Positions 1 through 64,000 of a stretch of 64,000 bases of DNA are shown piece by piece. How positions within the stretch are numbered: the stretch's first letter is position 1; each line of letters begins with the position of its first letter. Made by a program: the position numbers and the translations under genes. The DNA is taken from positions 543,199 through 607,198 of the forward strand of contig JBMOPU010000012.1 in NCBI GenBank assembly GCA_049322955.1. Direction: 5' to 3'. Source of the DNA: Patescibacteria group bacterium. Lineage in GTDB: Bacteria > Patescibacteriota > Microgenomatia > UBA10105 > UBA927. Under the pieces are notes generated by a model that ran no database searches, was not told the DNA's origin, and worked only from the letters and a program-made list of their open reading frames with translations.

Positions 1-2
1 AA

Positions 3-575
3 GCGGCGGGCTTTGATGCCGTCATAACCGTTGAACTGCATTCAGAAAATGTCCTGCCGTATTTTACGATCCCCGTTACCGAACTCTCATCACACGGTCT
101 ATTGGGCAAGGCATTTTTCGAGGATACCGTGACATCATCCCTCACCCGTGCCGTTGTTGTCTCTCCCGATTACGGCGGAGTATCACGATCCGCACGGTTT
201 GCCGAAGAAATGAAGCTTCCTATTATCCATCTGACTAAAAAACGGGACGTTGAAACGGGAGCAGTAACCGTTACCGGCGCCGACGGAACGCTTTCGGGCA
301 CGACCGCCATCATGTTTGATGACATCATAAATACCGGAGCAACGGCGGTGAAAACGAGTGACTTCGTGTTACAAAACGGTGCCGTCGCGGTATATTTCCT
401 GGCAACCCACGGGGTGTTTGCGGGGAATGCGTCGCGCGTGTTGGCGGATTCGCGAATTACCAAAGTCATGGTTTCCGACACCATCAATATCCCCGAAAAG
501 AAAAAATTCCCGTCGCTTCAGATTGTCTCCGTAGCGAGCCTTATTGCGGATGCAATACAGAATCAAACCAAGTAA
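3..575 (+). CDS. prs: Ribose-phosphate pyrophosphokinase (PRPP synthetase), C-terminal part; 5' end lies outside the window
   Basis: The frame is open from nt 3 with no upstream stop. PRPP-binding loop DDIINTGATAV and the VVSPDYGGVSRSARFAE region are typical of Prs/PRTase type I. Confidence 0.85.
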   Translation, partial: AAGFDAVITVELHSENVLPYFTIPVTELSSHGLLGKAFFEDTVTSSLTRAVVVSPDYGGVSRSARFAEEMKLPIIHLTKKRDVETGAVTVTGADGTLSGTTAIMFDDIINTGATAVKTSDFVLQNGAVAVYFLATHGVFAGNASRVLADSRITKVMVSDTINIPEKKKFPSLQIVSVASLIADAIQNQTK

Positions 576-590
576 AATAGCAAAACCCGT

Positions 591-1214
591 ATGGCACTGC
601 TTCCAAAATCACTCTCCCGTGTTATTGAATCGTTTGAACGATTACCGGGTGTCGGTCCAAAAACAGCCCAGCGCCTCGCGTTTTATCTCCTGCATGTGCC
701 GCAGGAAAGCCTGGATCTTTTTGCCTCGTCTCTTACGGACTTAAAACGGCATACCGTCCTTTGTTCGCGATGCAAGAATGTTACCGAGGACGATCCGTGC
801 GTTGTCTGTCAAAGTCCGGGTAGGGATACCGGAATCATCTGTGTGGTCGAACAGCCGACCGACGTCCTTTCCATAGAAAAGACCGGGAAATATCAAGGTG
901 TTTATCATGTCTTACACGGCGCGATTGATCCCTTAAATAACATAGGCCCCGATGAAATATATCTTGCCGATCTGCTTACCCGTCTTGAAAAGAGTAATAC
1001 GTCCTCGTTAGAGGTTATCCTCGCCACCAACCCGAACATGGAAGGGGAGGCGACGGCCATGTATATAACCCGAAGTATTGCAACGCTCAACGCCCAAAAA
1101 GGTATGTCGATAAAAGTAACCCGGCTCGCGCACGGCTTGCCCGTGGGAGCCGATATCGAATATGCTGATGAGGTGACCTTATCGAGAGCGCTCGAAGGGA
1201 GAAGGGAATTCTAA
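591..1214 (+). CDS. recR: Recombination protein RecR
   Basis: N-terminal helix-hairpin-helix LPGVGPKTAQRLAFYLL, C4 zinc finger CSRCKNVTEDDPCVVC, Toprim-like C-terminus; 207 aa is the typical size. Confidence 0.9.
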   Translation: MALLPKSLSRVIESFERLPGVGPKTAQRLAFYLLHVPQESLDLFASSLTDLKRHTVLCSRCKNVTEDDPCVVCQSPGRDTGIICVVEQPTDVLSIEKTGKYQGVYHVLHGAIDPLNNIGPDEIYLADLLTRLEKSNTSSLEVILATNPNMEGEATAMYITRSIATLNAQKGMSIKVTRLAHGLPVGADIEYADEVTLSRALEGRREF

Positions 1215-1215
1215 T

Positions 1216-1521
1216 ATGGCGACAAAAAAACAGGTTGAAGATGTCTTGCGATCAATTCCGGATCCCGAAATAGGCGTTTCGTTGTGGGATCTTGGTCTTA
1301 TTTACGGCATAACGATAGACAAAAAAACGGGGCTTGTGACGGTACGTATGACCTTAACCACTATCGGATGTCCGTTGTTTAATCTGATAGCAGAACCGGT
1401 CAAAGAGCAGGTGGGACAATTAAAGGGGGTGACCGGCGTTGAAGTGGATCTGACGTTCGACCCACCCTGGAGTACGGAACGCATGAGCGAAGATGCCAAG
1501 AAACAGTTGGGCTTTGTATAA
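1216..1521 (+). CDS. DUF59 / MIP18-family Fe-S cluster assembly protein (SufT-like)
   Basis: About 100 aa with PDPEIGVSLWDLGLIY and a conserved Cys (TIGCPL), typical of the DUF59 family. Start lies 2 nt after the recR stop. Confidence 0.6.
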   Translation: MATKKQVEDVLRSIPDPEIGVSLWDLGLIYGITIDKKTGLVTVRMTLTTIGCPLFNLIAEPVKEQVGQLKGVTGVEVDLTFDPPWSTERMSEDAKKQLGFV

Positions 1522-1524
1522 CAT

Positions 1525-1998
1525 ATGGCGGGAACAGGAATCCTCAATCAGATAGGGGAATCATTCGAAACGATCGCACAAGACGTTGCCCGTGAAACGA
1601 CACAGGCTCCCAAAGACATGGTAGGGGCCGCTCTTGAAAGTGTCGGTATCACGACGGGAAAAAAGGGCACAAAACAGCAACAGGCAGTACAACAAGGGCA
1701 ACCTGAAGGCGCGGCTCCCGTTCCCGTAACCGGAGAGGTCAGTGATGAAGTGAAACGGGCAATCGCGCGCGCGGCGCTTGAGGAACTTTCAGGAAAACGG
1801 CCGAAACAAAAAGAATTATCCGTATGGGAAAAACTGCAACAGGAAGAAGAGCAAAAGAAAGAAATGGAAAAAAAGCGGAAAGAACAGGCGGCAAAGCAGG
1901 CTATACCGAAAACGACCGCAAAGCGAGCCCGCGGTGATCTGTACGGTGTCAAAGCGAAAAAATCCGCGGCGGAAAACCGCAACCTTCGGCAGGACTGA
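1525..1998 (+). CDS. Hypothetical Lys/Glu/Gln-rich protein (predicted coiled coil / low complexity)
   Basis: Complete ORF tightly packed between the DUF59 gene and cysS. C-terminal half is KEQ-rich (QQEEEQKKEMEKKRKEQAAKQ). No recognisable domain. Confidence 0.4.
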   Translation: MAGTGILNQIGESFETIAQDVARETTQAPKDMVGAALESVGITTGKKGTKQQQAVQQGQPEGAAPVPVTGEVSDEVKRAIARAALEELSGKRPKQKELSVWEKLQQEEEQKKEMEKKRKEQAAKQAIPKTTAKRARGDLYGVKAKKSAAENRNLRQD

Positions 1999-2015
1999 TA
2001 TAATTATGCACATAT

Positions 2016-3434
2016 ATGAAGCTCTATAATTCGCTTACCAAGACCATCGAAACATTTGTCCCCATAGTGCCTCCCAAAGTCGGTCTCTACACGTGCGGTA
2101 TGACGGTCTATGACTTTGCGCATATCGGTCACGGGAGAAAGTACGTCGGCGATGACCTGCTTCGCAGAATATTGACGCGTTTCGGTTATGAGGTGACGCA
2201 CGTACAAAATGTCACGGATGTCGGGCATTTGTCTTCGGATGCCGACAGTGGTGAGGACAAAATGGAAAAGGGTGCCAAGAAATACGGAAAAACCGTATGG
2301 GAAGTGGCACAGTTTTATACGGATCACTTTTATTCCACCATGGACAAGCTCAATATCATTCGCCCCACGGTGATCTGCAAGGCAACGGAGCATATTGCCG
2401 AGCAGATAGCACTTATCAAAACGCTTGTTACGAAGGGTCATGCGTATGATACGCCGGAGGCGGTATATTTTGACGTGACGAGCTTTGCGCCCTATGAAGA
2501 TTTGTTCGGCCGGCAAAAACTGGCGGACAAAAAAGCCGGCGTGCGGGATGCAGTCGTCGAAGGAGAACATAAAAAAAATGCGGCGGATTTCGCGCTATGG
2601 TTTAAGCGACAGGGTCGTTTTGCCGATCATGCGATGCATTGGGAAAGCCCGTGGGGTGACGGATTCCCGGGATGGCATATCGAATGTTCCGCAATGAGCA
2701 TGAAATATCTGGGTGATCAGATTGATATTCACACGGGCGGCATTGATCATATACCCGTGCATCATCCGAATGAAATTGCCCAAAGTGAGGGAGCGACGGG
2801 GAAACAGTTTGTCCGTTTTTGGGTGCACTATAATTTCCTCCGCGTGGACGGTAAGAAAATGAGCAAGAGTTTGGGCAATTTTTATACCGTCGAGGATGTT
2901 ATCACGCGTCATATTGATCCCATGGCACTCCGGTATTTTTACCTGACTGCTCATTATCGGAGCGAGCTTAACTTTACCTGGGAAGCGCTTTCTGCCGCGG
3001 AAAAAGCGTTGTCGGAATTACGGAAACAGGTACGTCAACTGGCGGACAAAAAGGAGCGGAATGTCTTGAGTGAGGAAAAACTTACAAAGGTCGATACATA
3101 TCGACAGCGTTTTGACGAGGCACTAAACAATGACATGAATACGCCGCAAGCCCTTGCCGTAGTGTGGGAGACGGTAAAGTCAAATATCCCGAGCGTTGAT
3201 AAATACGACCTGCTGATGAGTTTTGATGAAGTATTGGGACTCAAGTTGCACACGGAGAGCCAAGTAACGGCGAACGAATTACCCTCCGAAATCGAAGCGC
3301 TCGTACGGACTATGGAGCAATATCGTCAGGAAAAAAACTATCAGTCAGCGGACGCGATACGAAGCAAAATAACCGCCCAAGGCTACCAGGTGGCAATAAC
3401 CTCATCGGGAACGGCCGTTAAAAAAATAGAGTAA
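2016..3434 (+). CDS. cysS: Cysteinyl-tRNA synthetase
   Basis: HIGH motif (AHIGHGRKY), KMSKS motif (KMSKSLGN), zinc-binding Cys/His residues (CGMT, WHIEC); 472 aa. Confidence 0.95.
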   Translation: MKLYNSLTKTIETFVPIVPPKVGLYTCGMTVYDFAHIGHGRKYVGDDLLRRILTRFGYEVTHVQNVTDVGHLSSDADSGEDKMEKGAKKYGKTVWEVAQFYTDHFYSTMDKLNIIRPTVICKATEHIAEQIALIKTLVTKGHAYDTPEAVYFDVTSFAPYEDLFGRQKLADKKAGVRDAVVEGEHKKNAADFALWFKRQGRFADHAMHWESPWGDGFPGWHIECSAMSMKYLGDQIDIHTGGIDHIPVHHPNEIAQSEGATGKQFVRFWVHYNFLRVDGKKMSKSLGNFYTVEDVITRHIDPMALRYFYLTAHYRSELNFTWEALSAAEKALSELRKQVRQLADKKERNVLSEEKLTKVDTYRQRFDEALNNDMNTPQALAVVWETVKSNIPSVDKYDLLMSFDEVLGLKLHTESQVTANELPSEIEALVRTMEQYRQEKNYQSADAIRSKITAQGYQVAITSSGTAVKKIE

Positions 3435-3452
3435 CCGCGTGCTATACCCCGA

Positions 3453-3851
3453 TTATTTTGTAACGCTCATTTGTGCGGCAATCACCTGTTTCGCGGAAAC
3501 GTCAAAGGAATCCGAGTTAACCGTAAAACTGACTTTTACTCCCGGTACTGCGCTTACGAGGTCAAAGGATGCGGGAGGTGTGACTTTCCAGGTGCCGTAA
3601 TTGACCGCTTTGCCGCTTCTGCTTTCGGCGGCAAATTGGACATCCAAGACGGTGAGTTCGCGGGTAAGTGAATCAACGCTTTCGACGGTTCCTACCAGTT
3701 TAAGCGTATTGACGACGCCCGCTTTTGCGCGAATATCCGTTGCCCCGCCGCTATTTTTGACGGCGTTGATAATTGCGGTGGTGATGACGGCAACGACGAT
3801 AAGTCCCGCGAGCGCCATGACATAGATCATACTGTCAGGTTTTTTGTTCAT
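3453..3851 (-). CDS. Membrane-anchored hypothetical protein (N-terminal TM helix, extracytoplasmic beta-rich domain)
   Basis: Start placed at the internal ATG (MNKKPDSMIYVMALAGLIVVAVITT), which is preceded by GGAGGAA about 8 nt upstream. The ORF-track start at 3902 would overlap the upstream response-regulator gene. Last gene of a minus-strand operon. Confidence 0.55.
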   Translation of the reverse strand: MNKKPDSMIYVMALAGLIVVAVITTAIINAVKNSGGATDIRAKAGVVNTLKLVGTVESVDSLTRELTVLDVQFAAESRSGKAVNYGTWKVTPPASFDLVSAVPGVKVSFTVNSDSFDVSAKQVIAAQMSVTK

Positions 3852-3898
3852 AACATATTCCTCCGTCCATTGTATTTTTCCATGTTCGCGGAAGGAGG

Positions 3899-4276
3899 TC
3901 AAGACAGCCGGGTTATCCCGAGCATCTGCGTGATTTTTGTGACGACCTCGGCAAGCGATGTGTTTGTTTTTACCAGATAATCCGCTTTCACCGCGTTTGC
4001 CGATTCCTTTTCAGAATCGAGATTTGTGAGGAACAGCAGAGGAATTGCCGCCGTTTTCGGGTTCTGACGTAACTCGCGGGCTACATCAAATCCGTTCATT
4101 CCTCCCGGTAACATGACGTCAAGGATGACAAGATCAAACGGGCCGTCGGAAAGTGCGGTATGTATCCCTTCCTTTCCCGTGGTTACGGGAACAACCGTTA
4201 CATCATGGGGGATAAGCGCATCCTTGTACAGACTGTGCAGGGATACGTCATCCTCAACGAGCAATATTTTTTTCAT
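3899..4276 (-). CDS. Response regulator, receiver (CheY-like) domain only
   Basis: MKKILLVEDD..., phospho-acceptor Asp in LVILDVMLPG, conserved Lys in YLVK. No output domain. The ATG overlaps the kinase stop (ATATGA) and is preceded by GGAGG. Confidence 0.85.
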   Translation of the reverse strand: MKKILLVEDDVSLHSLYKDALIPHDVTVVPVTTGKEGIHTALSDGPFDLVILDVMLPGGMNGFDVARELRQNPKTAAIPLLFLTNLDSEKESANAVKADYLVKTNTSLAEVVTKITQMLGITRLS

Positions 4277-6204
4277 ATGCCTCCTTTTGCTTTCGGAATG
4301 GTAACGGTAACTTCGGTGCCGCGATCTCCCGAGGTCGGACTGGTAATGGTTACCGAACCGCCCCATGCTTCAGTATACGATTTGACGATAAATAATCCTA
4401 ATCCGGTTCCCTGCGCGTCCATATGCTTCGCGTTGGACGCCCGGTAAAACTTGGTAAAAAGATTGTGTTGCTCCGCCTTCGGGATACCGATGCCCGTGTC
4501 ATTCACGCGTACGGTGATTCCGGCGTTGGTCTTTTCTACGGTTACCGTGACCGTATCTGTGTCGTAGCTGTATTTTATGGCATTGGCAATAATGTTTCCC
4601 AACGCATCGCGAAAATGCTTCGGATCAAGTATCGCATAGAGTGATTCCCGGGGTGCGACAAGGGTGACGGTAATGTGACGGCGGTTTGCGAATTCCTCGT
4701 ATTCTTTGATGACTTTTTTGGTGAGCAACGCGATATTGCATTTTTCGGCGGCGGTGGGGAGATGCCCTTGAATAATGCGGGCGATATCTAACAGTTCGTT
4801 GACGGAATTAATCATTTTTTGGTTACTTTCGGCGATTGCCGTAAGTTGCTTTTTCACGTTTGCGGGAAGCCTTATTTTTGCTCCGATGAGCGCTTCCAAG
4901 TTCCAACGGATCGCCGTCAGCGGAGAGCGGAGCTGATGCGCCGCGGTCATGAGGAACTCGTCTTTTGCATCTTCCAGGTTTTTTTTATCCGTGATATCAC
5001 GGAAATTTACCACAACGGCCTGAACGGCAGGATCAAAAAGCAGATTTCTGCCGATGGTTTCGATCCATACCCAGGCACCGTCCTTTCGTTTCATGCGATA
5101 GTTACCGATGATCGAATCGTTCGGACGGAGAATAACGCTTGTAAGATCTTTTTTTGCCCGGGCGACATCTTCCGGATGAATGAAGGAAAACCCATTTCTT
5201 CCCACGACCTCCTCCGGAGTAAATCCGAGGACCGTTTCGGTGGACGGACTTGCGTAGGTTATGGCGGCTCCGGGATCAATAAGCACCACCGCATCCGTAT
5301 TTTTTTCAATGAGCGCCTGAAATCTCCGTTCCCGTACATACAATTTTTGATCGGTTCGCCTGCCGTCCTCAATTGCGGAAGCGACCGTCAGGCTCGTGAC
5401 ACCCACGATAACCATGAAAATCTGGAGCTGTAACAGTGCCTGGTTTATCGAAAAACCGCTCATGACAAACGGGCCCGTTCCGTGGATTGTCGCGTGAATG
5501 ACGAAGATCATGATAAGGGTAAGCACCGTTGCCGTTTCGCGAAGCTTAAAGCGAAATGCCGACCATATAAGCGGCAGGATAAAAAGATACGAGTGAGGAA
5601 AATGTTGCGTAAAAAGCATCACGTTAATTGCCGTAAGAAAAATCAGGAGCAACAAAAATTCGACAACTTTGATCGGTTGTATGCTGATGCGGGGTGCGGC
5701 ATACCATAACAAAAGTAGCGGTGTGAAGATAATTGCTCCTCCCATGTCCCCGAGCCACCACGTCGTCCAGATAGCGCCAAACTGCGCGATTTCGGCAAGT
5801 CCGGTAAGAATGAGCACAACGGTGCCTATGGTGGCGCTTATGACCGTCGCGACATCGCCGGCAAAAAACGCAAAGAGCACCACATACATCGGCCGTTCGA
5901 ATGCGGCTCTGCCGCCGGCGAACCGTTTGACAAGAAACGCCGCGATGAGTGCCTCCAGCGTATTTCCGATTGCAATTCCTACTGCCGCCGCCCAGACATC
6001 GCTCGTTGTAATATTGACGAGAAAGGCGCCGATAAAAATTGACGGCCATATGCGCGTGCCGAAAATAAGCAGGGAAGCGAGTGCGAATCCCGTCGCCGGC
6101 CATATTGCGGAGGCGCTGGGGTTAACGCTGGCAAACGCAAGACCGGCTTTTCCTAAGAGGAAATAACAAGCGGTGAGTACCGCAATAAGCGCAAAAAATT
6201 TCAT
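4273..6204 (-). CDS. Sensor histidine kinase: multi-pass membrane (MASE1-like) sensor - PAS - HisKA - HATPase_c
   Basis: About 8 predicted TM helices in the first ~270 aa, a PAS-like stretch (NTDAVVLIDPGAAITYASP...), H-box AAHQLRSPL, G-boxes NDTGIGI and GTGLGLFIV. Start set to the first ATG (MKFFALIAV); the ORF-track start at 6267 is TTG. Confidence 0.85.
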   Translation of the reverse strand: MKFFALIAVLTACYFLLGKAGLAFASVNPSASAIWPATGFALASLLIFGTRIWPSIFIGAFLVNITTSDVWAAAVGIAIGNTLEALIAAFLVKRFAGGRAAFERPMYVVLFAFFAGDVATVISATIGTVVLILTGLAEIAQFGAIWTTWWLGDMGGAIIFTPLLLLWYAAPRISIQPIKVVEFLLLLIFLTAINVMLFTQHFPHSYLFILPLIWSAFRFKLRETATVLTLIMIFVIHATIHGTGPFVMSGFSINQALLQLQIFMVIVGVTSLTVASAIEDGRRTDQKLYVRERRFQALIEKNTDAVVLIDPGAAITYASPSTETVLGFTPEEVVGRNGFSFIHPEDVARAKKDLTSVILRPNDSIIGNYRMKRKDGAWVWIETIGRNLLFDPAVQAVVVNFRDITDKKNLEDAKDEFLMTAAHQLRSPLTAIRWNLEALIGAKIRLPANVKKQLTAIAESNQKMINSVNELLDIARIIQGHLPTAAEKCNIALLTKKVIKEYEEFANRRHITVTLVAPRESLYAILDPKHFRDALGNIIANAIKYSYDTDTVTVTVEKTNAGITVRVNDTGIGIPKAEQHNLFTKFYRASNAKHMDAQGTGLGLFIVKSYTEAWGGSVTITSPTSGDRGTEVTVTIPKAKGGI

Positions 6205-6274
6205 CGGCGGCGTGGCAGTATTTTTCACCGTTATAGCTGTTGTACCCTTTTTGTCAAAAAAACACAACCGTTCG

Positions 6275-7417
6275 TTAACGCTTGATCCCGAGGCTCAAAA
6301 GTGCGCGGTCGGCTTGTAATTCCCAGGCAAGTGTCCGGGCAAATGCTTTTGCCTCGCGCCCCAGTTGTTCTCGTCTGGCGTCATCTTCCAGTAGTTCGAT
6401 GACGGTGCGGGCAAAGGTTTCGGTGTCGAACGGAGGGATGAGAATTACCCCATTGGGATATACCAGATGAGCAAGGTCGTACGTAACACCGGGGGTGGCG
6501 GTTGCAAGCGCTTCATCCATGGCAAGATTACCGGTGTCAAAATGAGATGCGGAAACAAAAAGACGACTTGCCGCAATGAGACGGAATTTTTCTTCCCTAT
6601 CTACGGGAGGGAGCACGGTGATAAGTTCCGTTAGTTTCAACGATGATATTTTTTTCTCAATTTCCTCCCGTTGAAATCCTGCCCCCGCAATGGCGAGTGT
6701 AGCTTTTGGTCGATTCCGCACCACCATTTGCCAAATATCGATAAGTTCGAGAATGTTTTTTTGCGGATGAAACCTGCCGATATAGAGGGCATCATATCGT
6801 TTTTTCGTGACGGTGCTATGCACTTGCGTTGCCATGGCGACATCCACGCCGCCCCGTATTGGAAAGGCGTTTTTGCCGTATCGCGCGGTAACATATGCGG
6901 CATCGATCGGACTTGCCGTCCATACCGTATCGGCAAAAAGCCGCATAAGACCGATGCCGATAAGGTAGGAAATCCAGAAAATGACACGATGGAGTACGGT
7001 TGCGCCGTAGGCGTGCCTCCACGGGGGAAGTAAAAAAATATAACACCCGACGGCAAGATGGGACGTTCGGTGTCGAAGTTTATCGATGATGGCGGGAAGA
7101 ATGTCCGGGAGACTCCAGGATGATGCGAAAATAATATCGGCCGCGGTATCACGGGAGCCAAGCGCACGGGAAATCGCATGAAAAAGATGTCGGATGCTCC
7201 CTATAAGTACCGAACGCGTTTTGTCCTCAGCCATGCCGACGGAGGAAAGTGCCGTTTCGGGAATCTGACGAGAACGAAAAAAATCTGACGCATCGGGATG
7301 AGTGACGATCGTTACCTGATGGTGTGTCGCTATCCAGCTTTTTGCAAACTCGGCGACGATGACATCACCGCCGCTTACGACTTCATGGTAACTATAGTCG
7401 TATATCCGTATATTCAT
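6275..7417 (-). CDS. Glycosyltransferase family 4 (GT-B fold, GT1/GT4-like)
   Basis: C-terminal sugar-nucleotide-binding half (RLFVSASHFDTGNLAMDEALATATPGV...) is typical of GT4. The ATG overlaps the stop of the upstream Kelch gene (ATGA). Confidence 0.7.
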   Translation of the reverse strand: MNIRIYDYSYHEVVSGGDVIVAEFAKSWIATHHQVTIVTHPDASDFFRSRQIPETALSSVGMAEDKTRSVLIGSIRHLFHAISRALGSRDTAADIIFASSWSLPDILPAIIDKLRHRTSHLAVGCYIFLLPPWRHAYGATVLHRVIFWISYLIGIGLMRLFADTVWTASPIDAAYVTARYGKNAFPIRGGVDVAMATQVHSTVTKKRYDALYIGRFHPQKNILELIDIWQMVVRNRPKATLAIAGAGFQREEIEKKISSLKLTELITVLPPVDREEKFRLIAASRLFVSASHFDTGNLAMDEALATATPGVTYDLAHLVYPNGVILIPPFDTETFARTVIELLEDDARREQLGREAKAFARTLAWELQADRALLSLGIKR

Positions 7418-8427
7418 CGGGAGAAAACATCGTGATGTCTGCTAAAGTCGTTGCTGAACATGCGGGTATTTCCGCCGAACACATGGACTGCTCCGTTGCA
7501 CTCCGCCGCCGCCGCGGCATAACGGGGCTCGCGAAGATCGGGCAATCGGGACCAGGATTCGGTTTTGGTATTGTAGGACAAAACGAACGGTACCACCGCC
7601 CAGCCCTGTTCACCCCCGAACGTAAGAATTTCGTTGCCTAAGGCGGCCGCGGCAAACCCGCACAGTCTCATGGGGAGTGGTGCGCCTTTTTTCCATTTAT
7701 CCGTTATCGGGTCATATATCTCATGGGTGGTGAGGGAGCCGAACCGATCGGTGGCATAACCGCCCAACACATGCAATTTGCCCGCGGAAACGGCGACCGC
7801 AAGATGTTCACGGGGGGTGGGCATGGGTGAAAGCGTTGTCCAGGTATCGTTTGCGATATCATACCGTTCAAGTGTCGCGTATTTCTTGTTGTAATCGGCG
7901 CCTCCAACCGCATACAGGAAATTGCCGATGCATGCGACCCCGAGCGCGCCGCGTTTCGTCGGCATTGGAGAAAGGGATGTCCATGAGTTTTGCTGCGGAT
8001 CGAATCGTGTCACCTCGTTGCGGGGGATGATACGTATGCCGCAACCGCCCACGACGTAGACGAACCGGCCGTCTGCGGCTACACCGGGATGATGGACAAC
8101 ATACGGCATGGACGGCTTTGTGCTCCAGGTGTTTGTCGTCGTATCGAAGGCTTCAAATCGCCCGGTGGGGAGCCATACAGACGGCTGAAAAATTCCTCCC
8201 GCGACATAGACCGTTTTACCGACGGCGGCGGCGCCGAATTCATACCGGTGCGTCGGTAGGTCAGGTGCCGCTTCCACCGTGTGTCGTATCTTTGATTCGG
8301 GGATCGGGACGGGTCCTTCGAAAAAAGAGCGATCGGGTCGGTGCCAGAGATCGCGAAGCACGTACAGTACCGCAAGACCTACTCTGGTGAGCCAAAAAAA
8401 CGGGATGAGGATAGGGTTATGTTCCAT
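7414..8427 (-). CDS. Kelch-repeat beta-propeller protein with N-terminal TM anchor (NanM-like)
   Basis: Repeated Kelch motifs (VYVAGG / VYVVGG / LYAVGG / LHVLGG / ILTFGG / VHVFGG, each followed about 45 aa later by W/Y), N-terminal hydrophobic helix. Confidence 0.7.
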   Translation of the reverse strand: MEHNPILIPFFWLTRVGLAVLYVLRDLWHRPDRSFFEGPVPIPESKIRHTVEAAPDLPTHRYEFGAAAVGKTVYVAGGIFQPSVWLPTGRFEAFDTTTNTWSTKPSMPYVVHHPGVAADGRFVYVVGGCGIRIIPRNEVTRFDPQQNSWTSLSPMPTKRGALGVACIGNFLYAVGGADYNKKYATLERYDIANDTWTTLSPMPTPREHLAVAVSAGKLHVLGGYATDRFGSLTTHEIYDPITDKWKKGAPLPMRLCGFAAAALGNEILTFGGEQGWAVVPFVLSYNTKTESWSRLPDLREPRYAAAAAECNGAVHVFGGNTRMFSNDFSRHHDVFSR

Positions 8428-8496
8428 CGGATGCTACACTATAGTATAACCGATTTTAGGAACAAACGGCTAAATGATGTAAGATAACATACATAA

Positions 8497-10314
8497 ATGA
8501 AAAATATCGCAAAAATATTCAGTTTCACCGGTTCATTCCGCGGGTGGTATGCATCGATGAGTCTGTTTATCATCAGCTCCGCACTCTTAAACTTTGTTAC
8601 CCCGTTCATGCTAAAGCAAATCGTGGATGTCATCACGGCGCAAGTTGCGGGGAGCGGAGGAAGCATCGATGTTATTTACTGGGCATTATTGGGACTTCTG
8701 ATTGCCGATATTGCGGGAACCGTGCTTACGGCCTACAGCATGTGGATCGGGGACTTGTTGGCCGTCAAGTTGCAGACATTTCTTTCCGCAAAATTTTATC
8801 AGCACGTGCTTTCCCTGGATGTCGGCTATTTTGACAATATCGCCGTCGGAAACCTCACCAACAAATTATATCGGGGGATCGCAAGTATCACGAATTTCAT
8901 ACAGAATGCCACCAATAATTTTCTGCCGTTCTTTCTCACGGCGTTTATTACCATCGGTATATTGCTATTCTATTCGCCGGTCGTGGCGATTCTTCTGACA
9001 CTGCTGTTTCCAATCTATACGATTATTACACACAAATCATCGATCGCCTGGGGAAAACACGAAGGCGAAAAAAATCGGATTGCCGACATGTCGCAGGGAC
9101 GGGCACTGGAAAGTTTAAGCGGCATACGGGTGGTAAAGGCGTTTGTAGGAGAAATGCTGGAATACCTGACATTTAGTAAAGCACGCGGATCGATTGAAGA
9201 AATAACGAACCGTCAGTCGAAGGAATGGCATATCTATGACTTCTATCGGCGGATAGTTTTAAATGTCGTATTGTTTGTCATAGTCTCATATATTCTGTAC
9301 CAGACATACCATCGTGTCTATACGCTTGGGGAAATGACGCTTATGTTGCAGTTGGTCAATCAGGCGCGATTTCCGTTGTTTGCCATGTCGTTTATCATCG
9401 GGCAAATTCAGCAAGCCGATGCGGGGAGTAAGGATTTCTTTGAAGTATTGGAAACAAAACAAAAAATCACCGATAAAAAAGGCGCAAAGGACTTGGCCTG
9501 GCCGAAAAAAACGTCAAATCGTACACACGCATTGGAGTTTGATGCCGTCTCATTTGCCTACGAAAACAATCCTGAGGATGTGTTAAAGGAGATCTCATTT
9601 TCCCTACGGCACGGGGAAAAACTGGCCCTCGTCGGGGAAAGCGGGCAAGGGAAATCAACGCTCGTCAACTTGTTACTCCGGTATTATGTGCCGCGCAAGG
9701 GACATATCCGTATTGCGGAAAAGGATATCGCAGATCTGACGAGCGCGTCGCTACGGAACCATATCTCCATCGTTTTTCAGGACGCGCTATTGTTCTCGGG
9801 CACGATTGCGGAAAATATTCTCTACGGGAGCCCGAACGCGACCCAAAAGGATATGTATGAGGCGGCAAAACTCGCCAATGCGACAGAGTTTATTGACAAT
9901 TTGGCCGAAGGGTTTGATACGATGATCGGAGAACGGGGTATCAAATTGTCCGGCGGGCAAAAACAGCGGATCGCCATCGCCCGTGCCATTTTACATGATG
10001 CGCCGTTTGTCATCCTTGATGAAGCAACCAGCGCGTTAGACAGTAAATCAGAGTTGTTGGTACAACAGGGATTAACGCATCTTACCCGGGGAAAAACAAC
10101 GATTATCATCGCCCACAGGCTTTCTACCCTGTCGGGAGTCGATAAGGTGCTCGTGCTTCAGGGCGGCAGGGTGGCGCAGTTCGGTTCACCGAAAACGCTT
10201 CTTGCCGATGAAAAAGGACTGTACGCTCGTATGATCAATCTCCAAAAAACGCTCCTCGGGGCAACCGAGGAAGAGCGCATGAAAGCGCTTCAACAATACG
10301 ATTTGGTCGGATAA
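8497..10314 (+). CDS. ABC exporter, fused permease/ATP-binding protein (MsbA/lipid-multidrug exporter type)
   Basis: Six TM segments followed by an NBD with Walker A GESGQGKST, signature LSGGQKQR, Walker B ILDEATSALD. Confidence 0.9.
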   Translation: MKNIAKIFSFTGSFRGWYASMSLFIISSALLNFVTPFMLKQIVDVITAQVAGSGGSIDVIYWALLGLLIADIAGTVLTAYSMWIGDLLAVKLQTFLSAKFYQHVLSLDVGYFDNIAVGNLTNKLYRGIASITNFIQNATNNFLPFFLTAFITIGILLFYSPVVAILLTLLFPIYTIITHKSSIAWGKHEGEKNRIADMSQGRALESLSGIRVVKAFVGEMLEYLTFSKARGSIEEITNRQSKEWHIYDFYRRIVLNVVLFVIVSYILYQTYHRVYTLGEMTLMLQLVNQARFPLFAMSFIIGQIQQADAGSKDFFEVLETKQKITDKKGAKDLAWPKKTSNRTHALEFDAVSFAYENNPEDVLKEISFSLRHGEKLALVGESGQGKSTLVNLLLRYYVPRKGHIRIAEKDIADLTSASLRNHISIVFQDALLFSGTIAENILYGSPNATQKDMYEAAKLANATEFIDNLAEGFDTMIGERGIKLSGGQKQRIAIARAILHDAPFVILDEATSALDSKSELLVQQGLTHLTRGKTTIIIAHRLSTLSGVDKVLVLQGGRVAQFGSPKTLLADEKGLYARMINLQKTLLGATEEERMKALQQYDLVG

Positions 10315-10317
10315 CGG

Positions 10318-11352
10318 ATGAAACGCACAGTCATCGTATTTCTGGGGTTCCTCATTTTTATCGCCGTCGCGGCGGGTATTCCCAGAGGGAACGGTTCCCG
10401 ATCATTTTTACCCGTTCCGTCCACCGGACTTTTTTCGCCCACCCCGACCCCATTTCCGTTTGTCGAAATGACCGTGCCGTATCTTCGCGGTCGAGGGTAT
10501 GACAGTGCGTTAGGCGAGCAAACAAAAGTTTCCGAAACGACTACCTATACTTCATATACGACGAGTTATATCTCGGACGGACTTCGTATCAACGGATTGC
10601 TCACGGTACCGAAAGGGGAGTCTCCGGATGGCGGATGGCCTGCAATCGTATTCGTGCACGGGTATATCCCGCCCGCCCAATACAGAACCACCGAAAATTA
10701 CGTTTCCTATGTGGATTATCTCGCGCGAAACGGGTTTGTCGTATTCAAAATAGATCTTCGCGGTCACGACAAATCCGAAGGAGAACCCGGAGGCGCATAC
10801 TATTCATCAGACTATGTGATCGATACGCTCAATGCCAGAGCGGCACTGGAAAAGGCTTCGTTTGTAAATAAAAAGAAGGTCGGCTTGTGGGGGCATAGCA
10901 TGGCGGGAAACGTGACGATGCGCGCTTTTGTCTCCGAGCCGGATATTCCTGCCGTAGTTATCTGGGCGGGAGCCGGCTATACCTACACCGATCTTGCGAC
11001 CTATCGGATATCGGATACCAGTTATCGGCCGCCGGAAGTTGCTTCCAACAGACAACGCCGACGTGATGAGTTACGCGCCCAATACGGGGAATTCTCCGCC
11101 GAACACCCGTTTTGGAAACAGGTTGCGGTAACCGAGTACCTCAAGGATATAACCGGAGCGCTAAACATTCACCATGCGGTTGATGATGCGGTGGTCAGCA
11201 TCGAGTACAGCAGAAACCTCATGAAACTTCTGGATGCCACAACAGTTGAACATGCGCTCTACGAATATCCCGGCGGGGGACACAACATAAGCGGCGCGTA
11301 TTTTACGACCGCGATGCAACGCACCGTCGAATTCTTCAAACGACATCTTTAA
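10318..11352 (+). CDS. Alpha/beta hydrolase (dienelactone hydrolase / S9-peptidase-like), secreted or membrane-anchored
   Basis: N-terminal signal/TM helix, nucleophile elbow GHSMAG, C-terminal catalytic HH.D region. Start is 3 nt after the ABC transporter stop. Confidence 0.6.
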   Translation: MKRTVIVFLGFLIFIAVAAGIPRGNGSRSFLPVPSTGLFSPTPTPFPFVEMTVPYLRGRGYDSALGEQTKVSETTTYTSYTTSYISDGLRINGLLTVPKGESPDGGWPAIVFVHGYIPPAQYRTTENYVSYVDYLARNGFVVFKIDLRGHDKSEGEPGGAYYSSDYVIDTLNARAALEKASFVNKKKVGLWGHSMAGNVTMRAFVSEPDIPAVVIWAGAGYTYTDLATYRISDTSYRPPEVASNRQRRRDELRAQYGEFSAEHPFWKQVAVTEYLKDITGALNIHHAVDDAVVSIEYSRNLMKLLDATTVEHALYEYPGGGHNISGAYFTTAMQRTVEFFKRHL

Positions 11353-11750
11353 GTATTCATTTCAATAACGGGCGGGAGTGTCGTGCCCTGCGGAATAAAC
11401 CGCAATGACAGGGAGTTGACGCAGTGTCGGGTATTTTTGAGGGTAAAGCGCTCTCCGATAAAGACATGTCCTAAATGTCCGTCACATGTATTACAGCGGA
11501 TTTCCACTCTTCTGCCGTCGGGATCCGGAAGACGCCGTACCGCATCGGGATACGTATCATCAAAGGCAGGCCACCCGCACCCCGCGTCAAACTTCGCCTT
11601 GGCGCTGTATAACGGTGCGTTACAGCGCCTGCATATATACGTGCCCTCCTTAAAAAAAGCGTCGTACTCGCCGCTTCCCGGCGGTTCGGTACCGCGATTG
11701 ACGATGACGGAGGCTTCTTCATCGGTTAAGGGATTGTACGCGGGGGACAT
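11349..11750 (-). CDS. msrB: Peptide-methionine (R)-S-oxide reductase MsrB
   Basis: GTEPPGSGEY, two CxxC pairs (CRRCNAPLY ... CNTCDGHLGHVF), catalytic RHCVNS motif. 3' end overlaps the convergent hydrolase gene by 4 nt. Confidence 0.9.
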   Translation of the reverse strand: MSPAYNPLTDEEASVIVNRGTEPPGSGEYDAFFKEGTYICRRCNAPLYSAKAKFDAGCGWPAFDDTYPDAVRRLPDPDGRRVEIRCNTCDGHLGHVFIGERFTLKNTRHCVNSLSLRFIPQGTTLPPVIEMNT

Positions 11751-11757
11751 GTCGTTA

Positions 11758-12396
11758 TTATACCGTACTTTTTTTCACGATTGCCCGGTTGATGAGAACG
11801 AACCAAAGCAGGACGGGCAGTGCGATTGCCTTCTGAAAAATACCGCGATATTCAAGGAATACCCCCATAAAATAAAACACAAACCACACAATGCTCCCCG
11901 CAAGCGCCGTAAATCCCGCCACAAGGGTCACGGGCGCATACGGGGCAAGATGCTTTTCTTTGCGAAATACCGCCGCCAGCTTGGTGATTCCGAGAGGAGA
12001 GAGTAGGAGAAACAGCATGACCGCACTGATATGGACTAAACCCGTCGGTGTAAGAAGGGTATAGTCAAGCGGGACGTTTTCAATAGGATCGGTGGGAATA
12101 AACGCGGCGATGATAAGAAAAAAACTGCACAATCGGAAGATTATACGGATGACCGCATCTTCCTGCGGTTGTTTCACTAGAAGCCGCGTCAGATGAATAC
12201 CGGTCACATATATGCCCGCGGCAAGTTGGAGAAAGTTTATGCTTTGTATCCATCCGTATCGTTCGATGGCAAGCCGGCTTATCGTGTGATTAAGGTGGTT
12301 ATACCCCGGGGTAATACTCCCCAAAAAGAATACGATGATGACAAAGAGTATCGGGCTGAAACGGGCAAGCCTCATCGGGATCATAGGTGTTCTCAC
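11758..12396 (-). CDS. Polytopic membrane protein (DUF998-like)
   Basis: Six predicted TM helices, 212 aa. Start overlaps the stop of the upstream bactofilin-like gene by 4 nt. Confidence 0.45.
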   Translation of the reverse strand: MRTPMIPMRLARFSPILFVIIVFFLGSITPGYNHLNHTISRLAIERYGWIQSINFLQLAAGIYVTGIHLTRLLVKQPQEDAVIRIIFRLCSFFLIIAAFIPTDPIENVPLDYTLLTPTGLVHISAVMLFLLLSPLGITKLAAVFRKEKHLAPYAPVTLVAGFTALAGSIVWFVFYFMGVFLEYRGIFQKAIALPVLLWFVLINRAIVKKSTV

Positions 12397-13577
12397 ACGA
12401 GGTGTTTCGATCGCATCTGCCGGTACACATCCTGCTTTTCAAACAGAACGGCTCCGGTGCCGATAAGGACAAGAATGCCTTTGGCAAGCCATCCGAGGAT
12501 CGGAATAACGCTTACGATGCCAACAAGAATCATACCCGTCAAAAGTTGCCACGCGTTGTGCACACCTGTTGCGTTAAATCCCCGGAAAACACTTCTTCCG
12601 ACGAAAAGAGCGGCATAAATATGCCCCACGAAACAGAGGAGACCCAACACCGTGAAGAGAAAAATGCCGAGTGGAATACCGACGACCGTGAACAATGATG
12701 TTACCCCAAGGATGGGAAGCCCGATAACCGCCACGACACCGAGCCCGAATGATCCCCAGCCGTTTTTTCGCATCATATTTACCGTTTTTTCACTCAATGC
12801 CGGCATGAGCCACAATATGATAAGCCCGGCAATATACATGGCGACAAATCCCAAGGCAACGAGAATTGCCCCGATGGCGGAAACCGCCCCCACAAATCCC
12901 TTTGCCGTAGACGTTGCCACCTGAGACGCTTTTGCTTCGTCATCTTTTACCTCGTGAAAGATCATTTCTCCGGACAAGGTAACGTTATCCGCAACGACCG
13001 CCTCTTTCTGACTCCAGTATGTTATGTCTCCGGCAATTTTTGTCTTAGGTTGCAGGGCAATAGCTTCAGCGGCTAAGAGCACGTTGCCGCCGATAGTGGC
13101 GTTTGAAGTAAGTGTGCCGACCCCTGCGGTAAGTCCCTTTGCCAACGGACCGTAGAGATCAAGGGTGCCTGCTCCCGCAACCATACTGCCGCCCATTTTT
13201 GCCTGTGGGCTTACCATCACCGATCCCGCGCCGATCGTCACATTGCCGCCGACCGTATTCGTGAACGTGACCGTACCTCCGAGCGCGCGGACGTCATTTT
13301 TGACGGGACCTTCAATGCGGACCGTTCCGCCGGCGACCAACAAATCTCCGTTTATCGTGCCGTCAACGGTCACGACACCTCCCGCGACATACGCATCGCC
13401 GTTAACGGTTCCCGACAGATGTACCGAATCACCGGCGGCAAAATAATCGCCGTCGACGGTTTGCGCCTTTTCGAGAATGACATTGACGGGGGCATCTTTT
13501 CCCTTGGCGAGGGTCACCGGGACAAAAAATGACAAGGAAAGCAACATGAGGACAAATAGTTTCGCCAATAATTTCAT
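12393..13577 (-). CDS. Signal-peptide protein with bactofilin-like (polymer-forming cytoskeletal / beta-helix) repeats fused to a C-terminal multi-pass membrane domain
   Basis: Start set at MKLLAKLFVLMLLSLSFFVPVTLA (signal peptide). The ORF-track start 150 nt upstream lacks an RBS in good position. Repeats GDAYVAGGVVTVDGTINGDLLVAGGTVRIEG are typical of the bactofilin/DUF583 beta-helix. The last ~170 aa contain 4-5 TM helices. Confidence 0.5.
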   Translation of the reverse strand: MKLLAKLFVLMLLSLSFFVPVTLAKGKDAPVNVILEKAQTVDGDYFAAGDSVHLSGTVNGDAYVAGGVVTVDGTINGDLLVAGGTVRIEGPVKNDVRALGGTVTFTNTVGGNVTIGAGSVMVSPQAKMGGSMVAGAGTLDLYGPLAKGLTAGVGTLTSNATIGGNVLLAAEAIALQPKTKIAGDITYWSQKEAVVADNVTLSGEMIFHEVKDDEAKASQVATSTAKGFVGAVSAIGAILVALGFVAMYIAGLIILWLMPALSEKTVNMMRKNGWGSFGLGVVAVIGLPILGVTSLFTVVGIPLGIFLFTVLGLLCFVGHIYAALFVGRSVFRGFNATGVHNAWQLLTGMILVGIVSVIPILGWLAKGILVLIGTGAVLFEKQDVYRQMRSKHLV

Positions 13578-13879
13578 AGAATACATCTCCCTCTGAAAAC
13601 ACAATACATCCGATAGAGGTGCATGTAAATACGCACTGGGAGTTACGGGGTATAGCCGCAGGGAAGGGCGGGGGGAGTGCCGGAAGGATTCCCGTGGCGT
13701 GCCCATGAGCCGTTCACACAGACCCATGTATCTTCATTGCCGCCGATAAGGAATCGAACAACCAAACCTACAAATGCCGTGATAAGGATGATGCCTGCCG
13801 CCTTGATCCATCCGGTTCCCATAGCCGTATTATAAACCCGCAGGACAAGCGAAGCGGATATTTTGATACAATCGCATGC

Positions 13880-14863
13880 ATGGTGTGGCAAGGATTACCG
13901 CGTCCGTTTCTCGTCTTAGCACCCCTTGAAGGGGTGGCCGATACCGTATTTCGGCGGATTGTGATGTCGTGTTCGCGTCCCGATGTGTTTTTTACCGAAT
14001 TTACGAGCGCCGACGGCTTTTGTTCGCCGGGGAAAAAAGCGGTGATGGATAATTTTGTCTATGTACCGGAAGAACAACCGCTGATTGCCCAAATCTGGGG
14101 CAAAAACCCCGATACGATTAGGGAGACAGCCCGTGAAGCCGCGCTTTTGGGCTTTGCCGGGGTTGATATCAACATGGGGTGTCCCGACCGGACCGTCATG
14201 GCGCACGGCGGCGGCGGCGCCATGATCACGACACCCGAAATCGCCGCTTCCGTCATTGCCGCGGCAAAGGAAGGCATCCGTGCCTCAGGGAAGCAAATTC
14301 CAATGAGCGTGAAAACGAGAATCGGCAACAAACGCATCATCACGGAAGAATGGATTCGTTTTTTGCTGGATCAGGATCTTGCGGCATTGACCATTCACGG
14401 AAGAACGGTTGCAGAACTGTCCAAAGTTCCCGCGCATTGGGATGAAATCGGTAAAGCCGTGGCAATACGCGATTCCCTGGGTATTAAAACAACTATCATC
14501 GGCAACGGCGACGTCAAGGATGCCAAAGATGCGTTTGAAAAACATGGACAATACGGCGTTGACGGCGTAATGATCGGACGGGGTATTTTTCAAAACCCGT
14601 GGGCGTTTGATCGCTCGCCTCATCCCCATGTCGGCACTCCTGCTGAACTTATCGACGTTATGGAACGGCATATCAATTTATTTACCGATGTCTGGCGGGG
14701 AAAAAAGAATTACGCGATACTCAAGAAGTTTTATAAAATTTATATAAACGGTTTTCACAATGCGACCGACTGGAGGGTAGAGGCTATGGCAACCCAAACT
14801 CCCGAACAGGCACTGGCGCTAATAGCCCGTCTTCGTGATTCGGATGATCTGGCCTCCGGATAA
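13880..14863 (+). CDS. dus: tRNA-dihydrouridine synthase
   Basis: TIM-barrel Dus motifs LAPLEGVADTVFR, DINMGCP, LTIHGRT, FMN-binding region. Confidence 0.9.
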   Translation: MVWQGLPRPFLVLAPLEGVADTVFRRIVMSCSRPDVFFTEFTSADGFCSPGKKAVMDNFVYVPEEQPLIAQIWGKNPDTIRETAREAALLGFAGVDINMGCPDRTVMAHGGGGAMITTPEIAASVIAAAKEGIRASGKQIPMSVKTRIGNKRIITEEWIRFLLDQDLAALTIHGRTVAELSKVPAHWDEIGKAVAIRDSLGIKTTIIGNGDVKDAKDAFEKHGQYGVDGVMIGRGIFQNPWAFDRSPHPHVGTPAELIDVMERHINLFTDVWRGKKNYAILKKFYKIYINGFHNATDWRVEAMATQTPEQALALIARLRDSDDLASG

Positions 14864-14904
14864 CACGAATCATTTTTTGCGGTATCGGATGTTACAATGG
14901 TTTT

Positions 14905-15615
14905 ATGGGGAAGACGATATTTCAGCAATATATCGGAGCGATACTCTTCGGAGGAGTGATCGGGACAATTATTTATTTCGGGCAGATAGCGGGAGGGGAA
15001 TCGGCACTTTCATCGGTAAATATCAGTCTTGCCGCAACGACCCTTTTTCTCTTGGGGACCGTGTTGTTGCTTGGTCCGTTGTCGCGTCTTTTTACCGTCT
15101 TCGATTGGGCACTAAAATTTCGTAAGGAATTGGGGATCGTCAGTTTCTTTACGGCACTGCTTCACGTGTATATGGTCATGTTTCCGCTCGCAAGAAACGG
15201 ACCCTGGGGACTTTATGTTTCGCGGCCGTGGTCGGCGTATCCTGGGCTTGAGGCATTGATCATTTTGTTTGTCCTCCTGCTTCTGTCATGGAACTTCACC
15301 ATGCATGTCCTGGGAACAAAACTGTGGTGGCAAATCCAATATTGGGGCGCAAGGATAGCCTTTATGCTTATTGCCGTACATATGGTGGTGTTAAAATATA
15401 AAACGATTGTTTCCTGGGTGATTCCCGGTCAGGCGGAAGCGGCAACCGCGGGGGTGCACTTTCCGCCGCTTATCATTTGGGAAGCGCAGTTTGTGCTGTT
15501 TATCCTGGTCGTGCGATTATCCGAACTCTTCGGTAAGGATGCGGCTCGACGAATCACCCAAGGCATCGCATTGATTATCGTTACCACCATGCTGTGGTGG
15601 ATATTTCTTCGGTAA
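14905..15615 (+). CDS. Ferric-reductase-like transmembrane domain protein (YedZ/MsrQ-family-like heme-binding membrane protein)
   Basis: Six TM helices with His residues inside TM3 (LLHVYMVMFP) and TM5 (IAVHMVVL) as in Ferric_reduct/MsrQ proteins; 236 aa. Confidence 0.4.
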   Translation: MGKTIFQQYIGAILFGGVIGTIIYFGQIAGGESALSSVNISLAATTLFLLGTVLLLGPLSRLFTVFDWALKFRKELGIVSFFTALLHVYMVMFPLARNGPWGLYVSRPWSAYPGLEALIILFVLLLLSWNFTMHVLGTKLWWQIQYWGARIAFMLIAVHMVVLKYKTIVSWVIPGQAEAATAGVHFPPLIIWEAQFVLFILVVRLSELFGKDAARRITQGIALIIVTTMLWWIFLR

Positions 15616-15690
15616 GCGATACCGACACTCAGCGAAAGATTTCCCCCGATGAAGCATGTACGGTGCATGCACGTGAGCGGTTATGTCGGG

Positions 15691-15942
15691 TTATATCCCG
15701 AGGATTTCGAAGCGTTTGTTTTTTGATTTGTGCCCCGATATGAGGGTGACGGCGGACTTTTTTACCTTGTAATAGTCGGCAAGCGCTTCGATTGCCGCAA
15801 TATTTGCCCTTCCCTCGAGCGGCGGGGCATTGACGTAGATATGGAGCATGCCGGTGAGGTCTTCTTCTACCCTCGGCCGCTTCGCGTTGGGGTGGGTGAT
15901 GGCGACAATCTGCATACGCTGATTGTACGTCAAATGGCACAA
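15691..15942 (-). CDS. DUF167 (YggU/UPF0235) family protein
   Basis: Conserved VNAPPLEGRANIAAIEALA ... ISGHKSKNKRFEI matches the DUF167 consensus (V.A.P.dGkAN..l...La). The ORF-track start codon is TTG; an in-frame ATG (MQIVAI) at 15915 is an alternative start. Confidence 0.6.
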   Translation of the reverse strand: MCHLTYNQRMQIVAITHPNAKRPRVEEDLTGMLHIYVNAPPLEGRANIAAIEALADYYKVKKSAVTLISGHKSKNKRFEILGI

Positions 15943-15971
15943 AAGCGCGTATTCCTCTATACTATGGCGCT

Positions 15972-16343
15972 ATGAGACGTGATATTGAACAGGAGTGGAA
16001 GAGTCGATTGATGCCTGAAGCGAGGGAAATCTACAACACGCTTCCTCGGGCATCGGGAAGTACATTGGTGCGTATGGTGACGGCACAGTTTGTCACGGAA
16101 CGGGCGGTTTTTTGCGACCAGGGAGGGCAGTATAGTTTGCGGACGGATAAAGGGTATGCCCTAGAGCCGCTTTCGGCGGTGGATCATTCGGATATGATGG
16201 GAGTCGATGAACATGTGTGGCGGGTATTGGAACGGACGCCGCCGCATCTCGAGAATCTCGTAAATGGCATCAACCGATGTCTTGCCGATTGTGAAGGAAA
16301 CGGCGAGTTGAAAGGGGTAGTTCAACGGCTCTTTGCCCGATGA
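15972..16343 (+). CDS. Hypothetical protein
   Basis: Complete 123-aa ORF in the gap between the DUF167 and MgtC-like genes; no recognisable motif. Confidence 0.3.
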   Translation: MRRDIEQEWKSRLMPEAREIYNTLPRASGSTLVRMVTAQFVTERAVFCDQGGQYSLRTDKGYALEPLSAVDHSDMMGVDEHVWRVLERTPPHLENLVNGINRCLADCEGNGELKGVVQRLFAR

Positions 16344-16350
16344 AGGATGG

Positions 16351-17676
16351 TTATTTGACCCCGAGGATACTTACCACACTCACGACGATGATGATTGTCA
16401 TGGCTACCGCAAACCCGCGGAAAAACGCAGATGATCCGTTGGTTTTGGCATAAAAGATTTTCATTCCCAGGTTGACGGTGTTAGCGACGGCAATTGCCCC
16501 TATCGCGTTACTATAACTTAACGATTTGCCCGCCATGTCGGCAATCGTTATCACCACGGCATCCATACCGGCCACCGCCCCGATGGCGCTTGTGAGGATG
16601 ACGCCGCTTTCGCCGAATAGCTGGCGGGCAAGCTGTGACCCTGTGCGGATAAGACTGAAGATGACGGCAAATTTGAGTGCGGATCGGAGGGAAAAGATAC
16701 TCGTTGCGGCTTTGGTTTCAGTCGTCGTATGCGTCGAACGGAAGTGAAGAACCGTACTCACGATGATTCCGGTTATTAGAAGCGCCATAAAAAATAGCGA
16801 TCCGCTCGTAAAGAGCGCCGCATTGATGGGGAGTACTAACAGCATGATCTGGACAAAACTTGCGGTATTGGATAAAACCGCCGCGGTGACAAGCGCCGTT
16901 GCATCCGCCATTTTCTTGCTCCGCTGGGCAAGGGCAAGGGTAGCCGCAGTGGAGGATATAAATCCGCCGCTAATTGCCGCCATGATCCAGCCCTTTTTGC
17001 CGCCTAATAGTTTTTGGAGTCCGTAGCCCAAGAGATCAATACCCGTGATAAGCGTGACGACGAGCCACAATCGGTACGGGTTGATGAGTTCGATGGATGC
17101 AAAGCGATCAAGCGGTGCGTTGTAAGCAGACGCAAGTTGGTTCACCAAGGCGAGGTCACCCACGCGTATCCAAGTGTTGGGGAGGAACGGCAGGATCACG
17201 AGCGCGATGATGCCATATAAGACAAACGCATTGGTCTCAAACATATGAAGCGAGCGCACCACGGATTTGATTTCCTGTTTGCGGGAGAGGAGAAACGTGA
17301 TGACAAAGGTCGCGGCGAAAACAAGGGCGATCGGGAATTGGGGGAAGAAAAGGAGCGCCCCCATAAAGAATACGGCGATAGCGCCGATTTCCGAGGTGGG
17401 ACCGTGATCGCGGGTGCGAATGCTCGACATAATATAGTAAGAAACAAGCATACTGCCCGTGAGTGCGGCGACTACCACACCGAGCGGATTGCCTGCTACG
17501 GTGAGATAGCCGCAGATGCCACCCAAAAATGAGAGCAGTGCATAGGAGCGAAGCCCCATGGAGGTTTCGCGTTTCACCCGTGATCCTTTTTCATCGTGCT
17601 GGTATTCGCGCTCAAGCCCCACGATGGCGCCCACGAGGAAGCTCAACCCAAACCGTAACAGAAGATCATTATTCAT
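16351..17676 (-). CDS. MgtC/SapB-family membrane protein with DUF4010-like C-terminal membrane domain
   Basis: N-terminus FLVGAIVGLEREYQHDEKGS is the MgtC signature (GxEREx). About 10 TM helices, 441 aa. Confidence 0.6.
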   Translation of the reverse strand: MNNDLLLRFGLSFLVGAIVGLEREYQHDEKGSRVKRETSMGLRSYALLSFLGGICGYLTVAGNPLGVVVAALTGSMLVSYYIMSSIRTRDHGPTSEIGAIAVFFMGALLFFPQFPIALVFAATFVITFLLSRKQEIKSVVRSLHMFETNAFVLYGIIALVILPFLPNTWIRVGDLALVNQLASAYNAPLDRFASIELINPYRLWLVVTLITGIDLLGYGLQKLLGGKKGWIMAAISGGFISSTAATLALAQRSKKMADATALVTAAVLSNTASFVQIMLLVLPINAALFTSGSLFFMALLITGIIVSTVLHFRSTHTTTETKAATSIFSLRSALKFAVIFSLIRTGSQLARQLFGESGVILTSAIGAVAGMDAVVITIADMAGKSLSYSNAIGAIAVANTVNLGMKIFYAKTNGSSAFFRGFAVAMTIIIVVSVVSILGVK

Positions 17677-17744
17677 AGCCTATAGCTATTATAGCGGAAG
17701 CGGGGTGTAGGGTAAATAGGGCGTCAGGGAGGGATGAATAGTTG

Positions 17745-18989
17745 TTACTGTGTAACCCACTTTTCCAGCGCCCGTTGAAGCTCGGGGCTGTCTTTGGTTT
17801 CTGAAAGGGGAGTGCCCGTAAGTGTTGCCTTCAATGATTGGACGATCGCCCGTGCTCCTGCGGGAGTGCCGTCGGGGTGCCCGTGAATGCCGCCGCCGAA
17901 GTTCATGAGTAAATCCTTGCCGAGGATGGATACAAGATCGGGGATGTGTCCGGGGTGCAGTCCGCCCGATGCGGTGGGGAGGGTAGTTTTCAAGCCATAC
18001 CATTCACTTCTTAGGAAGTTATTGATCGTCACCACTTCTTCTTTCCCGCCTTCCATTTTGCCGACGACCGTTCCGGTGTGGAACGAGTCGATACCCGCAA
18101 GGCGCGCCAGTTTGGCGATGACGAGCATCGAGATACCGAATATTTTGGATCGGGTAAATGCCGCGTGCATGGCGCGGTGCCCATGGATCATCAGTCCGTA
18201 GTTCCTATTCCGAATTCCCTGGGTCGCGGCAAAGCCCGCAGTCAGGACATCGATCATCAGACAGTTAGCGCCACTGTCGCGCACGTAGTTGGCGCGTTTC
18301 ATCATTTCTTCGTAACTTGCCGTGATGTTAAACGCATGGATTTTTGCCTTGCCGATTTCAAGGTAATTCTTTTCTTTCATCCTGCGGGTCACTTCATCCA
18401 CCCGGGTATAGAAATTATCAAACGTCATGTTGGCGAGGTTTTCGTCATCTTTGACGAGGTTGACCCCTCCATCCCACACCTCCATACACGCTTCGGCGTG
18501 GCGGACGCTGGTGAGTCCCAGCTTGGGCTTGATGATCGAGCCGGTGAGCGGGCCATCGTGTACTCCCGTGAGGTTGCGGATTCCTTCGATGCCCAATGCA
18601 GGACCGGGGAACGATTTGACGAATATCTCGGGAAATTCCAAATCTTCAAGCCGGAGCCCCACGATTTCTTTAAGCCCGAAGACGTTTCCCGTGATAGAAG
18701 AGAGGAGTTGGGGGATACTTCCCGCCTCGAATAAATCGAGTGGATACGCGACGACAATTCTTCCCGTCTTTTCATCCATTTCGATGACTTTGGCATGCAA
18801 TTTGTCCCAGATTTCCTTTTCTTCAAGCCCGATGTCCGTCCACGTGCCGACGGAGGATTCCGCCGCCACTCCACCTGCCGTTTTATCAAACGGTTCGCCT
18901 TCCACTTTGAGGGTAAAGGTAGCCAAAATATGCTTGGTCTTGTCGACTTTTTCGTTGAGTGCCAGATAATGGATGTACCGATTTGCCAT
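17745..18989 (-). CDS. rbcL: Ribulose-1,5-bisphosphate carboxylase/oxygenase large subunit, form III-like (archaeal/CPR type)
   Basis: Active-site motifs IKPKLGLTS, GGVNLVKDDEN (carbamylated Lys), HRAMHAAFTR, GLHPGHIP ... NFGGGIHGHPDG; 414 aa. Immediately downstream of an e2b2-family isomerase. Confidence 0.88.
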   Translation of the reverse strand: MANRYIHYLALNEKVDKTKHILATFTLKVEGEPFDKTAGGVAAESSVGTWTDIGLEEKEIWDKLHAKVIEMDEKTGRIVVAYPLDLFEAGSIPQLLSSITGNVFGLKEIVGLRLEDLEFPEIFVKSFPGPALGIEGIRNLTGVHDGPLTGSIIKPKLGLTSVRHAEACMEVWDGGVNLVKDDENLANMTFDNFYTRVDEVTRRMKEKNYLEIGKAKIHAFNITASYEEMMKRANYVRDSGANCLMIDVLTAGFAATQGIRNRNYGLMIHGHRAMHAAFTRSKIFGISMLVIAKLARLAGIDSFHTGTVVGKMEGGKEEVVTINNFLRSEWYGLKTTLPTASGGLHPGHIPDLVSILGKDLLMNFGGGIHGHPDGTPAGARAIVQSLKATLTGTPLSETKDSPELQRALEKWVTQ

Positions 18990-18996
18990 AGAAATA

Positions 18997-19911
18997 TTAT
19001 AGAGAGATAAACGGATAATTCATACGGGCGGTTTCGACAATTTGTTCCCCGCGAAGCAATCCCGCTTCGGTAATGATCGTGATGTCTTTATCATACGGTG
19101 TAAAGTCAAAGGCGGGGGCAAAGATCGAAAGCTTTTCGGGCGCATCGTTCCATATTTCCGACGGATTGCGGGTTTCGATAAGCGACTGGTCAAACGGGCG
19201 AGGATCATATTTTAACAACGTGGAGAAGCAATACACGGGAATATTTCGCGCCCGTGCCGCAAGTACGATGGCAAGACTGCCGATTTTGTTGACAAACCCC
19301 GTGTCGGTCAGTAAATCCGCCCCGATAAATACCGCCGAAATATTCCGCTTCGGATCGGCAAGCACCGAGGCGGCGGCGCTATCGACGATCAGTGTCACGG
19401 GATCGATACCCCCGTTTATGAGTTCCCGCACCGTGAGTCTTCCTTGAAACAGAGGGCGCGTTTCGGTGGCGATAACCGAAAGCTTCTTTCCGTTGTGGTG
19501 TGCCTGCAAAAAAGCGTTGGTGACGGTGGATGCATGGCAATGGGTCAGGTATGTTGCGCCATCTTGCATGAGGGCGGCACCATGGGCGGCAATTTTATGT
19601 TTTGCGTCACGGATAAAGGTAGTGTAGGTCGCGATTTTTCCGAGTACTGCCGCGGCGGTTTTGGGAGCATCGGCAAACATACTCCGCACCGCATTTTGAG
19701 CCAACGGCTCGGTGGGACGCGCGTATGCCAGCGCTTCTGCCATCTCTTTCAGCTTCGTTACGGGTGTTTCGGGGGCATTGCGTACCGTGAGGGTAAGGGT
19801 ATCAAGCACGGCAAGTGCGACATTAGTCGCTCCCTGAATGTTTAAGGCTTTGATATCCGAAACCACCTGTTCATGGGACAGCATATGTCCATTGTAGAAA
19901 GAACGGTTCAC
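18997..19911 (-). CDS. Ribose-1,5-bisphosphate isomerase (eIF-2B alpha/beta/delta-like, e2b2 family)
   Basis: IF-2B family fold (GATNVALAVLD, THCHAST with candidate catalytic Cys, GADLLTDTG with Asp). Ends 8 nt upstream of rbcL. Start is GTG at 19911 or in-frame ATG at 19884. Confidence 0.75.
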   Translation of the reverse strand: MNRSFYNGHMLSHEQVVSDIKALNIQGATNVALAVLDTLTLTVRNAPETPVTKLKEMAEALAYARPTEPLAQNAVRSMFADAPKTAAAVLGKIATYTTFIRDAKHKIAAHGAALMQDGATYLTHCHASTVTNAFLQAHHNGKKLSVIATETRPLFQGRLTVRELINGGIDPVTLIVDSAAASVLADPKRNISAVFIGADLLTDTGFVNKIGSLAIVLAARARNIPVYCFSTLLKYDPRPFDQSLIETRNPSEIWNDAPEKLSIFAPAFDFTPYDKDITIITEAGLLRGEQIVETARMNYPFISL

Positions 19912-19923
19912 GAAAACAATGCG

Positions 19924-20229
19924 TTATCGGGTGCGGGTGAGGTGGATAACGGTACCCGTTTCCGCATCGGTTAGTGTATCGGTGGCATCATTGGCGGGCA
20001 AATTTGCAGTGTCGATAGGTGCCCCTACCTGTTCAAATTTCAGATACGCCCGTCCGGCGCCCTTCGCCCCCTCACTAATCATGTGGGAAGGAGCCCAGAG
20101 TATCTTCCGCCAAATCCCCGGTTGTATTTGGAGTCGGGCGGATATAATTCCCCCCGATTCCTTGGGGTCGGGGATGGTAAATTCATCGCGTCCATCGGGT
20201 GGCCGCTCTATGTAGCCTTTGACCGTCAT
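19924..20229 (-). CDS. Small hypothetical protein, first gene of the isomerase-RuBisCO operon
   Basis: Start set at MTVKGYIERPPDGRDEF (ATG); two further in-frame ATGs exist at 20244 and 20295. Stop lies 13 nt upstream of the isomerase start. No recognisable domain. Confidence 0.35.
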   Translation of the reverse strand: MTVKGYIERPPDGRDEFTIPDPKESGGIISARLQIQPGIWRKILWAPSHMISEGAKGAGRAYLKFEQVGAPIDTANLPANDATDTLTDAETGTVIHLTRTR

Positions 20230-20329
20230 AACGGGATAAATCATACAAAAAAAACCGGCTTTTTTCAAGTTATAGGGCATGCACGTTCCGCGCAAATGTA
20301 ACGAGCATTATGATGCGGTATGATATACT

Positions 20330-20665
20330 TTGGGTATGGTGAAAGAGAAACATGTCTATGCGTGCGCGGAAGGAAGGATTCGCGGTCGGGAACTGGCCGA
20401 TCTGGCAAACGCGACGAAAGTAATTTCCGCCCGTTCCTTTCCCGGAGGCAAAAGACGCCTGGTAGAGCTCGATAAAAGTGTGCTTCAGGCGACAATAGCC
20501 GAGGATGAACTGGTGATATTAATTACGGAACCGCAAACGAGTTGGCGGGAAGATTACGAGTTATCCGAGCGGGCAAAAGTGTTGCTTGGGAACGCCGGCA
20601 GAAAGTGGCGAAGTGATACACACGCCAATCTCATCGTCGAATTGGAGTTACGAATGCTTCAGTAG
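20330..20665 (+). CDS. Hypothetical protein
   Basis: Complete 111-aa ORF in an otherwise gene-free gap; no recognisable motif. Confidence 0.3.
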   Translation: MGMVKEKHVYACAEGRIRGRELADLANATKVISARSFPGGKRRLVELDKSVLQATIAEDELVILITEPQTSWREDYELSERAKVLLGNAGRKWRSDTHANLIVELELRMLQ

Positions 20666-20824
20666 CCACTTCGTACCATCCTTCCTGATTCCTCAGGTCG
20701 AATGCGCGGGATCGTGTTCCACTTGCTGATTTACCTTCAAGATAGTACTTACCCAGAAAATAACCCACCCATTTTCACCATAACCGGAAGAAAAATAATA
20801 CCGGCGTGTGTCGGCTTGGGAATC

Positions 20825-21142
20825 TTATTCTTCCGGAAAATTGAGGACGCCGGTAATAAATAAATCAATGCTGTGAAGCAACTGAATCTGTGTTTCCCTT
20901 GCCCCCTTGAGGGGATTTTTTCCTCTATTTTCCTGACGTAGCTCGCGGATTTGTCGTTGATCCATGGAGAGCACTGTGGTCACAATTTCTTCAAATTCTG
21001 CTCTTGAATGACCCCAGGTATCAGCCCATGCTATTTTCTCGGGAGTCAGGAAGTGTGTTCGAAGACGATCACGGTTCGCCTGCATAAAGCGTAGTTCCTC
21101 GTCTGCGCTGATTCGTCGTGGCATGCGGTGAGATTCACTCAT
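20825..21142 (-). CDS. Hypothetical protein
   Basis: Complete 105-aa ORF convergent with the previous one. Its last three codons form one arm of a 9-bp inverted repeat. Confidence 0.3.
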   Translation of the reverse strand: MSESHRMPRRISADEELRFMQANRDRLRTHFLTPEKIAWADTWGHSRAEFEEIVTTVLSMDQRQIRELRQENRGKNPLKGARETQIQLLHSIDLFITGVLNFPEE

Positions 21143-21224
21143 TTCACAAAAATTATAGCATTAATGGCGGTATGCGGATACGTCTAAGGGTGTGGATACG
21201 TTGAACACATGATACAATCTTGGC

Positions 21225-22301
21225 ATGAATTTAAAAATAGGCATCGTCGGGCTTCCCAATGCGGGAAAATCCACGTTATTTAACGCACTGTTAAAAAAAC
21301 AGGTGGCATTTGCGGCAAACTATCCGTTTGCCACGATAGAGCCCAATATCGGTGTTGTGCCAGTGCCCGATGAACGGTTGGCAAAAATTGCCGAAATCAC
21401 TAAAGAAGAAGATCACCTGGAAAAACTGCCGCCGCTCCGTCCCGCCACCGTGGAGTTTGTCGACATCGCGGGACTGGTGAAGGGCGCAAGTGAAGGCGAA
21501 GGATTGGGAAACAAATTTTTAGCCCACATTCGTGAGGTGAATATTATCTGTAACGTTCTCCGGTTTTTTCCCGACTCGAACATTGTCCATACCGAAGGAG
21601 GCATTGATGCCGAGCGCGATCGTACCATCGTTGAAACGGAACTCGTGCTTGCCGACCTGCAAACGCTCACTAAACAGCAGGAGCCCAAAATGAATGCAAC
21701 GAAGGAAGATCGGGCGCGGTATGAACTCGTCAAACGACTTAAATCCGCCATGGACGCGGGCAAGCGCGCGGGAGAAATCCTTACCGATCCCGACGAACGG
21801 GAGCTTATCCGCCCGCTCCAACTCTTAACAATGAAGCCGATTGTGTACGTGGGCAACGTCTCCGAATCACAGCTTGCCGTTCCGCCGCAAACGAATCTTC
21901 ATCCGATGGTGTTTATATCTGCGCAAACCGAATCTGAACTTGCCGCCATGACGCCCGAGGAACAAAAAGATTATCTTGCATCTCTCGGAGTTTCCGCTTC
22001 GGGACTTGATCTGCTAATCCGCACCGCATACGAAACACTGGGACTTATATCTTTTCTCACGACGGGTGAACTGGAAAGCCGTGCCTGGACGATCGAAAAG
22101 GGTATGAAGGCGCCGACAGCCGCCGGGGTGATTCATACGGATTTCGAAAAGAAGTTTATTAAAGCGGACACAGTCTCGTATGCCGACTTTGTTGCCTGCG
22201 GCGGTTGGAAAAAGGCACGGGAAGCCGGAAAAGCACGCAGTGAGGGTAAAGAGTACGAGATGCAGGACGGTGATGTGGTGGAGTTTAAAATCGGCGCTTA
22301 A
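21225..22301 (+). CDS. ychF: Ribosome-binding ATPase YchF (Obg-family GTPase)
   Basis: G1 GLPNAGKST, G3 DIAGLV, TGS-like C-terminal domain (DFEKKFIKADTVSYADF...); 358 aa. Confidence 0.92.
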   Translation: MNLKIGIVGLPNAGKSTLFNALLKKQVAFAANYPFATIEPNIGVVPVPDERLAKIAEITKEEDHLEKLPPLRPATVEFVDIAGLVKGASEGEGLGNKFLAHIREVNIICNVLRFFPDSNIVHTEGGIDAERDRTIVETELVLADLQTLTKQQEPKMNATKEDRARYELVKRLKSAMDAGKRAGEILTDPDERELIRPLQLLTMKPIVYVGNVSESQLAVPPQTNLHPMVFISAQTESELAAMTPEEQKDYLASLGVSASGLDLLIRTAYETLGLISFLTTGELESRAWTIEKGMKAPTAAGVIHTDFEKKFIKADTVSYADFVACGGWKKAREAGKARSEGKEYEMQDGDVVEFKIGA

Positions 22302-22311
22302 TACAGACTCT

Positions 22312-22539
22312 ATGACATTTCGCATTGAACGGTTCCCTGACTGTTACTATACCGGCCGTGAAAGGCTATATAATGCCGGGGAGGAATTGAAGGTGCGGGT
22401 GAGTGCAATGGGTGGCCTTTCCACGCGGGAAGCAACGCTCGAGAGCTTACCATCAGGCAAAGGCTTCATCGTCGGAGACAGAGTTATTCGACCTCCTCAT
22501 TATATCTGGACGAATTTCGGCTATGCGATTGCAGAATAA
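22312..22539 (+). CDS. Small hypothetical protein (75 aa)
   Basis: ATG-initiated portion (MTFRIERFPDCYYTG...) of ORF 22180..22539, chosen so it does not overlap ychF. Lies directly upstream of rpsF. Confidence 0.25.
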   Translation: MTFRIERFPDCYYTGRERLYNAGEELKVRVSAMGGLSTREATLESLPSGKGFIVGDRVIRPPHYIWTNFGYAIAE

Positions 22540-22584
22540 AACCCTCATTGAAGATTACGTTCCAATTTGCTATCATTATTGCTT

Positions 22585-22863
22585 ATGACTACGTACGAAC
22601 TCATGGTTGTGGTAAATAGCGCCGTTGATTTGACGGCCGATAAAGCGCAAAAGGATTTGGTGGAAAAACTCGTCGGTGCCGGAGGTACGGTGACCGAAGT
22701 GACATCCCTGGGCAAGAAAACGCTTGCGTATCCTATTAAAAAGCAAACGGAGGCGACCTATCTCCTCGCGACGGTAACGGGATCAGTGAAATCAGCAGAT
22801 ATCGACAAGAAATCCAAACTCATGGATGAAGTCTTGCGATTTTTGTTGACGGTGAAAGAGTAA
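22585..22863 (+). CDS. rpsF: 30S ribosomal protein S6
   Basis: MTTYELMVVVNSAVD... is typical of bS6. First ATG chosen; the ORF-track start at 22567 is TTG. Classic rpsF-ssb-rpsR order. Confidence 0.85.
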   Translation: MTTYELMVVVNSAVDLTADKAQKDLVEKLVGAGGTVTEVTSLGKKTLAYPIKKQTEATYLLATVTGSVKSADIDKKSKLMDEVLRFLLTVKE

Positions 22864-22883
22864 CAGAAGGGAAGGGGGTATCT

Positions 22884-23378
22884 ATGTCCAGTAGAAGTTT
22901 GAACAAGGTAACGCTCATCGGAAACCTTACGAGGGATCCTGAGCTTCGATATACACCGACGGGTGCCGCCGTGTGTACCATCGGTCTTGCGACCAACAGG
23001 ACATGGGTAACTGATGCGGGCGAAAAGAAAGAAGAAACGGAATTTCACCGCGTGGTCGCCTGGAACAAGCTTGCAGAACTTTGCAGTCAATTGCTATCCA
23101 AAGGCCGCAAAGTCTATGTAGAGGGAAGACTTCGGACTTCCGCCTGGCAGGCACAAGACGGATCACAACGGACGAGTACTGAAATTGTCATCGAAGACAT
23201 GATCGTGCTTGATTCGAAGCGACCCGGCGAAGAGAGCGGTGAGGCTCAGGAAAAAGCCGTTCCCGCATCTGCAACGGTACCGCCGAAGAAGAAAGTCGAG
23301 AAAAAGGAAACAAAAGAGGAAGCTCCTTCAGCGCCGTCAGCGGCAGAAGAAGTAAATCCTGACGATATACCGTTTTAA
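22884..23378 (+). CDS. ssb: Single-stranded DNA-binding protein
   Basis: OB-fold N-terminus (VTLIGNLTRDPELRYTPTGAAV ... FHRVVAWNKLAE), acidic C-terminal tail ending DDIPF. Confidence 0.92.
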   Translation: MSSRSLNKVTLIGNLTRDPELRYTPTGAAVCTIGLATNRTWVTDAGEKKEETEFHRVVAWNKLAELCSQLLSKGRKVYVEGRLRTSAWQAQDGSQRTSTEIVIEDMIVLDSKRPGEESGEAQEKAVPASATVPPKKKVEKKETKEEAPSAPSAAEEVNPDDIPF

Positions 23379-23411
23379 CGGGTAAAAAATTGACAAAGTA
23401 ACAAAAAACAT

Positions 23412-23657
23412 ATGATGAAACGATCTGGAAAATTTGTACGAAAGTTGCGACCGGTTCCGACCAACTGCCCGTTCTGTGCGGCAGATTCAAATCCTGACTA
23501 CAAGGATGCGACAGCGCTTGGCAAATACCTTACCGAACGCGGCAAGCTTCAGGGCCGTGCACGGACGGGACTTTGCGCAAAGCATCAGCGGCGTGTCGAG
23601 CAGGCAATTAAGCGTGCCCGGTTAGTCGCGATCTTGCCGTTTGTGGTACGAGCCTGA
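23412..23657 (+). CDS. rpsR: 30S ribosomal protein S18
   Basis: CPFC ... DYKD ... LTERGKL ... RRVEQAIKRAR is typical of bS18; follows ssb. Confidence 0.88.
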   Translation: MMKRSGKFVRKLRPVPTNCPFCAADSNPDYKDATALGKYLTERGKLQGRARTGLCAKHQRRVEQAIKRARLVAILPFVVRA

Positions 23658-23665
23658 TTTTCTCA

Positions 23666-24955
23666 ATGAAATCCCTGCCATTTTCAAAAATACGATCCTT
23701 CGTCTTAGTTCTCGCGCTTGTTATTCTTTCCGGCGGGGTAGGGTATCAGCTCGGCGAACGAAAAGTCTCCGTACGATTTACCGATAAGCGGCCGGTTGTT
23801 AATACCGGCGCTCCCGGCGGCACCAGCGTCAATTTCGGCGTGTTTTGGGATGTTTGGGGCAAACTCACCCGATACTACATCGAACCGCAATCTATTGATG
23901 TCGAAAAGCTCGTCAATGGGGCAATAACCGGTATGGTAGCGGCGGTAGGAGATCCTTACACGTCATTCTTCCCCCCTCAGGAAAACAAACAGTTTAAAGA
24001 AGATCTGGGGGGCGCCATTGAGGGCATCGGTGCCGAATTAGGGTTGAGAGACGGACGTGTCATCATCGTCACGCCGCTCAAGGGAACACCGGCAGAAGAC
24101 GCAGGAGTGAAACCGAACGATATTATTCTCAAAGTGAATGACGAAGAAACCGCGGGATGGACGGTGGATCAGGCCGTCAATAAAATCCGCGGTCCCAAGG
24201 GAACAAAAGTAAAACTTACGTTATTGAGTCCTCTCGATGCCTCGGGTCCGCATGACGTCAGTATCGTACGCAATACGATCACGATCCCTTCCGTGACCTC
24301 CTGGATTAAACCGGTGCGGGAAATCACCGAAATTTCCTCGGCTACCGAAGCGGCGCAACTCAAGACCCGCTCATCCGATGATCGGGTTGCCTACATTAAG
24401 CTAACCCGATTCGGGGACAATACCAACGCCGATTGGAACAAAGCAGTGGATGCCATTCTTGCCGCGGACAAAGCAAATAAGCTCGGCGGCATGATACTCG
24501 ATCTGCGCAACAACCCCGGAGGGTATCTTGACGGTGCCGTATATATCGCAAGCGAATTTATGAAAGGCGGCACGGTCGTTTCACAGGTTAACAGTGACGG
24601 AACCCGCCAGAATTATCCGACTGACCGCAAGGGACGACTGACCGCTATGCCGGTTGTCGTGCTTGTCAACGGCGGTTCCGCATCGGCATCGGAAATTGTT
24701 GCGGGCGCGCTTCGGGACAGTAAGCGGGCAAAACTGGTCGGGCAAACCACCTTCGGGAAAGGCACGGTGCAAACGCCGTTTGATCTTTCGGGCGGCTCAA
24801 GCGTCCATATCACGACGGGCAAATGGTTGCTTCCGGGCGGCAGTTCAATCAGTCAAAAAGGGCTTACGCCCGATCTGACCGTTGCGCTTGACGTTGCGTT
24901 ATCCGCTACCGCAGATGCGCAACTTGCCAAGGCCATCGAACTTCTTCTTCAGTAA
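23666..24955 (+). CDS. Carboxyl-terminal processing (tail-specific) protease, S41 family, membrane-anchored
   Basis: N-terminal TM helix, PDZ region (GIGAELG ... VKPNDIILKVNDEE), S41 catalytic region LDLRNNPGGYLD ... LVNGGSASASEI. Confidence 0.88.
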   Translation: MKSLPFSKIRSFVLVLALVILSGGVGYQLGERKVSVRFTDKRPVVNTGAPGGTSVNFGVFWDVWGKLTRYYIEPQSIDVEKLVNGAITGMVAAVGDPYTSFFPPQENKQFKEDLGGAIEGIGAELGLRDGRVIIVTPLKGTPAEDAGVKPNDIILKVNDEETAGWTVDQAVNKIRGPKGTKVKLTLLSPLDASGPHDVSIVRNTITIPSVTSWIKPVREITEISSATEAAQLKTRSSDDRVAYIKLTRFGDNTNADWNKAVDAILAADKANKLGGMILDLRNNPGGYLDGAVYIASEFMKGGTVVSQVNSDGTRQNYPTDRKGRLTAMPVVVLVNGGSASASEIVAGALRDSKRAKLVGQTTFGKGTVQTPFDLSGGSSVHITTGKWLLPGGSSISQKGLTPDLTVALDVALSATADAQLAKAIELLLQ

Positions 24956-24965
24956 TTTTTCAGTT

Positions 24966-24993
24966 TTGCGAGATATGTTTTGTTGTGTATACT
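24966..24993 (+). promoter_or_regulatory. Candidate sigma70-type promoter for the htrA-like gene (TTGCGA - 16 nt - TATACT), only 7 nt upstream of the ATG (leaderless-like)
   Basis: Hexamers read directly from the sequence; spacing 16 nt; no Shine-Dalgarno between the -10 and the ATG. Confidence 0.35.
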
Positions 24994-25000
24994 AAGTGGT

Positions 25001-26155
25001 ATGAAACAGCAAAAAATACTCCTTCTCAGTGCCCTCGTCGTGCTCATAGTCGGCGGCGTCGTTTCCGCGGGTTTTTTAGGGCTTAACTGGCAACAGGTGA
25101 ACAACCTTCTTAAATTGCCGCTTCGTAATGAAGCTCCCGTTCGTACGTTTGCCGATCGTATTAAGGTTGTTGAAGAAGAAAACGTGATCACCGATGTGGT
25201 GGAGCGAGTTTCACCCTCTGTCGTTACAGTAGGTATATCACAGACGAGAGCGGTAGGGGATATTTTTGGATTTAATCCGTTTGATCCGTCGGAAACTGCG
25301 CCCCGCAGGCGCACGATAGAGCAGGATATCGGCAGCGGATTTGTTATCTCTTCTGACGGGCTTATTGTCACCAACAAGCACGTGGTGAGTATGAGTAATG
25401 CCAAATACCGCGTGATCACCAAAGACGACAAATCCTATGATGTGGTGAAAATTTATCGGGATCCCGATAATGACCTCGCGATCGTCAAGATCAACGCAAC
25501 AGGGCTTACCCCCATAGAGATGGGAGACTCGGACAAATTGAAGGTGGGACAAATGGCGATAGCGATCGGTACCGCGCTCGGTGAATTTCGAAACACGGTA
25601 ACGGTAGGCGTTATTTCGGGCGTGGGGAGGGGTATTACGGCGGGTGAGCCGTTTGGCGGCAGTGCGGAAAAACTTGATAACGTCATCCAAACCGACGCGG
25701 CCATCAATCCGGGTAACTCGGGAGGACCGCTCCTTAACTCTGCAGGACAGGTAATAGGCGTCAATACCGCCGTCTCCGCCGAAGGGCAGGGCATCGGATT
25801 TGCGCTTCCCATTAATGTCGTCAAAGACGCGGTGGCAAACTTCAATACCACGGGACAATTTAACCGTCCGTTTATGGGAGTGGAATATCGCATGGTAACG
25901 CGTCAAATCGCCGTGTTAAACGAGATTCCCGAAGGGGCGTACATCATGGCGATCGTACCGGGTAGCCCGGCTGATGATGCAAACATCGAAGAAGGGGATA
26001 TCATTACCAAAATAGCGGGGGAAAAGGTCACGGAGAGTAATGATCTTGCCCGCATCATCGGTAAGAAAAAAGTAGGGGACAAACTGGCTATCACGGTATG
26101 GCGGGACGAGAAAGAACGTGAATTAACACTCACATTGGGAACCCAAGATAACTAA
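25001..26155 (+). CDS. HtrA/DegP-family serine protease (trypsin-like S1C plus PDZ), membrane-anchored
   Basis: Catalytic triad context (His in TNKHVV, Asp in DLAIVKI, Ser in NPGNSGGPLLN), C-terminal PDZ. ATG at 25001 (MKQQKILLL, signal anchor); the ORF-track start at 24980 has no promoter room. Confidence 0.9.
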   Translation: MKQQKILLLSALVVLIVGGVVSAGFLGLNWQQVNNLLKLPLRNEAPVRTFADRIKVVEEENVITDVVERVSPSVVTVGISQTRAVGDIFGFNPFDPSETAPRRRTIEQDIGSGFVISSDGLIVTNKHVVSMSNAKYRVITKDDKSYDVVKIYRDPDNDLAIVKINATGLTPIEMGDSDKLKVGQMAIAIGTALGEFRNTVTVGVISGVGRGITAGEPFGGSAEKLDNVIQTDAAINPGNSGGPLLNSAGQVIGVNTAVSAEGQGIGFALPINVVKDAVANFNTTGQFNRPFMGVEYRMVTRQIAVLNEIPEGAYIMAIVPGSPADDANIEEGDIITKIAGEKVTESNDLARIIGKKKVGDKLAITVWRDEKERELTLTLGTQDN

Positions 26156-26161
26156 GATAGG

Positions 26162-26671
26162 TTAAATTAACTCGCGGAGTTTAGCGCGTGCCTTACTTAT
26201 TCTTGTTCTGACGGTAACTGAGTTGGTGTTTGTTTTTTCAGCAATTTCTTCATTCGAGTAGCCTTCCATAAGAAGGAGCATAACTTCCTGTTGCTCGATA
26301 TTTAACATACTTATTGCTTTGAGGATTGCCGCTTTATGTTCTCGATGGATTGTTTCCCGTTCTGGTGAAACGCTCTCATGCAGTCCGAATCTGGATTCAT
26401 CTTCGATAGTGACATGTCTTCTCCCAAACATTTTTTTGCGTCTGGACAAATCAATAAGTTTGTTTCGAGCTGTTCGATCCGTATATCCGAATAATGCATC
26501 TTCTCCGTTAGCCTCAATTTGTTTTTCAAGAGCTGTGAGAATTGCTGATTGAGTGGTATCCTCTGCATCTTCATCGTTCAAACCGCGTCGCCTTTGACGG
26601 GTGAAAGTCCGATCGAGAACTCTTTGAAACAGAGACTCCCTTTCTGTGGATTTTGTTTTGTTCTCACTCAT
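26162..26671 (-). CDS. RNA polymerase sigma factor, ECF (sigma-70 group 4) family
   Basis: Region 2 (DAEDTTQSAILTALEK) and region 4 HTH (EQQEVMLLLMEGYSNEEIAEKTNTNSVTVRTRISKARAKLRE). Start set at MSENKTKS. The gene is markedly AT-richer than its neighbours. Confidence 0.8.
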   Translation of the reverse strand: MSENKTKSTERESLFQRVLDRTFTRQRRRGLNDEDAEDTTQSAILTALEKQIEANGEDALFGYTDRTARNKLIDLSRRKKMFGRRHVTIEDESRFGLHESVSPERETIHREHKAAILKAISMLNIEQQEVMLLLMEGYSNEEIAEKTNTNSVTVRTRISKARAKLRELI

Positions 26672-26681
26672 GGGGCAGTAT

Positions 26682-27377
26682 TTATTGGATGGCAAGCATT
26701 GCCTCGGTTATCTTTGTCATTTTTCCTTCGATAATATCTTCAAGATTATGCCAGCTTTTATTAATGCGGTGATCGGTAACCCGATTTTGGGGGAAATTAT
26801 AGGTGCGGATTTTTTCACTCCGCATCCCGCGTCCGATGATGGAGCGTTGTTCGCTCATTGACTGTTCTCTGGCCAAAAGCTCCCGTTCCCACAATCGTGC
26901 ACGCAACATAGACATGGCTACCTGCCTGTTTTGGTACTGGTCGCGTTCATTTTGGCACTGTACGACGATCCCGGTGGGTTTATGTCGCAGGCGTACCGCC
27001 GAACTTACTTTGTTCACATTCTGTCCGCCTTTGCCCCCTGCCCGGTAAAATTCCCATTCCACATCCTCAGGTTTGATATACACTTCGTTCTCGGGAATTT
27101 CAGGTAATACCGCAACCGTCGCGGTGGAGGTGTGAATTCTGCCGTGCCGTTCGGTGGAGGGGATCCGCTGGACACGGTGGGTACCCGCCTCATACTGCAG
27201 TTTGGTAAAAGCCGCGGTACCGCGGATACGCACGGCAAAATCATCGAGCTGTTCGGTTTTCCAGCCGACGATTGCCGCATAGCGGACGTACATACGGAGT
27301 AAATCAGCGGCCCACAGTTTCGCTTCTTCGCCGCCCGGACCTGCACGAAACTCCATGATTGCAATATCGGTGTTCAT
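26682..27377 (-). CDS. prfA: Class I peptide chain release factor, RF1-like, lacking N-terminal domain 1
   Basis: Codon-recognition domain with a PxT-type tripeptide ([19 protein letters not shown]1-like, not the SPF of RF2). GGQ motif ([14 protein letters not shown]). Domain 4 present. Only 231 aa, and an in-frame stop lies 8 codons upstream of the ATG. Confidence 0.8.
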
Positions 27378-27459
27378 ATTATGATTAATCGGGAATCGTT
27401 ACCGGAATACACTGAAAAAAGCACACAAACAAATAACGTAACGCGTGTTTTGCGTAATC

Positions 27460-27759
27460 CTATTTCAATCCCATCAACATTTCTTTGAGGGACTTCGGTG
27501 CCACAGCAGAGGATTGCTGTTGCTTCTTTTTCTTTTTTGAGACATACGTACTTGCGGCGGCTTTCTGCTGTTTGTTCTGGAATCGCTCGACACGACCCAT
27601 CGTATCGACAAAGCGCATCTCGCCGGTAAAGAACGGATGGCATTTGCCGCAGATTTCCACCTGGATTTTGTCCTTGGTCGCTCCCACGGTAAAGGTATTG
27701 CCGCAGGCACAGGAAACAACGGCTGAGGGATACCATTTCGGATGAATGTCGGATTTCAT
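27460..27759 (-). CDS. rpmE: 50S ribosomal protein L31
   Basis: [10 protein letters not shown] ... CACGNTF ... [10 protein letters not shown] ... RVERF is the bL31 signature, including the zinc-binding Cys pairs. Confidence 0.9.
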
Positions 27760-27807
27760 AGAAGACTATTATAGCAAACAATTTGTATTCCGTACAGAGT
27801 GGGGTAT

Positions 27808-28233
27808 TTAGGGGTTGTCAGGGTCAAATTCGTCATACTTTGCCAGTTTGGCTTGGAGCCGCAGGGATTCCAGTCTCGAGATGGGCTTTCTGCGGCCGTA
27901 AATGGGGTTATTGACGTTGGGATTGTCGTCCTTATCCCGCCATTCCATGTAGTAATCCATGACGTGTTTGCCCTTAACCCGTTGCAGGGCCACAATCGGC
28001 ACCAGTCGGTACTCCGACGTTATATCAATGCCTCCTGATCTTTCGATAGCCTGCTTCCGCCGTAGGGTTAACTCCATCTCCATAAAATCGGGCGTAAGTT
28101 CGGGAAAAAGCCGGTCCGCTTCCGCTAGCTTACGGAGGTTATATACGCCTAAAATACTTGCGGCGACATCTGGGCGTTCCGACCGGGGTGAGGTAAAGCG
28201 TTTTCGCAGTCCGTCAATGAATCCTTCTCCCAT
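27808..28233 (-). CDS. Hypothetical protein
   Basis: Complete 141-aa ORF in a gene-sized gap; no recognisable motif. Confidence 0.3.
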   Translation of the reverse strand: MGEGFIDGLRKRFTSPRSERPDVAASILGVYNLRKLAEADRLFPELTPDFMEMELTLRRKQAIERSGGIDITSEYRLVPIVALQRVKGKHVMDYYMEWRDKDDNPNVNNPIYGRRKPISRLESLRLQAKLAKYDEFDPDNP

Positions 28234-28258
28234 AGCAAAGGTATTGTAGTATACCTCG

Positions 28259-29179
28259 TTATCTTTTGCGAAATCTTATTCCTTTCGATTCCGCCACCAT
28301 GACACCGATGGCGATAATGATGCCGCCCAAGACATAAGAGGGGGTAATAGTTTCCTTAAGCCATACGACGGCAAGGATAGCCGCCCACAACGGCTGGAGA
28401 TAAACGTAGAGTGCCGATTCGGACACTTCAATGGTTTTGACCGCGATGTTCCGTATGGTATAGGCGATGGTGCCCGAAAACAGCGCCATATACAGCACTC
28501 CGAGATGCGCTTCAAACGGTGCGGTAAAAAGCGTGGTAAAAACAAGATCTGGTGATTTGCGGAGAAACAGTATCGGTAAAAAGAGGGCAAATCCTACGAT
28601 AAACTGTGTTTGGGCGACCAGGGAGGGAGCAATACCTTTTTTCATCGCTTCTTTGCTCAATAACGCGCCGATGATATCCACGATCACTGCAAGAAGCATA
28701 AGTCCGTTGCCTTCAAGTTTTCCCAGAGAGTCGCTATGTCCGTTGAGGATGAGGGGACCAATCACGGTTAAGAGAGTTCCCGTTATGGCGATGGCGATGC
28801 CGAGTTTCTCATTGAAGCGTATCTTGTCGCGGAAAAAAAGCACACCGCCCAAGACAAGAAACAAGGGACCTGCGGCGGTAATAAGACTCCCCGAGAGAGC
28901 CGTCGTCTTGTCGAGCGCTTCAAAAAATAAAAAGAGGGATAGCGGAGCGGATACAAATCCCGTGAGCAGGGTGAACCAGATATGCGACGGTTTTTTGGGG
29001 AATTTGACGCGGGAAAGGGAAAGCGCGGGGAACGCGATAAGCGTGCTCAGGAAAAAACGATACGTCAGAAATAACCAGGGATCAAACCACGTCAGCGTAT
29101 GTTTGACGACAGGGCTCGCGGCTCCCCACATCAGTGAAACTAAAAGAAGATACAACGCGGCGGTAGTCCGTGTATTCAT
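28259..29179 (-). CDS. EamA/DMT-superfamily transporter
   Basis: Ten TM helices in two EamA-like repeats. Start set at MNTRTTAALYLLLVSLMWGAASPV. Confidence 0.7.
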   Translation of the reverse strand: MNTRTTAALYLLLVSLMWGAASPVVKHTLTWFDPWLFLTYRFFLSTLIAFPALSLSRVKFPKKPSHIWFTLLTGFVSAPLSLFLFFEALDKTTALSGSLITAAGPLFLVLGGVLFFRDKIRFNEKLGIAIAITGTLLTVIGPLILNGHSDSLGKLEGNGLMLLAVIVDIIGALLSKEAMKKGIAPSLVAQTQFIVGFALFLPILFLRKSPDLVFTTLFTAPFEAHLGVLYMALFSGTIAYTIRNIAVKTIEVSESALYVYLQPLWAAILAVVWLKETITPSYVLGGIIIAIGVMVAESKGIRFRKR

Positions 29180-29201
29180 GGGCAGTATATGTACAATAAA
29201 A

Positions 29202-30413
29202 TCAGTCGATACCGAACAGGGACGGAAGATCGGCAAGCGATATTTCCTTTTGTTCTTTTGTGCGCATATTTTTCATCATTACGGTATTTTTTCCCTGTTC
29301 TTCGCTTCCGGCGATGACGACAAACGGAATGGCGTTTTTATCCGCATATTTCAACTGTTTTTCCAGTTTGTCGGCGGTAGGATAAAGGTCAGCGCCAACC
29401 TGCTTTTCGCGCAATACCTTGGCGATCCGTTGGGAATAGGCGCGCTCATTTTCGGAAAATACCGTAACCAGGACTTGCCCTGCCGTGGTGAGATTCGGAA
29501 CGAGACCCATGATTTCGGCAGCCTCCAGCGTTCGGTCAAAGCCGACGGCAAACCCGGTGCCCCCGATATCTCGCCCCGCGAATTTTGCGAGTAACCCGTC
29601 GTACCGCTCGCCGCCCAACACCGACATGTTATATCCGGCATCGGGAATTTCCACTTCCCATATGGGTCCCATGGAATATGAAAACGAGCGCGCAATCGTG
29701 GGATCGAATGCGTACCAATCCTCGGAAAAGCCGTAATTTTTAAGGTAGGAGAGAATAAACGAAAGTTCCTCGTTCGGTTTCAGATTTTTTACATACAAGA
29801 GGTATTCCTTGGCTTTATCAAGCGTTATCCCTTTTTTCTCCATTTCCGCCAGCACGCCGTCGTCGCCGATTTTTTTTATTTTGTCGATGGAAACGATTGC
29901 CTCATACGGCATGTCCTTAAACAGAGCGCGTGAGTTCATGCGAACCAACGCGTTTTTAAAGCCCAACTGCCGATAGATATCCAACGAAAGTGCTATTACT
30001 TCCGCATCCGCGTCGGGCGTTTTTATGCCGAAGATATCGGCATCCGCCTGGGTAAATTCGCGATATCTGCCTTTTTGCGGCTTTTCCGCCCGGAATGCTG
30101 GCTGTATCTGATACCGCTTGAAGGGGAAAGCAAGTTGATTCTGATACTGTGCAATTACCCTGCACGTCGGGACGGTTTGATCGTAGCGGAGTGCTACATC
30201 ACGTTCTCCCTGATCCTTGAACTTAAAAAACAGTTTTTCGTCTTCGCCGATGGCTCCCACAAATATCTCAAGCGGCTCAAGCGTCGGTGTTTCGAGCGGG
30301 GCAAATCCCCAGGAAGTAAAAATTCCGGAAAGTTTGTCGCGTAACCATTTACGTTTTGCGGCCTCGGCGGGCAAGAAATCCCGAAATCCCTTTAGCGGTA
30401 AAATTGTGTTCAT
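29202..30413 (-). CDS. hisS: Histidyl-tRNA synthetase
   Basis: Class II motifs: motif 1-2 region (LRYDQTVPTCR, FKRYQIQPAFRAEKPQKGRYREFTQADADIFG), motif 3 (GGERYDGL), C-terminal anticodon-binding domain. Confidence 0.9.
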   Translation of the reverse strand: MNTILPLKGFRDFLPAEAAKRKWLRDKLSGIFTSWGFAPLETPTLEPLEIFVGAIGEDEKLFFKFKDQGERDVALRYDQTVPTCRVIAQYQNQLAFPFKRYQIQPAFRAEKPQKGRYREFTQADADIFGIKTPDADAEVIALSLDIYRQLGFKNALVRMNSRALFKDMPYEAIVSIDKIKKIGDDGVLAEMEKKGITLDKAKEYLLYVKNLKPNEELSFILSYLKNYGFSEDWYAFDPTIARSFSYSMGPIWEVEIPDAGYNMSVLGGERYDGLLAKFAGRDIGGTGFAVGFDRTLEAAEIMGLVPNLTTAGQVLVTVFSENERAYSQRIAKVLREKQVGADLYPTADKLEKQLKYADKNAIPFVVIAGSEEQGKNTVMMKNMRTKEQKEISLADLPSLFGID

Positions 30414-31447
30414 AAAACCTCCTTAGATGGTAACAAGTTATATTGGGTTACACAAGCGAGTGCCTCGTCTAATTTTTGGAGAAATAACCTGTTCGTTTGT
30501 CTATCTTTTAGGGATATTCTGAACCCGGGAATTTTGTTTCCCGGGAAAAATGTTCCGTCGATAACACTCACGCCGTTTTGCTCGAGTGCCTTAACCACCG
30601 CGGCATTATCACTCCGTGATACAAACAGGTTATTGGTCACGGAAGGGGATACCGAAAACCCCCGTTTGGTGAGTGCCTTGGTGAGGAAGGCTCGCTCCTC
30701 GGCGACAAACCGCCGTGTTTTTCGGATAAACTCATCATCCGCAAGCGCCGCTCCCGCGGCCGCAAGTGCAGGTGCAGTAAGAGGAAACGGCTGGATATAT
30801 TCATTCATTGTTTCAATAAGATCGGCATTGCCAAATGCAATGCCGATACGAAGCCCCGCAAGTCCAAAGGCTTTTGAAAACGTGCGTAGAATAATGAGAT
30901 TTTTGCGGGTACGTAGGCGGGTGATCATTGTGCCGCTACGGAACTCCGCATTGGCTTCATCAATAACGGCTATTTTCGGATCAATCGCATCAATCGTTGC
31001 GCAGAGTGCCTCATCGCTACGGTCTATGCCGCCGGGAGTAGTGGGATTGGCGATAAATAAGATGGCGGGACGTTGCTTCATTTTTTTGACCGAGCCGACG
31101 GTGATAAATCGGATACGTCCGCCGGAAATCAACGGTTCTTTTGAAAAAAGAAAAAACGATCCTTCCTCAACCGCCGCGATTTCACCTTTTCGGACAAATG
31201 CCTGACTTACCAGCTTTATAAGCATTTCCGAGCCGTTTCCCAGGAGGATATTATCCTCGGAGACGTTAAATTTTTGGGCAATGCTTCCGGTGAGTATTTC
31301 TGCATCAGGGTAGAGGCTCACCGCTTCCCGGGTACTTTTTCTGACTGCTTGGAGCGCACGGGGAGAACACCCGAGCGGATTCACGCTTAGAGTCATATCA
31401 ATGCTTTGTTTACGGACGCTTTTTGCGTATGCTTTCGGTAATTTCAT
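30410..31447 (-). CDS. Class I/II aminotransferase, histidinol-phosphate aminotransferase family (HisC/CobD-like)
   Basis: PLP lysine motif RTFSKAFGLAGLRIG, N-terminal SVNPLG region. Start set at MKLPKAY, downstream of a terminator hairpin that the ORF-track start would include. Stop overlaps the hisS start (4 nt). Confidence 0.65.
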   Translation of the reverse strand: MKLPKAYAKSVRKQSIDMTLSVNPLGCSPRALQAVRKSTREAVSLYPDAEILTGSIAQKFNVSEDNILLGNGSEMLIKLVSQAFVRKGEIAAVEEGSFFLFSKEPLISGGRIRFITVGSVKKMKQRPAILFIANPTTPGGIDRSDEALCATIDAIDPKIAVIDEANAEFRSGTMITRLRTRKNLIILRTFSKAFGLAGLRIGIAFGNADLIETMNEYIQPFPLTAPALAAAGAALADDEFIRKTRRFVAEERAFLTKALTKRGFSVSPSVTNNLFVSRSDNAAVVKALEQNGVSVIDGTFFPGNKIPGFRISLKDRQTNRLFLQKLDEALACVTQYNLLPSKEVL

Positions 31448-31473
31448 CGTGCTCCTTTCTGAGTTTGTACCAT

Positions 31474-31496
31474 AAAAAAACCCGCCGGCCGGCGGG
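31474..31496 (-). terminator. Rho-independent terminator (minus strand): perfect 16-nt GC palindrome CCCGCCGGCCGGCGGG followed by U7
   Basis: Read directly: AAAAAAA-CCCGCCGGCCGGCGGG on the plus strand, which is hairpin plus U7 on the minus strand. Sits 130 nt downstream of the aminopeptidase stop. Confidence 0.75.
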
Positions 31497-31625
31497 TCAT
31501 GCGGTGCAATGGAATGCTTTATCGCACGAAATACCCGCCCAAACAACGGTGGGTATGATACCAAGCAGTAATTCGTGCAATCTTCATATGTCCTGTAGTA
31601 TATGGAATGACAATGCGGGTGTCAA

Positions 31626-32723
31626 CTAGACAATCAGTAGCTCCTTAGCGCTGTGGGAGAGGACGGTTATTCCATGATGGGTAAGGAGTACGAGATCTTC
31701 TATGCGGATACCGAATTCTCCCGTAATATAGGTTCCGGGTTCAACGGTGACCACCATGTCGGGCTCAAGCAACGCGGATCGTGCGACGGTAAGACGGGGA
31801 GACTCATGAACTTCAAGACCCACCCCGTGGCCTAAACTATGCGGGTATACGGGAAAGTTTGCTTCGGCGATCACCTCGCGGGCGCCCGCATCAAGGGTGG
31901 CGCCGTTTCGTTCACCGTCTGCAAGAAGTGTAAGCGCTTTTTGATTTGCGGCAAGCACGGCCGTATAGGCGGCGAGCCATTCTGGCTTTGGTGTCCCGAC
32001 AAACACCATTCGGGTCATATCGGCCGCGTATCCCTCGACTTTCGCCCCAAAATCCAAAAGGATGAGGTCCTGTTCCCTGAGTTTCGTTTGGGATATATGG
32101 CTTACACCGTAATGGGGAAGTGCGGTATTCTTGCCGAACGCTACGATGGGAGCAAATGCATTCTCCGCCCCGTGATGCCGGAAAAATGACTCGATGTGTG
32201 AAACGAGCGTCGCTTCGGTGACTCCGGGCCGTACCGCGCGAATAATCTCTGCAAAGCAGGCATCGGTAAGTTCGGCGGCCGAGCGGATCAGTGCCGTCTC
32301 ATCATCACGTTTATGGATTCGAAGCGATTCTGCCCGGTCACCGGCGGGAACAAACGTCACGTCGGGTATTTTGTCGCGAAATCGCTCCAACTCATAGACG
32401 GTACAATTTTTTTCCTCAATGCCGATGCGCGTGAGGGAACAAGACTCGGCCACTGTTTTCAATGCTGTTACAATCGGCAAATCCTTCCCAAGAAAGACGA
32501 GTGAAAGCGGAACGCCGGTTGCGGATAGCGGTTGTTTTTTAACCAGCGCCTCCGCCGCTTCCCGATAGAGTCCGTATGTAAAAAGATGCACGGCATTATT
32601 TGTTACCAATACAAAGGACTCCCGTTCCGTCGGCGCCGCGCCGATAAATCCGGTAAGGTACCTGATATTTGTAGGATTGGTGACGAAAAGACCGTCTATT
32701 CCGTCGAGTAATACTGCGAGCAT
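31626..32723 (-). CDS. Xaa-Pro aminopeptidase / M24B-family metallopeptidase
   Basis: Pita-bread fold metal ligands (DFGAKVEGYAADMTR, HSLGHGVGLEVHE, TVEPG ... EDLVLLT). Start set at MLAVLLDGIDGLFVTNP; the upstream 91 codons of the ORF-track version are Arg-rich junk. Confidence 0.85.
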   Translation of the reverse strand: MLAVLLDGIDGLFVTNPTNIRYLTGFIGAAPTERESFVLVTNNAVHLFTYGLYREAAEALVKKQPLSATGVPLSLVFLGKDLPIVTALKTVAESCSLTRIGIEEKNCTVYELERFRDKIPDVTFVPAGDRAESLRIHKRDDETALIRSAAELTDACFAEIIRAVRPGVTEATLVSHIESFFRHHGAENAFAPIVAFGKNTALPHYGVSHISQTKLREQDLILLDFGAKVEGYAADMTRMVFVGTPKPEWLAAYTAVLAANQKALTLLADGERNGATLDAGAREVIAEANFPVYPHSLGHGVGLEVHESPRLTVARSALLEPDMVVTVEPGTYITGEFGIRIEDLVLLTHHGITVLSHSAKELLIV

Positions 32724-32755
32724 GCGGCTATTATACCCTAACGACGCGTGCAATT

Positions 32756-33559
32756 TTACGGAGTCGGTGTGGCGGTGGGTCGGGGAGTTGATCGCGGCGT
32801 CGCAGAAGCGGAGGCGACGGGCGTAACGAGCGACGTCGGTGTTGCCGCGGCTCCGGTGATATTGCCCAGATCGAGAATGCGACTGGCACTGTAACTGTTT
32901 TCCTTTTTTGCGACGGGAGTTGCCGTAATGTGGACGGTATCTCCCACGGCGATTTTCGAAAAACCGCCCTTCGCAAGTCCCCCCGCTTTGGTCCACATGG
33001 TTGTTTTGGTCGCTTTTTCAATGTCTACCGTGAGGATTCTTCCTTCGCTGGTGTTTATCGTCAGGACGAAATCTTCAGTATCGACATCGACGACAATGCC
33101 GGTGAGTCGGGTAATCGTGCTGGTACTTTCGATGAAAATATATTGGGCCTTCAAAAGATCCAGCGTTTCGTCATAAGTGCCGAACACCGTTACGACGTCT
33201 TTCGGCTCGATTTTATCGACGGCTAGCGGCGTCCGTTTGCCGGCAATCATTTGGGTGACCGTCACGTCATCGGTAAGCTCTATTTTTATATCCTTTGTCT
33301 TGGTTTCGATAGTTGCCGACGTGACTGACACGGATTTTACGGTACCGCTCATTGCCCGTTTGACGACGGTACGAAGCTCGGCCACTTTTGTCGCAAGCCT
33401 TGCCTTGAGTTCTTCCATCTGTGCACTGCCGGAAGCGGTTGCACCGGTGGGTCTGGGGGTGGCGGCCTGAGTGCTTTCCTGTGCCGTGACGAAGGAAAAC
33501 GGTGAGGCAAGGAATAAAATGATCACGAGTGCGATGGACATGGTCGTATAGCGTTTCAT
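32756..33559 (-). CDS. Secreted hypothetical protein (signal peptide, coiled-coil segment, beta-rich domain, Pro/Thr-rich C-terminal tail)
   Basis: Start set at MKRYTTMSIALVIILFLASPFSFVTAQ. C-terminus TPRSTPRPTATPTP. Confidence 0.45.
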   Translation of the reverse strand: MKRYTTMSIALVIILFLASPFSFVTAQESTQAATPRPTGATASGSAQMEELKARLATKVAELRTVVKRAMSGTVKSVSVTSATIETKTKDIKIELTDDVTVTQMIAGKRTPLAVDKIEPKDVVTVFGTYDETLDLLKAQYIFIESTSTITRLTGIVVDVDTEDFVLTINTSEGRILTVDIEKATKTTMWTKAGGLAKGGFSKIAVGDTVHITATPVAKKENSYSASRILDLGNITGAAATPTSLVTPVASASATPRSTPRPTATPTP

Positions 33560-33563
33560 AAGA

Positions 33564-34016
33564 TTAAAAATCTTCCGGCGTATAATATACCGTAACGGTT
33601 TGTACCTGTACTTTGTTCCCCGCATGACTGGTTACGATAATCTCGTTCTTTCCTTCGGAGAGGCTGATTTTTCCGGCATACGATCCCTGTGCATTGGCTA
33701 CCGCTACCGTCTCGGTACCGTCGGTTTCAATGACGACAATAGATTCCGGAGCAACGGAGCCCGAAACCAGTGTTTCATTCTTGGGCTCGATCGCTTCAGG
33801 GAGAGGACTTTGAATGGTAAGACCTTCACCCGGTTTCGGGGTGGGGGTGGGTTTCGGATTATTTTTCTGCGTAAATCTTGCGGTAAGCGCTGAAAGATTC
33901 GGCAGTTTTATCGAGGGGAAATTTTTGATAAGTGACGGACCCAGAAATACCGCGGCGGCAATAATAAGGCCGACACCGAATCCTATTATAGTTGCAAGTA
34001 ACGCATCTTTATTCAT
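33564..34016 (-). CDS. Membrane-anchored hypothetical protein with Pro-rich linker and Ig-like beta domain
   Basis: N-terminal TM helix (ATIIGFGVGLIIAAAVFLG), linker PKPTPTPKPGEG, beta-rich C-terminal domain. Stop lies 4 nt from the next gene. Confidence 0.4.
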   Translation of the reverse strand: MNKDALLATIIGFGVGLIIAAAVFLGPSLIKNFPSIKLPNLSALTARFTQKNNPKPTPTPKPGEGLTIQSPLPEAIEPKNETLVSGSVAPESIVVIETDGTETVAVANAQGSYAGKISLSEGKNEIIVTSHAGNKVQVQTVTVYYTPEDF

Positions 34017-34158
34017 AACGGTGTTTCACCAGGAAACAAGAGAAAAAACCGGCGGTCAACTACTTGAAATAACTACACAGAGGCAGGAAAATCCCAAAGC
34101 TTATAGCAAAGGGATATGTTGCTTAGGATACTTAAATCTGATATAAAATGCAACTACT

Positions 34159-34785
34159 ATGGAAATACTCCCGCTGGGTCACTCATCGTTCCGTCTTCGA
34201 GGAAAAAATGCAACCGTCGTTACTGATCCGTTTGACGGGAAGGATATGGCGGTCAAGTTCCCCAAACATATTGAAGCGGATGTATTGACGATCTCTCATG
34301 ATCATCCCGACCATAATGCGGCAAGTCTTGTTGGCGGCAACCCCTTTGTGATCCGGGGACCGGGAGAATACGAAATAAAAGGCGTTGCGGTAATCGGCGT
34401 TTCGACGTTTCACGACGCGAATGAGGGCACCGAGCGCGGAAGAAACACGGTCTATCGGATTGAAATCGATAACGTCAAGATCGCGCATCTGGGTGATCTC
34501 GGGCATGTGTTGAGTTCCGCCCAGCTTGAAATGCTTGACGGTATTGATATTCTCATGGTTCCGGTGGGCGGGCTCTACACGATCGATGCCGAAAAAGCGT
34601 CGCAGGTTATTGCCGATATCGAACCGCGTATCGTGATTCCGATGCATGACAGTCGCTCAAACCCGAATCTTGCCCCCGTTGCGGCATTCTTAAAGCAAAT
34701 GAACAAGGAAGTCACTCCCGTGCCGAAGTTAACCGTCAGTCGCGACAAACTCCCGCAAGAGATGCAGATTGTCGTCCTGGAATAA
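34159..34785 (+). CDS. Metallo-beta-lactamase-fold hydrolase (UPF0173-like)
   Basis: HxHxDH motif (SHDHPDHN) and downstream His/Asp ligands (HLGDLGH, PMHD). Confidence 0.65.
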   Translation: MEILPLGHSSFRLRGKNATVVTDPFDGKDMAVKFPKHIEADVLTISHDHPDHNAASLVGGNPFVIRGPGEYEIKGVAVIGVSTFHDANEGTERGRNTVYRIEIDNVKIAHLGDLGHVLSSAQLEMLDGIDILMVPVGGLYTIDAEKASQVIADIEPRIVIPMHDSRSNPNLAPVAAFLKQMNKEVTPVPKLTVSRDKLPQEMQIVVLE

Positions 34786-34786
34786 C

Positions 34787-36139
34787 ATGGCAAACCCCAA
34801 AGTTCCTCCGCATGATGAAGTTGCCGAACAATCGGTATTAGGCGCTATTCTTATCGACAAAGACGCCATGGTGGATGTTGCCGAGTTTTTGCGTCCCGGA
34901 CATTTTTATAAGGACGCCAACGCGATGGTGTATGAAGCCATGATGGAGCTGTATGAACAGCATGATCCCATCGATGTCGTGACGGTGAGTGCACAGCTTA
35001 AAAAAAACGGCAACAGCAAAACCGTCCCCGCTTCTTATGTGTCGGATTTAGTGAACGTCGTGCCCACGAGCGCACATGCAGAGCAATATGCCAGGATAAT
35101 TTCGGAAAACGCGACAAAACGACGGTTAGTTGATGCCGCGGCAAAAATCACCGAGATGGCCTTCCGGGAGGAGGGAGCCGCCAATTCGATCGTCGATGAG
35201 GCGGAATCGGAAATTTTTGCGATTTCCCAATCCGCCATCAGACGGGACTTCATGCCGATTAAAGATGCGCTTGCGGCTTCGTTTGACCGCTTGGATGAAC
35301 TGCATAAACGGGCGGGAGGGCTCAGGGGCGTTCCTACCGGATTTGTGGAACTCGATAACAAGCTCGCGGGTATGCAGGACGCGAACCTTATCATCTTAGC
35401 CGCGCGTCCCGGAACGGGAAAAACGGCGATGATCCTTAATATGGCGCAACACGTGACCGTCAAGGAGAAAATCCCCACGGGTATTTTTTCCCTTGAAATG
35501 AGTAAGGAGGAATTAGTGGATCGGTTGTTGGTGTCGCAGGCGGATATTGAAGCCTGGAAACTGAAAACCGGCAAACTGACCGATGACGATTTCACCAAAC
35601 TTTCCGATGCAATGGGAGAGCTTGCGGAAGCGCCTCTTTTTATCGATGACACGCCGGGAATGAATATTATCGAGATGCGCACGAAAGCACGGCGTCTCCA
35701 GGTGGAACACGGGGTAAAACTTATCATGGTCGATTACCTTCAGTTATGCGATCCCGGGAGAAAGTTTGATAACCGCGTTCAGGAAGTTTCCATCATCTCG
35801 CAAAGTCTTAAAAACCTTGCCCGCGAACTCAGAATTCCCGTGCTTGCGTGTTCACAGTTGTCCCGCGCGGTGGAAACAAGAGGAACGAGAGTGCCCGAAC
35901 TTTCAGATCTTCGTGAATCAGGTTCTATCGAACAGGATGCCGACGTTGTTATGTTTCTATACCGTGAAGATGCCGATCAGGCGATGTGGGGAGATCAGAT
36001 CCAGACGAAACTCCGTATCGCCAAACACCGAAATGGCGCATTGGGCGAAATCGATCTTATCTTCCGGGGAGACAGAATCCGGTTCTATTCAGTTGATCGC
36101 AAACACACGGAAGCCGCTCCTCCTCCCGCGGCACACTAA
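34787..36139 (+). CDS. dnaB: Replicative DNA helicase DnaB
   Basis: N-terminal domain (PPHDEVAEQSVLGAIL), Walker A GARPGTGKT, Walker B LIMVDYLQL, RecA-like C-terminal domain. About 450 aa, so no intein. ATG at 34787; the ORF-track start is TTG. Confidence 0.93.
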   Translation: MANPKVPPHDEVAEQSVLGAILIDKDAMVDVAEFLRPGHFYKDANAMVYEAMMELYEQHDPIDVVTVSAQLKKNGNSKTVPASYVSDLVNVVPTSAHAEQYARIISENATKRRLVDAAAKITEMAFREEGAANSIVDEAESEIFAISQSAIRRDFMPIKDALAASFDRLDELHKRAGGLRGVPTGFVELDNKLAGMQDANLIILAARPGTGKTAMILNMAQHVTVKEKIPTGIFSLEMSKEELVDRLLVSQADIEAWKLKTGKLTDDDFTKLSDAMGELAEAPLFIDDTPGMNIIEMRTKARRLQVEHGVKLIMVDYLQLCDPGRKFDNRVQEVSIISQSLKNLARELRIPVLACSQLSRAVETRGTRVPELSDLRESGSIEQDADVVMFLYREDADQAMWGDQIQTKLRIAKHRNGALGEIDLIFRGDRIRFYSVDRKHTEAAPPPAAH

Positions 36140-36142
36140 TCT

Positions 36143-36433
36143 ATGAAAGAAGTTGAAAGTGAAGGACTTCGTATTAAAGACCTTCGCAGACAGCCGAACG
36201 GTTCGTCATTGGAAACCTGGGAGATTTTATCGGTTCCTACCGGTCGAGGAAAGCGTCCGTTTCGGACACTCGTTTTGTTAGGAGATGTGGATGCCGCCGT
36301 ACAACACGCAAAGTTTGTATCGGAAACCAAACGCCCTATGGATCTTACCCGAGCAAGACTCCTCACCATATCGTATGACGAGGCAAAAAAGTGGGGTCTG
36401 GTTGCGGGAGTTTCGGTAATAGAATCTTCCTAG
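36143..36433 (+). CDS. Hypothetical protein
   Basis: Complete 96-aa ORF starting 4 nt after the dnaB stop; no recognisable motif. Confidence 0.3.
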   Translation: MKEVESEGLRIKDLRRQPNGSSLETWEILSVPTGRGKRPFRTLVLLGDVDAAVQHAKFVSETKRPMDLTRARLLTISYDEAKKWGLVAGVSVIESS

Positions 36434-36513
36434 GTACCCTTGGTATAATAGACTTCTTGCCGAGGTGGCCCCTCAAAGCCACTGGGGCAACAGCATGTTA
36501 ATAAACGAATATT

Positions 36514-36598
36514 GCCGAGGTGGCGGAATGGCAGACGCTCAGGTCTCAAAAACCTGTGAGCATAATAGCTCGTGGAGGTTCGACTCCTCTCCTCGGCA
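36514..36598 (+). tRNA. tRNA-Leu (anticodon CAA), class II with long variable arm
   Basis: Acceptor stem GCCGAGG/CCTCGGC, anticodon stem CAGGT/ACCTG with loop CUCAAAA (U33-CAA-A37), long variable arm, T-arm GGAGG-TTCGACT-CCTCT, discriminator A. CCA is not encoded. Confidence 0.85.
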
Positions 36599-36643
36599 CC
36601 CGTTAGAGACAAACGCTGTGTGAGTCACAGAAAGGAGTGCTTC

Positions 36644-37600
36644 ATGAAACTCAAAGATCTCTATTCTTTGGCACTACAAATGGGTATCGATGCCGATCCG
36701 CGTGGAGCTTCCGGAGTCAAAAAAATTCTGGAGCGACGCAAAAAAGAATACGAAGATCTTTCTCCTTCGAAGAAAGCGGAATACGATCTCGAGGATTTAA
36801 CCAATCCCTATACGGACTCCCGTATTTATCTGGGTGACCCTGAACAGGAAGTGGATTCCCTCATGGCGGGCATTGATATCAACGCGGCAGAAGTTCTTCT
36901 TGCGGACCGGTTAAATCAAAAAGGGGAGAGCATTGATCTATTGCTTACCCATCACCCGGAAGGAGCGGCGTTGGCCTCTCTCCATGAAGTGATGGAGGTG
37001 CAGGCGGACATTTGGGCAAAATACGGGGTTCCCATTAATATCGCCGAAGGGGTCATGCGCGACCGGATCGGTGAGGTGCAACGTCGGTTTTCGCCGATCA
37101 ATCACACGGAAGCAATTGATGCCGCAAGGTTGTTAGGACTGTCCTTCATGGGTATGCATACGGTCACGGACAATCTCGTACATCGCTATATGGAAGAGTT
37201 ATTTACCAAAAATAATCCAGAAACGGTCGGCGATATTCTTGAGCTCCTCAAAAAAGAGCCCGAATATCGGGAGGCGATGAAAGGAAAGGCGGGCCCCGTT
37301 ATTTTTGCGGGAGACCCGAGAAACCGAGCCGGGAAAATCGCGCCGATCGAATTTACCGGCGGCACCGAACCTTCCCATATCGTCTACGAAAAGCTTGCAA
37401 TGGCGGGCGTGGGCACCGTTATCGGGATGCATGCGGGGGAAGAGCATCGGAAAGAGGCGGTGAAACACCACATTAACTTAGTGATTGCGGGGCATATGAG
37501 TTCCGATAGTTTGGGGATGAACCTGCTCCTTGATGCGATAGAAAAACGAGGAGTGAAAATTCTTCCCTGCTCGGGGCTTATCCGGGTGCAACGGCACTAA
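36644..37600 (+). CDS. NIF3/DUF34-family metal-binding protein (GTP cyclohydrolase 1 type 2 homologue)
   Basis: Conserved LLLTHHP and metal-binding His/Glu pattern. Start set at the ATG preceded by AAAGGAG; the ORF-track start overlaps the tRNA. Confidence 0.7.
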   Translation: MKLKDLYSLALQMGIDADPRGASGVKKILERRKKEYEDLSPSKKAEYDLEDLTNPYTDSRIYLGDPEQEVDSLMAGIDINAAEVLLADRLNQKGESIDLLLTHHPEGAALASLHEVMEVQADIWAKYGVPINIAEGVMRDRIGEVQRRFSPINHTEAIDAARLLGLSFMGMHTVTDNLVHRYMEELFTKNNPETVGDILELLKKEPEYREAMKGKAGPVIFAGDPRNRAGKIAPIEFTGGTEPSHIVYEKLAMAGVGTVIGMHAGEEHRKEAVKHHINLVIAGHMSSDSLGMNLLLDAIEKRGVKILPCSGLIRVQRH

Positions 37601-37603
37601 GTC

Positions 37604-38077
37604 TTACTGAAGGATGACCAGGAAAAAAAGCACCGTGGCAATCTGAGTAACGACTCCTAACGGAAATTGCGCCTTCGAGTGGAAAACATTCGGCACTTTA
37701 TAAAATGCATAGGACACTTTTTCCGCAAGTCCTGCCGTGTGTCCCGGTTCATGTTTTTTGGCGTGTGCAAAGAATATATACCACGGTGTCTCTAGCCAGT
37801 CGGGGAGGAGACCCGAGGCTACCGTTGCCATCCACAACCAAAATGGGAGATGTTGTCCGAAAAATACGTACGAAAGCACAAATCCCGCGGTTGTTTCCGC
37901 AATGGCCAATATTCCGGTGAGTTTTTTCGGACGGTTTCGCCAATTCGTGCCGAAATCCCAATGGGGAATACTATCCATGACGTAGTGCGAAGCAAGCGCA
38001 AGCATACATGCCGTCACAGGGTCTGAAAAACGGGCGGCGATTGCTCCCGAAACAAGTGCATGTGCGGTTGCGGTCAT
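37604..38077 (-). CDS. Hypothetical membrane protein
   Basis: Start set at MTATAHALVSGAIAARF (first hydrophobic segment); 4-5 TM helices, several conserved His. Confidence 0.35.
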   Translation of the reverse strand: MTATAHALVSGAIAARFSDPVTACMLALASHYVMDSIPHWDFGTNWRNRPKKLTGILAIAETTAGFVLSYVFFGQHLPFWLWMATVASGLLPDWLETPWYIFFAHAKKHEPGHTAGLAEKVSYAFYKVPNVFHSKAQFPLGVVTQIATVLFFLVILQ

Positions 38078-38113
38078 GCGTTCATTGTATGATAAGATTG
38101 AGTTTGTTGCAAA

Positions 38114-39433
38114 ATGCCCGTGATTGATATGAAAGTATCGCATATTACAAAAAAGATGGATCCGGTGCTCGATGTGCTCCGAAACCGGCTGTTTCGCCAC
38201 TTATGGGTCGGGCAAATAGCCACCCAACTGGCAAGCAACATGCTTATTTTTCTTCTTGCCCTCATCATTTATCGCCTGACGGGGAGCAATGTGGCGGTAT
38301 CGGGATTGTTTTTGGCGTACGGGTTTCCATCGCTCCTCTTCGGCGTCATGGCGGGAACGATCGTCGATAGATTGGATCGTCGGGCAGTGCTCCTTGTTGC
38401 CCATCTCACCCGCGCGCTCCTTACACTAGCCGTATTATTTTCCGGTGATCGCATATCGGCGATTTACTTACTGATATTCACCTATGCGATTATCAATCAG
38501 CTGACGACACCCGCGGAAGTACCGCTTATTCCGCAGTTCGTGCCTAAAACCCATCTCGTGTCCGCAAACAGTCTGTTCTCATTCACGTTTTACGGCAGTA
38601 TGGCAATCGGGCTTATCGCCGCCGGTCCCGTGCTCCGGTTTTTCGGGAGTGACGGCGCCTACGGCCTGATTTTTGTTCTCTATCTTATCGGTGCCATCGC
38701 CGTCATGGGTATTCCGCCGCAAGGGGAGGGCATTAAATCGCTTCGTAAAGTGTTCGGTTATGACCCCTTATATATTGTGAAACGGTTTCTCATCAACATG
38801 CAGATGGGGATTACGTATGTGGCAAAATCACCGATCCTCCGAGAAGCGGTTGTTCTCCTCACGGGGACACAGGTCATGATTGCCTTATTGGGTACGTTAG
38901 GCCCCGGGTTTGCGGATAAAGTGCTTCGGATCGATATTCGGGATGCCTCGTTGTTAATCGTGGGACCGACGATTTTGGGGATATTAACGGGAGCGTTATG
39001 GGTGGGAAATAAGGGATACCGCTATTCGCAATCCCTGTTAGTAAATGTCGGCGTCACCGCGGCGGGCATCATTCTGGTCGTGACGTCGGCGGTCTTTGCC
39101 GCAACGAACACGCTCTGGTTTTCTTTGGTGCCGAGAACACTGGTCAATGTGCTTGCACTCGGTCTTTTTTATCTCTTAGGGATAGCAAACAGTTTGTTGG
39201 ATGTGCCGTCAAACACCATGTTACAGAAAGAAGCAGAAGGTGATATGCGCGGGAGGGTGTACGGTATTCTTTCCGCGTCCATCGGAGGAGCCGGTATCCT
39301 TCCCGTCGTCGTAAGCGGGCTCCTTGCCGATCTTATCGGTGTCGGCAACGTCATATTTATCCTGGGATTTGTGGTGTTATGTTACGGTATCGTGCGAACA
39401 ATGCGCAGGAAAATAGTAAGCGGAGTACAATAG
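38114..39433 (+). CDS. MFS transporter
   Basis: Twelve TM helices, MFS-type motif between TM2 and TM3 (GTIVDRLDRR), 439 aa. Confidence 0.8.
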   Translation: MPVIDMKVSHITKKMDPVLDVLRNRLFRHLWVGQIATQLASNMLIFLLALIIYRLTGSNVAVSGLFLAYGFPSLLFGVMAGTIVDRLDRRAVLLVAHLTRALLTLAVLFSGDRISAIYLLIFTYAIINQLTTPAEVPLIPQFVPKTHLVSANSLFSFTFYGSMAIGLIAAGPVLRFFGSDGAYGLIFVLYLIGAIAVMGIPPQGEGIKSLRKVFGYDPLYIVKRFLINMQMGITYVAKSPILREAVVLLTGTQVMIALLGTLGPGFADKVLRIDIRDASLLIVGPTILGILTGALWVGNKGYRYSQSLLVNVGVTAAGIILVVTSAVFAATNTLWFSLVPRTLVNVLALGLFYLLGIANSLLDVPSNTMLQKEAEGDMRGRVYGILSASIGGAGILPVVVSGLLADLIGVGNVIFILGFVVLCYGIVRTMRRKIVSGVQ

Positions 39434-39437
39434 AGCT

Positions 39438-40283
39438 ATGATACCGACTGTTTTTCCCTTCCAACACGGCAGTTTTATCGTCATCAATAGTTTTACCGTC
39501 GTGGGGTGGTTGATATTTTCGTTTTTGTTTTGGCGGAGTCTCCGAAGATTTGCCGTGGATGAAGATCGGGTTTTTGATCTGACGTTCTTTGCGACGATCG
39601 TGGCGTTTATCTTTGCCCGCATGGGGTATGTCGTCGCGCATCCCGAGTTATTTTTAGGAAAATCGTTTCTTCTGATCGCCGCCATTTGGGTGGCGCCGGG
39701 ATTTTCATGGCTTGCCGGATTTATCGGCGGCGTTGCGACCCTTGTTGTGCTCAGCAGGCAGTATAAAGTACGCCTCGGGTTGGTGCTCGATGCGCTTGCC
39801 GTTTCATTACCGCTTCCCATTATTATCGGGAAGGCAGGCTCGCTTCTTACGGGCATGGAAGCGGGCAAAATCGTTGCGGCACCCTGGTTAGGGAATGTGA
39901 TCAGGGGCGTAACGTCGTTTCGGCATCCCGTGCAACTGTATGAAATGCTCGCCCTGCTGTGTATCAGTATGCTCTGTCTTCGCATGACGACCCGATCGAT
40001 AAAAGAAAAATGGCCGTACGGTCTTGTCGGATTATGGTTCTTTTTTTGGTATGCGGTCACGGGATTCGTGCTTGAATTTGCCAAAGACAGTCGTGTATAC
40101 TGGGGGAGTCTTACCGCCAATCAATGGATGTTGATTGGCATTTTTGCTGAATGTGTCGGGGTTCTCTACGTTCGGGGCGGGGGAAGGGAACGCGTTCGGC
40201 CAATTTTCTATAAAGTACTGAAGTTTTTTGAAGAGAAAGGAAAGAAAATCCATGAATCAATTCCCTCAAGACACACTCACTGA
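39438..40283 (+). CDS. lgt: Prolipoprotein diacylglyceryl transferase
   Basis: Seven TM helices and the Lgt signature region (WLAGFIGGV ... GKAGSLLTG); 281 aa. Confidence 0.6.
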   Translation: MIPTVFPFQHGSFIVINSFTVVGWLIFSFLFWRSLRRFAVDEDRVFDLTFFATIVAFIFARMGYVVAHPELFLGKSFLLIAAIWVAPGFSWLAGFIGGVATLVVLSRQYKVRLGLVLDALAVSLPLPIIIGKAGSLLTGMEAGKIVAAPWLGNVIRGVTSFRHPVQLYEMLALLCISMLCLRMTTRSIKEKWPYGLVGLWFFFWYAVTGFVLEFAKDSRVYWGSLTANQWMLIGIFAECVGVLYVRGGGRERVRPIFYKVLKFFEEKGKKIHESIPSRHTH

Positions 40284-40614
40284 AATAAAAACCCACCTTG
40301 AAGAAGAGCAGGCAAGACTTGCGTCGCGCATTGCCGAACTTTCAGGGCAGGATCCGTTTTCCGATCCGGGACGGACGAACGATAATGCCGCATCAGATAC
40401 CGAAGCAAGTGAGGAGAGCGATCATGATCGGGTTTCCGCGCTTGTCACCGAGCTCAAGAGTCGGCAGGAGGAAGTGGGGAATGCGCTTGCAAAAATTGCG
40501 GACGGTACCTATGGATTCTGCGTCGAATGCGGCAACATGATCGATACCGATCGTTTGGCGATTCACCCGACTGCAACCATGTGTCTTACCTGTGAATCAA
40601 AAAAGAAGAAGTGA
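40252..40614 (+). CDS. DksA/TraR-family C4 zinc-finger protein
   Basis: Coiled-coil N-terminus and C-terminal CxxC-(17)-CxxC (CVECGNMIDTDRLAIHPTATMCLTCE). ATG at 40252 overlaps the 3' end of lgt by 32 nt; the ORF-track start is TTG. Confidence 0.75.
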   Translation: MNQFPQDTLTEIKTHLEEEQARLASRIAELSGQDPFSDPGRTNDNAASDTEASEESDHDRVSALVTELKSRQEEVGNALAKIADGTYGFCVECGNMIDTDRLAIHPTATMCLTCESKKKK

Positions 40615-41318
40615 ACATCTCCATTCTTTACGAAGACGAGACATTGCTGGTAATTAACAAGCCTCCTGGCATTGTGGTCAACAATGCGCAATCCGTCGAA
40701 GGAATAACTGTACAGGACTGGGCGCATGCCCATTTGGGTCTTCCCGAAGCCGCCAGTACCGTTACTCCCGGAGATGATTTTCTTTCCCGCGCCGGCATAG
40801 TGCATAGGATCGATAAGGAAACCTCGGGCTGTCTTGTTATCGCCAAAACTCCCGAAGCGTTTGTTTCTTTGCAGGCGCAGTTTAAGGAACGAACCGTCAA
40901 AAAAACATATCTTGCCGTCGCACACGGGATCCTCAGTCCCGAAATAGGGGAAATACGGGCTCCGGTCGGCAGGTTACCGTGGAACCGGGAACGGTTCGGA
41001 ATTCTCCCGGGAGGCAAAGATGCGGTCACCCGCTATCGGGTGTTACGGTCCGGAACCTCTCATGACACGCGCATATCATTGGTCGAATTGTATCCGGAAA
41101 CAGGAAGGACGCACCAGATACGCGTGCATCTCAAGTACATTAATCACCCGATTGTCGGCGATTGGCAATATGCCGGAAGAAAAACCGCCCGCAATGACCG
41201 GGTGTGGGCGCCTCGCGTCATGCTCCATGCCGCAAGTATTACGCTCACGCACCCGATAACGGGTGCTTCTCTTGCAATTGAGGCCGAGGTGCCGGATGAT
41301 ATGAAGAGTATCATCTAG
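40611..41318 (+). CDS. RluA-family pseudouridine synthase
   Basis: Catalytic motif HRIDKETSGCLVIAKT and the RluA core. GTG start overlaps the dksA-like stop. Confidence 0.88.
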   Translation: MNISILYEDETLLVINKPPGIVVNNAQSVEGITVQDWAHAHLGLPEAASTVTPGDDFLSRAGIVHRIDKETSGCLVIAKTPEAFVSLQAQFKERTVKKTYLAVAHGILSPEIGEIRAPVGRLPWNRERFGILPGGKDAVTRYRVLRSGTSHDTRISLVELYPETGRTHQIRVHLKYINHPIVGDWQYAGRKTARNDRVWAPRVMLHAASITLTHPITGASLAIEAEVPDDMKSII

Positions 41319-41321
41319 GAC

Positions 41322-43043
41322 ATGGAACATTCACTGACGCTGGTCACCACGTTTTTGCTGTTGCTTGCCGCGGCCTTGGGCGGGGGTGTTATCGCCATGC
41401 GTTTGAAACTTCCGTCCATCGTCGGCTATATCGCAGGCGGTATTTTGGCGGGGAATACGCTCTCTTCCTCCTTCGATCATCACCTCATAAGCCAGATTTC
41501 TGAAGCGGGGGTTACACTGCTTCTCTTTACGCTGGGTGTGGAGTTTTCATTCCATAAACTCAAACGAATCCTGCATCTTGTCTCCTGGCCGGCGATCGGT
41601 CAAATCGTGATTACCTTGTTTGTGGTGTTATTACTGCTGTTTGCGCTCAAGGTGTCTTTTGTGCCGGCGTTGTTTTTGGCCAGTGCCGCGGCACTTTCTT
41701 CAACCGCGATCGTGGTTAAGCTCTTATCTGAACGGGGAGAGTTGGATTCCGTTCCCGGAGAGCTTTCGACGGGTTGGCTGGTTATTCAGGATCTTGCGGT
41801 CGTTCCGCTTCTTATTCTTCTTACCGCCATATCGACCGTGACGGCGGGGGAAGGCACGATTTTCTCTATTGTCGGCACGATCACGCTCGCGATGGTAAAA
41901 GCAGGTGTCGTTATTGCCTTGGTGTTATACCTGGGAAGCCGCGGCGTACCAAAACTGCTGGGCGCCGTTGCAGGTTTCCGTAATCGGGAATTGTTTTTGT
42001 TAACGACTATCGGCATCGTGTTTTTTGTGGGTCTTTTGACGTATGTTGCGGGACTTTCCGTATCACTCGGCGCATTTTTAGCAGGGCTACTTGTTGCCGA
42101 AACGAGTCAGAATCACGCGGTGTTTTCCGAAATCCGCCCACTCCGTGATCTTTTTGCGGTTGTCTTTTTTGTCTCGCTCGGGATGTCCCTTCCCGTCAAC
42201 GCGCTTGTTTCGGCGCTCCCGGTCATGATAGCAATGACGGTTGCCGTCGTGCTCGTCAAAGGAGGAAGTATTTATGCGTTGCTTCGCTTTTTAGGGTATC
42301 ACCGGAAGACGTCATTCCTCGTCGGCATTTACTTAACGCAGGTAAGCGAATTCGGTTTTGTCATCGCCGGCACCGGCGTTGCGTTGGGAGCACTTTCGGA
42401 ATCGCAATCCTCACTCCTTGTTGCCGTAACGTTTGTTACCATTCTGCTTTCCAGTCCCATGATAAGCCGTGGGCATGAACTCTATTATGCATTTGCCCGT
42501 CTTATGAGGCGGTTCCCCAAATTCTTTCGGGAAACCGCGGAAGATGCGATTAAATCCGACGAAGGCTATCCGATTCGGGATCACGTGGTGCTGTTGGGGT
42601 ACGGTCGGGTCGGGAAGTATATCGGCCGCGCGCTTTCGATGAGCGGGATTCCGTTTCTTGTCGTCGACTATAATCAGCACGTGTTGGCAAATCTTAAAAA
42701 TTCCGGTATTCAAACGGTGTACGGCGACCCCGCCGATAAGGAAGTGTTGGATTATGCGCAGGTGGATCTTGCAAAATCAATCGTCATCGCCATCCCCGAC
42801 AGGCATACGCAGGAGATGGTGATCGCCAACGCGCTTTCGCTAAATCGCAAAATTAAAATCATCTGCCGAACGCACCATGAAACGGATCAGCGGCATCTGA
42901 AATCGTTGGGTGTGCAGACGCTCATTCAGCCGGAATTTGAGGCCGCGCTTACGATTGTCGCCAAATTATTTGCGGATTTCGGTGTTTCCGATGAAGAGTC
43001 CGCGGGAAAAATCTCGCGACTGAAAATAGAGCACGGTATGTAG
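41322..43043 (+). CDS. Monovalent cation:proton antiporter (CPA2, Kef-type) with C-terminal RCK/TrkA-N domain
   Basis: About 12 TM helices, then a Rossmann motif (VVLLGYGRVGKYIGRAL) and the RCK domain. Confidence 0.85.
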   Translation: MEHSLTLVTTFLLLLAAALGGGVIAMRLKLPSIVGYIAGGILAGNTLSSSFDHHLISQISEAGVTLLLFTLGVEFSFHKLKRILHLVSWPAIGQIVITLFVVLLLLFALKVSFVPALFLASAAALSSTAIVVKLLSERGELDSVPGELSTGWLVIQDLAVVPLLILLTAISTVTAGEGTIFSIVGTITLAMVKAGVVIALVLYLGSRGVPKLLGAVAGFRNRELFLLTTIGIVFFVGLLTYVAGLSVSLGAFLAGLLVAETSQNHAVFSEIRPLRDLFAVVFFVSLGMSLPVNALVSALPVMIAMTVAVVLVKGGSIYALLRFLGYHRKTSFLVGIYLTQVSEFGFVIAGTGVALGALSESQSSLLVAVTFVTILLSSPMISRGHELYYAFARLMRRFPKFFRETAEDAIKSDEGYPIRDHVVLLGYGRVGKYIGRALSMSGIPFLVVDYNQHVLANLKNSGIQTVYGDPADKEVLDYAQVDLAKSIVIAIPDRHTQEMVIANALSLNRKIKIICRTHHETDQRHLKSLGVQTLIQPEFEAALTIVAKLFADFGVSDEESAGKISRLKIEHGM

Positions 43044-43086
43044 GTGCCAGTGCCGCGGCGTCTTTCCTTCTGGTACAATCGGTTGC

Positions 43087-44271
43087 ATGGGTTTTGACTT
43101 TCACATAACCAAAAAGGATACCGCAACGCACGCGAGATTGGGTGTTATCACCACGCCGCACGGTCAGATCAAAACTCCCGCATTTGTTCCGGTGGGAACG
43201 CAAGCCTCGGTAAAATCCCTAAGTCCCGATGAGTTACGTACGCTTTCGGTGCAATTATTTTTTGTGAACACGTATCATGCATACCTTCGCCCCGGCCTTT
43301 CGGTAATAAACAAGTTCGGCGGACTCCATGGGTTTATGGGATGGCAAGGTCCGATTATTACCGATAGCGGGGGGTTTCAGGTATTTTCGCTTGCACGACC
43401 CAAATATCTCCCGTCGGATAACGATGAACGCCGGCCGTCGCTGGTCAAAATAAATGAGGATGGTGTCGAGTTCCGTTCGCATTGGGACGGGAGCATACAT
43501 CATTTTACGGCGGAATACTCCATGAAATGGCAATGGGAGCTGGGGAGCGATATCCATATTGCCTTTGACGACTGTACTTCCTATCCGGCGACGCATGAAA
43601 CGGCAAAAAAATCGATGGAACGTACGCACCGATGGGCAAAACGGAGTGTTGCCGCGCATCAGGCGTTGGCAAAGCGGTACGAAAAGAAAGGGAAGCCCTA
43701 CCAGGCACTGTATGGCGTCATTCAGGGCAGTATCTATAAGGATCTCCGGGAAACATCTGCACAATTTATCAAAACCCTTCCCACCGACGGTATCGCCATC
43801 GGCGGTGTTTCAGTCGGGGAGACCAAACAGGAAATGAAGGATGTCCTTTCCTACGTATGGCCGCACTTACCCGAAGATAAACCCCGACATCTCTTGGGGG
43901 TAGGCGAGATCGATGACATATTCACCCTTGTTTCCTACGGTATGGATACGTTTGACTGCGTACAGCCGACACGATTGGCGCGGATGGGCCGATTATCCGT
44001 GCGTAGCGCCAAGAATCATGAAATAGACATAACGAAAAAAACATGGGAAAAAGATACCCGTTGTGTCGAAGAAGGCTGTACCTGTTATACCTGTATGCAT
44101 TTTTCGCGCGCGTATCTCCATCATTTGTTTCGCGTGCGGGAGCTGTTGGCTTACCGATTGGCAACGATCCATAATTTGCATTTTATCCACACGCTTGTTG
44201 CCGACATGCGAAGCGCAATTGCCGAAGGGACATTGCTTGAAATGAAAAAAAGCTGGGGCTACAATAGATAA
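43087..44271 (+). CDS. tgt: Queuine tRNA-ribosyltransferase
   Basis: TIM-barrel TGT motifs (TPAFVPVGT, ITDSGGFQV, catalytic Asp in IAFDDCTSY), zinc site CTCYTC ... H. Confidence 0.92.
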   Translation: MGFDFHITKKDTATHARLGVITTPHGQIKTPAFVPVGTQASVKSLSPDELRTLSVQLFFVNTYHAYLRPGLSVINKFGGLHGFMGWQGPIITDSGGFQVFSLARPKYLPSDNDERRPSLVKINEDGVEFRSHWDGSIHHFTAEYSMKWQWELGSDIHIAFDDCTSYPATHETAKKSMERTHRWAKRSVAAHQALAKRYEKKGKPYQALYGVIQGSIYKDLRETSAQFIKTLPTDGIAIGGVSVGETKQEMKDVLSYVWPHLPEDKPRHLLGVGEIDDIFTLVSYGMDTFDCVQPTRLARMGRLSVRSAKNHEIDITKKTWEKDTRCVEEGCTCYTCMHFSRAYLHHLFRVRELLAYRLATIHNLHFIHTLVADMRSAIAEGTLLEMKKSWGYNR

Positions 44272-44292
44272 ATACCTAAAGGAGGGTACACT

Positions 44293-44439
44293 ATGGGATC
44301 ATTTGGCGGTTTTTATAAAGGGGATAAAAAGAAAGCGAAGAAAAAAGACCTCGAAAAGAAAGCGCAAAAACAGCTTTCCGGTAGCGCGTGGCAATTACCC
44401 CAGGTCGAAATTATCAAAAAAGGCAAAAAAGAATGGTAA
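44293..44439 (+). CDS. Small (48 aa) lysine-rich hypothetical protein with strong RBS
   Basis: AAAGGAGGG lies 7 nt upstream of the ATG. Translation MGSFGGFYKGDKKKAKKKDLEKKAQKQLSGSAWQLPQVEIIKKGKKEW. The stop (TGGTAA) overlaps the ATG of the downstream LCP gene. Not in the ORF track because it is under 60 aa. Confidence 0.45.
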   Translation: MGSFGGFYKGDKKKAKKKDLEKKAQKQLSGSAWQLPQVEIIKKGKKEW

Positions 44440-45392
44440 ATCGGGAGCACTCGAGCACCAGGCGCCGTACACGGCGCATATTCACCCATGTCCTGCCCCT
44501 TGTGATCTTCAGTCTTGTTGCGGGGGGAGTTTTGTTCTTTCTCCGTTATGCACTTGCTCCCGCACCATTTCGCGAGGCTATTGTGATAGCCAGTGATCCC
44601 GTTCATGTGATTTCATTTGATACCAGGGCGAAGAAAGTAACCGCTATGGATATTGTGTCCGATGCGGTCATTCCCGGCGCGTTGGGCTACGGCAAATATC
44701 CCGTACGGGCAATCATTTCCCTGGACGGTATTGACCGGTGGAACGGGAATTTGATAACAAGCAGTATCAGTAATGCGATCGGCCTCCCCATAACGGGGTA
44801 TGTGACCATGGGAAAGAATGCGGATACCCCGCTTACGGCAGACAATGTTTCGGAATTGTTTTCGTTAGGCAGTATTCGGCGATACATTGAAGGTGAGATC
44901 AAAGGTTCGGTTTCGTTGCTGACATGGATGCGATTTGTGTCTTTGATGCATTCGATCCCAGCAGACGGGATAAAGATTATCGATGCCAAAGGAATGACCA
45001 ATAATCTGCCATCGCCGGACGGAGGGACCTATCCCGAACTTGACGAAAACCGCGTGGACTACATCGTCGATACCGCATTTTTTGACGGCGGTATCCGTAC
45101 CGAAGCACTTTCGGTGGCGATTTATAACACGACCGCTATTCCGTCGATAGGAACACGGGCATCCCGGCAACTTGCCAAAGTGGGAATGCAGATGGTGTTT
45201 GTCGGCAATAGGGAAGAGGGTATCCCTCATTGTGTCGTGGCGGCTTCAGAAGATACCCTTCAGTCGAAAACGGCGCAATTCATCCGGAAGACCTATGGGT
45301 GCACCGGCAAAGTTTCGCAGGAAGAAGGGAAGGAAATCGGAGCGGATATCGTCGTGCTTTTGGGACAAAGTTTTGCCGAACGTTTCAAATAA
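44433..45392 (+). CDS. LytR-CpsA-Psr (LCP) family cell-envelope phosphotransferase
   Basis: N-terminal TM anchor (VLPLVIFSLVAGGVLFFL), LCP catalytic domain, LytR_C-like C-terminus. ATG at 44433 (MVNREH); a non-ATG start at 44388 is an alternative. Confidence 0.6.
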   Translation: MVNREHSSTRRRTRRIFTHVLPLVIFSLVAGGVLFFLRYALAPAPFREAIVIASDPVHVISFDTRAKKVTAMDIVSDAVIPGALGYGKYPVRAIISLDGIDRWNGNLITSSISNAIGLPITGYVTMGKNADTPLTADNVSELFSLGSIRRYIEGEIKGSVSLLTWMRFVSLMHSIPADGIKIIDAKGMTNNLPSPDGGTYPELDENRVDYIVDTAFFDGGIRTEALSVAIYNTTAIPSIGTRASRQLAKVGMQMVFVGNREEGIPHCVVAASEDTLQSKTAQFIRKTYGCTGKVSQEEGKEIGADIVVLLGQSFAERFK

Positions 45393-45400
45393 CGGGAAGG

Positions 45401-46108
45401 TTATTCATCACTTTCGGTATCTTTTACTTCAGCTTCCGTTTCGCCGGCGTCATCCCCGTGTTCGCTTCGTGAGAAGGGGACATACAGCGCCGTTGATGAA
45501 AATGACGGCTGGTTGGCAAACCGTTTGCCGCGACCCGTTTCACGAAGAAAAAGCGTGAGAGTGTTTTTCCCTACCGATTTAACGAGTGCCTGATAGGTGT
45601 TGCCGACCCCCAAAAACTTAATAAGGCGGAATGACAAGTCATCGGGTAATGCCCCGAGATATGTGCCCTGATCGTTTCTTGCCTCAACAACGTGATTTTT
45701 TGCCTTGAGTTCGATTTCTTCGCCGGGGGACACGGTCATCAGTATCTGAAGCGGTGCGGTATTCACGCATTCCACGATTTTTGTTTTCCCGGGTTCTTCG
45801 AGAAACGACATCGGGGTGACGAATGTTTTTTTGGTCTTTACCAAGTCTTTTTGTCGGACGACGCCGAGTTTTTTCAGATTTTTTGCGGCTATCTGGTTGT
45901 AGGTGTCGAGTTTTGTTACCTTGAGAAACGTTTTCTTTGCCTCGGCAATCTCACCGCACTGAAGATACGCGAATCCGAGACGGTTCAAATAGCTGATGTT
46001 ATTTTTGTTCGTTTTGAGAAGACCAAGATTGATGCGGATGGCTTCTTTCCAATCTTGGGCGAGGGCCGCCGCAATGGCTGACGCGTCGGAAATTGTCGAG
46101 TCGCTCAT
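45401..46108 (-). CDS. TPR-repeat hypothetical protein with acidic C-terminus
   Basis: Start set at MSDSTISD. TPR-like helices (GFAYLQCGEIAEAKKTFLKVTKLDTYNQIAAKNLKKLG). Confidence 0.4.
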   Translation of the reverse strand: MSDSTISDASAIAAALAQDWKEAIRINLGLLKTNKNNISYLNRLGFAYLQCGEIAEAKKTFLKVTKLDTYNQIAAKNLKKLGVVRQKDLVKTKKTFVTPMSFLEEPGKTKIVECVNTAPLQILMTVSPGEEIELKAKNHVVEARNDQGTYLGALPDDLSFRLIKFLGVGNTYQALVKSVGKNTLTLFLRETGRGKRFANQPSFSSTALYVPFSRSEHGDDAGETEAEVKDTESDE

Positions 46109-46173
46109 GGTGGACAAGAGTATCAGAGTGCCGTAAGATATGTCAATATAGAACATGCCCCCGACGCACACGT

Positions 46174-46893
46174 ATGAGCGGACATTCCAAATGGAGTAAG
46201 GTAAAACATCAGAAAGCGACGACGGATGCCGTCAAAAGCCGGGCATTTACCAAAGCATCACGTGCCATCACCGTCGCTGTTCGCGAGGGAGGAAACATCG
46301 CCGATCCCGATAAGAACTTTCACCTGCGACTTGCCATTGAACTTGCCCGTTCAGTGAACATGCCCAAAGATACCATCGAGCGCGCGATAGAAAAAGGTGT
46401 CGGCGGCGGGGGAGTTGCCTTGGAAAATTTGGTGTACGAAGGGTACGGTCCGGGAGGAGTGGCGTATGTCGTGGAAGCGACCACCGATAATCACCAGCGG
46501 ACGGGCTCGGAGGTGAAGCATCAGTTTGATCGGTTTGGCGGATCGCTTGCCACCCCCGGCGCGGTGTTGTATCAGTTCAAGAAAAGCGGCGTCATATTAG
46601 TGGCAAAAGCAGGAAACACCTTCGATGCGTTATTTGATAGGGCGGTTGCCGCGGGCGCCGATGATCTCATCGAAAAAGACGATGTGTATGAAATATATAC
46701 GTCGGGCACGATGCTGGATAAGGTGAAAAAGCAATTGGAATCGGAAGGCATTGTCATAGAAACCGCTGAGTTTATCATGCGATCTACCGTCCAGGTTTCG
46801 GTCACCGATGACCTTCGGGAGAAAAATGATGCGCTTATGGACGCGCTTGAATCGCTTGATGACGTGTCAAACGTGTATAGCACCATGGAGTAA
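46174..46893 (+). CDS. yebC: YebC/PmpR-family probable transcriptional regulator
   Basis: MSGHSKWSKVKHQKA..., conserved YEGYGPGGVAYVVEATTDN. ATG at 46174; the upstream 27 codons of the ORF-track version overlap the divergent TPR gene. Confidence 0.9.
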   Translation: MSGHSKWSKVKHQKATTDAVKSRAFTKASRAITVAVREGGNIADPDKNFHLRLAIELARSVNMPKDTIERAIEKGVGGGGVALENLVYEGYGPGGVAYVVEATTDNHQRTGSEVKHQFDRFGGSLATPGAVLYQFKKSGVILVAKAGNTFDALFDRAVAAGADDLIEKDDVYEIYTSGTMLDKVKKQLESEGIVIETAEFIMRSTVQVSVTDDLREKNDALMDALESLDDVSNVYSTME

Positions 46894-47744
46894 TGATGAA
46901 ACGGATTATTGCACCTCTTATCGATACGGTAACCAAACGCTATAAACGGTGGGAGCGAACCCAACCGTTTAGTAAACGTCAGCAGTTTGTCGGTATTACG
47001 GGCATTCTGACGATTCTTTTGATGTTGACGCAACTGATGCCGTTGGATTTTCGTTATCCCATGGTAGCGGCGCTGTTTGTCGTCAGTTATTTGCTTTGCG
47101 CGTTTGCGCTTCGCGATGACTTGCGGGGTGCCGAGTGGGGAACACTGCTTATTCTTCCCTCGTTTTTTACCGCCGCTGTGGCGGTGTTTTACTTTTTGCT
47201 TCCTACCCGCTGGTTGACCAGACTCCCGATTGCCGTGTTATACGCGATAGGGATGTACGCGTTGTTACTTACCGAAAATATCTACAATGTTGCGGCGGCA
47301 AGAACTATCGCATTGCTTCGTGCGGCACACTCGGTGGGATTTCTGCTCACGTTGGCAACCTATTTTCTTTTGGTACAAACCGTATTGGCGTATCGGTTTT
47401 ACGGTTGGACAAACGCACTGTTTATCGGTCTTATTACCTATCCGTTGACCTTACAAATTCTCTGGGCGATAAATCTTGAACCGGCGGTAGGGAAGCGGGT
47501 GAGGGAACTTACCCGTATCATTACCCTTGTTCTGTTTGAACTTGCCTGGATATGTTCGTTACTTCCCGTACGGACGACATTACTGGCGCTTTTTTTGACG
47601 GCCTGTTTTTACGGACTGGCGGGGATGGGGCAACAGTATTTGGCGGATCGACTCTACAAGCGCACCGTGTGGGAGTTTTTTGGGGTGGTCGCCATAGTCG
47701 GTCTTATTTTGCTTGTCACGTTAAATTGGCGGACCGCGTTGTAA
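46893..47744 (+). CDS. Hypothetical polytopic membrane protein
   Basis: Seven to eight TM helices; start overlaps the yebC stop. Confidence 0.4.
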   Translation: MMKRIIAPLIDTVTKRYKRWERTQPFSKRQQFVGITGILTILLMLTQLMPLDFRYPMVAALFVVSYLLCAFALRDDLRGAEWGTLLILPSFFTAAVAVFYFLLPTRWLTRLPIAVLYAIGMYALLLTENIYNVAAARTIALLRAAHSVGFLLTLATYFLLVQTVLAYRFYGWTNALFIGLITYPLTLQILWAINLEPAVGKRVRELTRIITLVLFELAWICSLLPVRTTLLALFLTACFYGLAGMGQQYLADRLYKRTVWEFFGVVAIVGLILLVTLNWRTAL

Positions 47745-47819
47745 AAAATAATATTGCGCGTTTTTCATCATCGCACATGGCCTCATCCAGGCACGCCGGC
47801 GGGAGAGTGGGAGAGTGAT

Positions 47820-48460
47820 ATAGTCTGATATAGTTGATATAGTTTGATACGGGTAGGGAAAACTATAGGGCATAATGTGGATAATTAATTTCACGGGGTA
47901 TACATACTGTTTTCACGATCCTCTAATAGCCTCGACTTAGCCTCAACAAGCTGAAAAACTATAGGGTAGAGTTGTGCCTCTGCTCCGGGTATAGCGAGGC
48001 ACATTGCACGCTCCCTTCCTCTCCCTTGAGTACACAAAGTGTGCGATAAAACATCGATTTGGATTGTTGTAACGCTCTAAATACGACTATTTACTGTTCT
48101 TCAGGAGGAGCGAAAGTAGCCTCGAAAATATTAGTTTAGCGCGTATTGATGGGCTAAATAAAACCGAAAACGTGAAGTGTTAGCAGGAGTCACCCATATA
48201 GCGCTAAACGATATGTTTTTATCCGTCTGCGCGCGAGAGCATGGGAATTGTAAGGCTAAAAATACATAATCGGAGCTTCAATACGCTCTATTCTATCAAG
48301 GCCGAGACGTCATTTTATTCGAGTATTTAGCCTCAAAAAATACCATTTGGAGCGTATTAATGCGCTAAATTGCGACATCTCTTGATTATCGAATGCATCC
48401 GGAGTAGGGAGTTTAGCCTCGAAATATCGCATTTGGAGCGTATTAATGCGCTAAATAATT
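47820..48460. repeat. Non-coding repeat cluster: three direct copies of a ~45-nt unit (TTTAGCCTC - N - GGAGCGTATTAATGCGCTAAAT), an inverted core copy, tandem GATATAGTT, and duplicated AAAACTATAGGG
   Basis: Unit copies at 48117-48159 (divergent), 48326-48370 and 48412-48456 (41 of 45 nt identical). Inverted core GGAGCTTCAATACGCTC at 48272-48288. GATATAGTT x2 at about 47828-47845. AAAACTATAGGG at 47859 and 47955. Perfect GTGCCTC/GAGGCAC hairpin at 47974-48002. Perfect DnaA-box 9-mer TGTGGATAA at 47876-47884. Confidence 0.8.
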
Positions 48461-49012
48461 TTCACAATAAAAAACCCGAATGACCGTTTTTTGCCTGTAT
48501 ATTCGTAGTACAATCGCAAAGAAATGTTGATCGATCGCAGAGCATGGAATAGCCACGATTGCATGCGGAAGAGAGGTGTCTATGGCTCCTATCTCCCTCA
48601 ATGCCTTTCGCGCATAATCATCCGACGTCTCCGGGCGCATTTTGGGCGGTTTCCCTGTCAGGGGGAAGAATTGCTTACATAGTCGCACAATAATACTTTT
48701 ACGACGTCACGAAAAAGAGCCTGCCTGGAGAAGACCCCGACTCGCGCCTATTGTGTCCGCAATGTTTTTCCGTTTGGCGTTGCTATTTATGTCCGTACAT
48801 TTCCGAAAATTTTTCCTATATATTCCCCGGTTTGTCCGCCGCCGTTTTATGCGTTTGTTTTTGCTCGCGAGATTTTCTTCAACCGCTGGATATGCGCGGT
48901 TTTCCCGTCAAAACGCGCCAACTAGTTTGTTGTCAAATGGATGAGATGAACGCTCATACGTCTTTGATAAATCAGGGGCCTTCTAGGTCATTACAGGGGC
49001 TCAAATTTGAAG

Positions 49013-49711
49013 CTATTTTTGCCGAAACCGATAGGTGCCGAAAACCTTTGTTTTTGACGGGTGTGCACCTGCGTTTGTGCGAATGACTGATACATCGGCG
49101 GCGGTAAAATTTCCGAGCGGCACATCCCTGTGAGTTGCAAGTTGCGCAAGAAATGATTGTCGCGGTGCATGCGTATATCGGCAGATCGTGATGTTGGCAA
49201 AAACCATCTCATCGGTAAAATATGTTTTGTCGTCAGGCACGCCGGCGGCAATGAGCTGTTGGCGCAAATCCCGTATGAACGCGTCATACCGAGGTTCGAT
49301 AAGTGCGATAACTGAGACGCTGGTCGGCATGCTGAGGAGCCCGCACAAGGTAAATGAAAACGGCTCGTATCGGGCTGTCATATCCGCAAGAACGGTTTGT
49401 ACTGCGGTGATATCCGACTCGGTAAAATGCGGCGGACTGTTGATCACGCGAACGTTTTGAATGGTCAAATGCAGACTGTCCCGGCCGTAATAATAAAAAT
49501 CCGGCTCGATAGTTTGGAGCTTATTAATAAGCTTATTGTGAATGCTATTGGCAATATCAGCGCCAACAAAGGATACGGCCGTCAGACATAACTGCGGATC
49601 GTTTGCATAGTCGGTTTGGAGCGGTACAATCGTAGAAACCGTAGCACCGCGAGCGAGGGAAGATTCCATATGGCGCATCAGGACCAGCTGTCTTTGTTGG
49701 TATGGCGTCAT
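49013..49711 (-). CDS. 2H-phosphoesterase-superfamily (LigT-like) protein, second HxT motif degenerate
   Basis: First half carries the canonical HLTI (H-x-T-x). The equivalent position in the second half reads NITI (His replaced by Asn). Fold-level call only. Confidence 0.35.
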   Translation of the reverse strand: MTPYQQRQLVLMRHMESSLARGATVSTIVPLQTDYANDPQLCLTAVSFVGADIANSIHNKLINKLQTIEPDFYYYGRDSLHLTIQNVRVINSPPHFTESDITAVQTVLADMTARYEPFSFTLCGLLSMPTSVSVIALIEPRYDAFIRDLRQQLIAAGVPDDKTYFTDEMVFANITICRYTHAPRQSFLAQLATHRDVPLGNFTAADVSVIRTNAGAHPSKTKVFGTYRFRQK

Positions 49712-49772
49712 GGAACAATTCTACCATATTGACATGACACTGATGTCGTACAATTATAGATTGTAACGACGT

Positions 49773-50726
49773 ATGGATATCGATAAGCTTATTAAAGATT
49801 TTCTGGAATATTTAGAAATTGAGCGAAATGTTTCGCGACTTACCATCCGCAACTATTCGCACTATTTACAGCGGTTTTTTGATTTTTTGGCGGGCCCTCG
49901 GGACCCCTCCTCCCCTCCCCTGTCCGTGAAAATCGTGAAAATTTCAGAGATTAATCCCGAGAATATCCGACAGTACCGCCTGTATTTGTCACGTTTTGTC
50001 GATGAAAAAGGCATGTCGCTAAAGCGGGTGACGCAAAATTACCATTTGATTGCCTTACGAAGTTTCCTCAAGTATTTGGCCAAACGGGACATCATGACGG
50101 TTTCCCCCGACAAAATTGATCTGCCGAAAGCCGAAAGCCGATCCATCAAATTTTTAGAGCGCAACGATGTTGAGCGGCTTATGAACATGCCGGATATGAA
50201 CACCAAGGAAGGCGTCCGGGACAAAGCTATCCTGGAAGTGCTGTTTTCGACGGGGCTTCGCGTATCCGAACTCGTGAGTTTGAATCGTGATCAGATAAAC
50301 CTTGACCGGCGTGAATTTAGCGTCATCGGAAAAGGCCGGCGAACCCGCATCGTATTTTTGTCCGAACGTGCCGCCGAATGGCTCAGAAAATATCTCGCGA
50401 CCCGCGAAGATGACCTTCGGCCCGTCTTTATCCGCTATAGCGGCAAAACACCCGATGAACACGATACGACCGGCGAATCGGTGCGGCTCACCGCACGATC
50501 CGTTCAACGCAGTGTGGAAAAATATGTCAAAAAAGCAAAACTTATGGTTAAAATTACGCCGCATGGGCTTCGGCACACGTTCGCAACCGATCTTCTGGGA
50601 AACGGTGCGGATCTTCGCGCGATCCAGGAGTTGTTGGGACATAAAAACGTGTCCACCACCCAAATCTATACGCACATCACCAATCCGCAACTCAAGGAAA
50701 TACACGATAAATTTCATAGCAAATGA
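49773..50726 (+). CDS. Tyrosine site-specific recombinase XerC/XerD family
   Basis: N-terminal core-binding domain (FLEYLEIERNVSRLTIRNYSHYLQRF). Catalytic R (LRVSE), HGLRHTFAT, LGHKNVSTTQIYTHI (nucleophilic Tyr); 317 aa. Confidence 0.88.
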   Translation: MDIDKLIKDFLEYLEIERNVSRLTIRNYSHYLQRFFDFLAGPRDPSSPPLSVKIVKISEINPENIRQYRLYLSRFVDEKGMSLKRVTQNYHLIALRSFLKYLAKRDIMTVSPDKIDLPKAESRSIKFLERNDVERLMNMPDMNTKEGVRDKAILEVLFSTGLRVSELVSLNRDQINLDRREFSVIGKGRRTRIVFLSERAAEWLRKYLATREDDLRPVFIRYSGKTPDEHDTTGESVRLTARSVQRSVEKYVKKAKLMVKITPHGLRHTFATDLLGNGADLRAIQELLGHKNVSTTQIYTHITNPQLKEIHDKFHSK

Positions 50727-51760
50727 CGAATCAAACGAGTCTTTCCGGACTTCGGGTGACGGTGTTATACAACAAGCCTGCCGCACGGTTTGCCGCGGAT
50801 GCCACGCATATCGTTGCGGAGGAAGATACCGAGGAATCTGCCCGGGAAATCGCCGAAGCCCTGAAGAGCAAAGGCATGGTTCCCTCACTTGCGCCTATCA
50901 CGGAACATGACAGCCAAAAAGTGATTGAAAATCTCCCCGATGATTTAGTGTTCAATCTTATCGAATGGACCGGCATTGACACGCCGTATGCGATACAAGC
51001 ATATGAGTACATGCATGCAAAAGGGCTTTCCTATACCGGGGCCGCACTTGATACCTATTTGCTTTCCTGCGACAAGTCCGTAATGAAAGCGCGTCTTGAG
51101 TCAGCACATCTTCCGACCGCACGGTGGCAACTATTCAAAACGGGAGACGAAACCGTGCGGGATGATTTTCACTATCCGTTAATCGTCAAGGTGAGCAGTG
51201 AACACTCGAGCGTAGGGCTTACCAAGGAAGCCATCGTGCAGAACGCGGAAGAAGCAAAAAAAATGGTTAATAAACGACTTATCGAGTATCGGCAACCGGT
51301 GTATATCGAAGAGTTTTTGACGGGTCGTGAATTTCAGGTGACGCTACTTGAGCGCGAAAGCGGACTTTCGGTATTACCGATTTCCGAGGTGCAATACACC
51401 AAAAAGACCGATGTTCCTTTTTTGACTTACAACAGCCGATGGGATGCGACACACCATGACTATAACAATTCGCTCGTATTGCTTGCGCATTTAACCGCGT
51501 CACTTGAGAAGAAAATTCATGACATGAGTGTTACGGCGTTTCGTACCTTCGGGTACCGTGACTACGCACGGTTTGATATCCGGTGTCAGGATGAGTCTCC
51601 CATGTTTTTGGAGATAAATTCCAATCCGGGATTAAGCGATGATGAAGAGTACGGTATGACCGTATCCTACAAAGCCGTCGGTATGACGTTTGCCGATGTG
51701 GTTGAGGAAATCGTCAGAAGCGCGCTTCGGCGAAAAGAAAGAACCGGGGTTACGGGATAA
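50723..51760 (+). CDS. ATP-grasp ligase of the D-alanine-D-alanine ligase family
   Basis: Ddl-like N-domain and an ATP-grasp core (PLIVKVSSEHSSVG, EEFLTGREFQVTLLE, FLEINSNPGL). The ATG overlaps the xer stop (ATGA). Confidence 0.6.
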   Translation: MTNQTSLSGLRVTVLYNKPAARFAADATHIVAEEDTEESAREIAEALKSKGMVPSLAPITEHDSQKVIENLPDDLVFNLIEWTGIDTPYAIQAYEYMHAKGLSYTGAALDTYLLSCDKSVMKARLESAHLPTARWQLFKTGDETVRDDFHYPLIVKVSSEHSSVGLTKEAIVQNAEEAKKMVNKRLIEYRQPVYIEEFLTGREFQVTLLERESGLSVLPISEVQYTKKTDVPFLTYNSRWDATHHDYNNSLVLLAHLTASLEKKIHDMSVTAFRTFGYRDYARFDIRCQDESPMFLEINSNPGLSDDEEYGMTVSYKAVGMTFADVVEEIVRSALRRKERTGVTG

Positions 51761-52343
51761 ATACCCGCGCGGTTTCGGTACGGAAATACGGCAGAGACTC
51801 CGGATCGCGGGCCACCACCATCATGAGTTGCGGTTGCCATTTTCTGATAAGGCGGAATTTTTTGCTGTGTTTGGTGAGTCTTCGGCGCTTGTAATCAAAG
51901 TCCCACCATCGGGAACGGAAATCCGACCAGTCATATGATTTCCGCTTACCCGTCGCGCTATCCAAAAGCACAATTCGTGACTTACTCGAAAGATATGATG
52001 CGACCATAGCCCAGTGCCCGCTTTCTTCCTGCGGCTTATATTTGTCATCGAGATCATACAGATAGGAAACGATAACCGCGCGTTGTTCTTTCGGACGATA
52101 CTTTAACGCGCTCTGCAGGTGATGCAGTGTTGCGTATTCCATGACCATCACGGATAATCCCAGCTTGTTTGCGGCTTCTATCATGTGCTTGGTTGAAGTA
52201 CCGTTTCTGCCCGTTTTACACAGTTCGATTAAGCGCTTCATGGATGCGCGAAGACCCAAATATTCCGCGACATGTTTCAGCGATACGGGACCGCACGTAA
52301 TGTCGTCGGGCTGTTGAATCGGTTTTATATTTTTTCTACCCAT
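51750..52343 (-). CDS. Papain-like cysteine peptidase, C39-like (Peptidase_C39_2 / BtrH-N-like), cytoplasmic
   Basis: Start set at MGRKNIKPIQQP. Candidate catalytic Cys in DDITCGPVSL and His in SGHWAMV. No signal peptide. Confidence 0.45.
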   Translation of the reverse strand: MGRKNIKPIQQPDDITCGPVSLKHVAEYLGLRASMKRLIELCKTGRNGTSTKHMIEAANKLGLSVMVMEYATLHHLQSALKYRPKEQRAVIVSYLYDLDDKYKPQEESGHWAMVASYLSSKSRIVLLDSATGKRKSYDWSDFRSRWWDFDYKRRRLTKHSKKFRLIRKWQPQLMMVVARDPESLPYFRTETARVFIP

Positions 52344-52518
52344 AGTAATTGATTTGTCGGCGTTGTTAAAAAACGAGAGAGGTCTTGCGGAGCGGAATCC
52401 TGCTCCGCAGGACGGTTGGAACAACCATTTTACCCCGCTGGGAAAATGCCATCAAGACCTATAGTTTGCTCTTCAGCGGGCTGAAGCTAAACCGTTTGAG
52501 CGGATAAGCTATCTGAAG

Positions 52519-53256
52519 CTACTGGATCTCGTAGCTGAGGCTCACGTTGACCGAAAGCTCCGAGGTGCCCGGTTCCACTTCTGTGGGGGCTCCTCCGCCG
52601 GACATCGGCAGAGCTTTTTCTGCGGTATCATACATCAACGGCCTTGGGTATGAACCGTTTCCTTCACTGTAATTGATGACTCTCCCGAGTTTAAAGCCGG
52701 CGGCACGGGCCGCGGCTTCCGCTTTTGCCTTTGCATCACTAACCGCCGCTTCTCGCGCCTGATTTTCCGCCTTTGTTTTATCATCGACGTCAAAACTCAC
52801 CCCTCCCACCTCGTTTGCTCCCTCGCGGGTCGCGCCGTCGATCACACTGTTTATTGAATCGATTTTTCTCACCTTCACCGAAAGCTGGGAGCTTGCCTGA
52901 TAGCCGGTAACCCGTTGGGTACCTGATGAATAATCATAAGTCGGCGAGATATGATAATAACTCGTTTTTATATCTTTGGCATCCACGCCGAGTTTTTTGA
53001 TTGCCGCACTTACGGCGTTCATCTTGGTATTTAACTCATCCTGCACTTTGGTGACTGACGAACCTTGTGCGGTGACGCCGAGCGATACGACGGCAACATC
53101 GGGAATGAGCGTTACTTTTCCCTCACCGCTGACGGTAAAGGTATCTGTTTTTGTCGTCGTTACGCTGTTAATCGAAAAAGGCAACGGTCCCGCGAGTTTC
53201 GTATAGGCAAACAGCATAATAAAGAAGAGTACGATTGCACCTGAAATATCTTTCAT
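52519..53256 (-). CDS. SIMPL-domain (DUF541, BP26/OMP28-like) protein, membrane-anchored
   Basis: Start at the ATG preceded by AAAGGAGGGAAT; it overlaps the folD stop (ATATGA). N-terminal TM helix, SIMPL-like beta-alpha core, Gly-rich segment SGGGAPTEVEPG. Confidence 0.6.
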   Translation of the reverse strand: MKDISGAIVLFFIMLFAYTKLAGPLPFSINSVTTTKTDTFTVSGEGKVTLIPDVAVVSLGVTAQGSSVTKVQDELNTKMNAVSAAIKKLGVDAKDIKTSYYHISPTYDYSSGTQRVTGYQASSQLSVKVRKIDSINSVIDGATREGANEVGGVSFDVDDKTKAENQAREAAVSDAKAKAEAAARAAGFKLGRVINYSEGNGSYPRPLMYDTAEKALPMSGGGAPTEVEPGTSELSVNVSLSYEIQ

Positions 53257-54122
53257 ATATTCCCTCCTTTTTGTATAGTACATGCTTTGACAAGATTTTT
53301 CATGAGACAGGCGACATTAATAGGACCCACACCTCCCGGCGTCGGGGTATAGTATGACGCGACATCGGCTATCGCCGCTTCGTCGTAATCACCGTTAAGC
53401 TTTCCTTCACTATCCCGCCATATGCCGACGCTGATAAGCGTCGCTCCTTGTCGGATCGCGGACGGGACGATGACATCCCGTTTTCCGACGCAGGAAATAA
53501 TGATATCGGAAGCGGCGGTGACGGCGGAAGGATTCGGAGTTTGTGAATGGATTATAGACGTCGCACAATTATGCTTTGCGAAATAACGGGAGATAGGTGC
53601 TCCCGCAGTCTCCCCCCTGCCGATAATGGCTATTTTTTGGGAGCGTAGCCATTGCCACAACGAATCTTCGGTATGAGGTGCACTCGCACCCTCCTGCGGA
53701 AGAGACCGCAGTATCTCCCCTATCGCAAGCGCGACGGGTACTTCAAACGGACTATCGGAAAGAAATCCGTCAACATCTTTTTCTTTACGGATTTTTTGTA
53801 AGACGTCGGCAACCCCTCCCACTTCCTCAGGGATCGGTCGTTGCACGATAAGGCCGTGGATCAAGTGATCCTTATTAAACCGATTGATCAGATTGTAGAG
53901 TCCGCCTGAAGTGAGTGACGGCGGTTGGTGTTCGAGAACGAGTCGTGCCCCTATTCGTTCTGCGGCTTTTTGTTTCTGCTTGATGTAGGCGAGACTTGCC
54001 GGATTGTCTCCGATCAAGATGACCGCAAGGGTAGGATCGATCCCCTGTTCCTTCAGTGACGCGACATCATCCGAAAGTCGTGTTAAGAGGGATTCAGCGA
54101 TAAATTTTCCGTCGATACGCAT
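53253..54122 (-). CDS. folD: Bifunctional 5,10-methylene-tetrahydrofolate dehydrogenase / methenyl-THF cyclohydrolase
   Basis: MRIDGKFIAESL start aligns with canonical FolD N-termini. Conserved YIKQKQKAAERIG, PEEV ... KDVDG, Rossmann GRGETAGAPI. Confidence 0.9.
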   Translation of the reverse strand: MRIDGKFIAESLLTRLSDDVASLKEQGIDPTLAVILIGDNPASLAYIKQKQKAAERIGARLVLEHQPPSLTSGGLYNLINRFNKDHLIHGLIVQRPIPEEVGGVADVLQKIRKEKDVDGFLSDSPFEVPVALAIGEILRSLPQEGASAPHTEDSLWQWLRSQKIAIIGRGETAGAPISRYFAKHNCATSIIHSQTPNPSAVTAASDIIISCVGKRDVIVPSAIRQGATLISVGIWRDSEGKLNGDYDEAAIADVASYYTPTPGGVGPINVACLMKNLVKACTIQKGGNI

Positions 54123-55005
54123 AGATGCGTTCTGCAACGGCTGACCAATTAAGCTCAGGCAATACCATGGCAGTAATGATCAGTATACCGCCGATTATGG
54201 CAGGAAGCGAGGGGGTGGTTTTAAACAAGACCGAGTCGAATAACAACACAAACACGATTTCACTTAACATGACAAGGCTTCCCAATTGCGCGTCAAGTTT
54301 GCGAAAGCCGTGGATAACGAGCAGAGCCGTCACGATGAAAATAACGCCCGTAAGTAAGCTCGCGCCCTGGGTGAGCGATACCTCGGCAAGCGGCCACCGT
54401 TCGCCGAGGAAAAATGATATCGCCATAAACAGCGGCACGGCAAGCGCATTATCCAAAAACGTCAATTGGGTGGCGGGGTACTCGGTGATTTTCTTGGAAG
54501 AAATACCCCAGAATGACGAAGATACCCCCGAAAGAAACGCCAGGAAAACAAAAAGCGGGCCGTGCAGTGACACTCCCACCCCATACACAAACAACAATCC
54601 GATAAGGGCAAGACCCAGCGAACACCAGCGAAGGAGGGTGGTTTTTTCACCGAACATGAGTGCCCCCAATACAAATCCCGCAACCGTCATCCCGCCGTAG
54701 AATATAAAATAGGACAGGCTCACGGGTAACACATTCACCGTTACGAAAAACAAAAGAAATGACGCACTGCCGGCGAGCATCCGCAGGGTGATCCATAATC
54801 GGGAAGATTTCGCGACCGGCTTCCAGGATTTATAACTCCACAGCATCAGCAGTGATGCAAGCAAATACTTGGTCCAGCTTTGGTAAAAAAGCGGCAGGCT
54901 ATAGCCGATGTATTTTGAGAGGAATCCGATGGTGGCGTAAAGAAACGTGGCACCGATCAGACTGGTCATGCCGGAAAGGTGGTTCTGGGTGATAGTTCTT
55001 TTCAT
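54094..55005 (-). CDS. EamA/DMT-superfamily transporter
   Basis: Ten TM helices in two EamA repeats. 3' end overlaps the folD start by 29 nt. Confidence 0.7.
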   Translation of the reverse strand: MKRTITQNHLSGMTSLIGATFLYATIGFLSKYIGYSLPLFYQSWTKYLLASLLMLWSYKSWKPVAKSSRLWITLRMLAGSASFLLFFVTVNVLPVSLSYFIFYGGMTVAGFVLGALMFGEKTTLLRWCSLGLALIGLLFVYGVGVSLHGPLFVFLAFLSGVSSSFWGISSKKITEYPATQLTFLDNALAVPLFMAISFFLGERWPLAEVSLTQGASLLTGVIFIVTALLVIHGFRKLDAQLGSLVMLSEIVFVLLFDSVLFKTTPSLPAIIGGILIITAMVLPELNWSAVAERIYAYRRKIYR

Positions 55006-55032
55006 GACCGTTAGTATAACAGTTTCATACTG

Positions 55033-55063
55033 TTGACAGATATATCCCGCTTCCCTGTATAGT
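55033..55063 (+). promoter_or_regulatory. Candidate sigma70-type promoter (perfect -35 TTGACA, 19-nt spacer, TATAGT) upstream of the second SIMPL gene
   Basis: Hexamers read directly from the sequence. AAGGAG RBS at 55070-55075, 7 nt before the ATG at 55083. Confidence 0.4.
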
Positions 55064-55082
55064 AGAGATAAGGAGTTTTTTT

Positions 55083-55826
55083 ATGGAAAACAAATCAACC
55101 AGTGTCGCGATTATTGTCAGTTCCCTACTTTTTGTCACGCTTATCGGTATCGGTGGTATGTTCCTTCCTTCATGGGGCAAATTTGAGCTTACGCCGACAA
55201 AGACCGTGACGGTTGTCGGCGAAGCGAAATCTCAGGAAAAAAGTCAGATTGCGATATTTTCCGCGGGGGTAAATGCCTTTAACGATGACAAGAATACGGC
55301 AGTCAATGAGGTGAATAAAAAAGTCGAAGCGATCATTACCGCCGTCAAAGAATTCGGAGTCCCCGCTTCCGACATCAAGACACAGAGCCTCAACATCTAT
55401 CAGAACCAGGAACAATATTATGATGCCGACGGGCGTCAGCGGTATCGAGCGGGACAGTGGAATGTAAGCAACACCGTGGAAATAAAACTCAAGGATGTGG
55501 ATCGTGCGGGTACGCTTGCGGGGGTGTTGACCAAGACCGGTGCCAATAACGTGTACGGACCGAACTTTACCTTCGATGATACCAGCGAACAGGCAACGGC
55601 GCTTCTCGATGCCGCATACAAGAATGCGGAAGCCAAAGCGATGAAGGTCGCCCAGAGTACGGGGAAGAAGCTTGGTAGTGTGGTCAGTGTTTCTGAGGCA
55701 GGTGCCGCGTCGCAAGTGATGCCGCTGTATCGCATGGAAGGCGGCGGTGGCGGCGGCGGTGGGGCCGTCGAACCGGGAAGCGGTACGGTAAGTAAAAGCG
55801 TGATCGTCACTTTCGAACTTAAATAA
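55083..55826 (+). CDS. SIMPL-domain (DUF541) protein, second paralogue, with C-terminal poly-Gly tract
   Basis: Same architecture as 52519..53256 (TM anchor plus SIMPL core). Gly8 run (MEGGGGGGGGAVEPGSG) encoded by a GGC/GGT repeat at 55741-55768. Confidence 0.6.
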   Translation: MENKSTSVAIIVSSLLFVTLIGIGGMFLPSWGKFELTPTKTVTVVGEAKSQEKSQIAIFSAGVNAFNDDKNTAVNEVNKKVEAIITAVKEFGVPASDIKTQSLNIYQNQEQYYDADGRQRYRAGQWNVSNTVEIKLKDVDRAGTLAGVLTKTGANNVYGPNFTFDDTSEQATALLDAAYKNAEAKAMKVAQSTGKKLGSVVSVSEAGAASQVMPLYRMEGGGGGGGGAVEPGSGTVSKSVIVTFELK

Positions 55827-55847
55827 AGCGCGCTATACTGGCACGCA

Positions 55848-56429
55848 ATGTCACAACGCATTGAGGCGAGCCCGTTGTATCAGGTATTTCTTGCTCCGCC
55901 AAAAGAACACCATCGTGTGGAATTAATCGGGTGGCGGAGTAAAGTCATCCCCTTTTCCCGTCCGACCCGCAGGCTTGGCGATCGCGGTTGGATTCTCCTG
56001 ACGGGTTGCTTTGACGGGAAAGCGCTTTCCGAAGGACATCTTTCCCTTTTTCAGGCATTGGCGCGTATAGCCCCCCTCATTGTTGCGGTGGAGTCGGATG
56101 AAACGCTGTGGTGGAATAAGGGAATGTTCCGCCCGTATCTGCATCAGGAAGATCGTGTCGCACGGGTGGCGCGTCGACCGGAAGTAGAAGGCGTCATTCC
56201 CTTTGCGGATACCGTTTTTTACGGTGGGCGCTATCCGATAACAAAGAGTCGTGGGCGTTTTGTGGAGCGTTTTACGGTGCTTCACCCGCCGATGGTACCC
56301 ATCGCATCGGAAGATCCGTTGAATGCCTACCCGTTTGGAATGAACGCCGATGCGAAAAATATCGGGGCGACCCGTTTGGTCTATGAGTATTACCCTACCC
56401 CATCCACGTCACAACGGCTGGGATACTGA
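55848..56429 (+). CDS. Cytidylyltransferase-like (HxGH-type nucleotidyltransferase fold) domain protein with variant SxGH motif
   Basis: ILLTGCFDGKALSEGHLSLFQALARIAPLIVAVESDE resembles G-FD-H-GH ... liVgv-sDe of CTP-dependent cytidylyltransferases. The first His is replaced by Ser. Confidence 0.35.
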   Translation: MSQRIEASPLYQVFLAPPKEHHRVELIGWRSKVIPFSRPTRRLGDRGWILLTGCFDGKALSEGHLSLFQALARIAPLIVAVESDETLWWNKGMFRPYLHQEDRVARVARRPEVEGVIPFADTVFYGGRYPITKSRGRFVERFTVLHPPMVPIASEDPLNAYPFGMNADAKNIGATRLVYEYYPTPSTSQRLGY

Positions 56430-56431
56430 GG

Positions 56432-58954
56432 TTATTTCGTAAGGCATGTCGCCGCGGCAATCGTGTCGGATTTATCGGCAAACCGCATCAGTATAACCCC
56501 GCTGGTTGCGCGTGACAGTTGCGGAATGGATTTCATAGGGAGCTTTACCACCTGGCCTTTGGTGGAGGTCAGAATGACCTCTTCGCAATCCGCGGGAACG
56601 AGTTGGCTCACCGCGATTTTCCCCGTTTTGTCCTTGATTTCCGCGACTTTTACTCCCTGTCCTCCGCGTTTCTGCTTGGGGAATCCGGATACAGCGGTCT
56701 TTTTCCCCAATCCCTTTTCCATGACGGTTAAAAAGTCCGCTTTTTTGGTTTCATCGTTAATGACTTCCATGGCGACGACGTAGTCGCCCGGTTTGGCGAG
56801 AATTCCCCGTACGCCCATGGTGTCGCGTCCCGTATGGCGGACTTCACTTTCACTGAAACGAATGGATTTTCCTTCATGAGTAACCAGTAACACGTCATCT
56901 TCGCCGCTTGTCAGCTTGGCCCAAATAAGCTCATCTCCCGCTTCAAGCTTGATGGCTAAGAGTCCGTTCCTGCGGATATTTTCGTATTCGGAAAGCTTGG
57001 TCTTTTTGACGACGCCTTTTTTGGTCGCCATCAAAATATAGTTAATGCCTTTTTCCTTCTGTTCCGTCCGCTTCAGGCTATAGGTAAGCATGGACGTTAC
57101 CTTTTCACTGCTTTCGATGTTAATAAGGTTCACGACCGCCTGTCCTTTGGATTGTCGGCTGGCCTCGGGAATATCCCAGACGCGTACCTGATATACCTTG
57201 CCTTTTTCGGTGAAAAAGAGCATGTTATCGTGTGTTTGGGCTGATACGAGTCGGTCGATGGCGTCTTCTTCTTTGGTGGTCATCCCGATGACTCCTTTGC
57301 CGCCCCGCTCCTGGAGTTTGAAGGTGGTGCGTGGCACGCGTTTGATGTAGCCGGTTTCGGTCATCGTAATGATGGTTTCCTCATTGGCGATGAGTTGTTC
57401 GTCGGAGAGTTCGCCTACTTTGCTCTTATAGACGCGGGTTTTTCTGTTGTCGCCGTATTTTTCCTTAAGCTTGGTGAGCTCTTCTTTAATGACCTTCAGT
57501 ACTTTTTCCGGGTGGGCAAGCAAATCTTCAAGATACGCGATCGTTTCCCGGATCATGGCAAGTTCGTCCTCGATCTTCTGGCGTTCCAATGCGGCGAGTT
57601 TCCGTAACTGCATGTCAAGGATTGCGGTGGCCTGGATTTCTGAAAGTTTAAAGCGTGCCATGAGTTTTGCCTTGGCGTCGTCGGCATCCTTTGCCTTTTT
57701 GATAATCGCGATGACTTCATCGATATGATCGACCGCAATTTTGAGTCCCTCAAGGATATGCTCACGCGCTTTCGCTTCTTTAAGTTCAAACTCGCTTCGG
57801 CGATAAATGACGTCATGACGGTGCTTCAGATACTCTTCGAGAATCTCGCGAAGGGTAAGCGTCCTCGGGGTGCCGTCCACCAGTGCCACCACGTTCATCG
57901 GGAAGGTCGATTGCAGTTCGGTATATTTATACAGATTATTGAGGACCTTATTGGGCTGTGCGTCGCGTTTGAGTTCGACGACCACCCGAATACCGCGGCG
58001 GTCGGATTCATCACGAAGGTCTGAAATACCTTCGAGACGCTTGTCTTTGACCAAATCTGCAATTTTGGCGACTAAATTGGCTTTGTTCACCTGGTAAGGA
58101 AGTTCGGTGATGGCAATCATGCTTTTCCCGTTGCCGATTTCTTCAATTTCGGCTTTGCCTCGCATGACGATTTTGCCTTTGCCGGTGGAGTATGCGTTTC
58201 TGATTTCGTTAATGTCGTAGATGGCTCCGGCGGTCGGAAAATCCGGTCCTTGGACGAAGTTCATGAGGTCCTCGAGGGTGACGTCAAAGGTCATGCCGAA
58301 TTTTTTGGATTCCCCTTCCGCGGTGACTGTCGTGGTTGCCTTCTTATCTATGGTTGCCTTGCTGATTAAGAAAATGATGGCATCCACAAGCTCGGTAAGA
58401 TTGTGGGGCGGAATCTTCGTGGCCATACCGACGGCGATACCCTCACTTCCCATAAGAAGCAGGTTCGGGAGTTTGGCGGGAAGATACACCGGTTCCGGGA
58501 TCGAGCCGTCAAAGTTCGGAATGAAATCAACGGTTTCTTTCTCGATATCCAAAAGCATCTCATCGGCGATAGAATCCAGGCGGCATTCCGTGTACCGCAT
58601 GGCGGCGGCAGGGTCGCCGTCAATGGAACCGAAGTTTCCCTGTCCGTCCACCAAGGTATAGCGCATGGAAAAATCCTGCGCCAACCGGACGAGCGCCTCA
58701 TAGACGGACGAATCTCCGTGCGGGTGATATTTACCCAGCACATCTCCCACCACGGTCGCTGACTTTTTGTACTTACTGCTGTGGTGAAGACCCGCCTGAT
58801 GCATGGCATACAGAATTCTCCGGTGCACCGGCTTTAATCCGTCACGCACATCGGGAAGCGCACGGGCGACGATAACGCTCATCGCATAGTCCATATAGGA
58901 CTTCTGCATTTCGGTGACTATTTCGCTGGGTTGGATTTTGCCGATGTGTGCCAT
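56432..58954 (-). CDS. gyrA: DNA gyrase subunit A
   Basis: N-terminal DNA breakage-reunion domain with active-site Tyr context (AAMRYTE), QRDR region ([15 protein letters not shown]), C-terminal beta-pinwheel repeats; 840 aa. Confidence 0.95.
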
Positions 58955-58957
58955 AGG

Positions 58958-59476
58958 TTACTTATGTGCGATACCGTCGGTTATTTCTTTTTGTGCGACT
59001 TCCTTGCCTTTCCATTCCTTGAGTTTCACCCATTTGCCGGGCTCGAGTTCTTTATAATGTTCAAAGAAATGTTTGATCTTCGCCTTTACGGGTTGGGGAA
59101 TATCGGAAACATCTTTCATCGTGCCGTAGAACGGATCGGATTTTTCCGAAGGAACCGCAACAACCTTTGCGTCCACGCCCGATTCATCTTCCATTTCAAG
59201 GAGTCCGATGGGGGTGACGTTGACCATGACGCCGGGGTGTAACGGCTGACTGCAAAGCACCATGACATCCACGGGGTCGCCGTCACCTGATTTTGTGTTC
59301 GGAACAAATCCGTAGTTGGCGGGGTACCCCATGGTGGTGCGGACAAATCGATCGACCATGATCACTTCCGCTTCCTTATCCATTTCATACTTCACCATGC
59401 ATCCTTCGGGGATTTCGATGATGACGTTAATGTCTTCGGGCGGGTTCTTTCCTGGTTTGATTGCTGATAGGTTCAT
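58958..59476 (-). CDS. ppa: Inorganic pyrophosphatase (family I)
   Basis: Family I motifs: DGDPVDVMVL, metal-binding Asp/Glu pattern; 172 aa. Confidence 0.92.
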   Translation of the reverse strand: MNLSAIKPGKNPPEDINVIIEIPEGCMVKYEMDKEAEVIMVDRFVRTTMGYPANYGFVPNTKSGDGDPVDVMVLCSQPLHPGVMVNVTPIGLLEMEDESGVDAKVVAVPSEKSDPFYGTMKDVSDIPQPVKAKIKHFFEHYKELEPGKWVKLKEWKGKEVAQKEITDGIAHK

Positions 59477-59497
59477 AATTCCTCCTTTTATAAAAAA

Positions 59498-61423
<1,926 letters not shown>

Positions 61424-61468
61424 CTACCTTCTCAAGAAAAAAGAGAGCGACTTACGGACGCTCAAAAA

Positions 61469-62197
61469 TCATTGTACCCGATCATATTTTGGTTGTCCAG
61501 CCAGTTGTTTGTCTTTTTTTGCGTCATCAGTGATAAGGGCATGTTCAAGTGCAAGAAGCGGATGAATGTTGCCGAGTATCCGTTGTTTTGCCTGCAGGAG
61601 TCGGTGGATCAGACGCGTCTTAAACAGCCTCATTTCCTGTAGCTTTCCTGTGGTATCGGTATCGCGAATCGACTCACCCAGCAACACCAATGCCGTATCA
61701 ATCCACATGAGTATTTCGTCTTTGGATTTGCCGACGGTCTCGCAAAAAGCGATACGCTCCCCTACCGGCGTCATCATAAGATTCGTCAAAAAATCCGTCG
61801 TTTTTTTCAGTACTTCCCCTTGAACAGTCATGCCCTTTTGAGTGACGGGTATTTTGACGCATCGCGATATGACGGTGGGAAGTAATGCCGCGTCGTTTGC
61901 GACGGCAAGAATGAGATTGGCATGTGCGGGAGGTTCCTCGAGAGTTTTTAACAACGCCTGCTGTGCTTCCTGGGTGAGTAATTCCGCCTGGGGAATAATC
62001 CCCGCCGACACGTTGCCGTGCGTCGGGCGAAGTGATAGCGCCTTAATAAACGCGCGAATTTCCGTTATCCCGATCGTCGGACCCGTCAGTTCCGGGGAAA
62101 TACAATCGAACTCATGAATTCCCCGCGCGGTCATTTGTCGGGCTATTTCTTCGGTGCGTGAAGAAAGATCCCCGCCGATGATAAGATACGTGTGCAT
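61469..62197 (-). CDS. holB: DNA polymerase III delta-prime-like clamp-loader subunit
   Basis: AAA+-like fold with sensor motifs and the LLKTLEEPP box typical of HolB/DnaX. Start set at MHTYLIIGG. Confidence 0.6.
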   Translation of the reverse strand: MHTYLIIGGDLSSRTEEIARQMTARGIHEFDCISPELTGPTIGITEIRAFIKALSLRPTHGNVSAGIIPQAELLTQEAQQALLKTLEEPPAHANLILAVANDAALLPTVISRCVKIPVTQKGMTVQGEVLKKTTDFLTNLMMTPVGERIAFCETVGKSKDEILMWIDTALVLLGESIRDTDTTGKLQEMRLFKTRLIHRLLQAKQRILGNIHPLLALEHALITDDAKKDKQLAGQPKYDRVQ

Positions 62198-62303
62198 AGA
62201 TTTTCGTCTTTGTACTATAGTACTTTGCTTTCCTCTTGCAAAGCCGTTTGTTATCACGAATAATGGATATACCGACGCCTGTTGGTGTTTTGTGTTTTAA
62301 AAA

Positions 62304-64000
62304 ATGCCTATGTCTGCCCAAGATATCGTTTCGATTCTTATAGCCGAACATAAATTATCCGCCGAGCAGGGGGATAAAATCCGTACGGAATCCCTTAATT
62401 CGGGTATTCCCATAGAAGATCTGTTGGTCGGCAAATATGCGATTTCCCATGATGATTATTCCCGCGCCAAAGCGGAGTCATTGGGTATCCCCTTCGTAAC
62501 GGTTTCGGGGCGTGCGATTTCTCCCGATGTTATCAACTTCATTCCCGAACCGGTCGCACGGCGATATACGCTGGTGCCGTTTCAGATAGATCCGGATGAG
62601 CAGGCGGCGCTTTCGGTTGCGATGGTTGATCCGCTGGATTTTCAGGTTGTCGAATTTTTGGAAAAGAAATCAGGGCATCCCATCCGTCCCCACATGGGGC
62701 TTCGGGATGATATATTGGCGGCTATCGATGAACTGTATGCCCAAAATCTGGGAGCTGACGTCACGGCGGCGCTCGAAGAATCCTCACCGGCGATAAAAAC
62801 GTATGAAGCGGGCCGACTTGGAGAAGTCATCCGTGAAGCTCCCATCGCACAAATCGTGTCGGCTATCCTTGAACAGGCCATCCGTATCAGAGCTTCCGAC
62901 GTGCATATCGAACCGCAAACCGCCGAAACGCGCGTCCGTTACCGTGTCGACGGTATTTTGCAGGAACGCTTGGTATTGCCGCGAAGATTGCAGGAAGCGG
63001 TTATTTCCCGTATCAAAATTCTTGCGGATTTAAAAATTGACGAAAAGCGTGTTCCGCAAGACGGACGGTTCAACTTCAAAATGGGAGAAAACGAGGTTGA
63101 CCTTCGTGTTTCCACGCTCCCGACCGTGCACGGAGAAAAGGTAGTCATGCGGTTACTCAAAAAATCGGGCGGTATTCCTACGCTGAACGAGTTGGGACTC
63201 CGGGGGTTGGCCCTCAAGCACTTGGAGGCTTCGATCAGAAGACCGCACGGCGTCATCCTGGTAACCGGTCCTACCGGGTCCGGTAAAACGACCACGCTGT
63301 ATTCCGTGCTTGCCATATTAAATAACGCAAAAGTAAATATTATGACCCTTGAGGATCCGGTCGAATACGAAATAAACGGGGTGAACCAGGTGCAAATTAA
63401 TCCTGCCGCCGGATTGACGTTTGCGACGGGTCTGCGGAGTTTCCTTCGTCAGGATCCCAACATTATTCTTGTGGGAGAAATTCGTGATCAGGAAACGGCG
63501 GAACTTGCCATCCAAGCGGCTCTTACGGGTCATTTGGTTTTTTCGACGTTACACACCAACAATGCGGCGGGTGCGATTCCGCGGTTGATTGACTTGGGAG
63601 CCGAACCTTTTCTTGTCGCCTCCGCACTCAATGCGGTTGTCGGGCAACGGATAGCCCGAAGGCTTTGTCCGACCTGCAAGGAAGAATATGTTCCCGAAGA
63701 ACCGGTGCTTGTTGACCTTCGGCGTGTTGTCGGTACGCTATGGCCCCAGGATAAGCCGATGGTGCTGTATCGCGGAAAAGGTACCGTTGACGGCAAGCCG
63801 TGTGAGAGTTGCGGCGGCTCCGGATACCTGGGCCGGCTCGGGGTGTTTGAAGTGTTTCCCATTACCGATGCCATCAGTAAGCTCACGCTCACAAGAGCTC
63901 CCATGAGCGATATCGAAAAACAGGCGATTTCGGAAGGGATGATCACCATGAAACAGGACGGGTACCTTAAAGCATTGGAAGGAGTGACGACGATCGAAGA
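62304..64000 (+). CDS. Type II secretion / type IV pilus assembly ATPase (GspE/PilB family); 3' end lies outside the window
   Basis: Not in the ORF track (no stop inside the window). Own translation shows an N1 domain, Walker A GPTGSGKTTT, Asp box, Walker B ILVGEIRD, His box (LTGHLVFSTLHTN), and the zinc motif CPTC ... CESCGGSG. Confidence 0.88.
   Translation, partial: MPMSAQDIVSILIAEHKLSAEQGDKIRTESLNSGIPIEDLLVGKYAISHDDYSRAKAESLGIPFVTVSGRAISPDVINFIPEPVARRYTLVPFQIDPDEQAALSVAMVDPLDFQVVEFLEKKSGHPIRPHMGLRDDILAAIDELYAQNLGADVTAALEESSPAIKTYEAGRLGEVIREAPIAQIVSAILEQAIRIRASDVHIEPQTAETRVRYRVDGILQERLVLPRRLQEAVISRIKILADLKIDEKRVPQDGRFNFKMGENEVDLRVSTLPTVHGEKVVMRLLKKSGGIPTLNELGLRGLALKHLEASIRRPHGVILVTGPTGSGKTTTLYSVLAILNNAKVNIMTLEDPVEYEINGVNQVQINPAAGLTFATGLRSFLRQDPNIILVGEIRDQETAELAIQAALTGHLVFSTLHTNNAAGAIPRLIDLGAEPFLVASALNAVVGQRIARRLCPTCKEEYVPEEPVLVDLRRVVGTLWPQDKPMVLYRGKGTVDGKPCESCGGSGYLGRLGVFEVFPITDAISKLTLTRAPMSDIEKQAISEGMITMKQDGYLKALEGVTTIE

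Follow-up and report, generated by a model that had tools for sequence, protein, structure and literature searches.

A conserved Kelch propeller–GT4 glycosyltransferase gene pair, probably separate from the adjoining two-component genes, in a Patescibacteria genome

The minus strand of a 64-kb stretch of a Patescibacteria genome (the window) carries five consecutive open reading frames at positions 3453–8427. In the direction of transcription, they encode a Kelch protein (7414–8427; 337 amino acids; Pfam families Kelch_1 and Kelch_6), a GT4-family glycosyltransferase (6275–7417; 380 amino acids; Glycos_transf_1), a sensor histidine kinase with the Pfam architecture MASE1-PAS-HisKA-HATPase (4273–6228; 651 amino acids from a GTG at 6228), a stand-alone CheY-like receiver response regulator (3899–4276; 125 amino acids; Response_reg), and a small membrane protein without a Pfam match (3453–3851; 132 amino acids). 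The genes and domains are as named in an earlier, sequence-only reading of this DNA, and no other genes intervene. That reading also took two ATGA stop/start overlaps as signs of translational coupling. Both are present and support coupling: Kelch/GT4 at 7414–7417, with no Shine-Dalgarno (SD) sequence before it, and kinase/regulator at 4273–4276, preceded by the SD sequence AGGAGG.

The gene spacing had been given as 0–22 nucleotides, but this figure holds only if the kinase and the small gene begin at the TTG codons of their longest ORFs (6267 and 3902). For the kinase, the GTG at 6228 is the start that is common to the relatives, PGAP, and database gene calls, and its context (GTGAAAAA.AC) is kept across relatives. 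An alternative kinase start is the ATG at 6204. With the GTG start, the gap between GT4 and the kinase is 46 nucleotides. The small gene starts at the ATG at 3851, as indicated by a GGAGG ribosome-binding site and by agreement with the N-termini of its homologs, which leaves 47 nucleotides after the regulator; the TTG at 3902 corresponds to the -35 element in a promoter-like site that is conserved. We found no intrinsic terminators in the gaps among the five genes, so read-through co-transcription is possible in this organism. An Rfam search identified a single tRNA only, far from the five-gene region.

All of the promoter-like sites that we describe are on the minus strand. Upstream of the Kelch gene, TATACT (8443–8448) might be a -10 hexamer; the leader would be short, with 15 nucleotides from TATACT to the ATG and no SD sequence. 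In relatives, the corresponding position holds GGTATAAT/GATATAAT. The promoter-like site of the kinase (6239–6267) comprises TTGTGT (6267–6262), a 17-nucleotide spacer, and TACAAC (6244–6239). In alignments, it is kept in L007, L013, and L015, and also in L093 and L094, which have the divergent ABC transporter gene instead of GT4 upstream of the kinase. The site before the small gene (3874–3902) comprises TTGACC (3902–3897), a 17-nucleotide spacer, and AAAAAT (3879–3874), and it overlaps the stop codon of the regulator. The pattern TTGAC-N17-A.AAT is invariant in eight aligned loci, whose upstream gene is the regulator, GT4, or SelR, and this site too is present in L093 and L094. Both genes, the kinase and the small one, thus keep a promoter-like site of their own regardless of what precedes them.

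The Kelch protein matches Kelch_1 at 142.5 bits (cut-off of 20.1) in five stretches and Kelch_6 at 145 bits. In its AlphaFold2 (AF2) model (mean pLDDT of 93.7), 24 strands form six four-stranded blades, plus an N-terminal closure strand; as modeled, the protein is a closed six-bladed Kelch β-propeller behind an N-terminal helix. The helix (residues 5–29) has a 19-residue Kyte-Doolittle hydropathy (KD19) of 2.03, which makes the suggested membrane anchor plausible, but the side of the membrane is ambiguous. In 24 of 25 orthologs, lysine and arginine are more abundant where the helix adjoins the propeller, and the N-terminal tail has just 0–2 of them, which predicts a cytoplasmic propeller. The hydropathy of the helix is marginal (0.6–1.5) in about half of the orthologs. 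Across 26 orthologs, 35 residues are invariant, and the D-A and B-C loops hold many of them. The family-invariant residues on the loop face are E63, H112/H113, R132, E207/H208, E236, E273/Q274, and Y303. C256, which is the sole cysteine near the channel, is not invariant.

The earlier description of the propeller as NanM/galactose-oxidase-like was not borne out by NCBIfam cut-offs, a profile search of the PDB, or Foldseek. NanM/YjhT, a sialic-acid mutarotase, is likewise a six-bladed Kelch-type propeller, but we rejected this identity because the Kelch protein scores 42.7 against the NCBIfam model for NanM (cut-off of 416) and 40 against YjhT (cut-off of 256.35). These matches span only about 120 residues. 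There is also a partial match to Pfam's NANM (51.9 bits, 117 of 350 profile positions), and some homologs are labeled “mutarotase”; we saw no sialic-acid genes around the Kelch gene. Neither NanM nor galactose oxidase is among the best 50–60 profile (PDB) or fold (Foldseek) matches. GlxA, a copper radical oxidase, has seven blades, additional domains, and a Cys-Tyr cofactor. In contrast, the Kelch protein has six blades in 337 amino acids and no Pfam matches to Glyoxal_oxid_N or DUF1929, so we also rejected galactose oxidase/GlxA (AA5), whose hallmarks include Cys-Tyr plus His/Tyr copper ligands. Its predicted topology, which leans cytoplasmic, is a further difference from GlxA. The best sequence-profile matches are the Kelch domains of Keap1/KLHL proteins (E values down to about 1e-87), which are also the best fold matches (target-normalized TM-score of about 0.82–0.87, rmsd of 1.2–1.7 Å). 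By profile and by model, then, the propeller resembles Keap1/KLHL-type Kelch domains rather than NanM or galactose oxidase, although much of this likeness may be canonical Kelch consensus.

In GT4, the C-terminal nucleotide-sugar domain is clear (71.2 bits for Glycos_transf_1, cut-off of 26.4), while the N-terminal (acceptor) domain is divergent and falls below the cut-offs (23.9 vs. 29.7 bits for Glyco_trans_4_4 and 16.7 vs. 28.5 bits for Glyco_transf_4). GT4 does not reach any NCBIfam equivalog model, and its relatives in the PDB (SPS, TarM, and PimB') are distant and weak, being matched via the C-terminal domain. The subfamily is narrow, with 44 matches of 278–405 amino acids, and its members share contigs with members of the Kelch family. 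We looked for Kelch-GT4 fusions as a sign of a complex but did not find any among these 44 matches or among 120 Kelch matches.

GT4 lies directly downstream of every orthologous Kelch gene in 18 of 18 species-level Microgenomates genomes, with Kelch identities of 39–70%. The ATGA overlap is kept at 12 of these 18 loci; the other six have gaps of 0–19 nucleotides. At 62 loci from other phyla with a generic Kelch protein, we did not detect a homolog of GT4 next to it. In other Microgenomates, the neighbors of the pair include GT2, flippase, radical-SAM, methyltransferase, epimerase, and PfkB sugar-kinase genes, and these glycan-gene contexts vary between loci. Full-text literature searches did not turn up any paper on a Kelch-propeller/GT4 pairing, and we consider it an unreported gene pairing assembled from known parts. 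PADLOC's anti-phage models had no matches to Kelch, GT4, the regulator, or the small protein; the kinase matched through a generic ATPase domain only, so we rejected membership in a defense system.

The kinase matches MASE1 at 144.3 bits (cut-off of 29.8), HisKA at 45.8 bits, and HATPase_c at 94.3 bits, in addition to PAS. It has eight hydrophobic segments within residues 12–277, as expected from the earlier description of an approximately 8-TM MASE1-like domain plus PAS. The H-box is HQLRSPL (with His431 as its histidine), and the N, G1, F, and G2 ATP-binding boxes are NAIKY at 549, DTGIGI at 577, FTKFYR at 591, and GTGLGL at 607. By sequence, it is a HisKA-type sensor histidine kinase with a MASE1 sensor domain. 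The regulator has D9/D10, D53, T84, and K103. Response_reg is the only Pfam domain in its 125 amino acids, which agrees with the earlier view of a single-domain receiver without a DNA-binding output. It follows that the regulator cannot directly regulate transcription, and that its PGAP name (“response regulator transcription factor”) is not justified.

The small protein has an N-in transmembrane helix, a linker with the aligned motif D-I-R-A-R/K-A-G, and a five-strand OB-like barrel in the AF2 model (pLDDT of 86.7). It has no match in NCBIfam, as in Pfam. The family has 91 cluster representatives, nearly all of 116–153 amino acids; R41, A44, G86, and P93 are invariant, and D39, W88, G104, and A125 are nearly so. 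There is a weak fold match to CusF/SilF (E = 5e-4, TMt of 0.6–0.68), but no Met or His site is conserved in the family, so we rejected identity as a metallochaperone of this type.

We think that the region consists of three juxtaposed units, namely Kelch-GT4, kinase-regulator, and the small protein, and we put the probability of this at roughly 0.65; the transcription units themselves are deduced from comparisons of sequences. The relatives have four configurations: both modules, Kelch-GT4 only, kinase-regulator only, or rearranged. The five-gene order is conserved in three other species (L007, L013, and L015). However, at the same backbone site, L008/L014 have Kelch-GT4 and the small gene without the kinase or the regulator, while L093, L094, and L095 lack Kelch and GT4 and have the order ABC / kinase-regulator-(SelR)-small ... 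cysS. A neighbor-joining tree of ABC plus CysS interleaves loci with different module states. If the genes formed a single operon in which the kinase, via the regulator, controls the glycan module and the small protein is its target or substrate, then the shared strand, the short gaps, the lack of terminator-like sites, and the conserved order would be explained. A recurrent link is also hinted at by a second clade (L018, L023, and L028), where receiver-only genes head a collinear cluster (RR(-RR)-GT4-PfkB-Kelch-GT4); and in L009, L016, and L017, a homolog of the regulator (49% identity) is about 6 kb from Kelch. Overall, of roughly 10 independent arrangements, about 3 have receiver genes near Kelch-GT4, a share that, without genome-wide counts, we judged to be indistinguishable from chance. 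Since each of the two modules can occupy this site without the other, the comparison does not support control of the glycan module by the two-component genes; the conserved internal promoter-like motifs, the regulator's lack of a DNA-binding domain, and the natural knock-outs described below also argue against it. Of the proposed envelope glycan module under two-component control, the glycan link of Kelch-GT4 is supported by its neighbors, and the control is not. Nor is there support for the small protein as a target or substrate: its gene is a backbone gene that adjoins the convergent cysS in all relatives, and it keeps its place and its promoter-like site where both modules are absent or moved (L009 and L095). 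A single operon therefore seems unlikely.

We surveyed alleles of Kelch, GT4, and six neighboring genes in near-identical wild contigs of the same species. Kelch and GT4 have at least five independent knock-out alleles. The intact GT4 allele is on 11 contigs, including one of 990 kb, and a +T frameshift allele is about as common (10 contigs). Another frameshift (A7 to A6) occurs in three sequence backgrounds, and a 22-kb contig encodes an N-terminally truncated GT4 of 311 amino acids. For Kelch, there is a nonsense allele (K71*) and a split into 100 and 183 amino acids. The kinase, regulator, small, ABC, hydrolase, and CysS clusters have no knock-outs: all members are full-length except for fragments at contig ends. 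Because the knock-outs are confined to Kelch and GT4, these two genes seem to be one dispensable, variable unit, which probably makes a dispensable surface glycoconjugate. We rejected a dedicated phase-variation tract because the A7 run in GT4 is not kept in other species and the A7/A8 runs in the kinase are invariant, without frameshift alleles; programmed phase variation of GT4 is not supported. If the pair were merely decaying here, as a dispensable remnant without current function, then the window's intact copy would be incidental. That might account for the many knock-out alleles, for one of them being about as common as the intact allele, and for the pair's absence from this backbone site in L093, L094, and L095. 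Against this, the intact allele is itself on 11 contigs, and the 35 invariant Kelch residues and the retained ATGA across 18 species, down to 39% identity, argue for long-term purifying selection. Also, intact and broken alleles coexist on otherwise identical backgrounds, which fits better with fluctuating selection than with neutral decay. We consider mere decay very improbable.

Under the three-unit reading, a conserved Gottesmanbacteria-like backbone (hydrolase-ABC exporter / ... / small gene, then convergent cysS) would host a Kelch-GT4 dicistron that is transcribed from its own short-leader promoter, and GT4 would be translated by termination-reinitiation at the SD-less ATGA. GT4 itself would be a retaining GT-B enzyme in the cytoplasm, using a nucleotide sugar as donor to glycosylate an acceptor that is associated with the membrane. 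The helix-tethered propeller, with its family-invariant loop face, may be GT4's partner subunit; it might act on the acceptor or product, by binding or processing it, or else keep GT4 at the membrane. What the pair makes, a putative dispensable surface glycoconjugate, would be lost through mutation in much of the natural population. The small gene would be separately promoted, and its membrane protein would have an extracytoplasmic OB-fold.

The propeller might instead act across the membrane from GT4, as in Streptomyces CslA-GlxA or as in NanM, with glycan synthesis by GT4 in the cytoplasm and an N-in/C-out propeller outside. The glycan would then be lipid-linked or exported, and the external propeller would bind or chemically modify the sugar. 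The single N-terminal helix followed by a propeller, the partial NANM match and “mutarotase” labels, and the flippase and ABC exporter near some loci are all consistent with this idea, and the invariant His/Glu/Tyr set at the channel-mouth loops suggests a small-ligand or catalytic pocket. There is also a precedent: the genes for CslA and GlxA, as here, place a glycosyltransferase beside a single-helix-anchored Kelch-type propeller, and the two proteins form a complex in which full transferase activity depends on the galactose-oxidase-like GlxA (bioRxiv 10.1101/2023.11.20.567928; PMC3543389). CslA differs in being an integral-membrane GT2 enzyme; the enzyme here is a soluble GT4. On the other hand, the positive flank on the propeller side, the Keap1/KLHL-like matches, the sub-threshold NanM score, and the six blades without GlxA/galactose-oxidase extra domains all point away from an external NanM- or GlxA-like propeller. 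We consider this arrangement possible but doubtful. A bolder alternative, which we think is less likely still, is a two-subunit glycosyltransferase on the cytoplasmic face, specific to Microgenomates, with a Keap1-like adaptor that selects substrates and a surface glycoconjugate as product, toggled across the population by recurrent knock-outs under phage or host pressure. The propeller would then pick protein or lipid acceptors, for instance, for GT4, as a bacterial analog of KLHL adaptors. Keap1 binds its substrate via the D-A and B-C loop face, and the invariant Kelch residues are on the same face; however, the Kelch protein is bacterial, lacks BTB and BACK, is helix-tethered, and has a glycosyltransferase as its partner gene.

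Most Patescibacteria (the candidate phyla radiation, or CPR) have not been cultivated, and next to nothing is known of their surface chemistry. A conserved, coupled Kelch-propeller/GT4 pair offers a concrete module for envelope decoration by these episymbionts. The wild alleles amount to a natural genetic screen in which Kelch and GT4 share one dispensable phenotype, and they suggest fluctuating selection, for example on phage receptors or host attachment. The locus also calls for caution in interpreting gene order: in streamlined genomes, tight collinear genes are not necessarily one regulon.

As for the second of the three units, the kinase and its cognate receiver-only regulator would be independent of Kelch-GT4, with a promoter of their own and strong coupling through an SD sequence. 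When all ORFs in the 64-kb window were searched with phmmer, no further kinase, receiver, Kelch, or GT4 paralog turned up, and the window also lacks an Hpt protein, a second regulator, and an output partner. The output would have to be via protein contacts or phosphotransfer elsewhere. Caulobacter MrrA, Myxococcus EpsW, and CheY-type systems similarly have a HisKA-type kinase that is translationally coupled to a receiver-only protein, and the regulator keeps all of the phospho-acceptor residues, as they do, but no family-specific model reaches its cut-off (EpsW scores 37 bits, cut-off of 200). MrrA illustrates that receiver-only proteins can serve as phosphotransfer hubs (PMC5964349). The MASE1-PAS-kinase architecture is widespread (2758 matches), and E. 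coli DgcE, YfgF/PdeF, and UhpB have the same N-terminal eight-helix module, which is known to serve in membrane input or in partner binding (PMC6510439, PMC3718329). The output of the E. coli examples is c-di-GMP turnover or UhpA, while here it is a lone receiver.

The region at 3453-8427 contains three units: a Kelch-GT4 pair, a kinase-regulator pair, and a small gene. All five genes are consecutive ORFs on the minus strand. The Kelch protein (7414-8427; 337 amino acids) matches Pfam's Kelch_1 (142 bits) and Kelch_6 (145 bits). GT4 (6275-7417; 380 amino acids) matches Glycos_transf_1 (71 bits), with an N-terminal GT4 domain that scores below the cut-off. The kinase (4273-6228; 651 amino acids) has MASE1 (144 bits), PAS, HisKA, and HATPase_c domains, and the sole domain of the regulator (3899-4276; 125 amino acids) is Response_reg. 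The small protein (3453-3851; 132 amino acids) has no match in Pfam or NCBIfam.

The sequence-only reading was that these genes form a single operon, in which a glycan module (Kelch and GT4) is under two-component control. The gene calls, the domains, and two ATGA overlaps (Kelch/GT4 at 7414-7417 and kinase/regulator at 4273-4276) all stand, but the comparative evidence splits the region, so that the single-operon reading is only partly supported. Also, the reported spacing of 0-22 nt depended on longest-ORF TTG starts and fails at two junctions. The kinase starts at GTG 6228, which is kept in relatives and is PGAP's choice, and this leaves a gap of 46 nt after GT4. The start of the small gene is ATG 3851, which has a GGAGG site ahead of it and is separated from the regulator by 47 nt.

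The kinase-regulator pair and the Kelch-GT4 pair each occur without the other. Three relatives (L093, L094, and L095) have kinase orthologs (58%, 55%, and 47% identity) on the same backbone as the window, with a divergent ABC exporter, then kinase, regulator, sometimes SelR, and the small gene, and then convergent cysS. We found no Kelch or GT4 gene at these three loci. Conversely, in L008 and L014, Kelch-GT4 is followed directly by the small gene, and the kinase and regulator are absent. In L009, L016, and L017, Kelch-GT4 is present, the ABC gene is inverted, the kinase is absent, and a homolog of the regulator lies 6 kb away. These states interleave on a neighbor-joining tree of ABC and CysS (built without bootstrap), which implies repeated independent loss or gain. 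At L093:2433-3979 and L094:2641-4013, the ABC exporter and the hydrolase are separated by an inserted ECF-type sigma-70 gene together with two or three small genes that lack annotation; the window lacks this insertion.

Promoter-like sites, as predicted from sequence, would fit this division. The kinase has a conserved start, GTGAAAAA.AC, and about 10 nt ahead of it is the motif TTGTGT/TTGAAT-N17-TACAA[AC], which is kept both with GT4 and with the divergent ABC gene upstream. The small gene is preceded by TTGAC-N17-A.AAT (also written TTGACA-N17-xAxAAT) in eight aligned loci; this motif is kept with the regulator, GT4, or SelR upstream, and is also found in L093 and L094. A TATAAT-like -10 element is conserved ahead of Kelch, whose leader is short and lacks a Shine-Dalgarno (SD) sequence. 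The starts of Kelch (ATG; region 8428-8448) and the kinase (GTG; region 6226-6244) each lie 10-15 nt after a conserved -10-like hexamer and lack an SD sequence, which suggests translation from a very short leader or leaderless translation. In contrast, the regulator and the small gene have strong SD sites. We did not find any terminator-like sites between the five genes, so read-through co-transcription across the units is possible.

Another observation favors the sequence-only reading. In a second clade (L018:4060-9138, L023:4113-9126, and L028:4394-8994), one strand encodes receiver(-receiver), a GT4 of 412 amino acids, a PfkB sugar kinase, Kelch, and GT4, with overlapping stops and starts and no kinase nearby. 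This is an independent case of receiver-only genes that are collinear with Kelch-GT4, so a post-translational link between the receivers and the module is possible.

In its two-component architecture, the kinase-regulator pair is ordinary and of a very common type (2758 matches). As had been proposed, the sensor is MASE1-like with about 8 transmembrane segments (residues 12-277 include eight hydrophobic segments), and all of the kinase's catalytic boxes are present, including His431. The regulator is indeed receiver-only, with the canonical D9/D10, D53, T84, and K103. Single-domain receivers of this kind are known to work via protein contacts or phosphotransfer (PMC5964349). PGAP annotates the regulator (MFZ5535093.1) as a "response regulator transcription factor" despite the lack of a DNA-binding domain.

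The family of the small protein is narrow (91 representatives, almost all of them 116-153 amino acids long), and the gene always adjoins cysS. The protein has an N-in transmembrane helix, a linker, and a five-strand barrel (AlphaFold2 pLDDT 86.7). The linker motif D-I-R-A-R/K-A-G, about 10 residues after the helix, is near-invariant in our family alignment (A4). The barrel is of the OB type and weakly resembles CusF/SilF (E = 5e-4), but no metal ligands are conserved in the family. The small protein had been suggested as a target or substrate, but there is nothing to connect it specifically with either the kinase or Kelch-GT4.

The Kelch-GT4 pair is strongly conserved. Using one genome per species, we found 18 loci with full-length orthologous Kelch (39-70% identity), all of the Microgenomates type; the closest is from a Candidatus Gottesmanbacteria MAG (70%). 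The best homologs, together with near-identical contigs, assign the window's organism to Patescibacteria/Microgenomates. GT4 is directly downstream on the same strand in all 18. The ATGA overlap is kept in 12 of the 18 loci, and the gaps in the others are 0-19 nt. No SD sequence precedes the start of GT4, so it is probably expressed by termination-reinitiation. Near more distant Kelch loci of other phyla, a GT4 homolog was detectable in 0 of 62 cases. The GT4 subfamily is narrow (44 matches of 278-405 amino acids, located on contigs that also carry the Kelch family), and none of the 44 is a Kelch-GT4 fusion. Its relatives in PDB are distant and match via the donor domain. In the N-terminal domain of GT4, residues 145-163 (window 6929-6985) form a marginally hydrophobic 19-residue segment (Kyte-Doolittle 1.64) that might interact with the membrane as a helix. 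Beyond the window's own clade, Kelch-GT4 has other glycan genes as neighbors: GT2 enzymes, DUF2079, methyltransferases, a Wzx-type flippase, radical-SAM enzymes, epimerases, and a second GT4 with a PfkB sugar kinase.

This pair, the part of the region that is worth attention, is in nature also polymorphic for loss of function. We used exact-sequence look-ups to survey alleles among near-identical contigs. GT4 is intact (380 amino acids) in 11 contigs, one of them the 990-kb contig (proteins MFZ5535091-98). In 10 contigs, an extra T at nucleotide 731 of the gene splits it into 253 + 138 amino acids, and an A7-to-A6 change at nucleotides 763-769 (259 + 113 amino acids) is found in three sequence backgrounds (100, 98, and 96% identity). 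An N-terminally truncated form of 311 amino acids is on one 22-kb contig, and forms of 319 and 329 amino acids are on short contigs. Kelch has a nonsense allele (K71*, A211T) in one contig (L097) and a 100 + 183 amino acid split in two sequence backgrounds. These independent knock-out alleles are on wild contigs that are otherwise at least 99.9% identical (window 6275-8427; L001:11011-12154; L002:10958-12099; L097:491-1504).

As a control, we examined 90% clusters of six neighbors (kinase, regulator, small gene, ABC, hydrolase, and CysS). These contained full-length forms only, apart from two fragments of CysS on contigs that are about 1 kb long. The kinase has no frameshift alleles despite three A7/A8 runs, which argues that homopolymer error is not rampant in these assemblies. 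All five robust disruptive alleles fall within Kelch and GT4, which make up about 24% of the coding length surveyed; by our own arithmetic, the chance of this clustering under a uniform rate is ~7e-4. By this pattern of alleles, Kelch and GT4 are tied to a single dispensable function and set apart in function from the other three genes. Given the pair's long-term conservation across species (with 35 invariant Kelch residues), simple decay fits the alleles less well than fluctuating selection on a surface feature does.

The AlphaFold2 model of Kelch (pLDDT 93.7) has a helix (residues 5-29) that a linker joins to six four-stranded blades, with an N-terminal strand closing the propeller. The sequence-only reading likened the protein to NanM or galactose oxidase, but neither is among the matches listed from a profile search against PDB or from Foldseek; both searches give designed SAKe6 proteins, Keap1, KLHL3/12/17/20, and NS1-BP. 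NCBIfam scores for NanM/YjhT are far below the cut-off. The family-specific invariants (E63, H112/H113, R132, E207/H208, E236, E273/Q274, and Y303) appear, in the model, to cluster at one face, in the D-A and B-C loops. Keap1 binds its ligands by the same face, so a specific conserved ligand or a catalytic pocket is likely.

The N-terminal helix has a hydropathy (19-residue Kyte-Doolittle) of 2.03 in the window's protein and is marginal (0.6-1.5) in about half of the orthologs. It bears a conserved basic residue and a LIPF-type motif. Lysine and arginine are richer on the propeller side of the helix in 24 of 25 orthologs, so by the positive-inside rule, the propeller would be in the cytoplasm, alongside GT4. 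The closest functional analog is CslA-GlxA from Streptomyces, an active complex of a glycan synthase with a galactose-oxidase-like propeller that is anchored by a helix (bioRxiv 10.1101/2023.11.20.567928). However, the enzyme families, the number of blades, and the probable topology all differ. Full-text literature searches did not find any paper that treats Kelch together with GT4 in these bacteria: the components are familiar but the pair is unreported.

In a contig from the window's species (L001:1-683), a gene for the large subunit of RuBisCO (PF02788/PF00016) lies about 9.3 kb beyond the start of Kelch, on the side of the ABC exporter. Also, for several TPA MAGs whose loci are clearly of the Patescibacteria type (L014, L017-L021, L023-L026, and L028), the record titles read "uncultured Gammaproteobacteria" or "Pseudomonadales", probably through errors in taxonomic labelling.

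Follow-up and report, generated by a model that had tools for sequence, protein, structure and literature searches.

The locus described here lies within a 64,000-nucleotide stretch of DNA from a member of the Patescibacteria (CPR), the whole of which is referred to as the window; its features are listed in Table 1. The translational start of the principal gene, gene A, was placed at the ATG at 13577, within a longer open reading frame. A Shine-Dalgarno sequence (GGGAG) is located 9 nt upstream of this codon, and the homologues of gene A start at the same position. The product of 394 amino acids (12393-13577) is composed, in order, of a signal peptide that is conserved and predicted to be cleaved, a right-handed beta-helix of approximately 10 rungs and a C-terminal membrane domain. 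No paralogues of gene A were found within the window.

Table 1. Features of the gene A region, with positions given in the numbering of the window.
Feature	Position	Strand	Description
Gene A open reading frame	12393-13727	(-)	chosen start 13577 (MKLL...)
Signal peptide, residues 1-24	13506..13577	(-)	MK..K n-region, hydrophobic core, T-L-A|K cleavage motif
Beta-helix, residues 25-213, predicted extracytoplasmic	12939..13505	(-)	N-terminal cap and ~10 rungs of 17-19 residues, GD-x-x-V-A-G-G-x-V-x-V type
Helical stalk (residues 214-227) and DUF8173 membrane domain	12396..12938	(-)	TM1, amphipathic helix 259-271, TM2, G-I-P turn, TM3-TM5, 15-residue basic tail
DUF998 (DrmA/Frag1-like), six-TM membrane protein	11758..12396	(-)	PF06197 E=2e-20, over full length
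msrB, cytoplasmic methionine-R-sulfoxide reductase	11349..11750	(-)	PF01641 E=3e-39; NCBIfam PRK05508 E=4e-57, above cutoff
Candidate small gene, 59 aa	13643..13822	(-)	one TM helix and Cys-containing tail (WVCVNGSW..HGNP...PCGY)
Promoter-like site	13601..13629	(-)	TTTACA-17-TATTGT; consensus scan; between small ORF and gene A

Genes flanking gene A

An earlier note on this DNA, made from the sequence alone, had placed a DUF998 gene and then msrB downstream of gene A, and both identities were confirmed by matches to PF06197 and PF01641. The 4-nt overlap that it reported between gene A and the DUF998 gene holds if the latter begins at the GTG at 12396, which overlaps the gene A stop codon by that length; with an alternative ATG at 12384, 12 nt downstream of the GTG, the overlap gives way to a gap of 8 nt. 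It is this downstream ATG that was called as the start on the contigs of a 92%-identical relative. Under either start, the two genes are tightly packed. The msrB gene begins 7 nt after the DUF998 gene, just outside the segment 11758-13577, and its stop overlaps that of a convergent hydrolase gene.

This packing of three genes on one strand would suit a functional module, with MsrB repairing oxidised methionines of the beta-helix, as the earlier note had suggested. Five Gottesmanbacteria-like genomes and three near-identical metagenome contigs retain this gene order, and an msrB gene occurs within 5 kb in five more distant loci. However, most of these distant copies either lie on the other strand or are separated by kilobases, and the DUF998 gene adjoins gene A in only eight of the 80 genome loci compared. 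All eight belong to the closest Gottesmanbacteria-like clade (adjacency is seen only among loci L001-L011), a profile-HMM search for distant DUF998 and MsrB in the remaining loci returned no further DUF998, and msrB follows DUF998 in five of the eight. Conservation of the beta-helix, DUF998 and msrB order is hence a property of the closest relatives. Moreover, dus and an ABC transporter are collinear in the DUF998-bearing loci too, as is the hydrolase gene in five of the eight, so the linkage of DUF998 and msrB to gene A reflects general synteny. All-versus-all clustering of the open reading frames from the 80 loci revealed no neighbour conserved across the family; the two largest clusters of apparent neighbours were antisense open reading frames inside gene A itself. 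The DUF998 and msrB genes are thus neighbours of gene A by lineage-specific synteny and not obligate partners, and the functional linkage proposed earlier is not supported by the comparison.

The repair of an exposed methionine-containing structure fares no better. MsrB has neither an N-terminal hydrophobic segment nor a signal peptide and is therefore placed in the cytoplasm, while methionine accounts for 1.0% of the residues of the exposed domain of gene A; the four that occur in the window protein are unconserved and are aligned with Thr, Ile or Leu in its relatives. Without an export signal on MsrB and with methionine scarce and unconserved, oxidative repair is unsupported, and the module as a whole is largely refuted and highly improbable.

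The DUF998 family has been linked to lipid homeostasis in Enterococcus faecalis through DrmA (PMC13370385). The downstream protein resembles DrmA in having six TM helices, in belonging to the same size class and in matching PF06197 over its full length; it differs in that CPR members of the family are not known to have a lipid phenotype, and in that adjacency to a gene of the halofilin B (HalB) type, as gene A is argued below to be, is limited to one clade.

Upstream of gene A and on the same strand, the candidate small gene ends 65 nt before gene A. It matched no Pfam family, and tblastn located 60-67% identical open reading frames directly upstream of gene A in two related loci (L006 and L010) and approximately 0.8 kb upstream in a third (L005). 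The promoter-like site between the small gene and gene A is weak evidence of transcription initiation, since the number of sites in a promoter and terminator scan of the region did not exceed the chance expectation.

Signal peptide, topology and fold

The statistics on the signal peptide and charge distribution are drawn from an alignment of 118 family sequences. At the predicted cleavage site, 116 of the 118 members have Ala at position -1 and 114 have Val, Ala, Thr, Ile or Ser at position -3. The n-region carries a net positive charge in 97% of the family and is followed by an uncharged core with a median length of 18 residues. At the other end of the protein, hydropathy and the distribution of Lys and Arg agree with five TM helices: the loops predicted to be inside contain on average 2.6, 2.7 and 4.3 Lys and Arg residues, against 0.0 in the predicted outside turns. 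In the AlphaFold2 (AF2) model, helices span residues 214-257, 259-271 (short), 273-294, 300-333, 341-357 and 361-390, with pLDDT values above 90. The four to five TM helices counted in the earlier note can accordingly be refined to five, together with one short amphipathic helix.

The signal peptidase I site and the asymmetry of Lys and Arg support, as a prediction, the extracytoplasmic location of the repeats that had been proposed earlier. Whereas the domain architecture, the homology and the conservation of the cleavage motif are established, this topology is inferred from such sequence rules and from the experimentally determined topology of HalB. Canonical bactofilins are, in contrast, cytoplasmic, often with an N-terminal membrane-targeting sequence (PMC11459167), and on that model the N-terminal segment of gene A would remain unexported and its repeats would make up a bactofilin of the usual cytoplasmic kind, with a membrane tether at either end. 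Such an arrangement requires the N-terminus to lie outside although the n-region has a net charge of about +2, and it places three Lys/Arg-rich loops and the basic tail outside, which breaks the positive-inside rule in all 118 sequences. It also leaves unexplained the almost invariant (V/A/T)-x-A motif, which makes sense only as a cleavage site, and the homologous domain of HalB has been placed outside by experiment (PMC11459167). A cytoplasmic domain is thus very unlikely indeed. The earlier note had also held that an N-terminal segment acting as an N-in anchor would put the repeats in the cytoplasm; this was mis-stated, as an N-in signal anchor would still leave them outside.

The predicted external domain has a repeat period of 17 residues, with a BLOSUM autocorrelation of 0.82 at lag 17 compared with a maximum of 0.26 in 500 shuffles. 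A repeat scan resolved eight clear rungs with irregular rungs at the termini. The AF2 model (mean pLDDT 92.7) is a right-handed helix, and the structure prediction called for by the earlier note thereby gives a right-handed beta-helix. With a full-length pTM of only 0.57, the orientation of the beta-helix relative to the membrane domain is uncertain in this model. The family alignment, the repeat periodicity and the AF2 model together bear out the combination of signal peptide, beta-helix repeats and polytopic C-terminal domain described earlier.

Two other beta-helix families were considered and rejected. The left-handed hexapeptide-repeat (LbH) acyltransferase fold is discounted by the right-handedness of the helix, the weak and repeat-driven nature of its matches and poor superpositions. 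With the passengers of two-partner secretion (TPS) and autotransporter systems (HxuA, 4I84; HMW1, 2ODL; EtpA, 8CPK), the generic right-handed solenoid is held in common, but this likeness is structural, at the level of the fold, and neither the window protein nor its relatives matched a TPS or autotransporter Pfam family. Unlike these systems, gene A has no TPS motif and no TpsB or beta-barrel partner, its C-terminus is an alpha-helical inner-membrane domain instead of a translocator, and no outer-membrane pathway is implied.

Relationship to bactofilins and the HalB/DUF8173 family

The repeats had earlier been called bactofilin-like, and this description holds for the family but not for the window protein itself. 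The latter has no match to the Pfam Bactofilin model (PF04519/DUF583) at E<=1; a bactofilin is its best PDB sequence match, although both this match (E=0.02) and that obtained with Foldseek (E=0.01) are marginal. Among the 118 family members, 28 (24%) match PF04519 at E<=0.1, the best with E=9e-12, and 37 match the beta-solenoid model of FapA (PF03961) weakly to moderately (best E=2e-6). By sequence, the link of gene A to bactofilins is seen at the family level only. The FapA matches reflect the common solenoid repeat; proteins of the FapA/DUF342 type are cytoplasmic with extra N-terminal domains, an architecture that gene A does not have. One relative is named 'FapA family protein' in its NCBI record.

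Canonical bactofilins, such as BacA of Caulobacter, TtBac of Thermus thermophilus (6RIA/6RIB) and CcmA, are cytoplasmic proteins of approximately six windings with disordered tails and an N-terminal membrane-targeting sequence. The gene A product, on the other hand, is predicted to be exported, is integral to the membrane with five TM helices, has approximately 10 windings and is nearly twice as long. Its identity as a canonical cytoplasmic bactofilin was rejected on the basis of its lack of a PF04519 match above threshold, the signal peptide, the five-TM domain and the number of windings.

A closer counterpart is found in HalB (HVO_1237/D4GX31) of Haloferax volcanii, described by Curtis et al. 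(PNAS 2024; PMC11459167). HalB has a Sec/SPI signal, an extracellular bactofilin domain and five TM helices, with five to 10 windings in the family, and the external location of its bactofilin domain was verified with an impermeant HaloTag dye (PMC11459167). The isolated domain, bHalB, polymerises in vitro and forms bundles; exposure and self-assembly have been seen for the H. volcanii protein only (PMC11459167). Of the 2,304 UniProt members of the published family, 1,813 are bacterial, and a CPR protein from Candidatus Falkowbacteria is among its seeds (PMC11459167). The architecture of gene A, which the earlier note regarded as unusual, was hence already published as that of the HalB family and is catalogued in Pfam as DUF8173.

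Local scans of the window protein against Pfam and NCBIfam gave nothing usable, and neither it nor any of the 118 relatives matched PF26514 (DUF8173) in the local Pfam scan. Assignment to this family was instead taken from the precomputed annotations of the relatives: PF26514 is present on all 120 of the homologues among the matches listed, and on all 120 of the haloarchaeal relatives listed in a search seeded with a Halobellus homologue, these being named bactofilin family or DUF8173. A search of the literature for DUF8173 or PF26514 returned no papers. The profile of the gene A family aligned with a Haloarcula protein over 338 columns, which run from the signal peptide through the whole of the TM domain (hhalign probability 99.9, E=1e-35), and this same Haloarcula protein scores above threshold against the Pfam Bactofilin model (E=4e-13). 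Homology to HVO_1237 itself is an indirect reading, drawn only through such haloarchaeal relatives and the published description of HalB. The gene A family is large, with 20,714 clusters at 50% identity (E<=0.001), and near-full-length homologues occur in Nitrospirota, Dadabacteria, Thermodesulfobacteriota, Acaryochloris (cyanobacteria), Sulfitobacter and haloarchaea.

[quoted passage not shown] The two differ in that gene A has approximately 10 windings compared with five in H. volcanii HalB, a short helical stalk of about 14 residues where HalB has a long, flexible linker said to lift its domain by ~75 A, and a 15-residue basic tail where that of HalB is cytoplasmic and disordered. With its stalk, beta-helix length and tail unlike those of HalB, the geometry of gene A relative to the envelope may differ. 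Its host is a small-genome bacterium and not a haloarchaeon, and no HalA-type partner was seen within the window. Taken together, gene A is likely to encode a bacterial (Gottesmanbacteria-like CPR) member of the HalB/DUF8173 family, an exported and membrane-anchored bactofilin for which a scaffold mechanism is proposed.

Proposed function at the cell envelope

As a HalB-type protein, the gene A product would be exported at its N-terminus by Sec and cleaved by signal peptidase I after Ala24. Its beta-helix of ~190 residues and about 10 rungs would then fold on the outer face of the cytoplasmic membrane, joined by the short helical stalk to the conserved bundle of five TM helices and one amphipathic helix, and the basic C-terminus would remain in the cytoplasm. 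If they behave like H. volcanii HalB, the beta-helices on the outside may self-associate or bind a layer of the envelope, probably through the conserved, membrane-distal rungs 1-2, and so provide a static scaffold or patch for the envelope. Polymerisation and scaffolding are thus attributed to gene A by analogy only, but the membrane-anchored envelope scaffold envisaged in the earlier note does match the findings on HalB in Haloferax volcanii (PMC11459167).

The earlier note had also raised a role in adhesion relevant to episymbiosis, in which the exposed beta-helix would serve as a non-polymerising binding module, an adhesin or receptor, for a host cell or an envelope polymer. The structural matches that recall adhesins share only 14-17% identity and lack any sequence-family signal, the only such signals being those of Bactofilin and FapA. 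Rungs 1-2 are the most conserved part of the beta-helix, with ~80% identity across phyla, which is atypical of adhesin tips; such tips are usually variable. The wide occurrence of near-full-length homologues, from Nitrospirota and cyanobacteria to archaea, further argues against an episymbiosis-specific role, and an adhesin or receptor is considered unlikely.

The conservation of the membrane domain bears on a different reading, in which the five-TM DUF8173 bundle would be the functional core, acting as a sensor, channel or lipid-handling unit, and the beta-helix an extracytoplasmic regulatory or gating domain without a cytoskeletal role. Residues G251, P259, G280, P288, G300-I301-P302, G327, G348, P359 and G375 are invariant or nearly so, with the G-I-P turn as conserved (0.79) as the best rungs; this pattern of Gly, Pro and G-I-P conservation exceeds the needs of a passive anchor. 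Two family members also gave weak matches to the EI24/CysZ membrane family (E=6e-4). Nevertheless, this reading appears doubtful, about as much so as that of an adhesin. Unlikely, too, is the proposal that, in the Gottesmanbacteria-like clade, the HalB-type protein was recruited into a lineage-specific envelope module with the upstream small Cys-containing membrane protein and the DrmA-like DUF998 lipid regulator. The DUF8173 bundle, for which there is no solved structural relative, would then couple the state of the external scaffold to membrane-lipid homeostasis and would not be a passive anchor.

The preferred reading remains that of an exported, membrane-anchored bactofilin of the HalB type, and its value is mostly corrective. 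The architecture of gene A was known beforehand and is widely distributed among free-living lineages; it is not to be taken as an invention specific to the CPR or to episymbiosis, and its msrB/DUF998 neighbourhood does not warrant being read as a functional system. To our knowledge, none of the bacterial HalB-type proteins has been the subject of experiments, and we are aware of very little on how the envelopes of CPR/Patescibacteria are built and shaped. A conserved and predicted exported bactofilin in Microgenomates is thus a reasonable candidate for an envelope component to be sought in cryo-ET maps.

Locus and predicted membrane topology

Gene A, the minus-strand gene for a protein with a signal peptide, a beta-helix and a five-helix transmembrane (TM) domain, likely begins at the ATG listed in the Table, since a GGGAG Shine-Dalgarno sequence lies 9 nt 5' of this codon and the homologues share its position. 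The GTG that starts the DUF998 gene (12396) overlaps the stop codon of gene A; gene calls on contigs of a 92%-identical relative instead place the start at an ATG 12 nt further on, with a gap of 8 nt. The stop codons of msrB and the convergent hydrolase gene overlap by 4 nt (11349-11352), leaving no terminator space for either gene. The earlier note thus described the locus correctly, with msrB lying just beyond the interval it covered.

Table. Coordinates of the features discussed, in the window unless a related locus (L-number) is named
Feature	Locus	Position	Strand	Remarks
Gene A ORF	window	12393-13727	-	likely start ATG 13577 (MKLLAKLF...); product 394 aa
DUF998 gene	window	11758-12396	-	212 aa; Pfam DUF998 over whole length, E=2e-20
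msrB	window	11349-11750	-	7 nt past DUF998; SelR E=3e-39; NCBIfam PRK05508 above cutoff
Alpha/beta-hydrolase gene	window	10318-11352	+
59-aa ORF	window	13643-13822	-	65 nt 5' of gene A; one TM helix; Cys-containing tail EDTWVCVNGSWxRHGNP...PCGY
Polytopic membrane protein	window	14905-15615	+	236 aa; Ferric_reduct PF01794 borderline, 27.4 bits vs cutoff 28
msrB	L032	2832-3371	-	distant locus
msrB	L070	1279-1683	-	distant locus
CPBP/CAAX endopeptidase gene	L084	414-1157
CPBP/CAAX endopeptidase gene	L087	2652-3356
CPBP/CAAX endopeptidase gene	L088	2650-3354

Residues 1-24 resemble a classical Sec signal peptide. In the family alignment of 118 sequences, 97% have an n-region with net positive charge and the median length of the uncharged core is 18 residues; Ala occupies position -1 in 116 and V, A, T, I or S position -3 in 114. 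Residues 45-204 form a 17-residue repeat, (Y/L)xxAGGxVxVxGxVNGD, with a BLOSUM autocorrelation at lag 17 of 0.82, compared to at most 0.26 in 500 shuffles. AlphaFold2, applied to the full-length protein with the family alignment (mean pLDDT 92.7), modelled a right-handed beta-helix of approximately 10 rungs (residues 32-209), a low-confidence stretch (residues ~210-227), and helices at residues 214-257, 259-271, 273-294, 300-333, 341-357 and 361-390; these helices were unchanged when the C-terminal domain was modelled alone (pLDDT 93, pTM 0.80). Hydropathy supports five spans of the membrane; a short amphipathic helix separates the first two. The three segments predicted to be cytoplasmic have a mean K+R of 2.6, 2.7 and 4.3, the two short turns on the predicted outer side 0.0. 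Given the agreement of the signal peptide, five-span parity and the positive-inside rule, the protein is predicted to be exported by Sec and cleaved after Ala24, with its beta-helix outside and a five-TM bundle ending in a basic tail on the inside. The extracytoplasmic placing proposed earlier is thus supported; the scenario set against it, an uncleaved N-in anchor, was mis-framed because such an anchor would also put the beta-helix outside.

Relationship to bactofilins and halofilin B

Even at E<=1, Pfam Bactofilin gave no match to the protein. Scanned individually, 28 of the 118 relatives matched Bactofilin (PF04519), with a best E of 9e-12, and 37 matched FapA, a beta-solenoid model (best E=2e-6), with essentially no matches to hexapeptide/LbH models. 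Thermus thermophilus bactofilin was the top, albeit marginal, match both of the family profile against all PDB sequences (E=0.023) and of the model in Foldseek (E=0.01). By sequence comparison, the bactofilin link of the repeats is clear for the family as a whole.

Precomputed PF26514 annotation (DUF8173, a label taken from a contig look-up) was present on 120 of 120 homologues listed, which are of equal length down to ~33% identity. An exhaustive profile search returned 20,714 clusters (50% identity) at E<=0.001 and 7,103 at E<=1e-30. Matching genomes included Microgenomates (Gottesman-, Curtiss-, Levy-, Davies-, Roizman-, Woese-, Woyke- and Blackburnbacteria) as well as Nitrospirota, Dadabacteria, Thermodesulfobacteriota and Ignavibacteriales, while tblastn found plasmid matches in Acaryochloris, Sulfitobacter and several haloarchaea. 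Many genome records (L004, L008, L011, L014 and others; binchicken co-assemblies) are titled 'uncultured Gammaproteobacteria bacterium', although by gene content and nearest relatives they resemble Patescibacteria; the titles look like placeholder taxonomy, unfit for phyletic counts.

From the signal peptide through the end of the membrane domain, a span of 338 columns, the family profile aligned (probability 99.9, E=1e-35) with a protein of Haloarcula pelagica named 'polymer-forming cytoskeletal protein', and this protein exceeds the Pfam Bactofilin threshold (E=4e-13). A search seeded with a Halobellus homologue listed 120 haloarchaeal proteins, named 'bactofilin family protein' or 'DUF8173 domain-containing protein', all with PF26514 and about half with PF04519. 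On three haloarchaeal plasmids the gene adjoins one for a CPBP/CAAX-type intramembrane glutamic endopeptidase, which may be a conserved haloarchaeal partner; it is absent from the CPR loci.

Halofilin B (HalB, HVO_1237) of Haloferax volcanii carries a Sec/SPI signal peptide and an extracellular bactofilin domain, which has five windings (as many as ten among homologues) and is followed by an unstructured segment and five TM helices; a further short helix, the sixth, runs along the inner leaflet. An impermeant HaloTag ligand confirmed that the bactofilin domain is exposed outside (PMC11459167). Its family had 2,304 UniProt members, 1,813 of them bacterial (PMC11459167), and the supplementary seed list contains a protein of Candidatus Falkowbacteria, a CPR bacterium. 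The gene A product is alike in architecture, a tie made through the haloarchaeal relatives and through agreement with each feature described for HalB rather than by direct alignment with HVO_1237. It has twice as many windings as H. volcanii HalB; its stalk is short and helical where HalB has a long flexible linker, and it lacks a disordered cytoplasmic tail. Gene A adds a member to the known HalB/DUF8173 family, and the architecture, earlier considered unusual, was already published for HalB.

Gene neighbourhood

A DUF998 gene lies directly 3' of the HalB-type gene in three metagenome contigs (92%-identical relative) and eight genome loci, the latter Gottesmanbacteria-like with at least 53% identity; msrB comes next in five of the eight. 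A profile HMM did not find DUF998 in the other 72 genome loci, and all-vs-all clustering of flanking ORFs from 80 loci detected no conserved partner of any kind. Since DUF998 was not found in these 72 loci, and dus and ABC-transporter genes are collinear too in the DUF998-linked loci (the hydrolase gene in five of eight genome loci), the gene A/DUF998/msrB linkage is clade-level synteny. Within the 80 genome loci, the synteny that the earlier note proposed to check was confined to the Gottesmanbacteria-like group, and an operon functionally joining gene A to msrB is not supported. The idea that MsrB repairs an exposed, Met-rich structure likewise has no support: MsrB of the window lacks an export signal, Met averages 1.0% of the exposed domain family-wide, and the four Met residues of that domain in the window protein align with T, I or L in relatives. 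The DUF998 protein DrmA of Enterococcus faecalis was recently tied to cationic glycolipid homeostasis (PMC13370385). A functional tie between DUF998 and the HalB-type protein in the Gottesmanbacteria-like clade is possible.

In five distant Microgenomates loci without DUF998 (L015, L024, L032, L068, L070), no more than 5 kb separates msrB from the HalB-type gene; msrB is mostly on the opposite strand, and in two of the loci it is immediately downstream but convergent. This proximity exceeds chance expectation for a single-copy gene, though these loci may be related by phylogeny. The two largest 'neighbour' clusters, recurring in 56 and 26 of 80 loci, were long antisense ORFs opposite the beta-helix coding region (window 13165-13446, plus strand; equivalents in L004-L083). 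They were rejected as genes, being a side effect of a repeat rich in Gly, Ala and Val, and automated gene calling or synteny analysis could be misled by them.

Upstream, the 59-aa ORF has no Pfam family and is probably a real small membrane-protein gene; counterparts with 60-67% identity directly precede the HalB-type gene in L006 and L010, and in L005 stand ~0.8 kb ahead of it. The 92%-identical relative (L001) carries an extra 339-aa gene, without Pfam match, between dus and the HalB-type gene (4726-6090), where the window (13491-13903) has ~300 bp. Other relatives occur in 'with' and 'without' forms, dus ending ~1.2 kb or ~50-300 bp upstream; this interval is an indel hotspot. The 236-aa membrane protein resembles MsrQ/YedZ, the haem partner of periplasmic methionine sulfoxide reductase. 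Its gene is ~3 kb from the cytoplasmic msrB and is kept in the same synteny block in eight loci; no MsrP was seen in the examined part of the window.

Conservation along the beta-helix and proposed role

Mean identity is highest in rungs 1-2 (0.82 and 0.80) and declines steadily to 0.55 in rung 9 and 0.23 in the stalk. This gradient points to the membrane-distal N-terminal end as a putative interaction surface, which would be consistent with the head-to-head contacts of bactofilins. HalB forms static foci at negative curvature, its isolated domain assembles into bundles in vitro, and its deletion flattens disk-shaped cells (PMC11459167). By analogy, once exported, cleaved after Ala24 and anchored by the five-TM bundle with the basic tail inside, the gene A product would present beta-helices outside that may self-associate or bind an outer envelope layer, yielding a static scaffold. 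The relevance to episymbiosis proposed earlier is not supported; the gene A product is a candidate envelope component in CPR bacteria.

Follow-up and report, generated by a model that had tools for sequence, protein, structure and literature searches.

The AMP/pentose-bisphosphate pathway of Thermococcus kodakarensis consists of an AMP phosphorylase, the ribose-1,5-bisphosphate (R15P) isomerase TK0185, and a form III-b RuBisCO (cited in PMC6389311 and PMC12628685). RuBisCO form III-c, which is distinct from form III-b and ~50% identical to it, occurs in Gottesmanbacteria, Kuenenbacteria, and Dojkabacteria and has III-b-like catalytic residues; it is abundant in Gottesmanbacteria, where it is associated with e2b2 and deoA (PMC6389311). 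Some Gottesmanbacteria genomes carry a form III-like RuBisCO, and complementation of a RuBisCO-deletion strain has been done for a CPR enzyme (PMC5113843). The DNA analyzed here, a stretch of 64,000 nucleotides that we call the window, is from a member of Candidatus Gottesmanbacteria (CPR/Patescibacteria). We think it likely that its RuBisCO locus is a salvage core of the published type, e2b2-rbcL, together with a co-transcribed, lineage-restricted, and dispensable small ORF and a tolerated Asn polymorphism in RbcL.

The three-gene unit proposed in the initial annotation, small ORF-isomerase-RuBisCO, is present on the minus strand with every element where it had been placed (Table 1). The spacing is indeed tight, with 7 nt from the e2b2 stop codon to the rbcL ATG and 12 nt from the small ORF stop codon to the e2b2 GTG, although the gaps originally given (8 and 13 nt) were each too long by one. 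The second gap would be 39 nt with an alternative e2b2 ATG at position 19884, which is where gene callers begin the gene, 9 codons later, on a 98% identical contig. The −10 element of the sigma-70-like promoter ends 10 nt 5′ of the small ORF ATG, so the operon mRNA would be nearly leaderless. Sites with this number of consensus matches (10/12) are not found in the region at a frequency above chance; the −35 and −10 elements, the T-run spacer, and CCCGTTATG are kept in five relatives, down to a lineage with 86% protein identity. Based on the spacing and the consensus matches, it is most likely that the three cistrons are co-transcribed from this one promoter, and the 7- and 12-nt gaps point to translational coupling. 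The promoter-like site ahead of the MgtC-family gene suggests that the unit ends after rbcL; L014, L016, and L024 are the only loci in which the MgtC/DUF4010 gene still follows rbcL. An Rfam search of the window returned one tRNA only, with no riboswitch near the operon.

Table 1. Features of the RuBisCO locus and its surroundings, in window coordinates
Feature	Position	Strand	Description
RuBisCO large subunit (rbcL), third cistron	17745-18989	minus	414 aa
IF-2B/e2b2 isomerase, second cistron	18997-19911	minus	304 aa from GTG start
Small ORF, first cistron	19924-20229	minus	orphan, 101 aa, MTVKGY..., 11 kDa, pI 6.1
Sigma-70-like promoter	20240..20268	minus	TTGAAA, 17-nt spacer, TATGAT; 10/12 consensus matches
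Promoter-like site	17688..17716	minus	TTTACC, 17 nt, TATAAT; 11 nt ahead of MgtC-family gene
MgtC/DUF4010 membrane protein, downstream neighbor	16351..17676	minus	context, outside the shunt
o111, orphan ORF	20330..20665	plus	109-111 aa, divergently transcribed from operon
o105, orphan ORF	20825..21142	minus	105 aa, co-oriented with operon

RbcL matches the Pfam families RuBisCO_large (9.9e-79, 265 bits; cutoff, 30.1) and RuBisCO_large_N (5.1e-31, 108 bits; cutoff, 20.7). The motifs by which it had been recognized, KPKLGL and KDDEN, are confirmed: KPKLGL occupies residues 154 to 159 and GGVNLVKDDEN occupies residues 174 to 184, which include N177, the activator K180, and the Mg ligands D182 and E183. 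Its best matches in the PDB are the form III-b enzymes 2cwx, 6hun, and 1geh, and it is 44% identical to the Pyrococcus horikoshii III-b enzyme (2cwx) and 44 to 53% identical to RbcL of DPANN/archaeal loci. The top-scoring NCBIfam model is the form III equivalog TIGR03326, at 462.9 bits, which is below the curated cutoff of 497.45; the score for the broader subfamily NF003252 is above its cutoff (450 versus 438 bits). The catalytic and substrate residues of RuBisCO are, in spinach numbering, E60, N123, K175, K177, K201, D203, E204, H294, R295, H298, H327, K334, S379 to G381, and G403 to G404. All of these residues, the presence of which distinguishes a bona fide RuBisCO, are intact in RbcL, and ESSVGTW, GNVFG, KPK, KDDE, HRAMH, FHTGT, VGKMEG, SGG, and GGG are present and invariant across the clade. 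The same residue list was used in PMC6389311.

The label "form III-like" in the initial annotation does not hold. RbcL is without the insertion of ~8 to 11 aa that defines that form: in the region between helix 6 and strand 7 there are 31 residues from VGKMEG to ASGG, as in most other retrieved loci, and the alignment with 2cwx is gap-free there, while eight retrieved archaeal loci have 43 to 45 residues, which is 12 to 14 extra. Because RbcL is closest to archaeal III-b enzymes and has no III-like insertion, it fits the published form III-c rather than form III-like; this placement is by description (taxon, ~50% identity to III-b, and no insertion).

The initial annotation also drew attention to the carbamylation-site motif, GGVNLVKDDE, as a departure from the canonical sequence. 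The D-to-N substitution is real and unusual, but the L in place of F is normal in form III, since the P. horikoshii motif is GGIDLLKDDEN, with L at the same place before the activator Lys. It might be argued from this substitution that RbcL has been inactivated beside the carbamylation site, or that it is a noncarboxylating RuBisCO-like protein (RLP); Asn177 stands where forms I to III have Asp, and the score below the type III equivalog cutoff (463 versus 497 bits) is consistent with such a reading. However, E, N, KPK, K-D-D-E, H-R-x-x-H, H, K, S-G-G, and G-G-G are all conserved, and the RLP models score far lower than the form III model, with 249 and 215 bits for MtnW against cutoffs of 409 and 514 and a span of 205 to 249 for MtnW/OiaX. 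Purifying selection on rbcL is extreme, with a pN of 0.03 to 0.05 and a pS of ~0.6, which indicates very strong constraint. Furthermore, this position, 3 residues before the activator Lys, is occupied by N, H, or D in close relatives within the clade that have otherwise identical active sites. An inactive enzyme or RLP is thus extremely unlikely, and we conclude from the intact catalytic residues and the low RLP scores that RbcL is, as originally annotated, a bona fide RuBisCO and not form IV. Judging from these alignments, Asn177 is a tolerated polymorphism of the clade, with no sign of lost activity. A literature search on the role of the corresponding spinach residue, Asp198, yielded nothing useful; the natural D/N/H series in near-identical enzymes is ready-made for testing the effect of this position on activation.

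The second cistron matches Pfam IF-2B (7.2e-51, 173.5 bits), and among solved structures it is closest to the R15P isomerases 5yfj and 3a11. C125 (in THCH) and D199 (in GAD) align with the same motifs of 5yfj, and we take the aligned Cys and Asp to be the catalytic residues, as in TK0185. The protein scores below the NCBIfam equivalog cutoffs for both TIGR00511 (154 versus 314 bits), the cutoff of which separates R15P isomerase from MtnA, and TIGR00524 (160 versus 186 bits). Based on its adjacency to rbcL and on PDB matches that are slightly better for R15P isomerases than for MtnA, the second cistron probably encodes an R15P isomerase. It is of a divergent type, being only 49 to 51% identical to the e2b2 products of sister genomes whose RbcL is 92 to 96% identical to that of the window. 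The isomerase beside a conserved RbcL appears to have been swapped for a version that is only ~50% identical. The published picture, in which RuBisCO moves but e2b2 is passed on vertically, needs qualifying in this light. Recent lateral transfer of rbcL was considered as the cause of the 93 to 96% RbcL identity and was rejected, since the synonymous sites (pS of ~0.6) are as diverged as those of neighboring genes.

The e2b2 gene is directly upstream of rbcL in 14/14 retrieved Gottesmanbacteria loci, in which RbcL identity is 66 to 96%, and the pair occupies a site common to all 14 genomes, between ychF-rpsF-ssb and yggU/ferric-reductase/dus. This supports the annotated coupling of a RuBisCO to the e2b2 isomerase of an archaeal-type AMP/nucleoside shunt in a CPR genome. 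Among the ten loci with a readable gene listing, the gene directly upstream of e2b2 is an ABC-F gene in L015, L016, and L024, o105 in L017, and ychF in L018. The o105 gene is also found in L015; like the small ORF, it occurs patchily in the variable ychF-e2b2 interval. That an AMP phosphorylase is absent from the window was borne out by two scans: a profile of 11 CPR/DPANN deoA genes gave a best E value of 3.1 against all ORFs of at least 50 aa, and there was no Pfam match to Glycos_transf_3 or PRK among 40 window ORFs of at least 200 aa and five shorter ORFs beside the operon. In 11 other CPR/DPANN loci, the same profile does detect a deoA gene, located downstream of rbcL. Within 8 kb of rbcL, deoA was found in 0/14 Gottesmanbacteria loci, in line with the literature, and most Gottesmanbacteria are reported to carry a divergent deoA in their genomes (PMC6389311). 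Because of these two observations, the absence of deoA here is not anomalous.

The ~100-aa first cistron, described at the outset as having no recognizable motifs, is a real gene. Its dN/dS is 0.11 to 0.14, its AlphaFold model is an eight-strand all-beta structure with a pLDDT of 90, and its start at MTVKG is backed by full-length alignment to seven homologous clusters. Searches of Pfam, NCBIfam, PADLOC, and PHROGs gave zero matches. A word-indexed search of 5.8 billion proteins, with the single sequence and with the family profile, returned only close relatives and known family members, and a full HMMER search of 1.8 billion representative proteins gave a family of about 8 lineages or clusters. 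Four further HMMER matches, the long repeat proteins P0009 and P0011 to P0013, were rejected as compositional or repeat artifacts (three of the sequences were read). A metagenome scan with a 5-sequence family alignment added one more locus. The conserved polar residues of the family are H49, K64, D88, R99, and, in most members, R60. These searches gave no confident sequence or fold relative and no chaperone, kinase, or phosphatase signature, and we conclude that the small ORF is a genuine gene of a rare orphan family with a predicted beta fold.

The family HMM finds the small ORF in only 1/14 Gottesmanbacteria rbcL loci; it is absent from the other 13 e2b2-rbcL loci. Within its family, it adjoins an IF-2B gene in 3/8 lineages (the window group, L004 to L008, and L011), so synteny is kept in some relatives. 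Between these three lineages, the small ORF protein is only 45 to 48% identical, both e2b2 types are represented, and the genes upstream differ (o111 in the window, ABC-F in L004, and a response regulator in L011). This adjacency exceeds what is expected for random positions. In an 86 to 87% identical lineage (L001 and L050), the small ORF and o111 lie beside ychF, and the place that e2b2-rbcL would occupy is taken by a convergent 764-aa gene. L009/L010 have the gene order malic enzyme, small ORF, ychF, rpsF, ssb, and rpsR. Because the contigs of these lineages are short, rbcL and e2b2 could be elsewhere in the genomes that appear to be without e2b2. The o111 gene, which gave zero matches in Pfam, NCBIfam, PADLOC, and PHROGs, goes with the small ORF both where e2b2-rbcL is present and where it is not; L003 has an unrelated ORF in the divergent upstream position, and o111 was therefore rejected as a partner conserved across the family. 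Also rejected was the arrival of the small ORF and the divergent e2b2 as one cassette: in L015 the small ORF is missing although e2b2 is of that type, and in L005 and L011 the small ORF occurs with the common type.

What the small ORF does can be weighed against these distributions. It could be a genuine accessory of the shunt, for example, a small binding subunit of the isomerase or RuBisCO or a regulator of either, that some Gottesmanbacteria recruited and others lost. The small ORF leads the operon, 12 nt from e2b2 and behind the only good promoter-like site; it adjoins IF-2B genes in three lineages despite their different upstream genes; it occurs with the divergent e2b2 type in the window and with the common type in L005 and L011; and its conserved polar residues could form a site for a ligand or partner. 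In contrast, it is missing at 13/14 e2b2-rbcL loci, its purifying selection (dN/dS of 0.11) persists in a lineage without an adjacent e2b2-rbcL, and in L011 an opposite-strand 172-aa ORF plus 622 nt lie between it and e2b2. In addition, the chromosomal site is shared, so the adjacency may simply be inherited, and there is no correlation with the RbcL N/H/D variant or with e2b2 type. We therefore consider a shunt accessory unlikely, and the suggestion in the initial annotation that the small ORF is an unrecognized shunt component, such as a chaperone or a kinase or phosphatase fragment, is only weakly supported. A more specific proposal takes up the report that Gottesmanbacteria deoA genes are without about 80 N-terminal residues (PMC6389311): the small ORF would be the detached N-terminal domain of AMP phosphorylase. 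The extra beta-rich N-terminal domain of the archaeal enzyme is about the size of the deletion and of the 101-aa small ORF, which is predicted to be all-beta and sits in the shunt operon. However, profile-profile alignment with hhalign against the N-domains of 11 CPR/DPANN AMP phosphorylases gave a probability of 0.05, on which this identity was rejected; Foldseek against all PDB chains placed no AMP phosphorylase in the best 50 matches, none of which had an E value of ≤0.001; and most Gottesmanbacteria loci have no small ORF, though the deoA truncation is said to be general. We give this proposal almost no credence. FHA-type beta sandwiches (the EssC N-terminal pseudo-FHA domain, 5fwh, and CT664, 3gqs) are among the closest known systems, and a divergent FHA-type phosphopeptide-binding module could link the operon to Ser/Thr-kinase signaling, but the small ORF shows neither a profile match nor the ordered signature G-R, S-x-x-H, N-G, and this role is very unlikely. 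The small ORF is most likely a lineage-specific accessory and not a core component of the shunt.

In the reading that we favor, e2b2 and rbcL would be the conserved two-gene core of the archaeal AMP/pentose-bisphosphate salvage route as it occurs in CPR. As judged from its family and conserved residues, the isomerase would convert ribose-1,5-bisphosphate to ribulose-1,5-bisphosphate, which a RuBisCO of the III-c type would carboxylate to two molecules of 3-phosphoglycerate that enter lower glycolysis. The AMP phosphorylase that supplies the substrate is probably encoded outside the window as a divergent deoA, as published genome surveys suggest. The small ORF would be a folded cytoplasmic 11-kDa beta-sandwich under purifying selection, one lineage-restricted resident of a variable ychF-e2b2 interval, where other genomes have o105, o111, or an ABC-F ATPase; our best guess is a noncatalytic module with a binding or adaptor role, which the shunt can do without and which happens to come first in the operon in this lineage. 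A bolder possibility, which we rate as rather improbable, is that this small beta-sandwich protein is an unrecognized partner of the CPR form III RuBisCO/R15P-isomerase module, acting as an adaptor to tether or regulate either the isomerase or the truncated deoA product, and that it was recruited in a few lineages along with in situ replacement of the isomerase gene. Should this protein turn out to bind one of the shunt enzymes, CPR bacteria would have yielded their first accessory factor of a form III RuBisCO pathway.

There is no novelty in the e2b2-rbcL module, which looks like one more example of the Gottesmanbacteria form III-c locus known from the literature; public MAGs already contain an RbcL with 96% identity. 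Of modest interest, besides the D/N/H polymorphism and the apparent exchange of the isomerase, is a confidently folded (predicted) orphan family that is found in few Gottesmanbacteria lineages and recurs beside the isomerase gene. Compared with the T. kodakarensis pathway, the window shares both enzyme families and the conserved catalytic residues, and its best solved relatives are archaeal; it differs in that its host is bacterial, its isomerase is far below the equivalog cutoff, no AMP phosphorylase is within 64 kb, Asn replaces Asp 3 residues before the activator Lys, and there is an extra orphan cistron. With the form III-like RuBisCO of CPR/DPANN (Wrighton et al. 2016, PMC5113843), it shares a CPR host, a nucleoside-salvage context, and form III affinity, but that form has its own insertions of ~8 to 11 aa (up to 24) from helix 6 to strand 7, and the window RbcL has none. 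The window is most like the form III-c and e2b2 system of CPR, especially Gottesmanbacteria (Jaffe et al. 2019, PMC6389311), in phylum, catalytic residues, absence of the III-like insertion, ~44 to 50% identity to III-b, e2b2 immediately upstream, and deoA not adjacent. It differs from that system in its unusually divergent e2b2 and in its small leading cistron, which the description of form III-c does not include.

The RuBisCO large-subunit gene (rbcL) is the last of three closely spaced minus-strand genes and is preceded by an IF-2B-family isomerase gene (e2b2) and an orphan leading cistron (the small ORF). The ORF listing and Pfam agree with the coordinates, lengths, and motifs of the initial annotation, except that its gaps of 8 and 13 nt are each off by one; we measured 7 nt between e2b2 and rbcL and 12 nt between the small ORF and e2b2. 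For e2b2, gene callers chose an alternative in-frame ATG at 19884, nine codons in, on a 98% identical contig. The small ORF ATG is 10 nt past the end of a TATGAT -10 element. Sigma-70-like sites are not more numerous in this region than expected by chance; in five relatives, the two hexamers are conserved together with their T-rich spacer and the start context of the small ORF, CCCGTTATG. Spacing and consensus matches make it probable that the three genes are transcribed together, up to the end of rbcL, on one nearly leaderless mRNA. Neither the small ORF nor the downstream MgtC-family gene has a visible Shine-Dalgarno sequence, and the -10 hexamers are only 10 to 11 nt from the ATG, which suggests that this organism has leaderless or near-leaderless mRNAs. 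The ATCATA repeat is part of a block, AGTATATCATACYGYATCAT, which five relatives (the 86% identical lineage among them) share with changes at only two C/T positions and which could be an operator or the promoter of o111, a divergent orphan ORF.

Features of the rbcL region and of the remainder of the window
Feature	Position	Strand	Remarks
Small ORF, 101 codons	20229-19924	minus	begins MTVKGY; ORF listing of 14-24 kb; no Pfam family
e2b2, 304 codons	19911-18997	minus	GTG start; ORF listing; Pfam IF-2B
rbcL, 414 codons	18989-17745	minus	ORF listing; Pfam RuBisCO_large and RuBisCO_large_N
Asn177 codon of rbcL	18457-18459
Sigma-70-like site TTGAAA, 17 nt, TATGAT	20268-20240	minus	sole good site upstream of operon
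Promoter-like site TTTACC, 17 nt, TATAAT	17688-17716	minus	11 nt ahead of MgtC/DUF4010 ATG
Direct repeat ATCATA-N4-ATCATA	about 20307-20326		intergenic, between small ORF and o111
ychF-e2b2 interval	20330-21142		variable hot spot
ORF, 444 aa	12393-13727	minus	no Pfam match
ORF, 342 aa	36572-37600	plus	no Pfam match
ORF, 207 aa	11383-12006	plus	no Pfam match
ORF, 289 aa	32756-33625	minus	no Pfam match
ORF, 375 aa	28467-29594	plus	overlaps opposite-strand EamA transporter gene; probably spurious
SIMPL/DUF541 paralogues	52519-53283; 55083-55826	minus; plus	flank folD-like gene and EamA transporter gene

The solved structures closest to RbcL are archaeal form III-b enzymes, namely Pyrococcus horikoshii 2cwx (E value of 2e-104; 44% identity over 402 aligned positions), 6hun, and Thermococcus kodakarensis 1geh. 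The top NCBIfam match is the type III model (463 bits, under the equivalog cutoff of 497); RbcL is above the cutoff of the broader large-subunit subfamily model, and models of RuBisCO-like proteins score far below the type III model. Its catalytic and substrate-binding motifs are all intact: E in ESSVGTW, N in GNVFG, K154-P-K156, K180-D-D182-E183, H271-R-x-x-H275, H304, K311, S341-G-G, and G365-G-G. "Form III-like" RuBisCOs have insertions of ~8 to 11 aa between helix 6 and strand 7, while form III-c, which is particularly abundant in Gottesmanbacteria, lacks this insertion and is ~50% identical to III-b (PMC5113843, PMC6389311). In the window RbcL, 31 residues separate VGKMEG from ASGG, as in most other retrieved loci, and this stretch aligns with 2cwx without gaps. 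The label form III-like of the initial annotation therefore does not apply in its strict sense, since the insertion is missing. By the published description, the sequence appears to fit form III-c. Eight archaeal loci (L035, L038, L040, L041, L044, L045, L047, and L048) have 43 to 45 residues in this stretch; their 12 to 14 extra residues, from loop 6 to SGG, lie where the form III-like insertion has been described.

The flanks of the activator lysine had been considered unusual, which is true of one residue and not of the other. Leucine in place of the form I phenylalanine is ordinary in form III, since it is also present in P. horikoshii (GGIDLLKDDEN) and 6hun (GGIDLVKDDEN). The true departure is Asn177 instead of Asp, three residues before the carbamylated lysine. 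When we aligned RbcL from the retrieved loci (L numbers), position 177 was Asn in the window, L002, L014 to L018, L024, and L025, His in L019 to L022, and Asp in L023, L026, L027, and every non-Gottesmanbacteria sequence. As judged from this alignment, it is a clade-specific polymorphism, and the remaining active-site motifs are identical. Catalytic and binding residues, as usually scored, are not known to include position 177.

Scanning RbcL against one genome per GTDB species gave 35 loci, 14 of them from Candidatus Gottesmanbacteria metagenome-assembled genomes (MAGs; RbcL identity of 66 to 96%). When the window proteins were mapped onto these loci, e2b2 was immediately upstream of rbcL in all 14. 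Where the flanks are recognizable, ychF-rpsF-ssb lies on one side and yggU, a ferric-reductase-like gene, and dus on the other, which is the same chromosomal position. Because adjacency and site are constant, we regard the e2b2-rbcL pair as a stable, inherited feature of Gottesmanbacteria. Compared with five sister genomes, nonsynonymous divergence of rbcL is 0.03 to 0.05 and synonymous divergence is ~0.6, which indicates very strong purifying selection. Recent transfer as the cause of the high RbcL identity is ruled out, since neighboring genes have matching synonymous divergence. Loci L014, L017, L021, L023, and L027 bear the evidently wrong title "uncultured Gammaproteobacteria bacterium"; they match Gottesmanbacteria MAGs in gene order and are 67 to 96% identical to them in RbcL.

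The structures nearest to e2b2 are ribose-1,5-bisphosphate isomerases (5yfj and 3a11), with MTR-1-P isomerases narrowly behind, and in alignments THC125H and GAD199 match the equivalent motifs of structural relatives. The protein misses all NCBIfam equivalog cutoffs by a wide margin; we call it a ribose-1,5-bisphosphate isomerase because of its family, its conserved residues, and its invariant adjacency to rbcL. Unexpectedly, the window e2b2 is only 49 to 51% identical to that of sister genomes in the L015 to L024 range, in which RbcL is 92 to 96%, YchF 89%, and Dus 68 to 72% identical to the window proteins. Among these sister genomes, e2b2 is conserved as well as dus or better, and the distance of the window e2b2 to its sisters does not increase with genome distance. 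Its type is found only in L002 and L014 (91 to 98%) and in L015 (64%). This looks like replacement of e2b2 in situ, or like the result of rapid evolution after an ancient split between alleles.

The AMP phosphorylase gene (deoA) is missing from the window, as had been noted. With Escherichia coli DeoA used only as a lead, clear homologues were found downstream of rbcL in 11 CPR/DPANN loci. The profile built from these finds no deoA in the window (best E value of 3.1) or in any Gottesmanbacteria rbcL locus, and Pfam detects no thymidine/AMP phosphorylase, PRK, nucleoside phosphorylase, or sugar-kinase domain in the 40 window ORFs of at least 200 aa. The absence from these 64 kb is real but typical of Gottesmanbacteria loci. 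Approximately 91% of Gottesmanbacteria genomes have all three genes, some have PRK, and most carry a divergent deoA that lacks ~80 N-terminal residues (PMC6389311).

The small ORF is a genuine gene. A full HMMER search of 1.84 billion representative proteins yielded eight clusters of 72- to 109-aa proteins (40 to 86% identity). Seven align over their full length, and the eighth is a 72-aa fragment; four further matches, to long repeat proteins, were discarded. Word-indexed searches added nothing to the family, and JGI metagenomes gave one extra locus. The dN/dS ratio is 0.14 against a 92% identical relative and 0.11 against an 86% identical one. The AlphaFold2 model, although built from only nine sequences, is confident (pLDDT of 89.9, pTM of 0.80) and has eight beta strands and no helix. 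The protein has a predicted pI of 6.1, nothing resembling a signal peptide at its N terminus, invariant residues W45, H49, G59, K64, G69, L77, L86, D88, and R99, and recurrent motifs PDP, WAPxHM, GRxYLK, TLTD, and HLTR. Its predicted fold has no confident relative, and its motifs do not follow the FHA signature order. Archaeal/CPR AMP phosphorylases bear an extra beta-rich N-terminal domain, and ~80 residues are reportedly missing from the N terminus of Gottesmanbacteria deoA; we therefore asked whether the small ORF is this domain, detached. Profile-profile comparison with 11 AMP phosphorylase N-domains gives a probability of 0.05, and no AMP phosphorylase is among the Foldseek matches listed for all PDB chains, so this identity is rejected on present evidence.

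The initial annotation made the small ORF a possible shunt component and staked this on synteny in relatives. Such synteny exists. The order o105 (an orphan ORF), divergent o111, small ORF, e2b2, rbcL is found in the window, L002, L014, and L049 (88 to 99%); in L004 to L008 (48%) the small ORF lies between an ABC-F ATPase gene and an IF-2B gene (58-nt gap); and in L011 (45%) it follows a response regulator gene and is separated from an IF-2B gene by an opposite-strand 172-aa ORF. Recurrence near IF-2B genes in three lineages with differing upstream genes is suggestive of a possible tie. However, among the 14 Gottesmanbacteria rbcL loci, a search with the family HMM detects the small ORF in L014 only, and the gene is dispensable for the e2b2-rbcL module. 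Elsewhere, the gene directly before e2b2 is an ABC-F gene (L015, L016, and L024), o105 (L017), or ychF (L018). In L001 and L050 (86 to 87%; two independent assemblies), ychF and o111 are as in the window and a convergent 764-aa gene lies where e2b2-rbcL would be expected; in L009/L010 (50%) the order is malic enzyme, small ORF, ychF, rpsF, ssb, rpsR; and L003, L012, and L013 have unrelated neighbors. The small ORF stays under selection where e2b2-rbcL is not adjacent. Its adjacency to e2b2 may simply be inherited, since changes are confined to one inherited, rearrangement-prone ychF-e2b2 interval. We consider a dedicated role in the shunt unlikely and favor a lineage-specific accessory with a putative binding function.

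Across Gottesmanbacteria (L015, L017, L018, L024, and L050), the ychF-e2b2 interval holds o105, o111, the small ORF, an ABC-F ATPase gene, or nothing; o105 always has the orientation of e2b2 and in L017 is immediately upstream of it. In two distant family members, a small regulator-type gene precedes the small ORF on the same strand: a CopG-like ribbon-helix-helix gene 58 nt upstream in L012 (101-733) and a receiver-domain protein gene in L011 (218-919).

The observations of the initial annotation are confirmed, and its interpretation is supported in part. New but minor are three points: an orphan gene as first cistron, variation among N, H, and D by the activator lysine, and an apparently displaced isomerase gene. 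The window locus itself, going by the published description, appears to belong with the form III-c RuBisCO/e2b2 modules already reported from Gottesmanbacteria.

Follow-up and report, generated by a model that had tools for sequence, protein, structure and literature searches.

The window, by which we mean the whole 64-kb stretch of DNA analysed here, carries a gene for a 231-residue class I release factor that is probably the ordinary RF1 (prfA) of the organism, with domain 1 (~105 residues) wholly lost by evolutionary reduction. The protein descends from RF1 yet departs from the formal definition of the family in two respects, because it has no domain 1 and its scores lie below the equivalog cut-offs. 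To our knowledge, virtually every RF1 or RF2 described so far has a domain 1.

Architecture of the gene and its surroundings

The prfA ORF lies on the minus strand, starts with ATG and ends with TAA. Its parts and the adjoining features are as follows, with positions counted along the window.

26682..27377, minus strand: prfA, 231-aa release factor 1 with domains 2, 3 and 4 and without domain 1 (Pfam, NCBIfam, PDB, Foldseek)
27348..27377, minus strand: 10-residue N-terminal stub ahead of RxGxGGxEA, the opening motif of domain 2
27240..27245, minus strand: D45/D46, junction left by the loss, throughout the clade, of 10 residues from the tip of the beta2-beta3 hairpin in domain 2 (alignments)
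27153..27161, minus strand: PST, RF1-type PxT codon-recognition tripeptide, residues 73-75, lying inside a 10-residue segment
27021..27029, minus strand: GGQ peptidyl-tRNA hydrolysis motif, G117-G118-Q119
27378..27459, minus strand: spacer between rpmE and prfA, 82 nt
27399..27401, minus strand (minus-strand reading): in-frame TAA, the 8th codon upstream of the prfA ATG
27460..27759, minus strand: rpmE, ribosomal protein L31, 99 aa, the conserved upstream neighbour (Pfam Ribosomal_L31, E 5.7e-27)
26162..26671, minus strand: gene for an ECF-type sigma factor, directly downstream of prfA (Pfam Sigma70_r4_2 and Sigma70_ECF)

The N-terminal helical domain 1, the element of ~105 residues that contacts RF3, is absent from the window protein. 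Since domain 1 corresponds to ~105 codons, the 82-nt spacer is too short to hold it. The preliminary description of this gene had already reported the in-frame stop 8 codons upstream of the ATG, the 82-nt distance from rpmE and the consequent lack of sequence space for domain 1, and all three are confirmed by the coordinates given above. Its identification of the PxT tripeptide (PST), the GGQ motif and domains 2-4 likewise stands, as the motif codons were located and both the prfA models and the RF1 structures match. It had placed the start at the equivalent of about residue 116 of E. coli RF1, a value that the alignments correct to ~106, and the 10-residue deletion in domain 2 was not among the features it listed.

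The downstream sigma gene is on the same strand and begins ~10 nt past prfA. Its product has 169 aa with the start chosen by the gene callers and 177 aa from a TTG at 26695, the latter start giving a 14-nt overlap with prfA. The association with prfA is not fixed, because the sigma gene is missing at that position in most of the genomes that carry the related P0007 protein. No Rfam match was found between 25500 and 29500 in a search for a regulatory RNA in the spacer, and scans for promoters and terminators at the locus gave background levels only.

In the L31 protein encoded upstream, the Pfam domain covers residues 1-63 of the 99, and a lysine-rich C-terminal tail of ~35 residues follows. 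The length of L31 varies from 72 to 108 aa in the related loci and is unrelated to the length of RF1.

Identity as release factor 1

The Pfam PCRF match comprises only profile positions 102-194 of 194, and the RF-1 (GGQ) domain is complete (E 1.1e-39). The NCBIfam prfA models are matched in a similar way, only at positions 106-339 of 347 (NF001859) and 114-347 of 361 (TIGR00019). Both bit scores lie below the equivalog cut-off (321.4 vs 400 for NF001859 and 314.2 vs 423.25 for TIGR00019). This shortfall is as expected, because a third of each model is missing from the protein.

In the PDB, the protein matches RF1 structures from end to end. Residues 85-319 of T. maritima RF1 are aligned with E = 4e-76, and residues 111-344 of E. 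coli RF1 with E ~3e-64; from these alignments, the window protein starts at about residue 106 of the E. coli factor. The alignments also show that the domain 2/4 superdomain is present with its RF1-type decoding elements, namely GxGGxEA at the start of helix alpha5, the Gln of HRVQR and the His-Thr of RIHTS. The top Foldseek matches are ribosome-bound RF1 (TM 0.68), which confirms the RF1 fold; the AlphaFold model used in this search is of moderate quality only, with a mean pLDDT of 69 and values below 50 in the C-terminal 55 residues.

Three other members of the release factor superfamily were considered and rejected. The tripeptide of RF2 is SPF, not PST, and the prfB model gives 218 bits, compared with 321 for prfA. 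For PrfH, the score is 75.9 bits (TIGR03072, cut-off 166.65), the PxT tripeptide is normal, rpmE occupies the upstream position, and the 20-kb neighbourhoods contain no RtcB. The ArfB model gives 55 bits (cut-off 100) and aligns with residues 97-132 of the window protein only, and the protein has a full domain 2/4.

Conservation of the form without domain 1

Independent assemblies from Logan, ENA and NCBI contain an identical 231-aa protein in 37 blocks, where the neighbourhood is always HisRS, EamA, a small ORF, L31, RF and sigma. In a search of 5.8 billion proteins, the best 120 clusters (90% identity) have lengths of 224-256 aa, with 232 aa in 63 of the 120, and are 78-88% identical to the window protein. 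The names among them are Patescibacteria, Woesebacteria or Gottesmanbacteria 'PCRF domain-containing protein', and several sit on contigs >1 Mb. Exactly 10 residues stand ahead of RxGxGGxEA in 110 of the best 120, and the commonest starts are MNTDIA, MNPDVA and MNSDIA. The GGQ motif is present in all 120, as is the PxT tripeptide (PTT in 74, PST in 31, PAT in 9, PVT in 3, PET in 2 and PQT in 1). When 53 sequences were aligned, 98 columns were invariant, among them those of the GGQ motif and of the first and third residues of PxT.

When GTDB species genomes were scanned, 22 loci were recovered, one of which (CAYUZE010000005.1) is a 100% match. Nineteen of the 22 loci were parsed, and in all of these species representatives the domain-2 motif is preceded by an in-frame stop at a distance of 11-27 codons. 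The end of rpmE is usually 15-108 nt upstream of RF1 in the GTDB loci. The 'binchicken' or co-assembly MAGs of GTDB are titled 'uncultured Gammaproteobacteria bacterium'; their gene content and nearest named relatives point to Gottesmanbacteria and other Patescibacteria, and the titles look like placeholders.

The dN values relative to the window gene are 0.07-0.33, with saturated synonymous sites. The dN/dS ratio is at most 0.04 where it could be computed and is an upper bound only, because synonymous sites are saturated for most pairs. The RF1 without domain 1 is under strong purifying selection in Patescibacteria of Gottesmanbacteria and Woesebacteria type. The proposal in the preliminary description that this is a natural class I release factor lacking domain 1 is upheld by the identity across assemblies, the best 120 clusters, the 19 species genomes and the signature of selection; the truncation is also kept in the sister genomes, as seen from the equivalent upstream stop in the 19 GTDB species representatives.

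These data bear directly on whether the short gene arose from faulty assembly or annotation, or is a 5'-truncated pseudogene in decay. The source is a metagenome-assembled genome, and the RF ORF is split in one of the 22 related genomes. In that species representative (L037:8796-9493), RF1 is divided into two overlapping ORFs, which is either a frameshift error of the MAG or a genuine pseudogene. However, the identical copies in 37 assembly blocks, the conserved length, start and stop, and the low dN/dS exclude an assembly error or a pseudogene for the window gene. The same architecture in the best 120 clusters, including those on contigs >1 Mb, the 98 invariant columns in 53 sequences and a spacer that cannot hold domain 1 also count against an artefact, whose probability we regard as negligible.

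Search for domain 1 and for other release factors

An HMM of domain 1 (112 positions) was built from 54 full-length RF1s. As a positive control, it detected the half domain of a 303-aa RF1, P0123, with E 9e-8. When applied to the six-frame ORFs of the 64-kb window and 597 kb of related loci, it found nothing better than E 0.06. This result argues against a split gene, in which domain 1 would still be produced on its own by a different ORF. A nominal candidate for such a polypeptide is the 141-aa ORF at 27808..28233 on the minus strand, which has no Pfam match and lies between EamA and rpmE, just upstream of the latter. However, this ORF has an internal frame-breaking deletion in three strain variants (L006, L008 and L009) where RF1 is identical, and an opposite-strand ORF of 112 aa takes its place in the sister species that carries P0007. 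We consider a split gene exceedingly unlikely. The search also answers the question, raised in the preliminary description, of whether domain 1 is encoded as a separate adjacent ORF, as neither the window nor the 597 kb contains a match.

A phmmer search for RF paralogues among the six-frame ORFs of the window and 38 loci (597 kb) returned only RF1 itself, and no RF or RF3-like gene was found within ~10 kb beyond each window end. These stretches, in which neither RF2 nor RF3 nor a second RF1 turned up, make up only a small share of a genome of ~1.2 Mb. The preliminary description had suggested a specialised paralogue such as a rescue factor, that is, a second RF1 with a rescue or regulatory role beside a full-length RF1 elsewhere in the genome. 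The known relatives without domain 1, PrfH and ArfB, are indeed rescue factors (PDB matches 9mor and 7sa4). For the window gene, the suggestion is not sustained. The gene occupies the conserved rpmE-prfA slot, its RF1 decoding residues are intact, and the prfH and ArfB models give 76 and 55 bits against cut-offs of 167 and 100, compared with 321 bits for prfA. There is no RtcB-like partner gene nearby, and the paralogue search recovered no second factor in the window or the 597 kb. Identity to the nearest full-length RF1s is only 50-54%, and the sole named relative among them is from Dojkabacteria. Among the best 120 relatives of the nearest full-length RF1, none has the same longest-contig value as any of the megabase contigs on which the truncated gene lies, although this is a weak test. 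On this evidence, a specialised paralogue is unlikely.

The stop codons of 74 ORFs in the window are TAA in 43, TGA in 22 (30%) and TAG in 9. Because TGA ends 30% of the ORFs, RF2 must be encoded outside the window. TAG, the sole codon that needs RF1, is the rarest stop (9 of 74), and this rarity may relax the demands on RF1. A changed specificity or role of the short factor, either omnipotent (reading UGA as well, with no need for RF2) or mainly regulatory, would fit the lack of an RF2 gene in ~84 kb around the locus despite the share of TGA, as well as the trimmed hairpin in domain 2. However, the PxT, HRVQR and RIHTS elements are of RF1 type and conserved, and the lack of prfB is expected because ~84 kb is only ~7% of a genome of roughly 1.2 Mb. 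We consider a changed specificity very unlikely and retain an ordinary RF1 reduced to domains 2-4.

Stepwise reduction across Microgenomates

Comparison of RF1 sequences gave three classes, which are listed below by the median length, the position of the first GG of GxGGxEA and the spacing from this GG to GxHRV.

Full length: median 358 aa; first GG at ~118; GG-to-GxHRV 60; ordinary bacteria and the P0243 family (one named Dojkabacteria)
Half domain 1: median 298 aa; first GG at ~75; GG-to-GxHRV 50; at least 119 clusters, including Microgenomates GW2011_GWA2_44_7 and Levybacteria
No domain 1: median 232 aa; first GG at 14; GG-to-GxHRV 50; the window clade (Gottesmanbacteria, Woesebacteria)

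The half-domain-1 form occurs on contigs of up to 818 kb. Its N-termini (~45-60 residues) match positions 54-100 only of the domain-1 HMM. Among the clusters in the matches listed, GG and GxHRV are 50 apart in all 118 from the window clade and in 105 of 114 with half domain 1, and 60 apart in 113 of 118 full-length RF1s. The half and null forms are tied together by the 10-residue hairpin deletion, which is common to both. A 256-aa form from Amesbacteria (KKU58406.1) stands between the half-domain and null classes.

In a rough neighbour-joining tree, P0123 (303 aa) is sister to the null clade. It shares the hairpin deletion and the position after rpmE with the window protein, to which it is 60% identical, and the half-domain-1 RF1s are 57-69% identical to P0123. 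The difference is that the half-domain-1 form keeps ~45-60 residues of domain 1, whereas the window protein has none. The gene order HisRS-EamA-L31-RF is also common to the P0123 locus and the window. From the sequence comparison, the Microgenomates series appears to run from a factor of ~358 aa, through loss of half of domain 1 together with the hairpin trim (~298 aa), to loss of the whole domain (256 aa, then 231-232 aa); the order of these events rests on the rough tree.

Two other shortened factors of Patescibacteria, P0136 (242 aa) and P0132 (269 aa), keep the full hairpin and occupy other branches of the tree, suggesting that they were truncated independently. The RF1 variants of 303, 269, 242, 232 and 231 aa are all encoded directly after rpmE. 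The gap between rpmE and RF1 is -4 to 42 nt for P0123, P0132 and P0136, and the P0127 call overlaps rpmE by 17 nt.

Short RF1-like sequences outside the clade (for example P0150, P0137, P0141 and P0217) look like fragments or products of mis-called starts and were not counted. Two RF1 cluster representatives with no relation to the window, P0122 and P0125 (477 and 481 aa), have ~115-130 residues spanning PxT to GGQ duplicated internally in tandem and are probably assembly artefacts.

Comparison with known release factors

The window protein has domains 2-4, the PxT tripeptide, the GGQ motif and adjacency to rpmE in common with the canonical RF1s of E. coli, T. thermophilus and T. maritima, and over domains 2-4 it is 51-54% identical to full-length RF1s. 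It differs from the canonical factor in lacking domain 1, 10 residues of the hairpin and 1 residue in the linker between domains 3 and 4.

ArfB, ICT1 and C12orf65 resemble the window protein in having a GGQ domain and no domain 1. However, they lack the codon-reading domain 2/4, which the window protein has, and carry a C-terminal tail instead. PrfH (RF-H), the rescue factor linked to RtcB2, is a class I release factor homologue that is naturally without domain 1 and has a GGQ motif (PMC1586002). PrfH has altered decoding residues and an obligatory RtcB-like gene upstream, whereas the window protein has a normal PxT and no RtcB neighbour.

A parallel in architecture is a set of engineered E. 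coli RF1 and RF2 variants from which domain 1 was deleted (Mora et al. 2003, as summarised in PMC1586002), and which consist of the same domains 2-4. According to that summary, the constructs were made in the laboratory and were associated with slow growth, whereas the window gene is natural, fixed and conserved, and has the hairpin trimmed in addition.

No description of an N-terminally reduced RF1 in Patescibacteria was found in the full-text literature, a body of text that leaves most subscription journals outside its coverage. The database entries of relatives bear generic names (for example EKD87560.1 and KKU58406.1), with 'PCRF domain-containing protein' as the NCBI name. Because these proteins fall below the equivalog thresholds and carry generic names, annotations of these genomes can give the impression that prfA is absent.

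Other genes in and around the window

At 17745-19911 on the minus strand of the window, a homologue of the RuBisCO large subunit (414 aa) adjoins an IF-2B-family protein (~295-304 aa), as judged by Pfam and the syntenic loci. Such a pairing is typical of the nucleoside-salvage pathway described in Patescibacteria. In two other assemblies from this species (L002:16095-17753 and L005:16095-17753), the genes after YchF are that of a serine recombinase of 552 aa (Resolvase/Recombinase/Zn_ribbon_recom) and small ORFs of no relation. The post-YchF position of the window holds small ORFs, IF-2B and RuBisCO, and the difference represents a strain-level insertion or rearrangement.

Two SIMPL/DUF541 paralogues, at 52519-53283 (minus strand) and 55083-55826 (plus strand), flank FolD and an EamA transporter. 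Past the right end of the window, L046:1-9108 contains a type IV pilus-like set of two T2SSE ATPases, T2SSF, an N_methyl pilin and an A24 prepilin peptidase, which adjoins the genes for the DNA polymerase III delta' subunit and gyrB.

Proposed mechanism and significance

In canonical RF1, domain 1 lies next to the L11 stalk. It is the least conserved domain of the release factors and forms the contact for RF3 (PMC1586002). In the account that PMC1586002 gives of Mora et al. 2003, E. coli RF1 without domain 1 was still capable of codon-specific release in vitro and kept its function in vivo, and it did not stimulate nucleotide exchange on RF3. As far as that account goes, these deletions make function without domain 1 plausible.

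Judging from its sequence features, the window protein most likely serves as a housekeeping terminator at UAA and UAG without coupling to RF3. The factor would bind the ribosomal A site at these two codons, and its GGQ loop would trigger hydrolysis of peptidyl-tRNA as in any RF1. Without domain 1, it would not be recycled by RF3. Because the domain that contacts RF3 is missing, the factor would have to leave the ribosome spontaneously or during recycling by RRF and EF-G. Termination at UGA, the stop of ~30% of the ORFs, would fall to a separate RF2 with its gene beyond the window.

It is possible, and we put this forward tentatively, that Microgenomates dismantled RF3-dependent termination in steps, losing first half and then all of RF1 domain 1. 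The translation apparatus of Patescibacteria is already known to be reduced, with uL1, bL9 and uL30 missing in the account of PMC9297842 that we draw on, and translation termination now joins these reductions. An RF1 that lacks domain 1 throughout a lineage, together with its half-domain sisters, constitutes a natural experiment on the role of this domain in RF3 coupling, docking at the L11 stalk and off-rate. If prfC is also absent, and perhaps RF2 is shortened too, these organisms would have the minimal natural bacterial termination machinery, with class I factors of domains 2-4 only that would exit the ribosome without the help of a class II factor.
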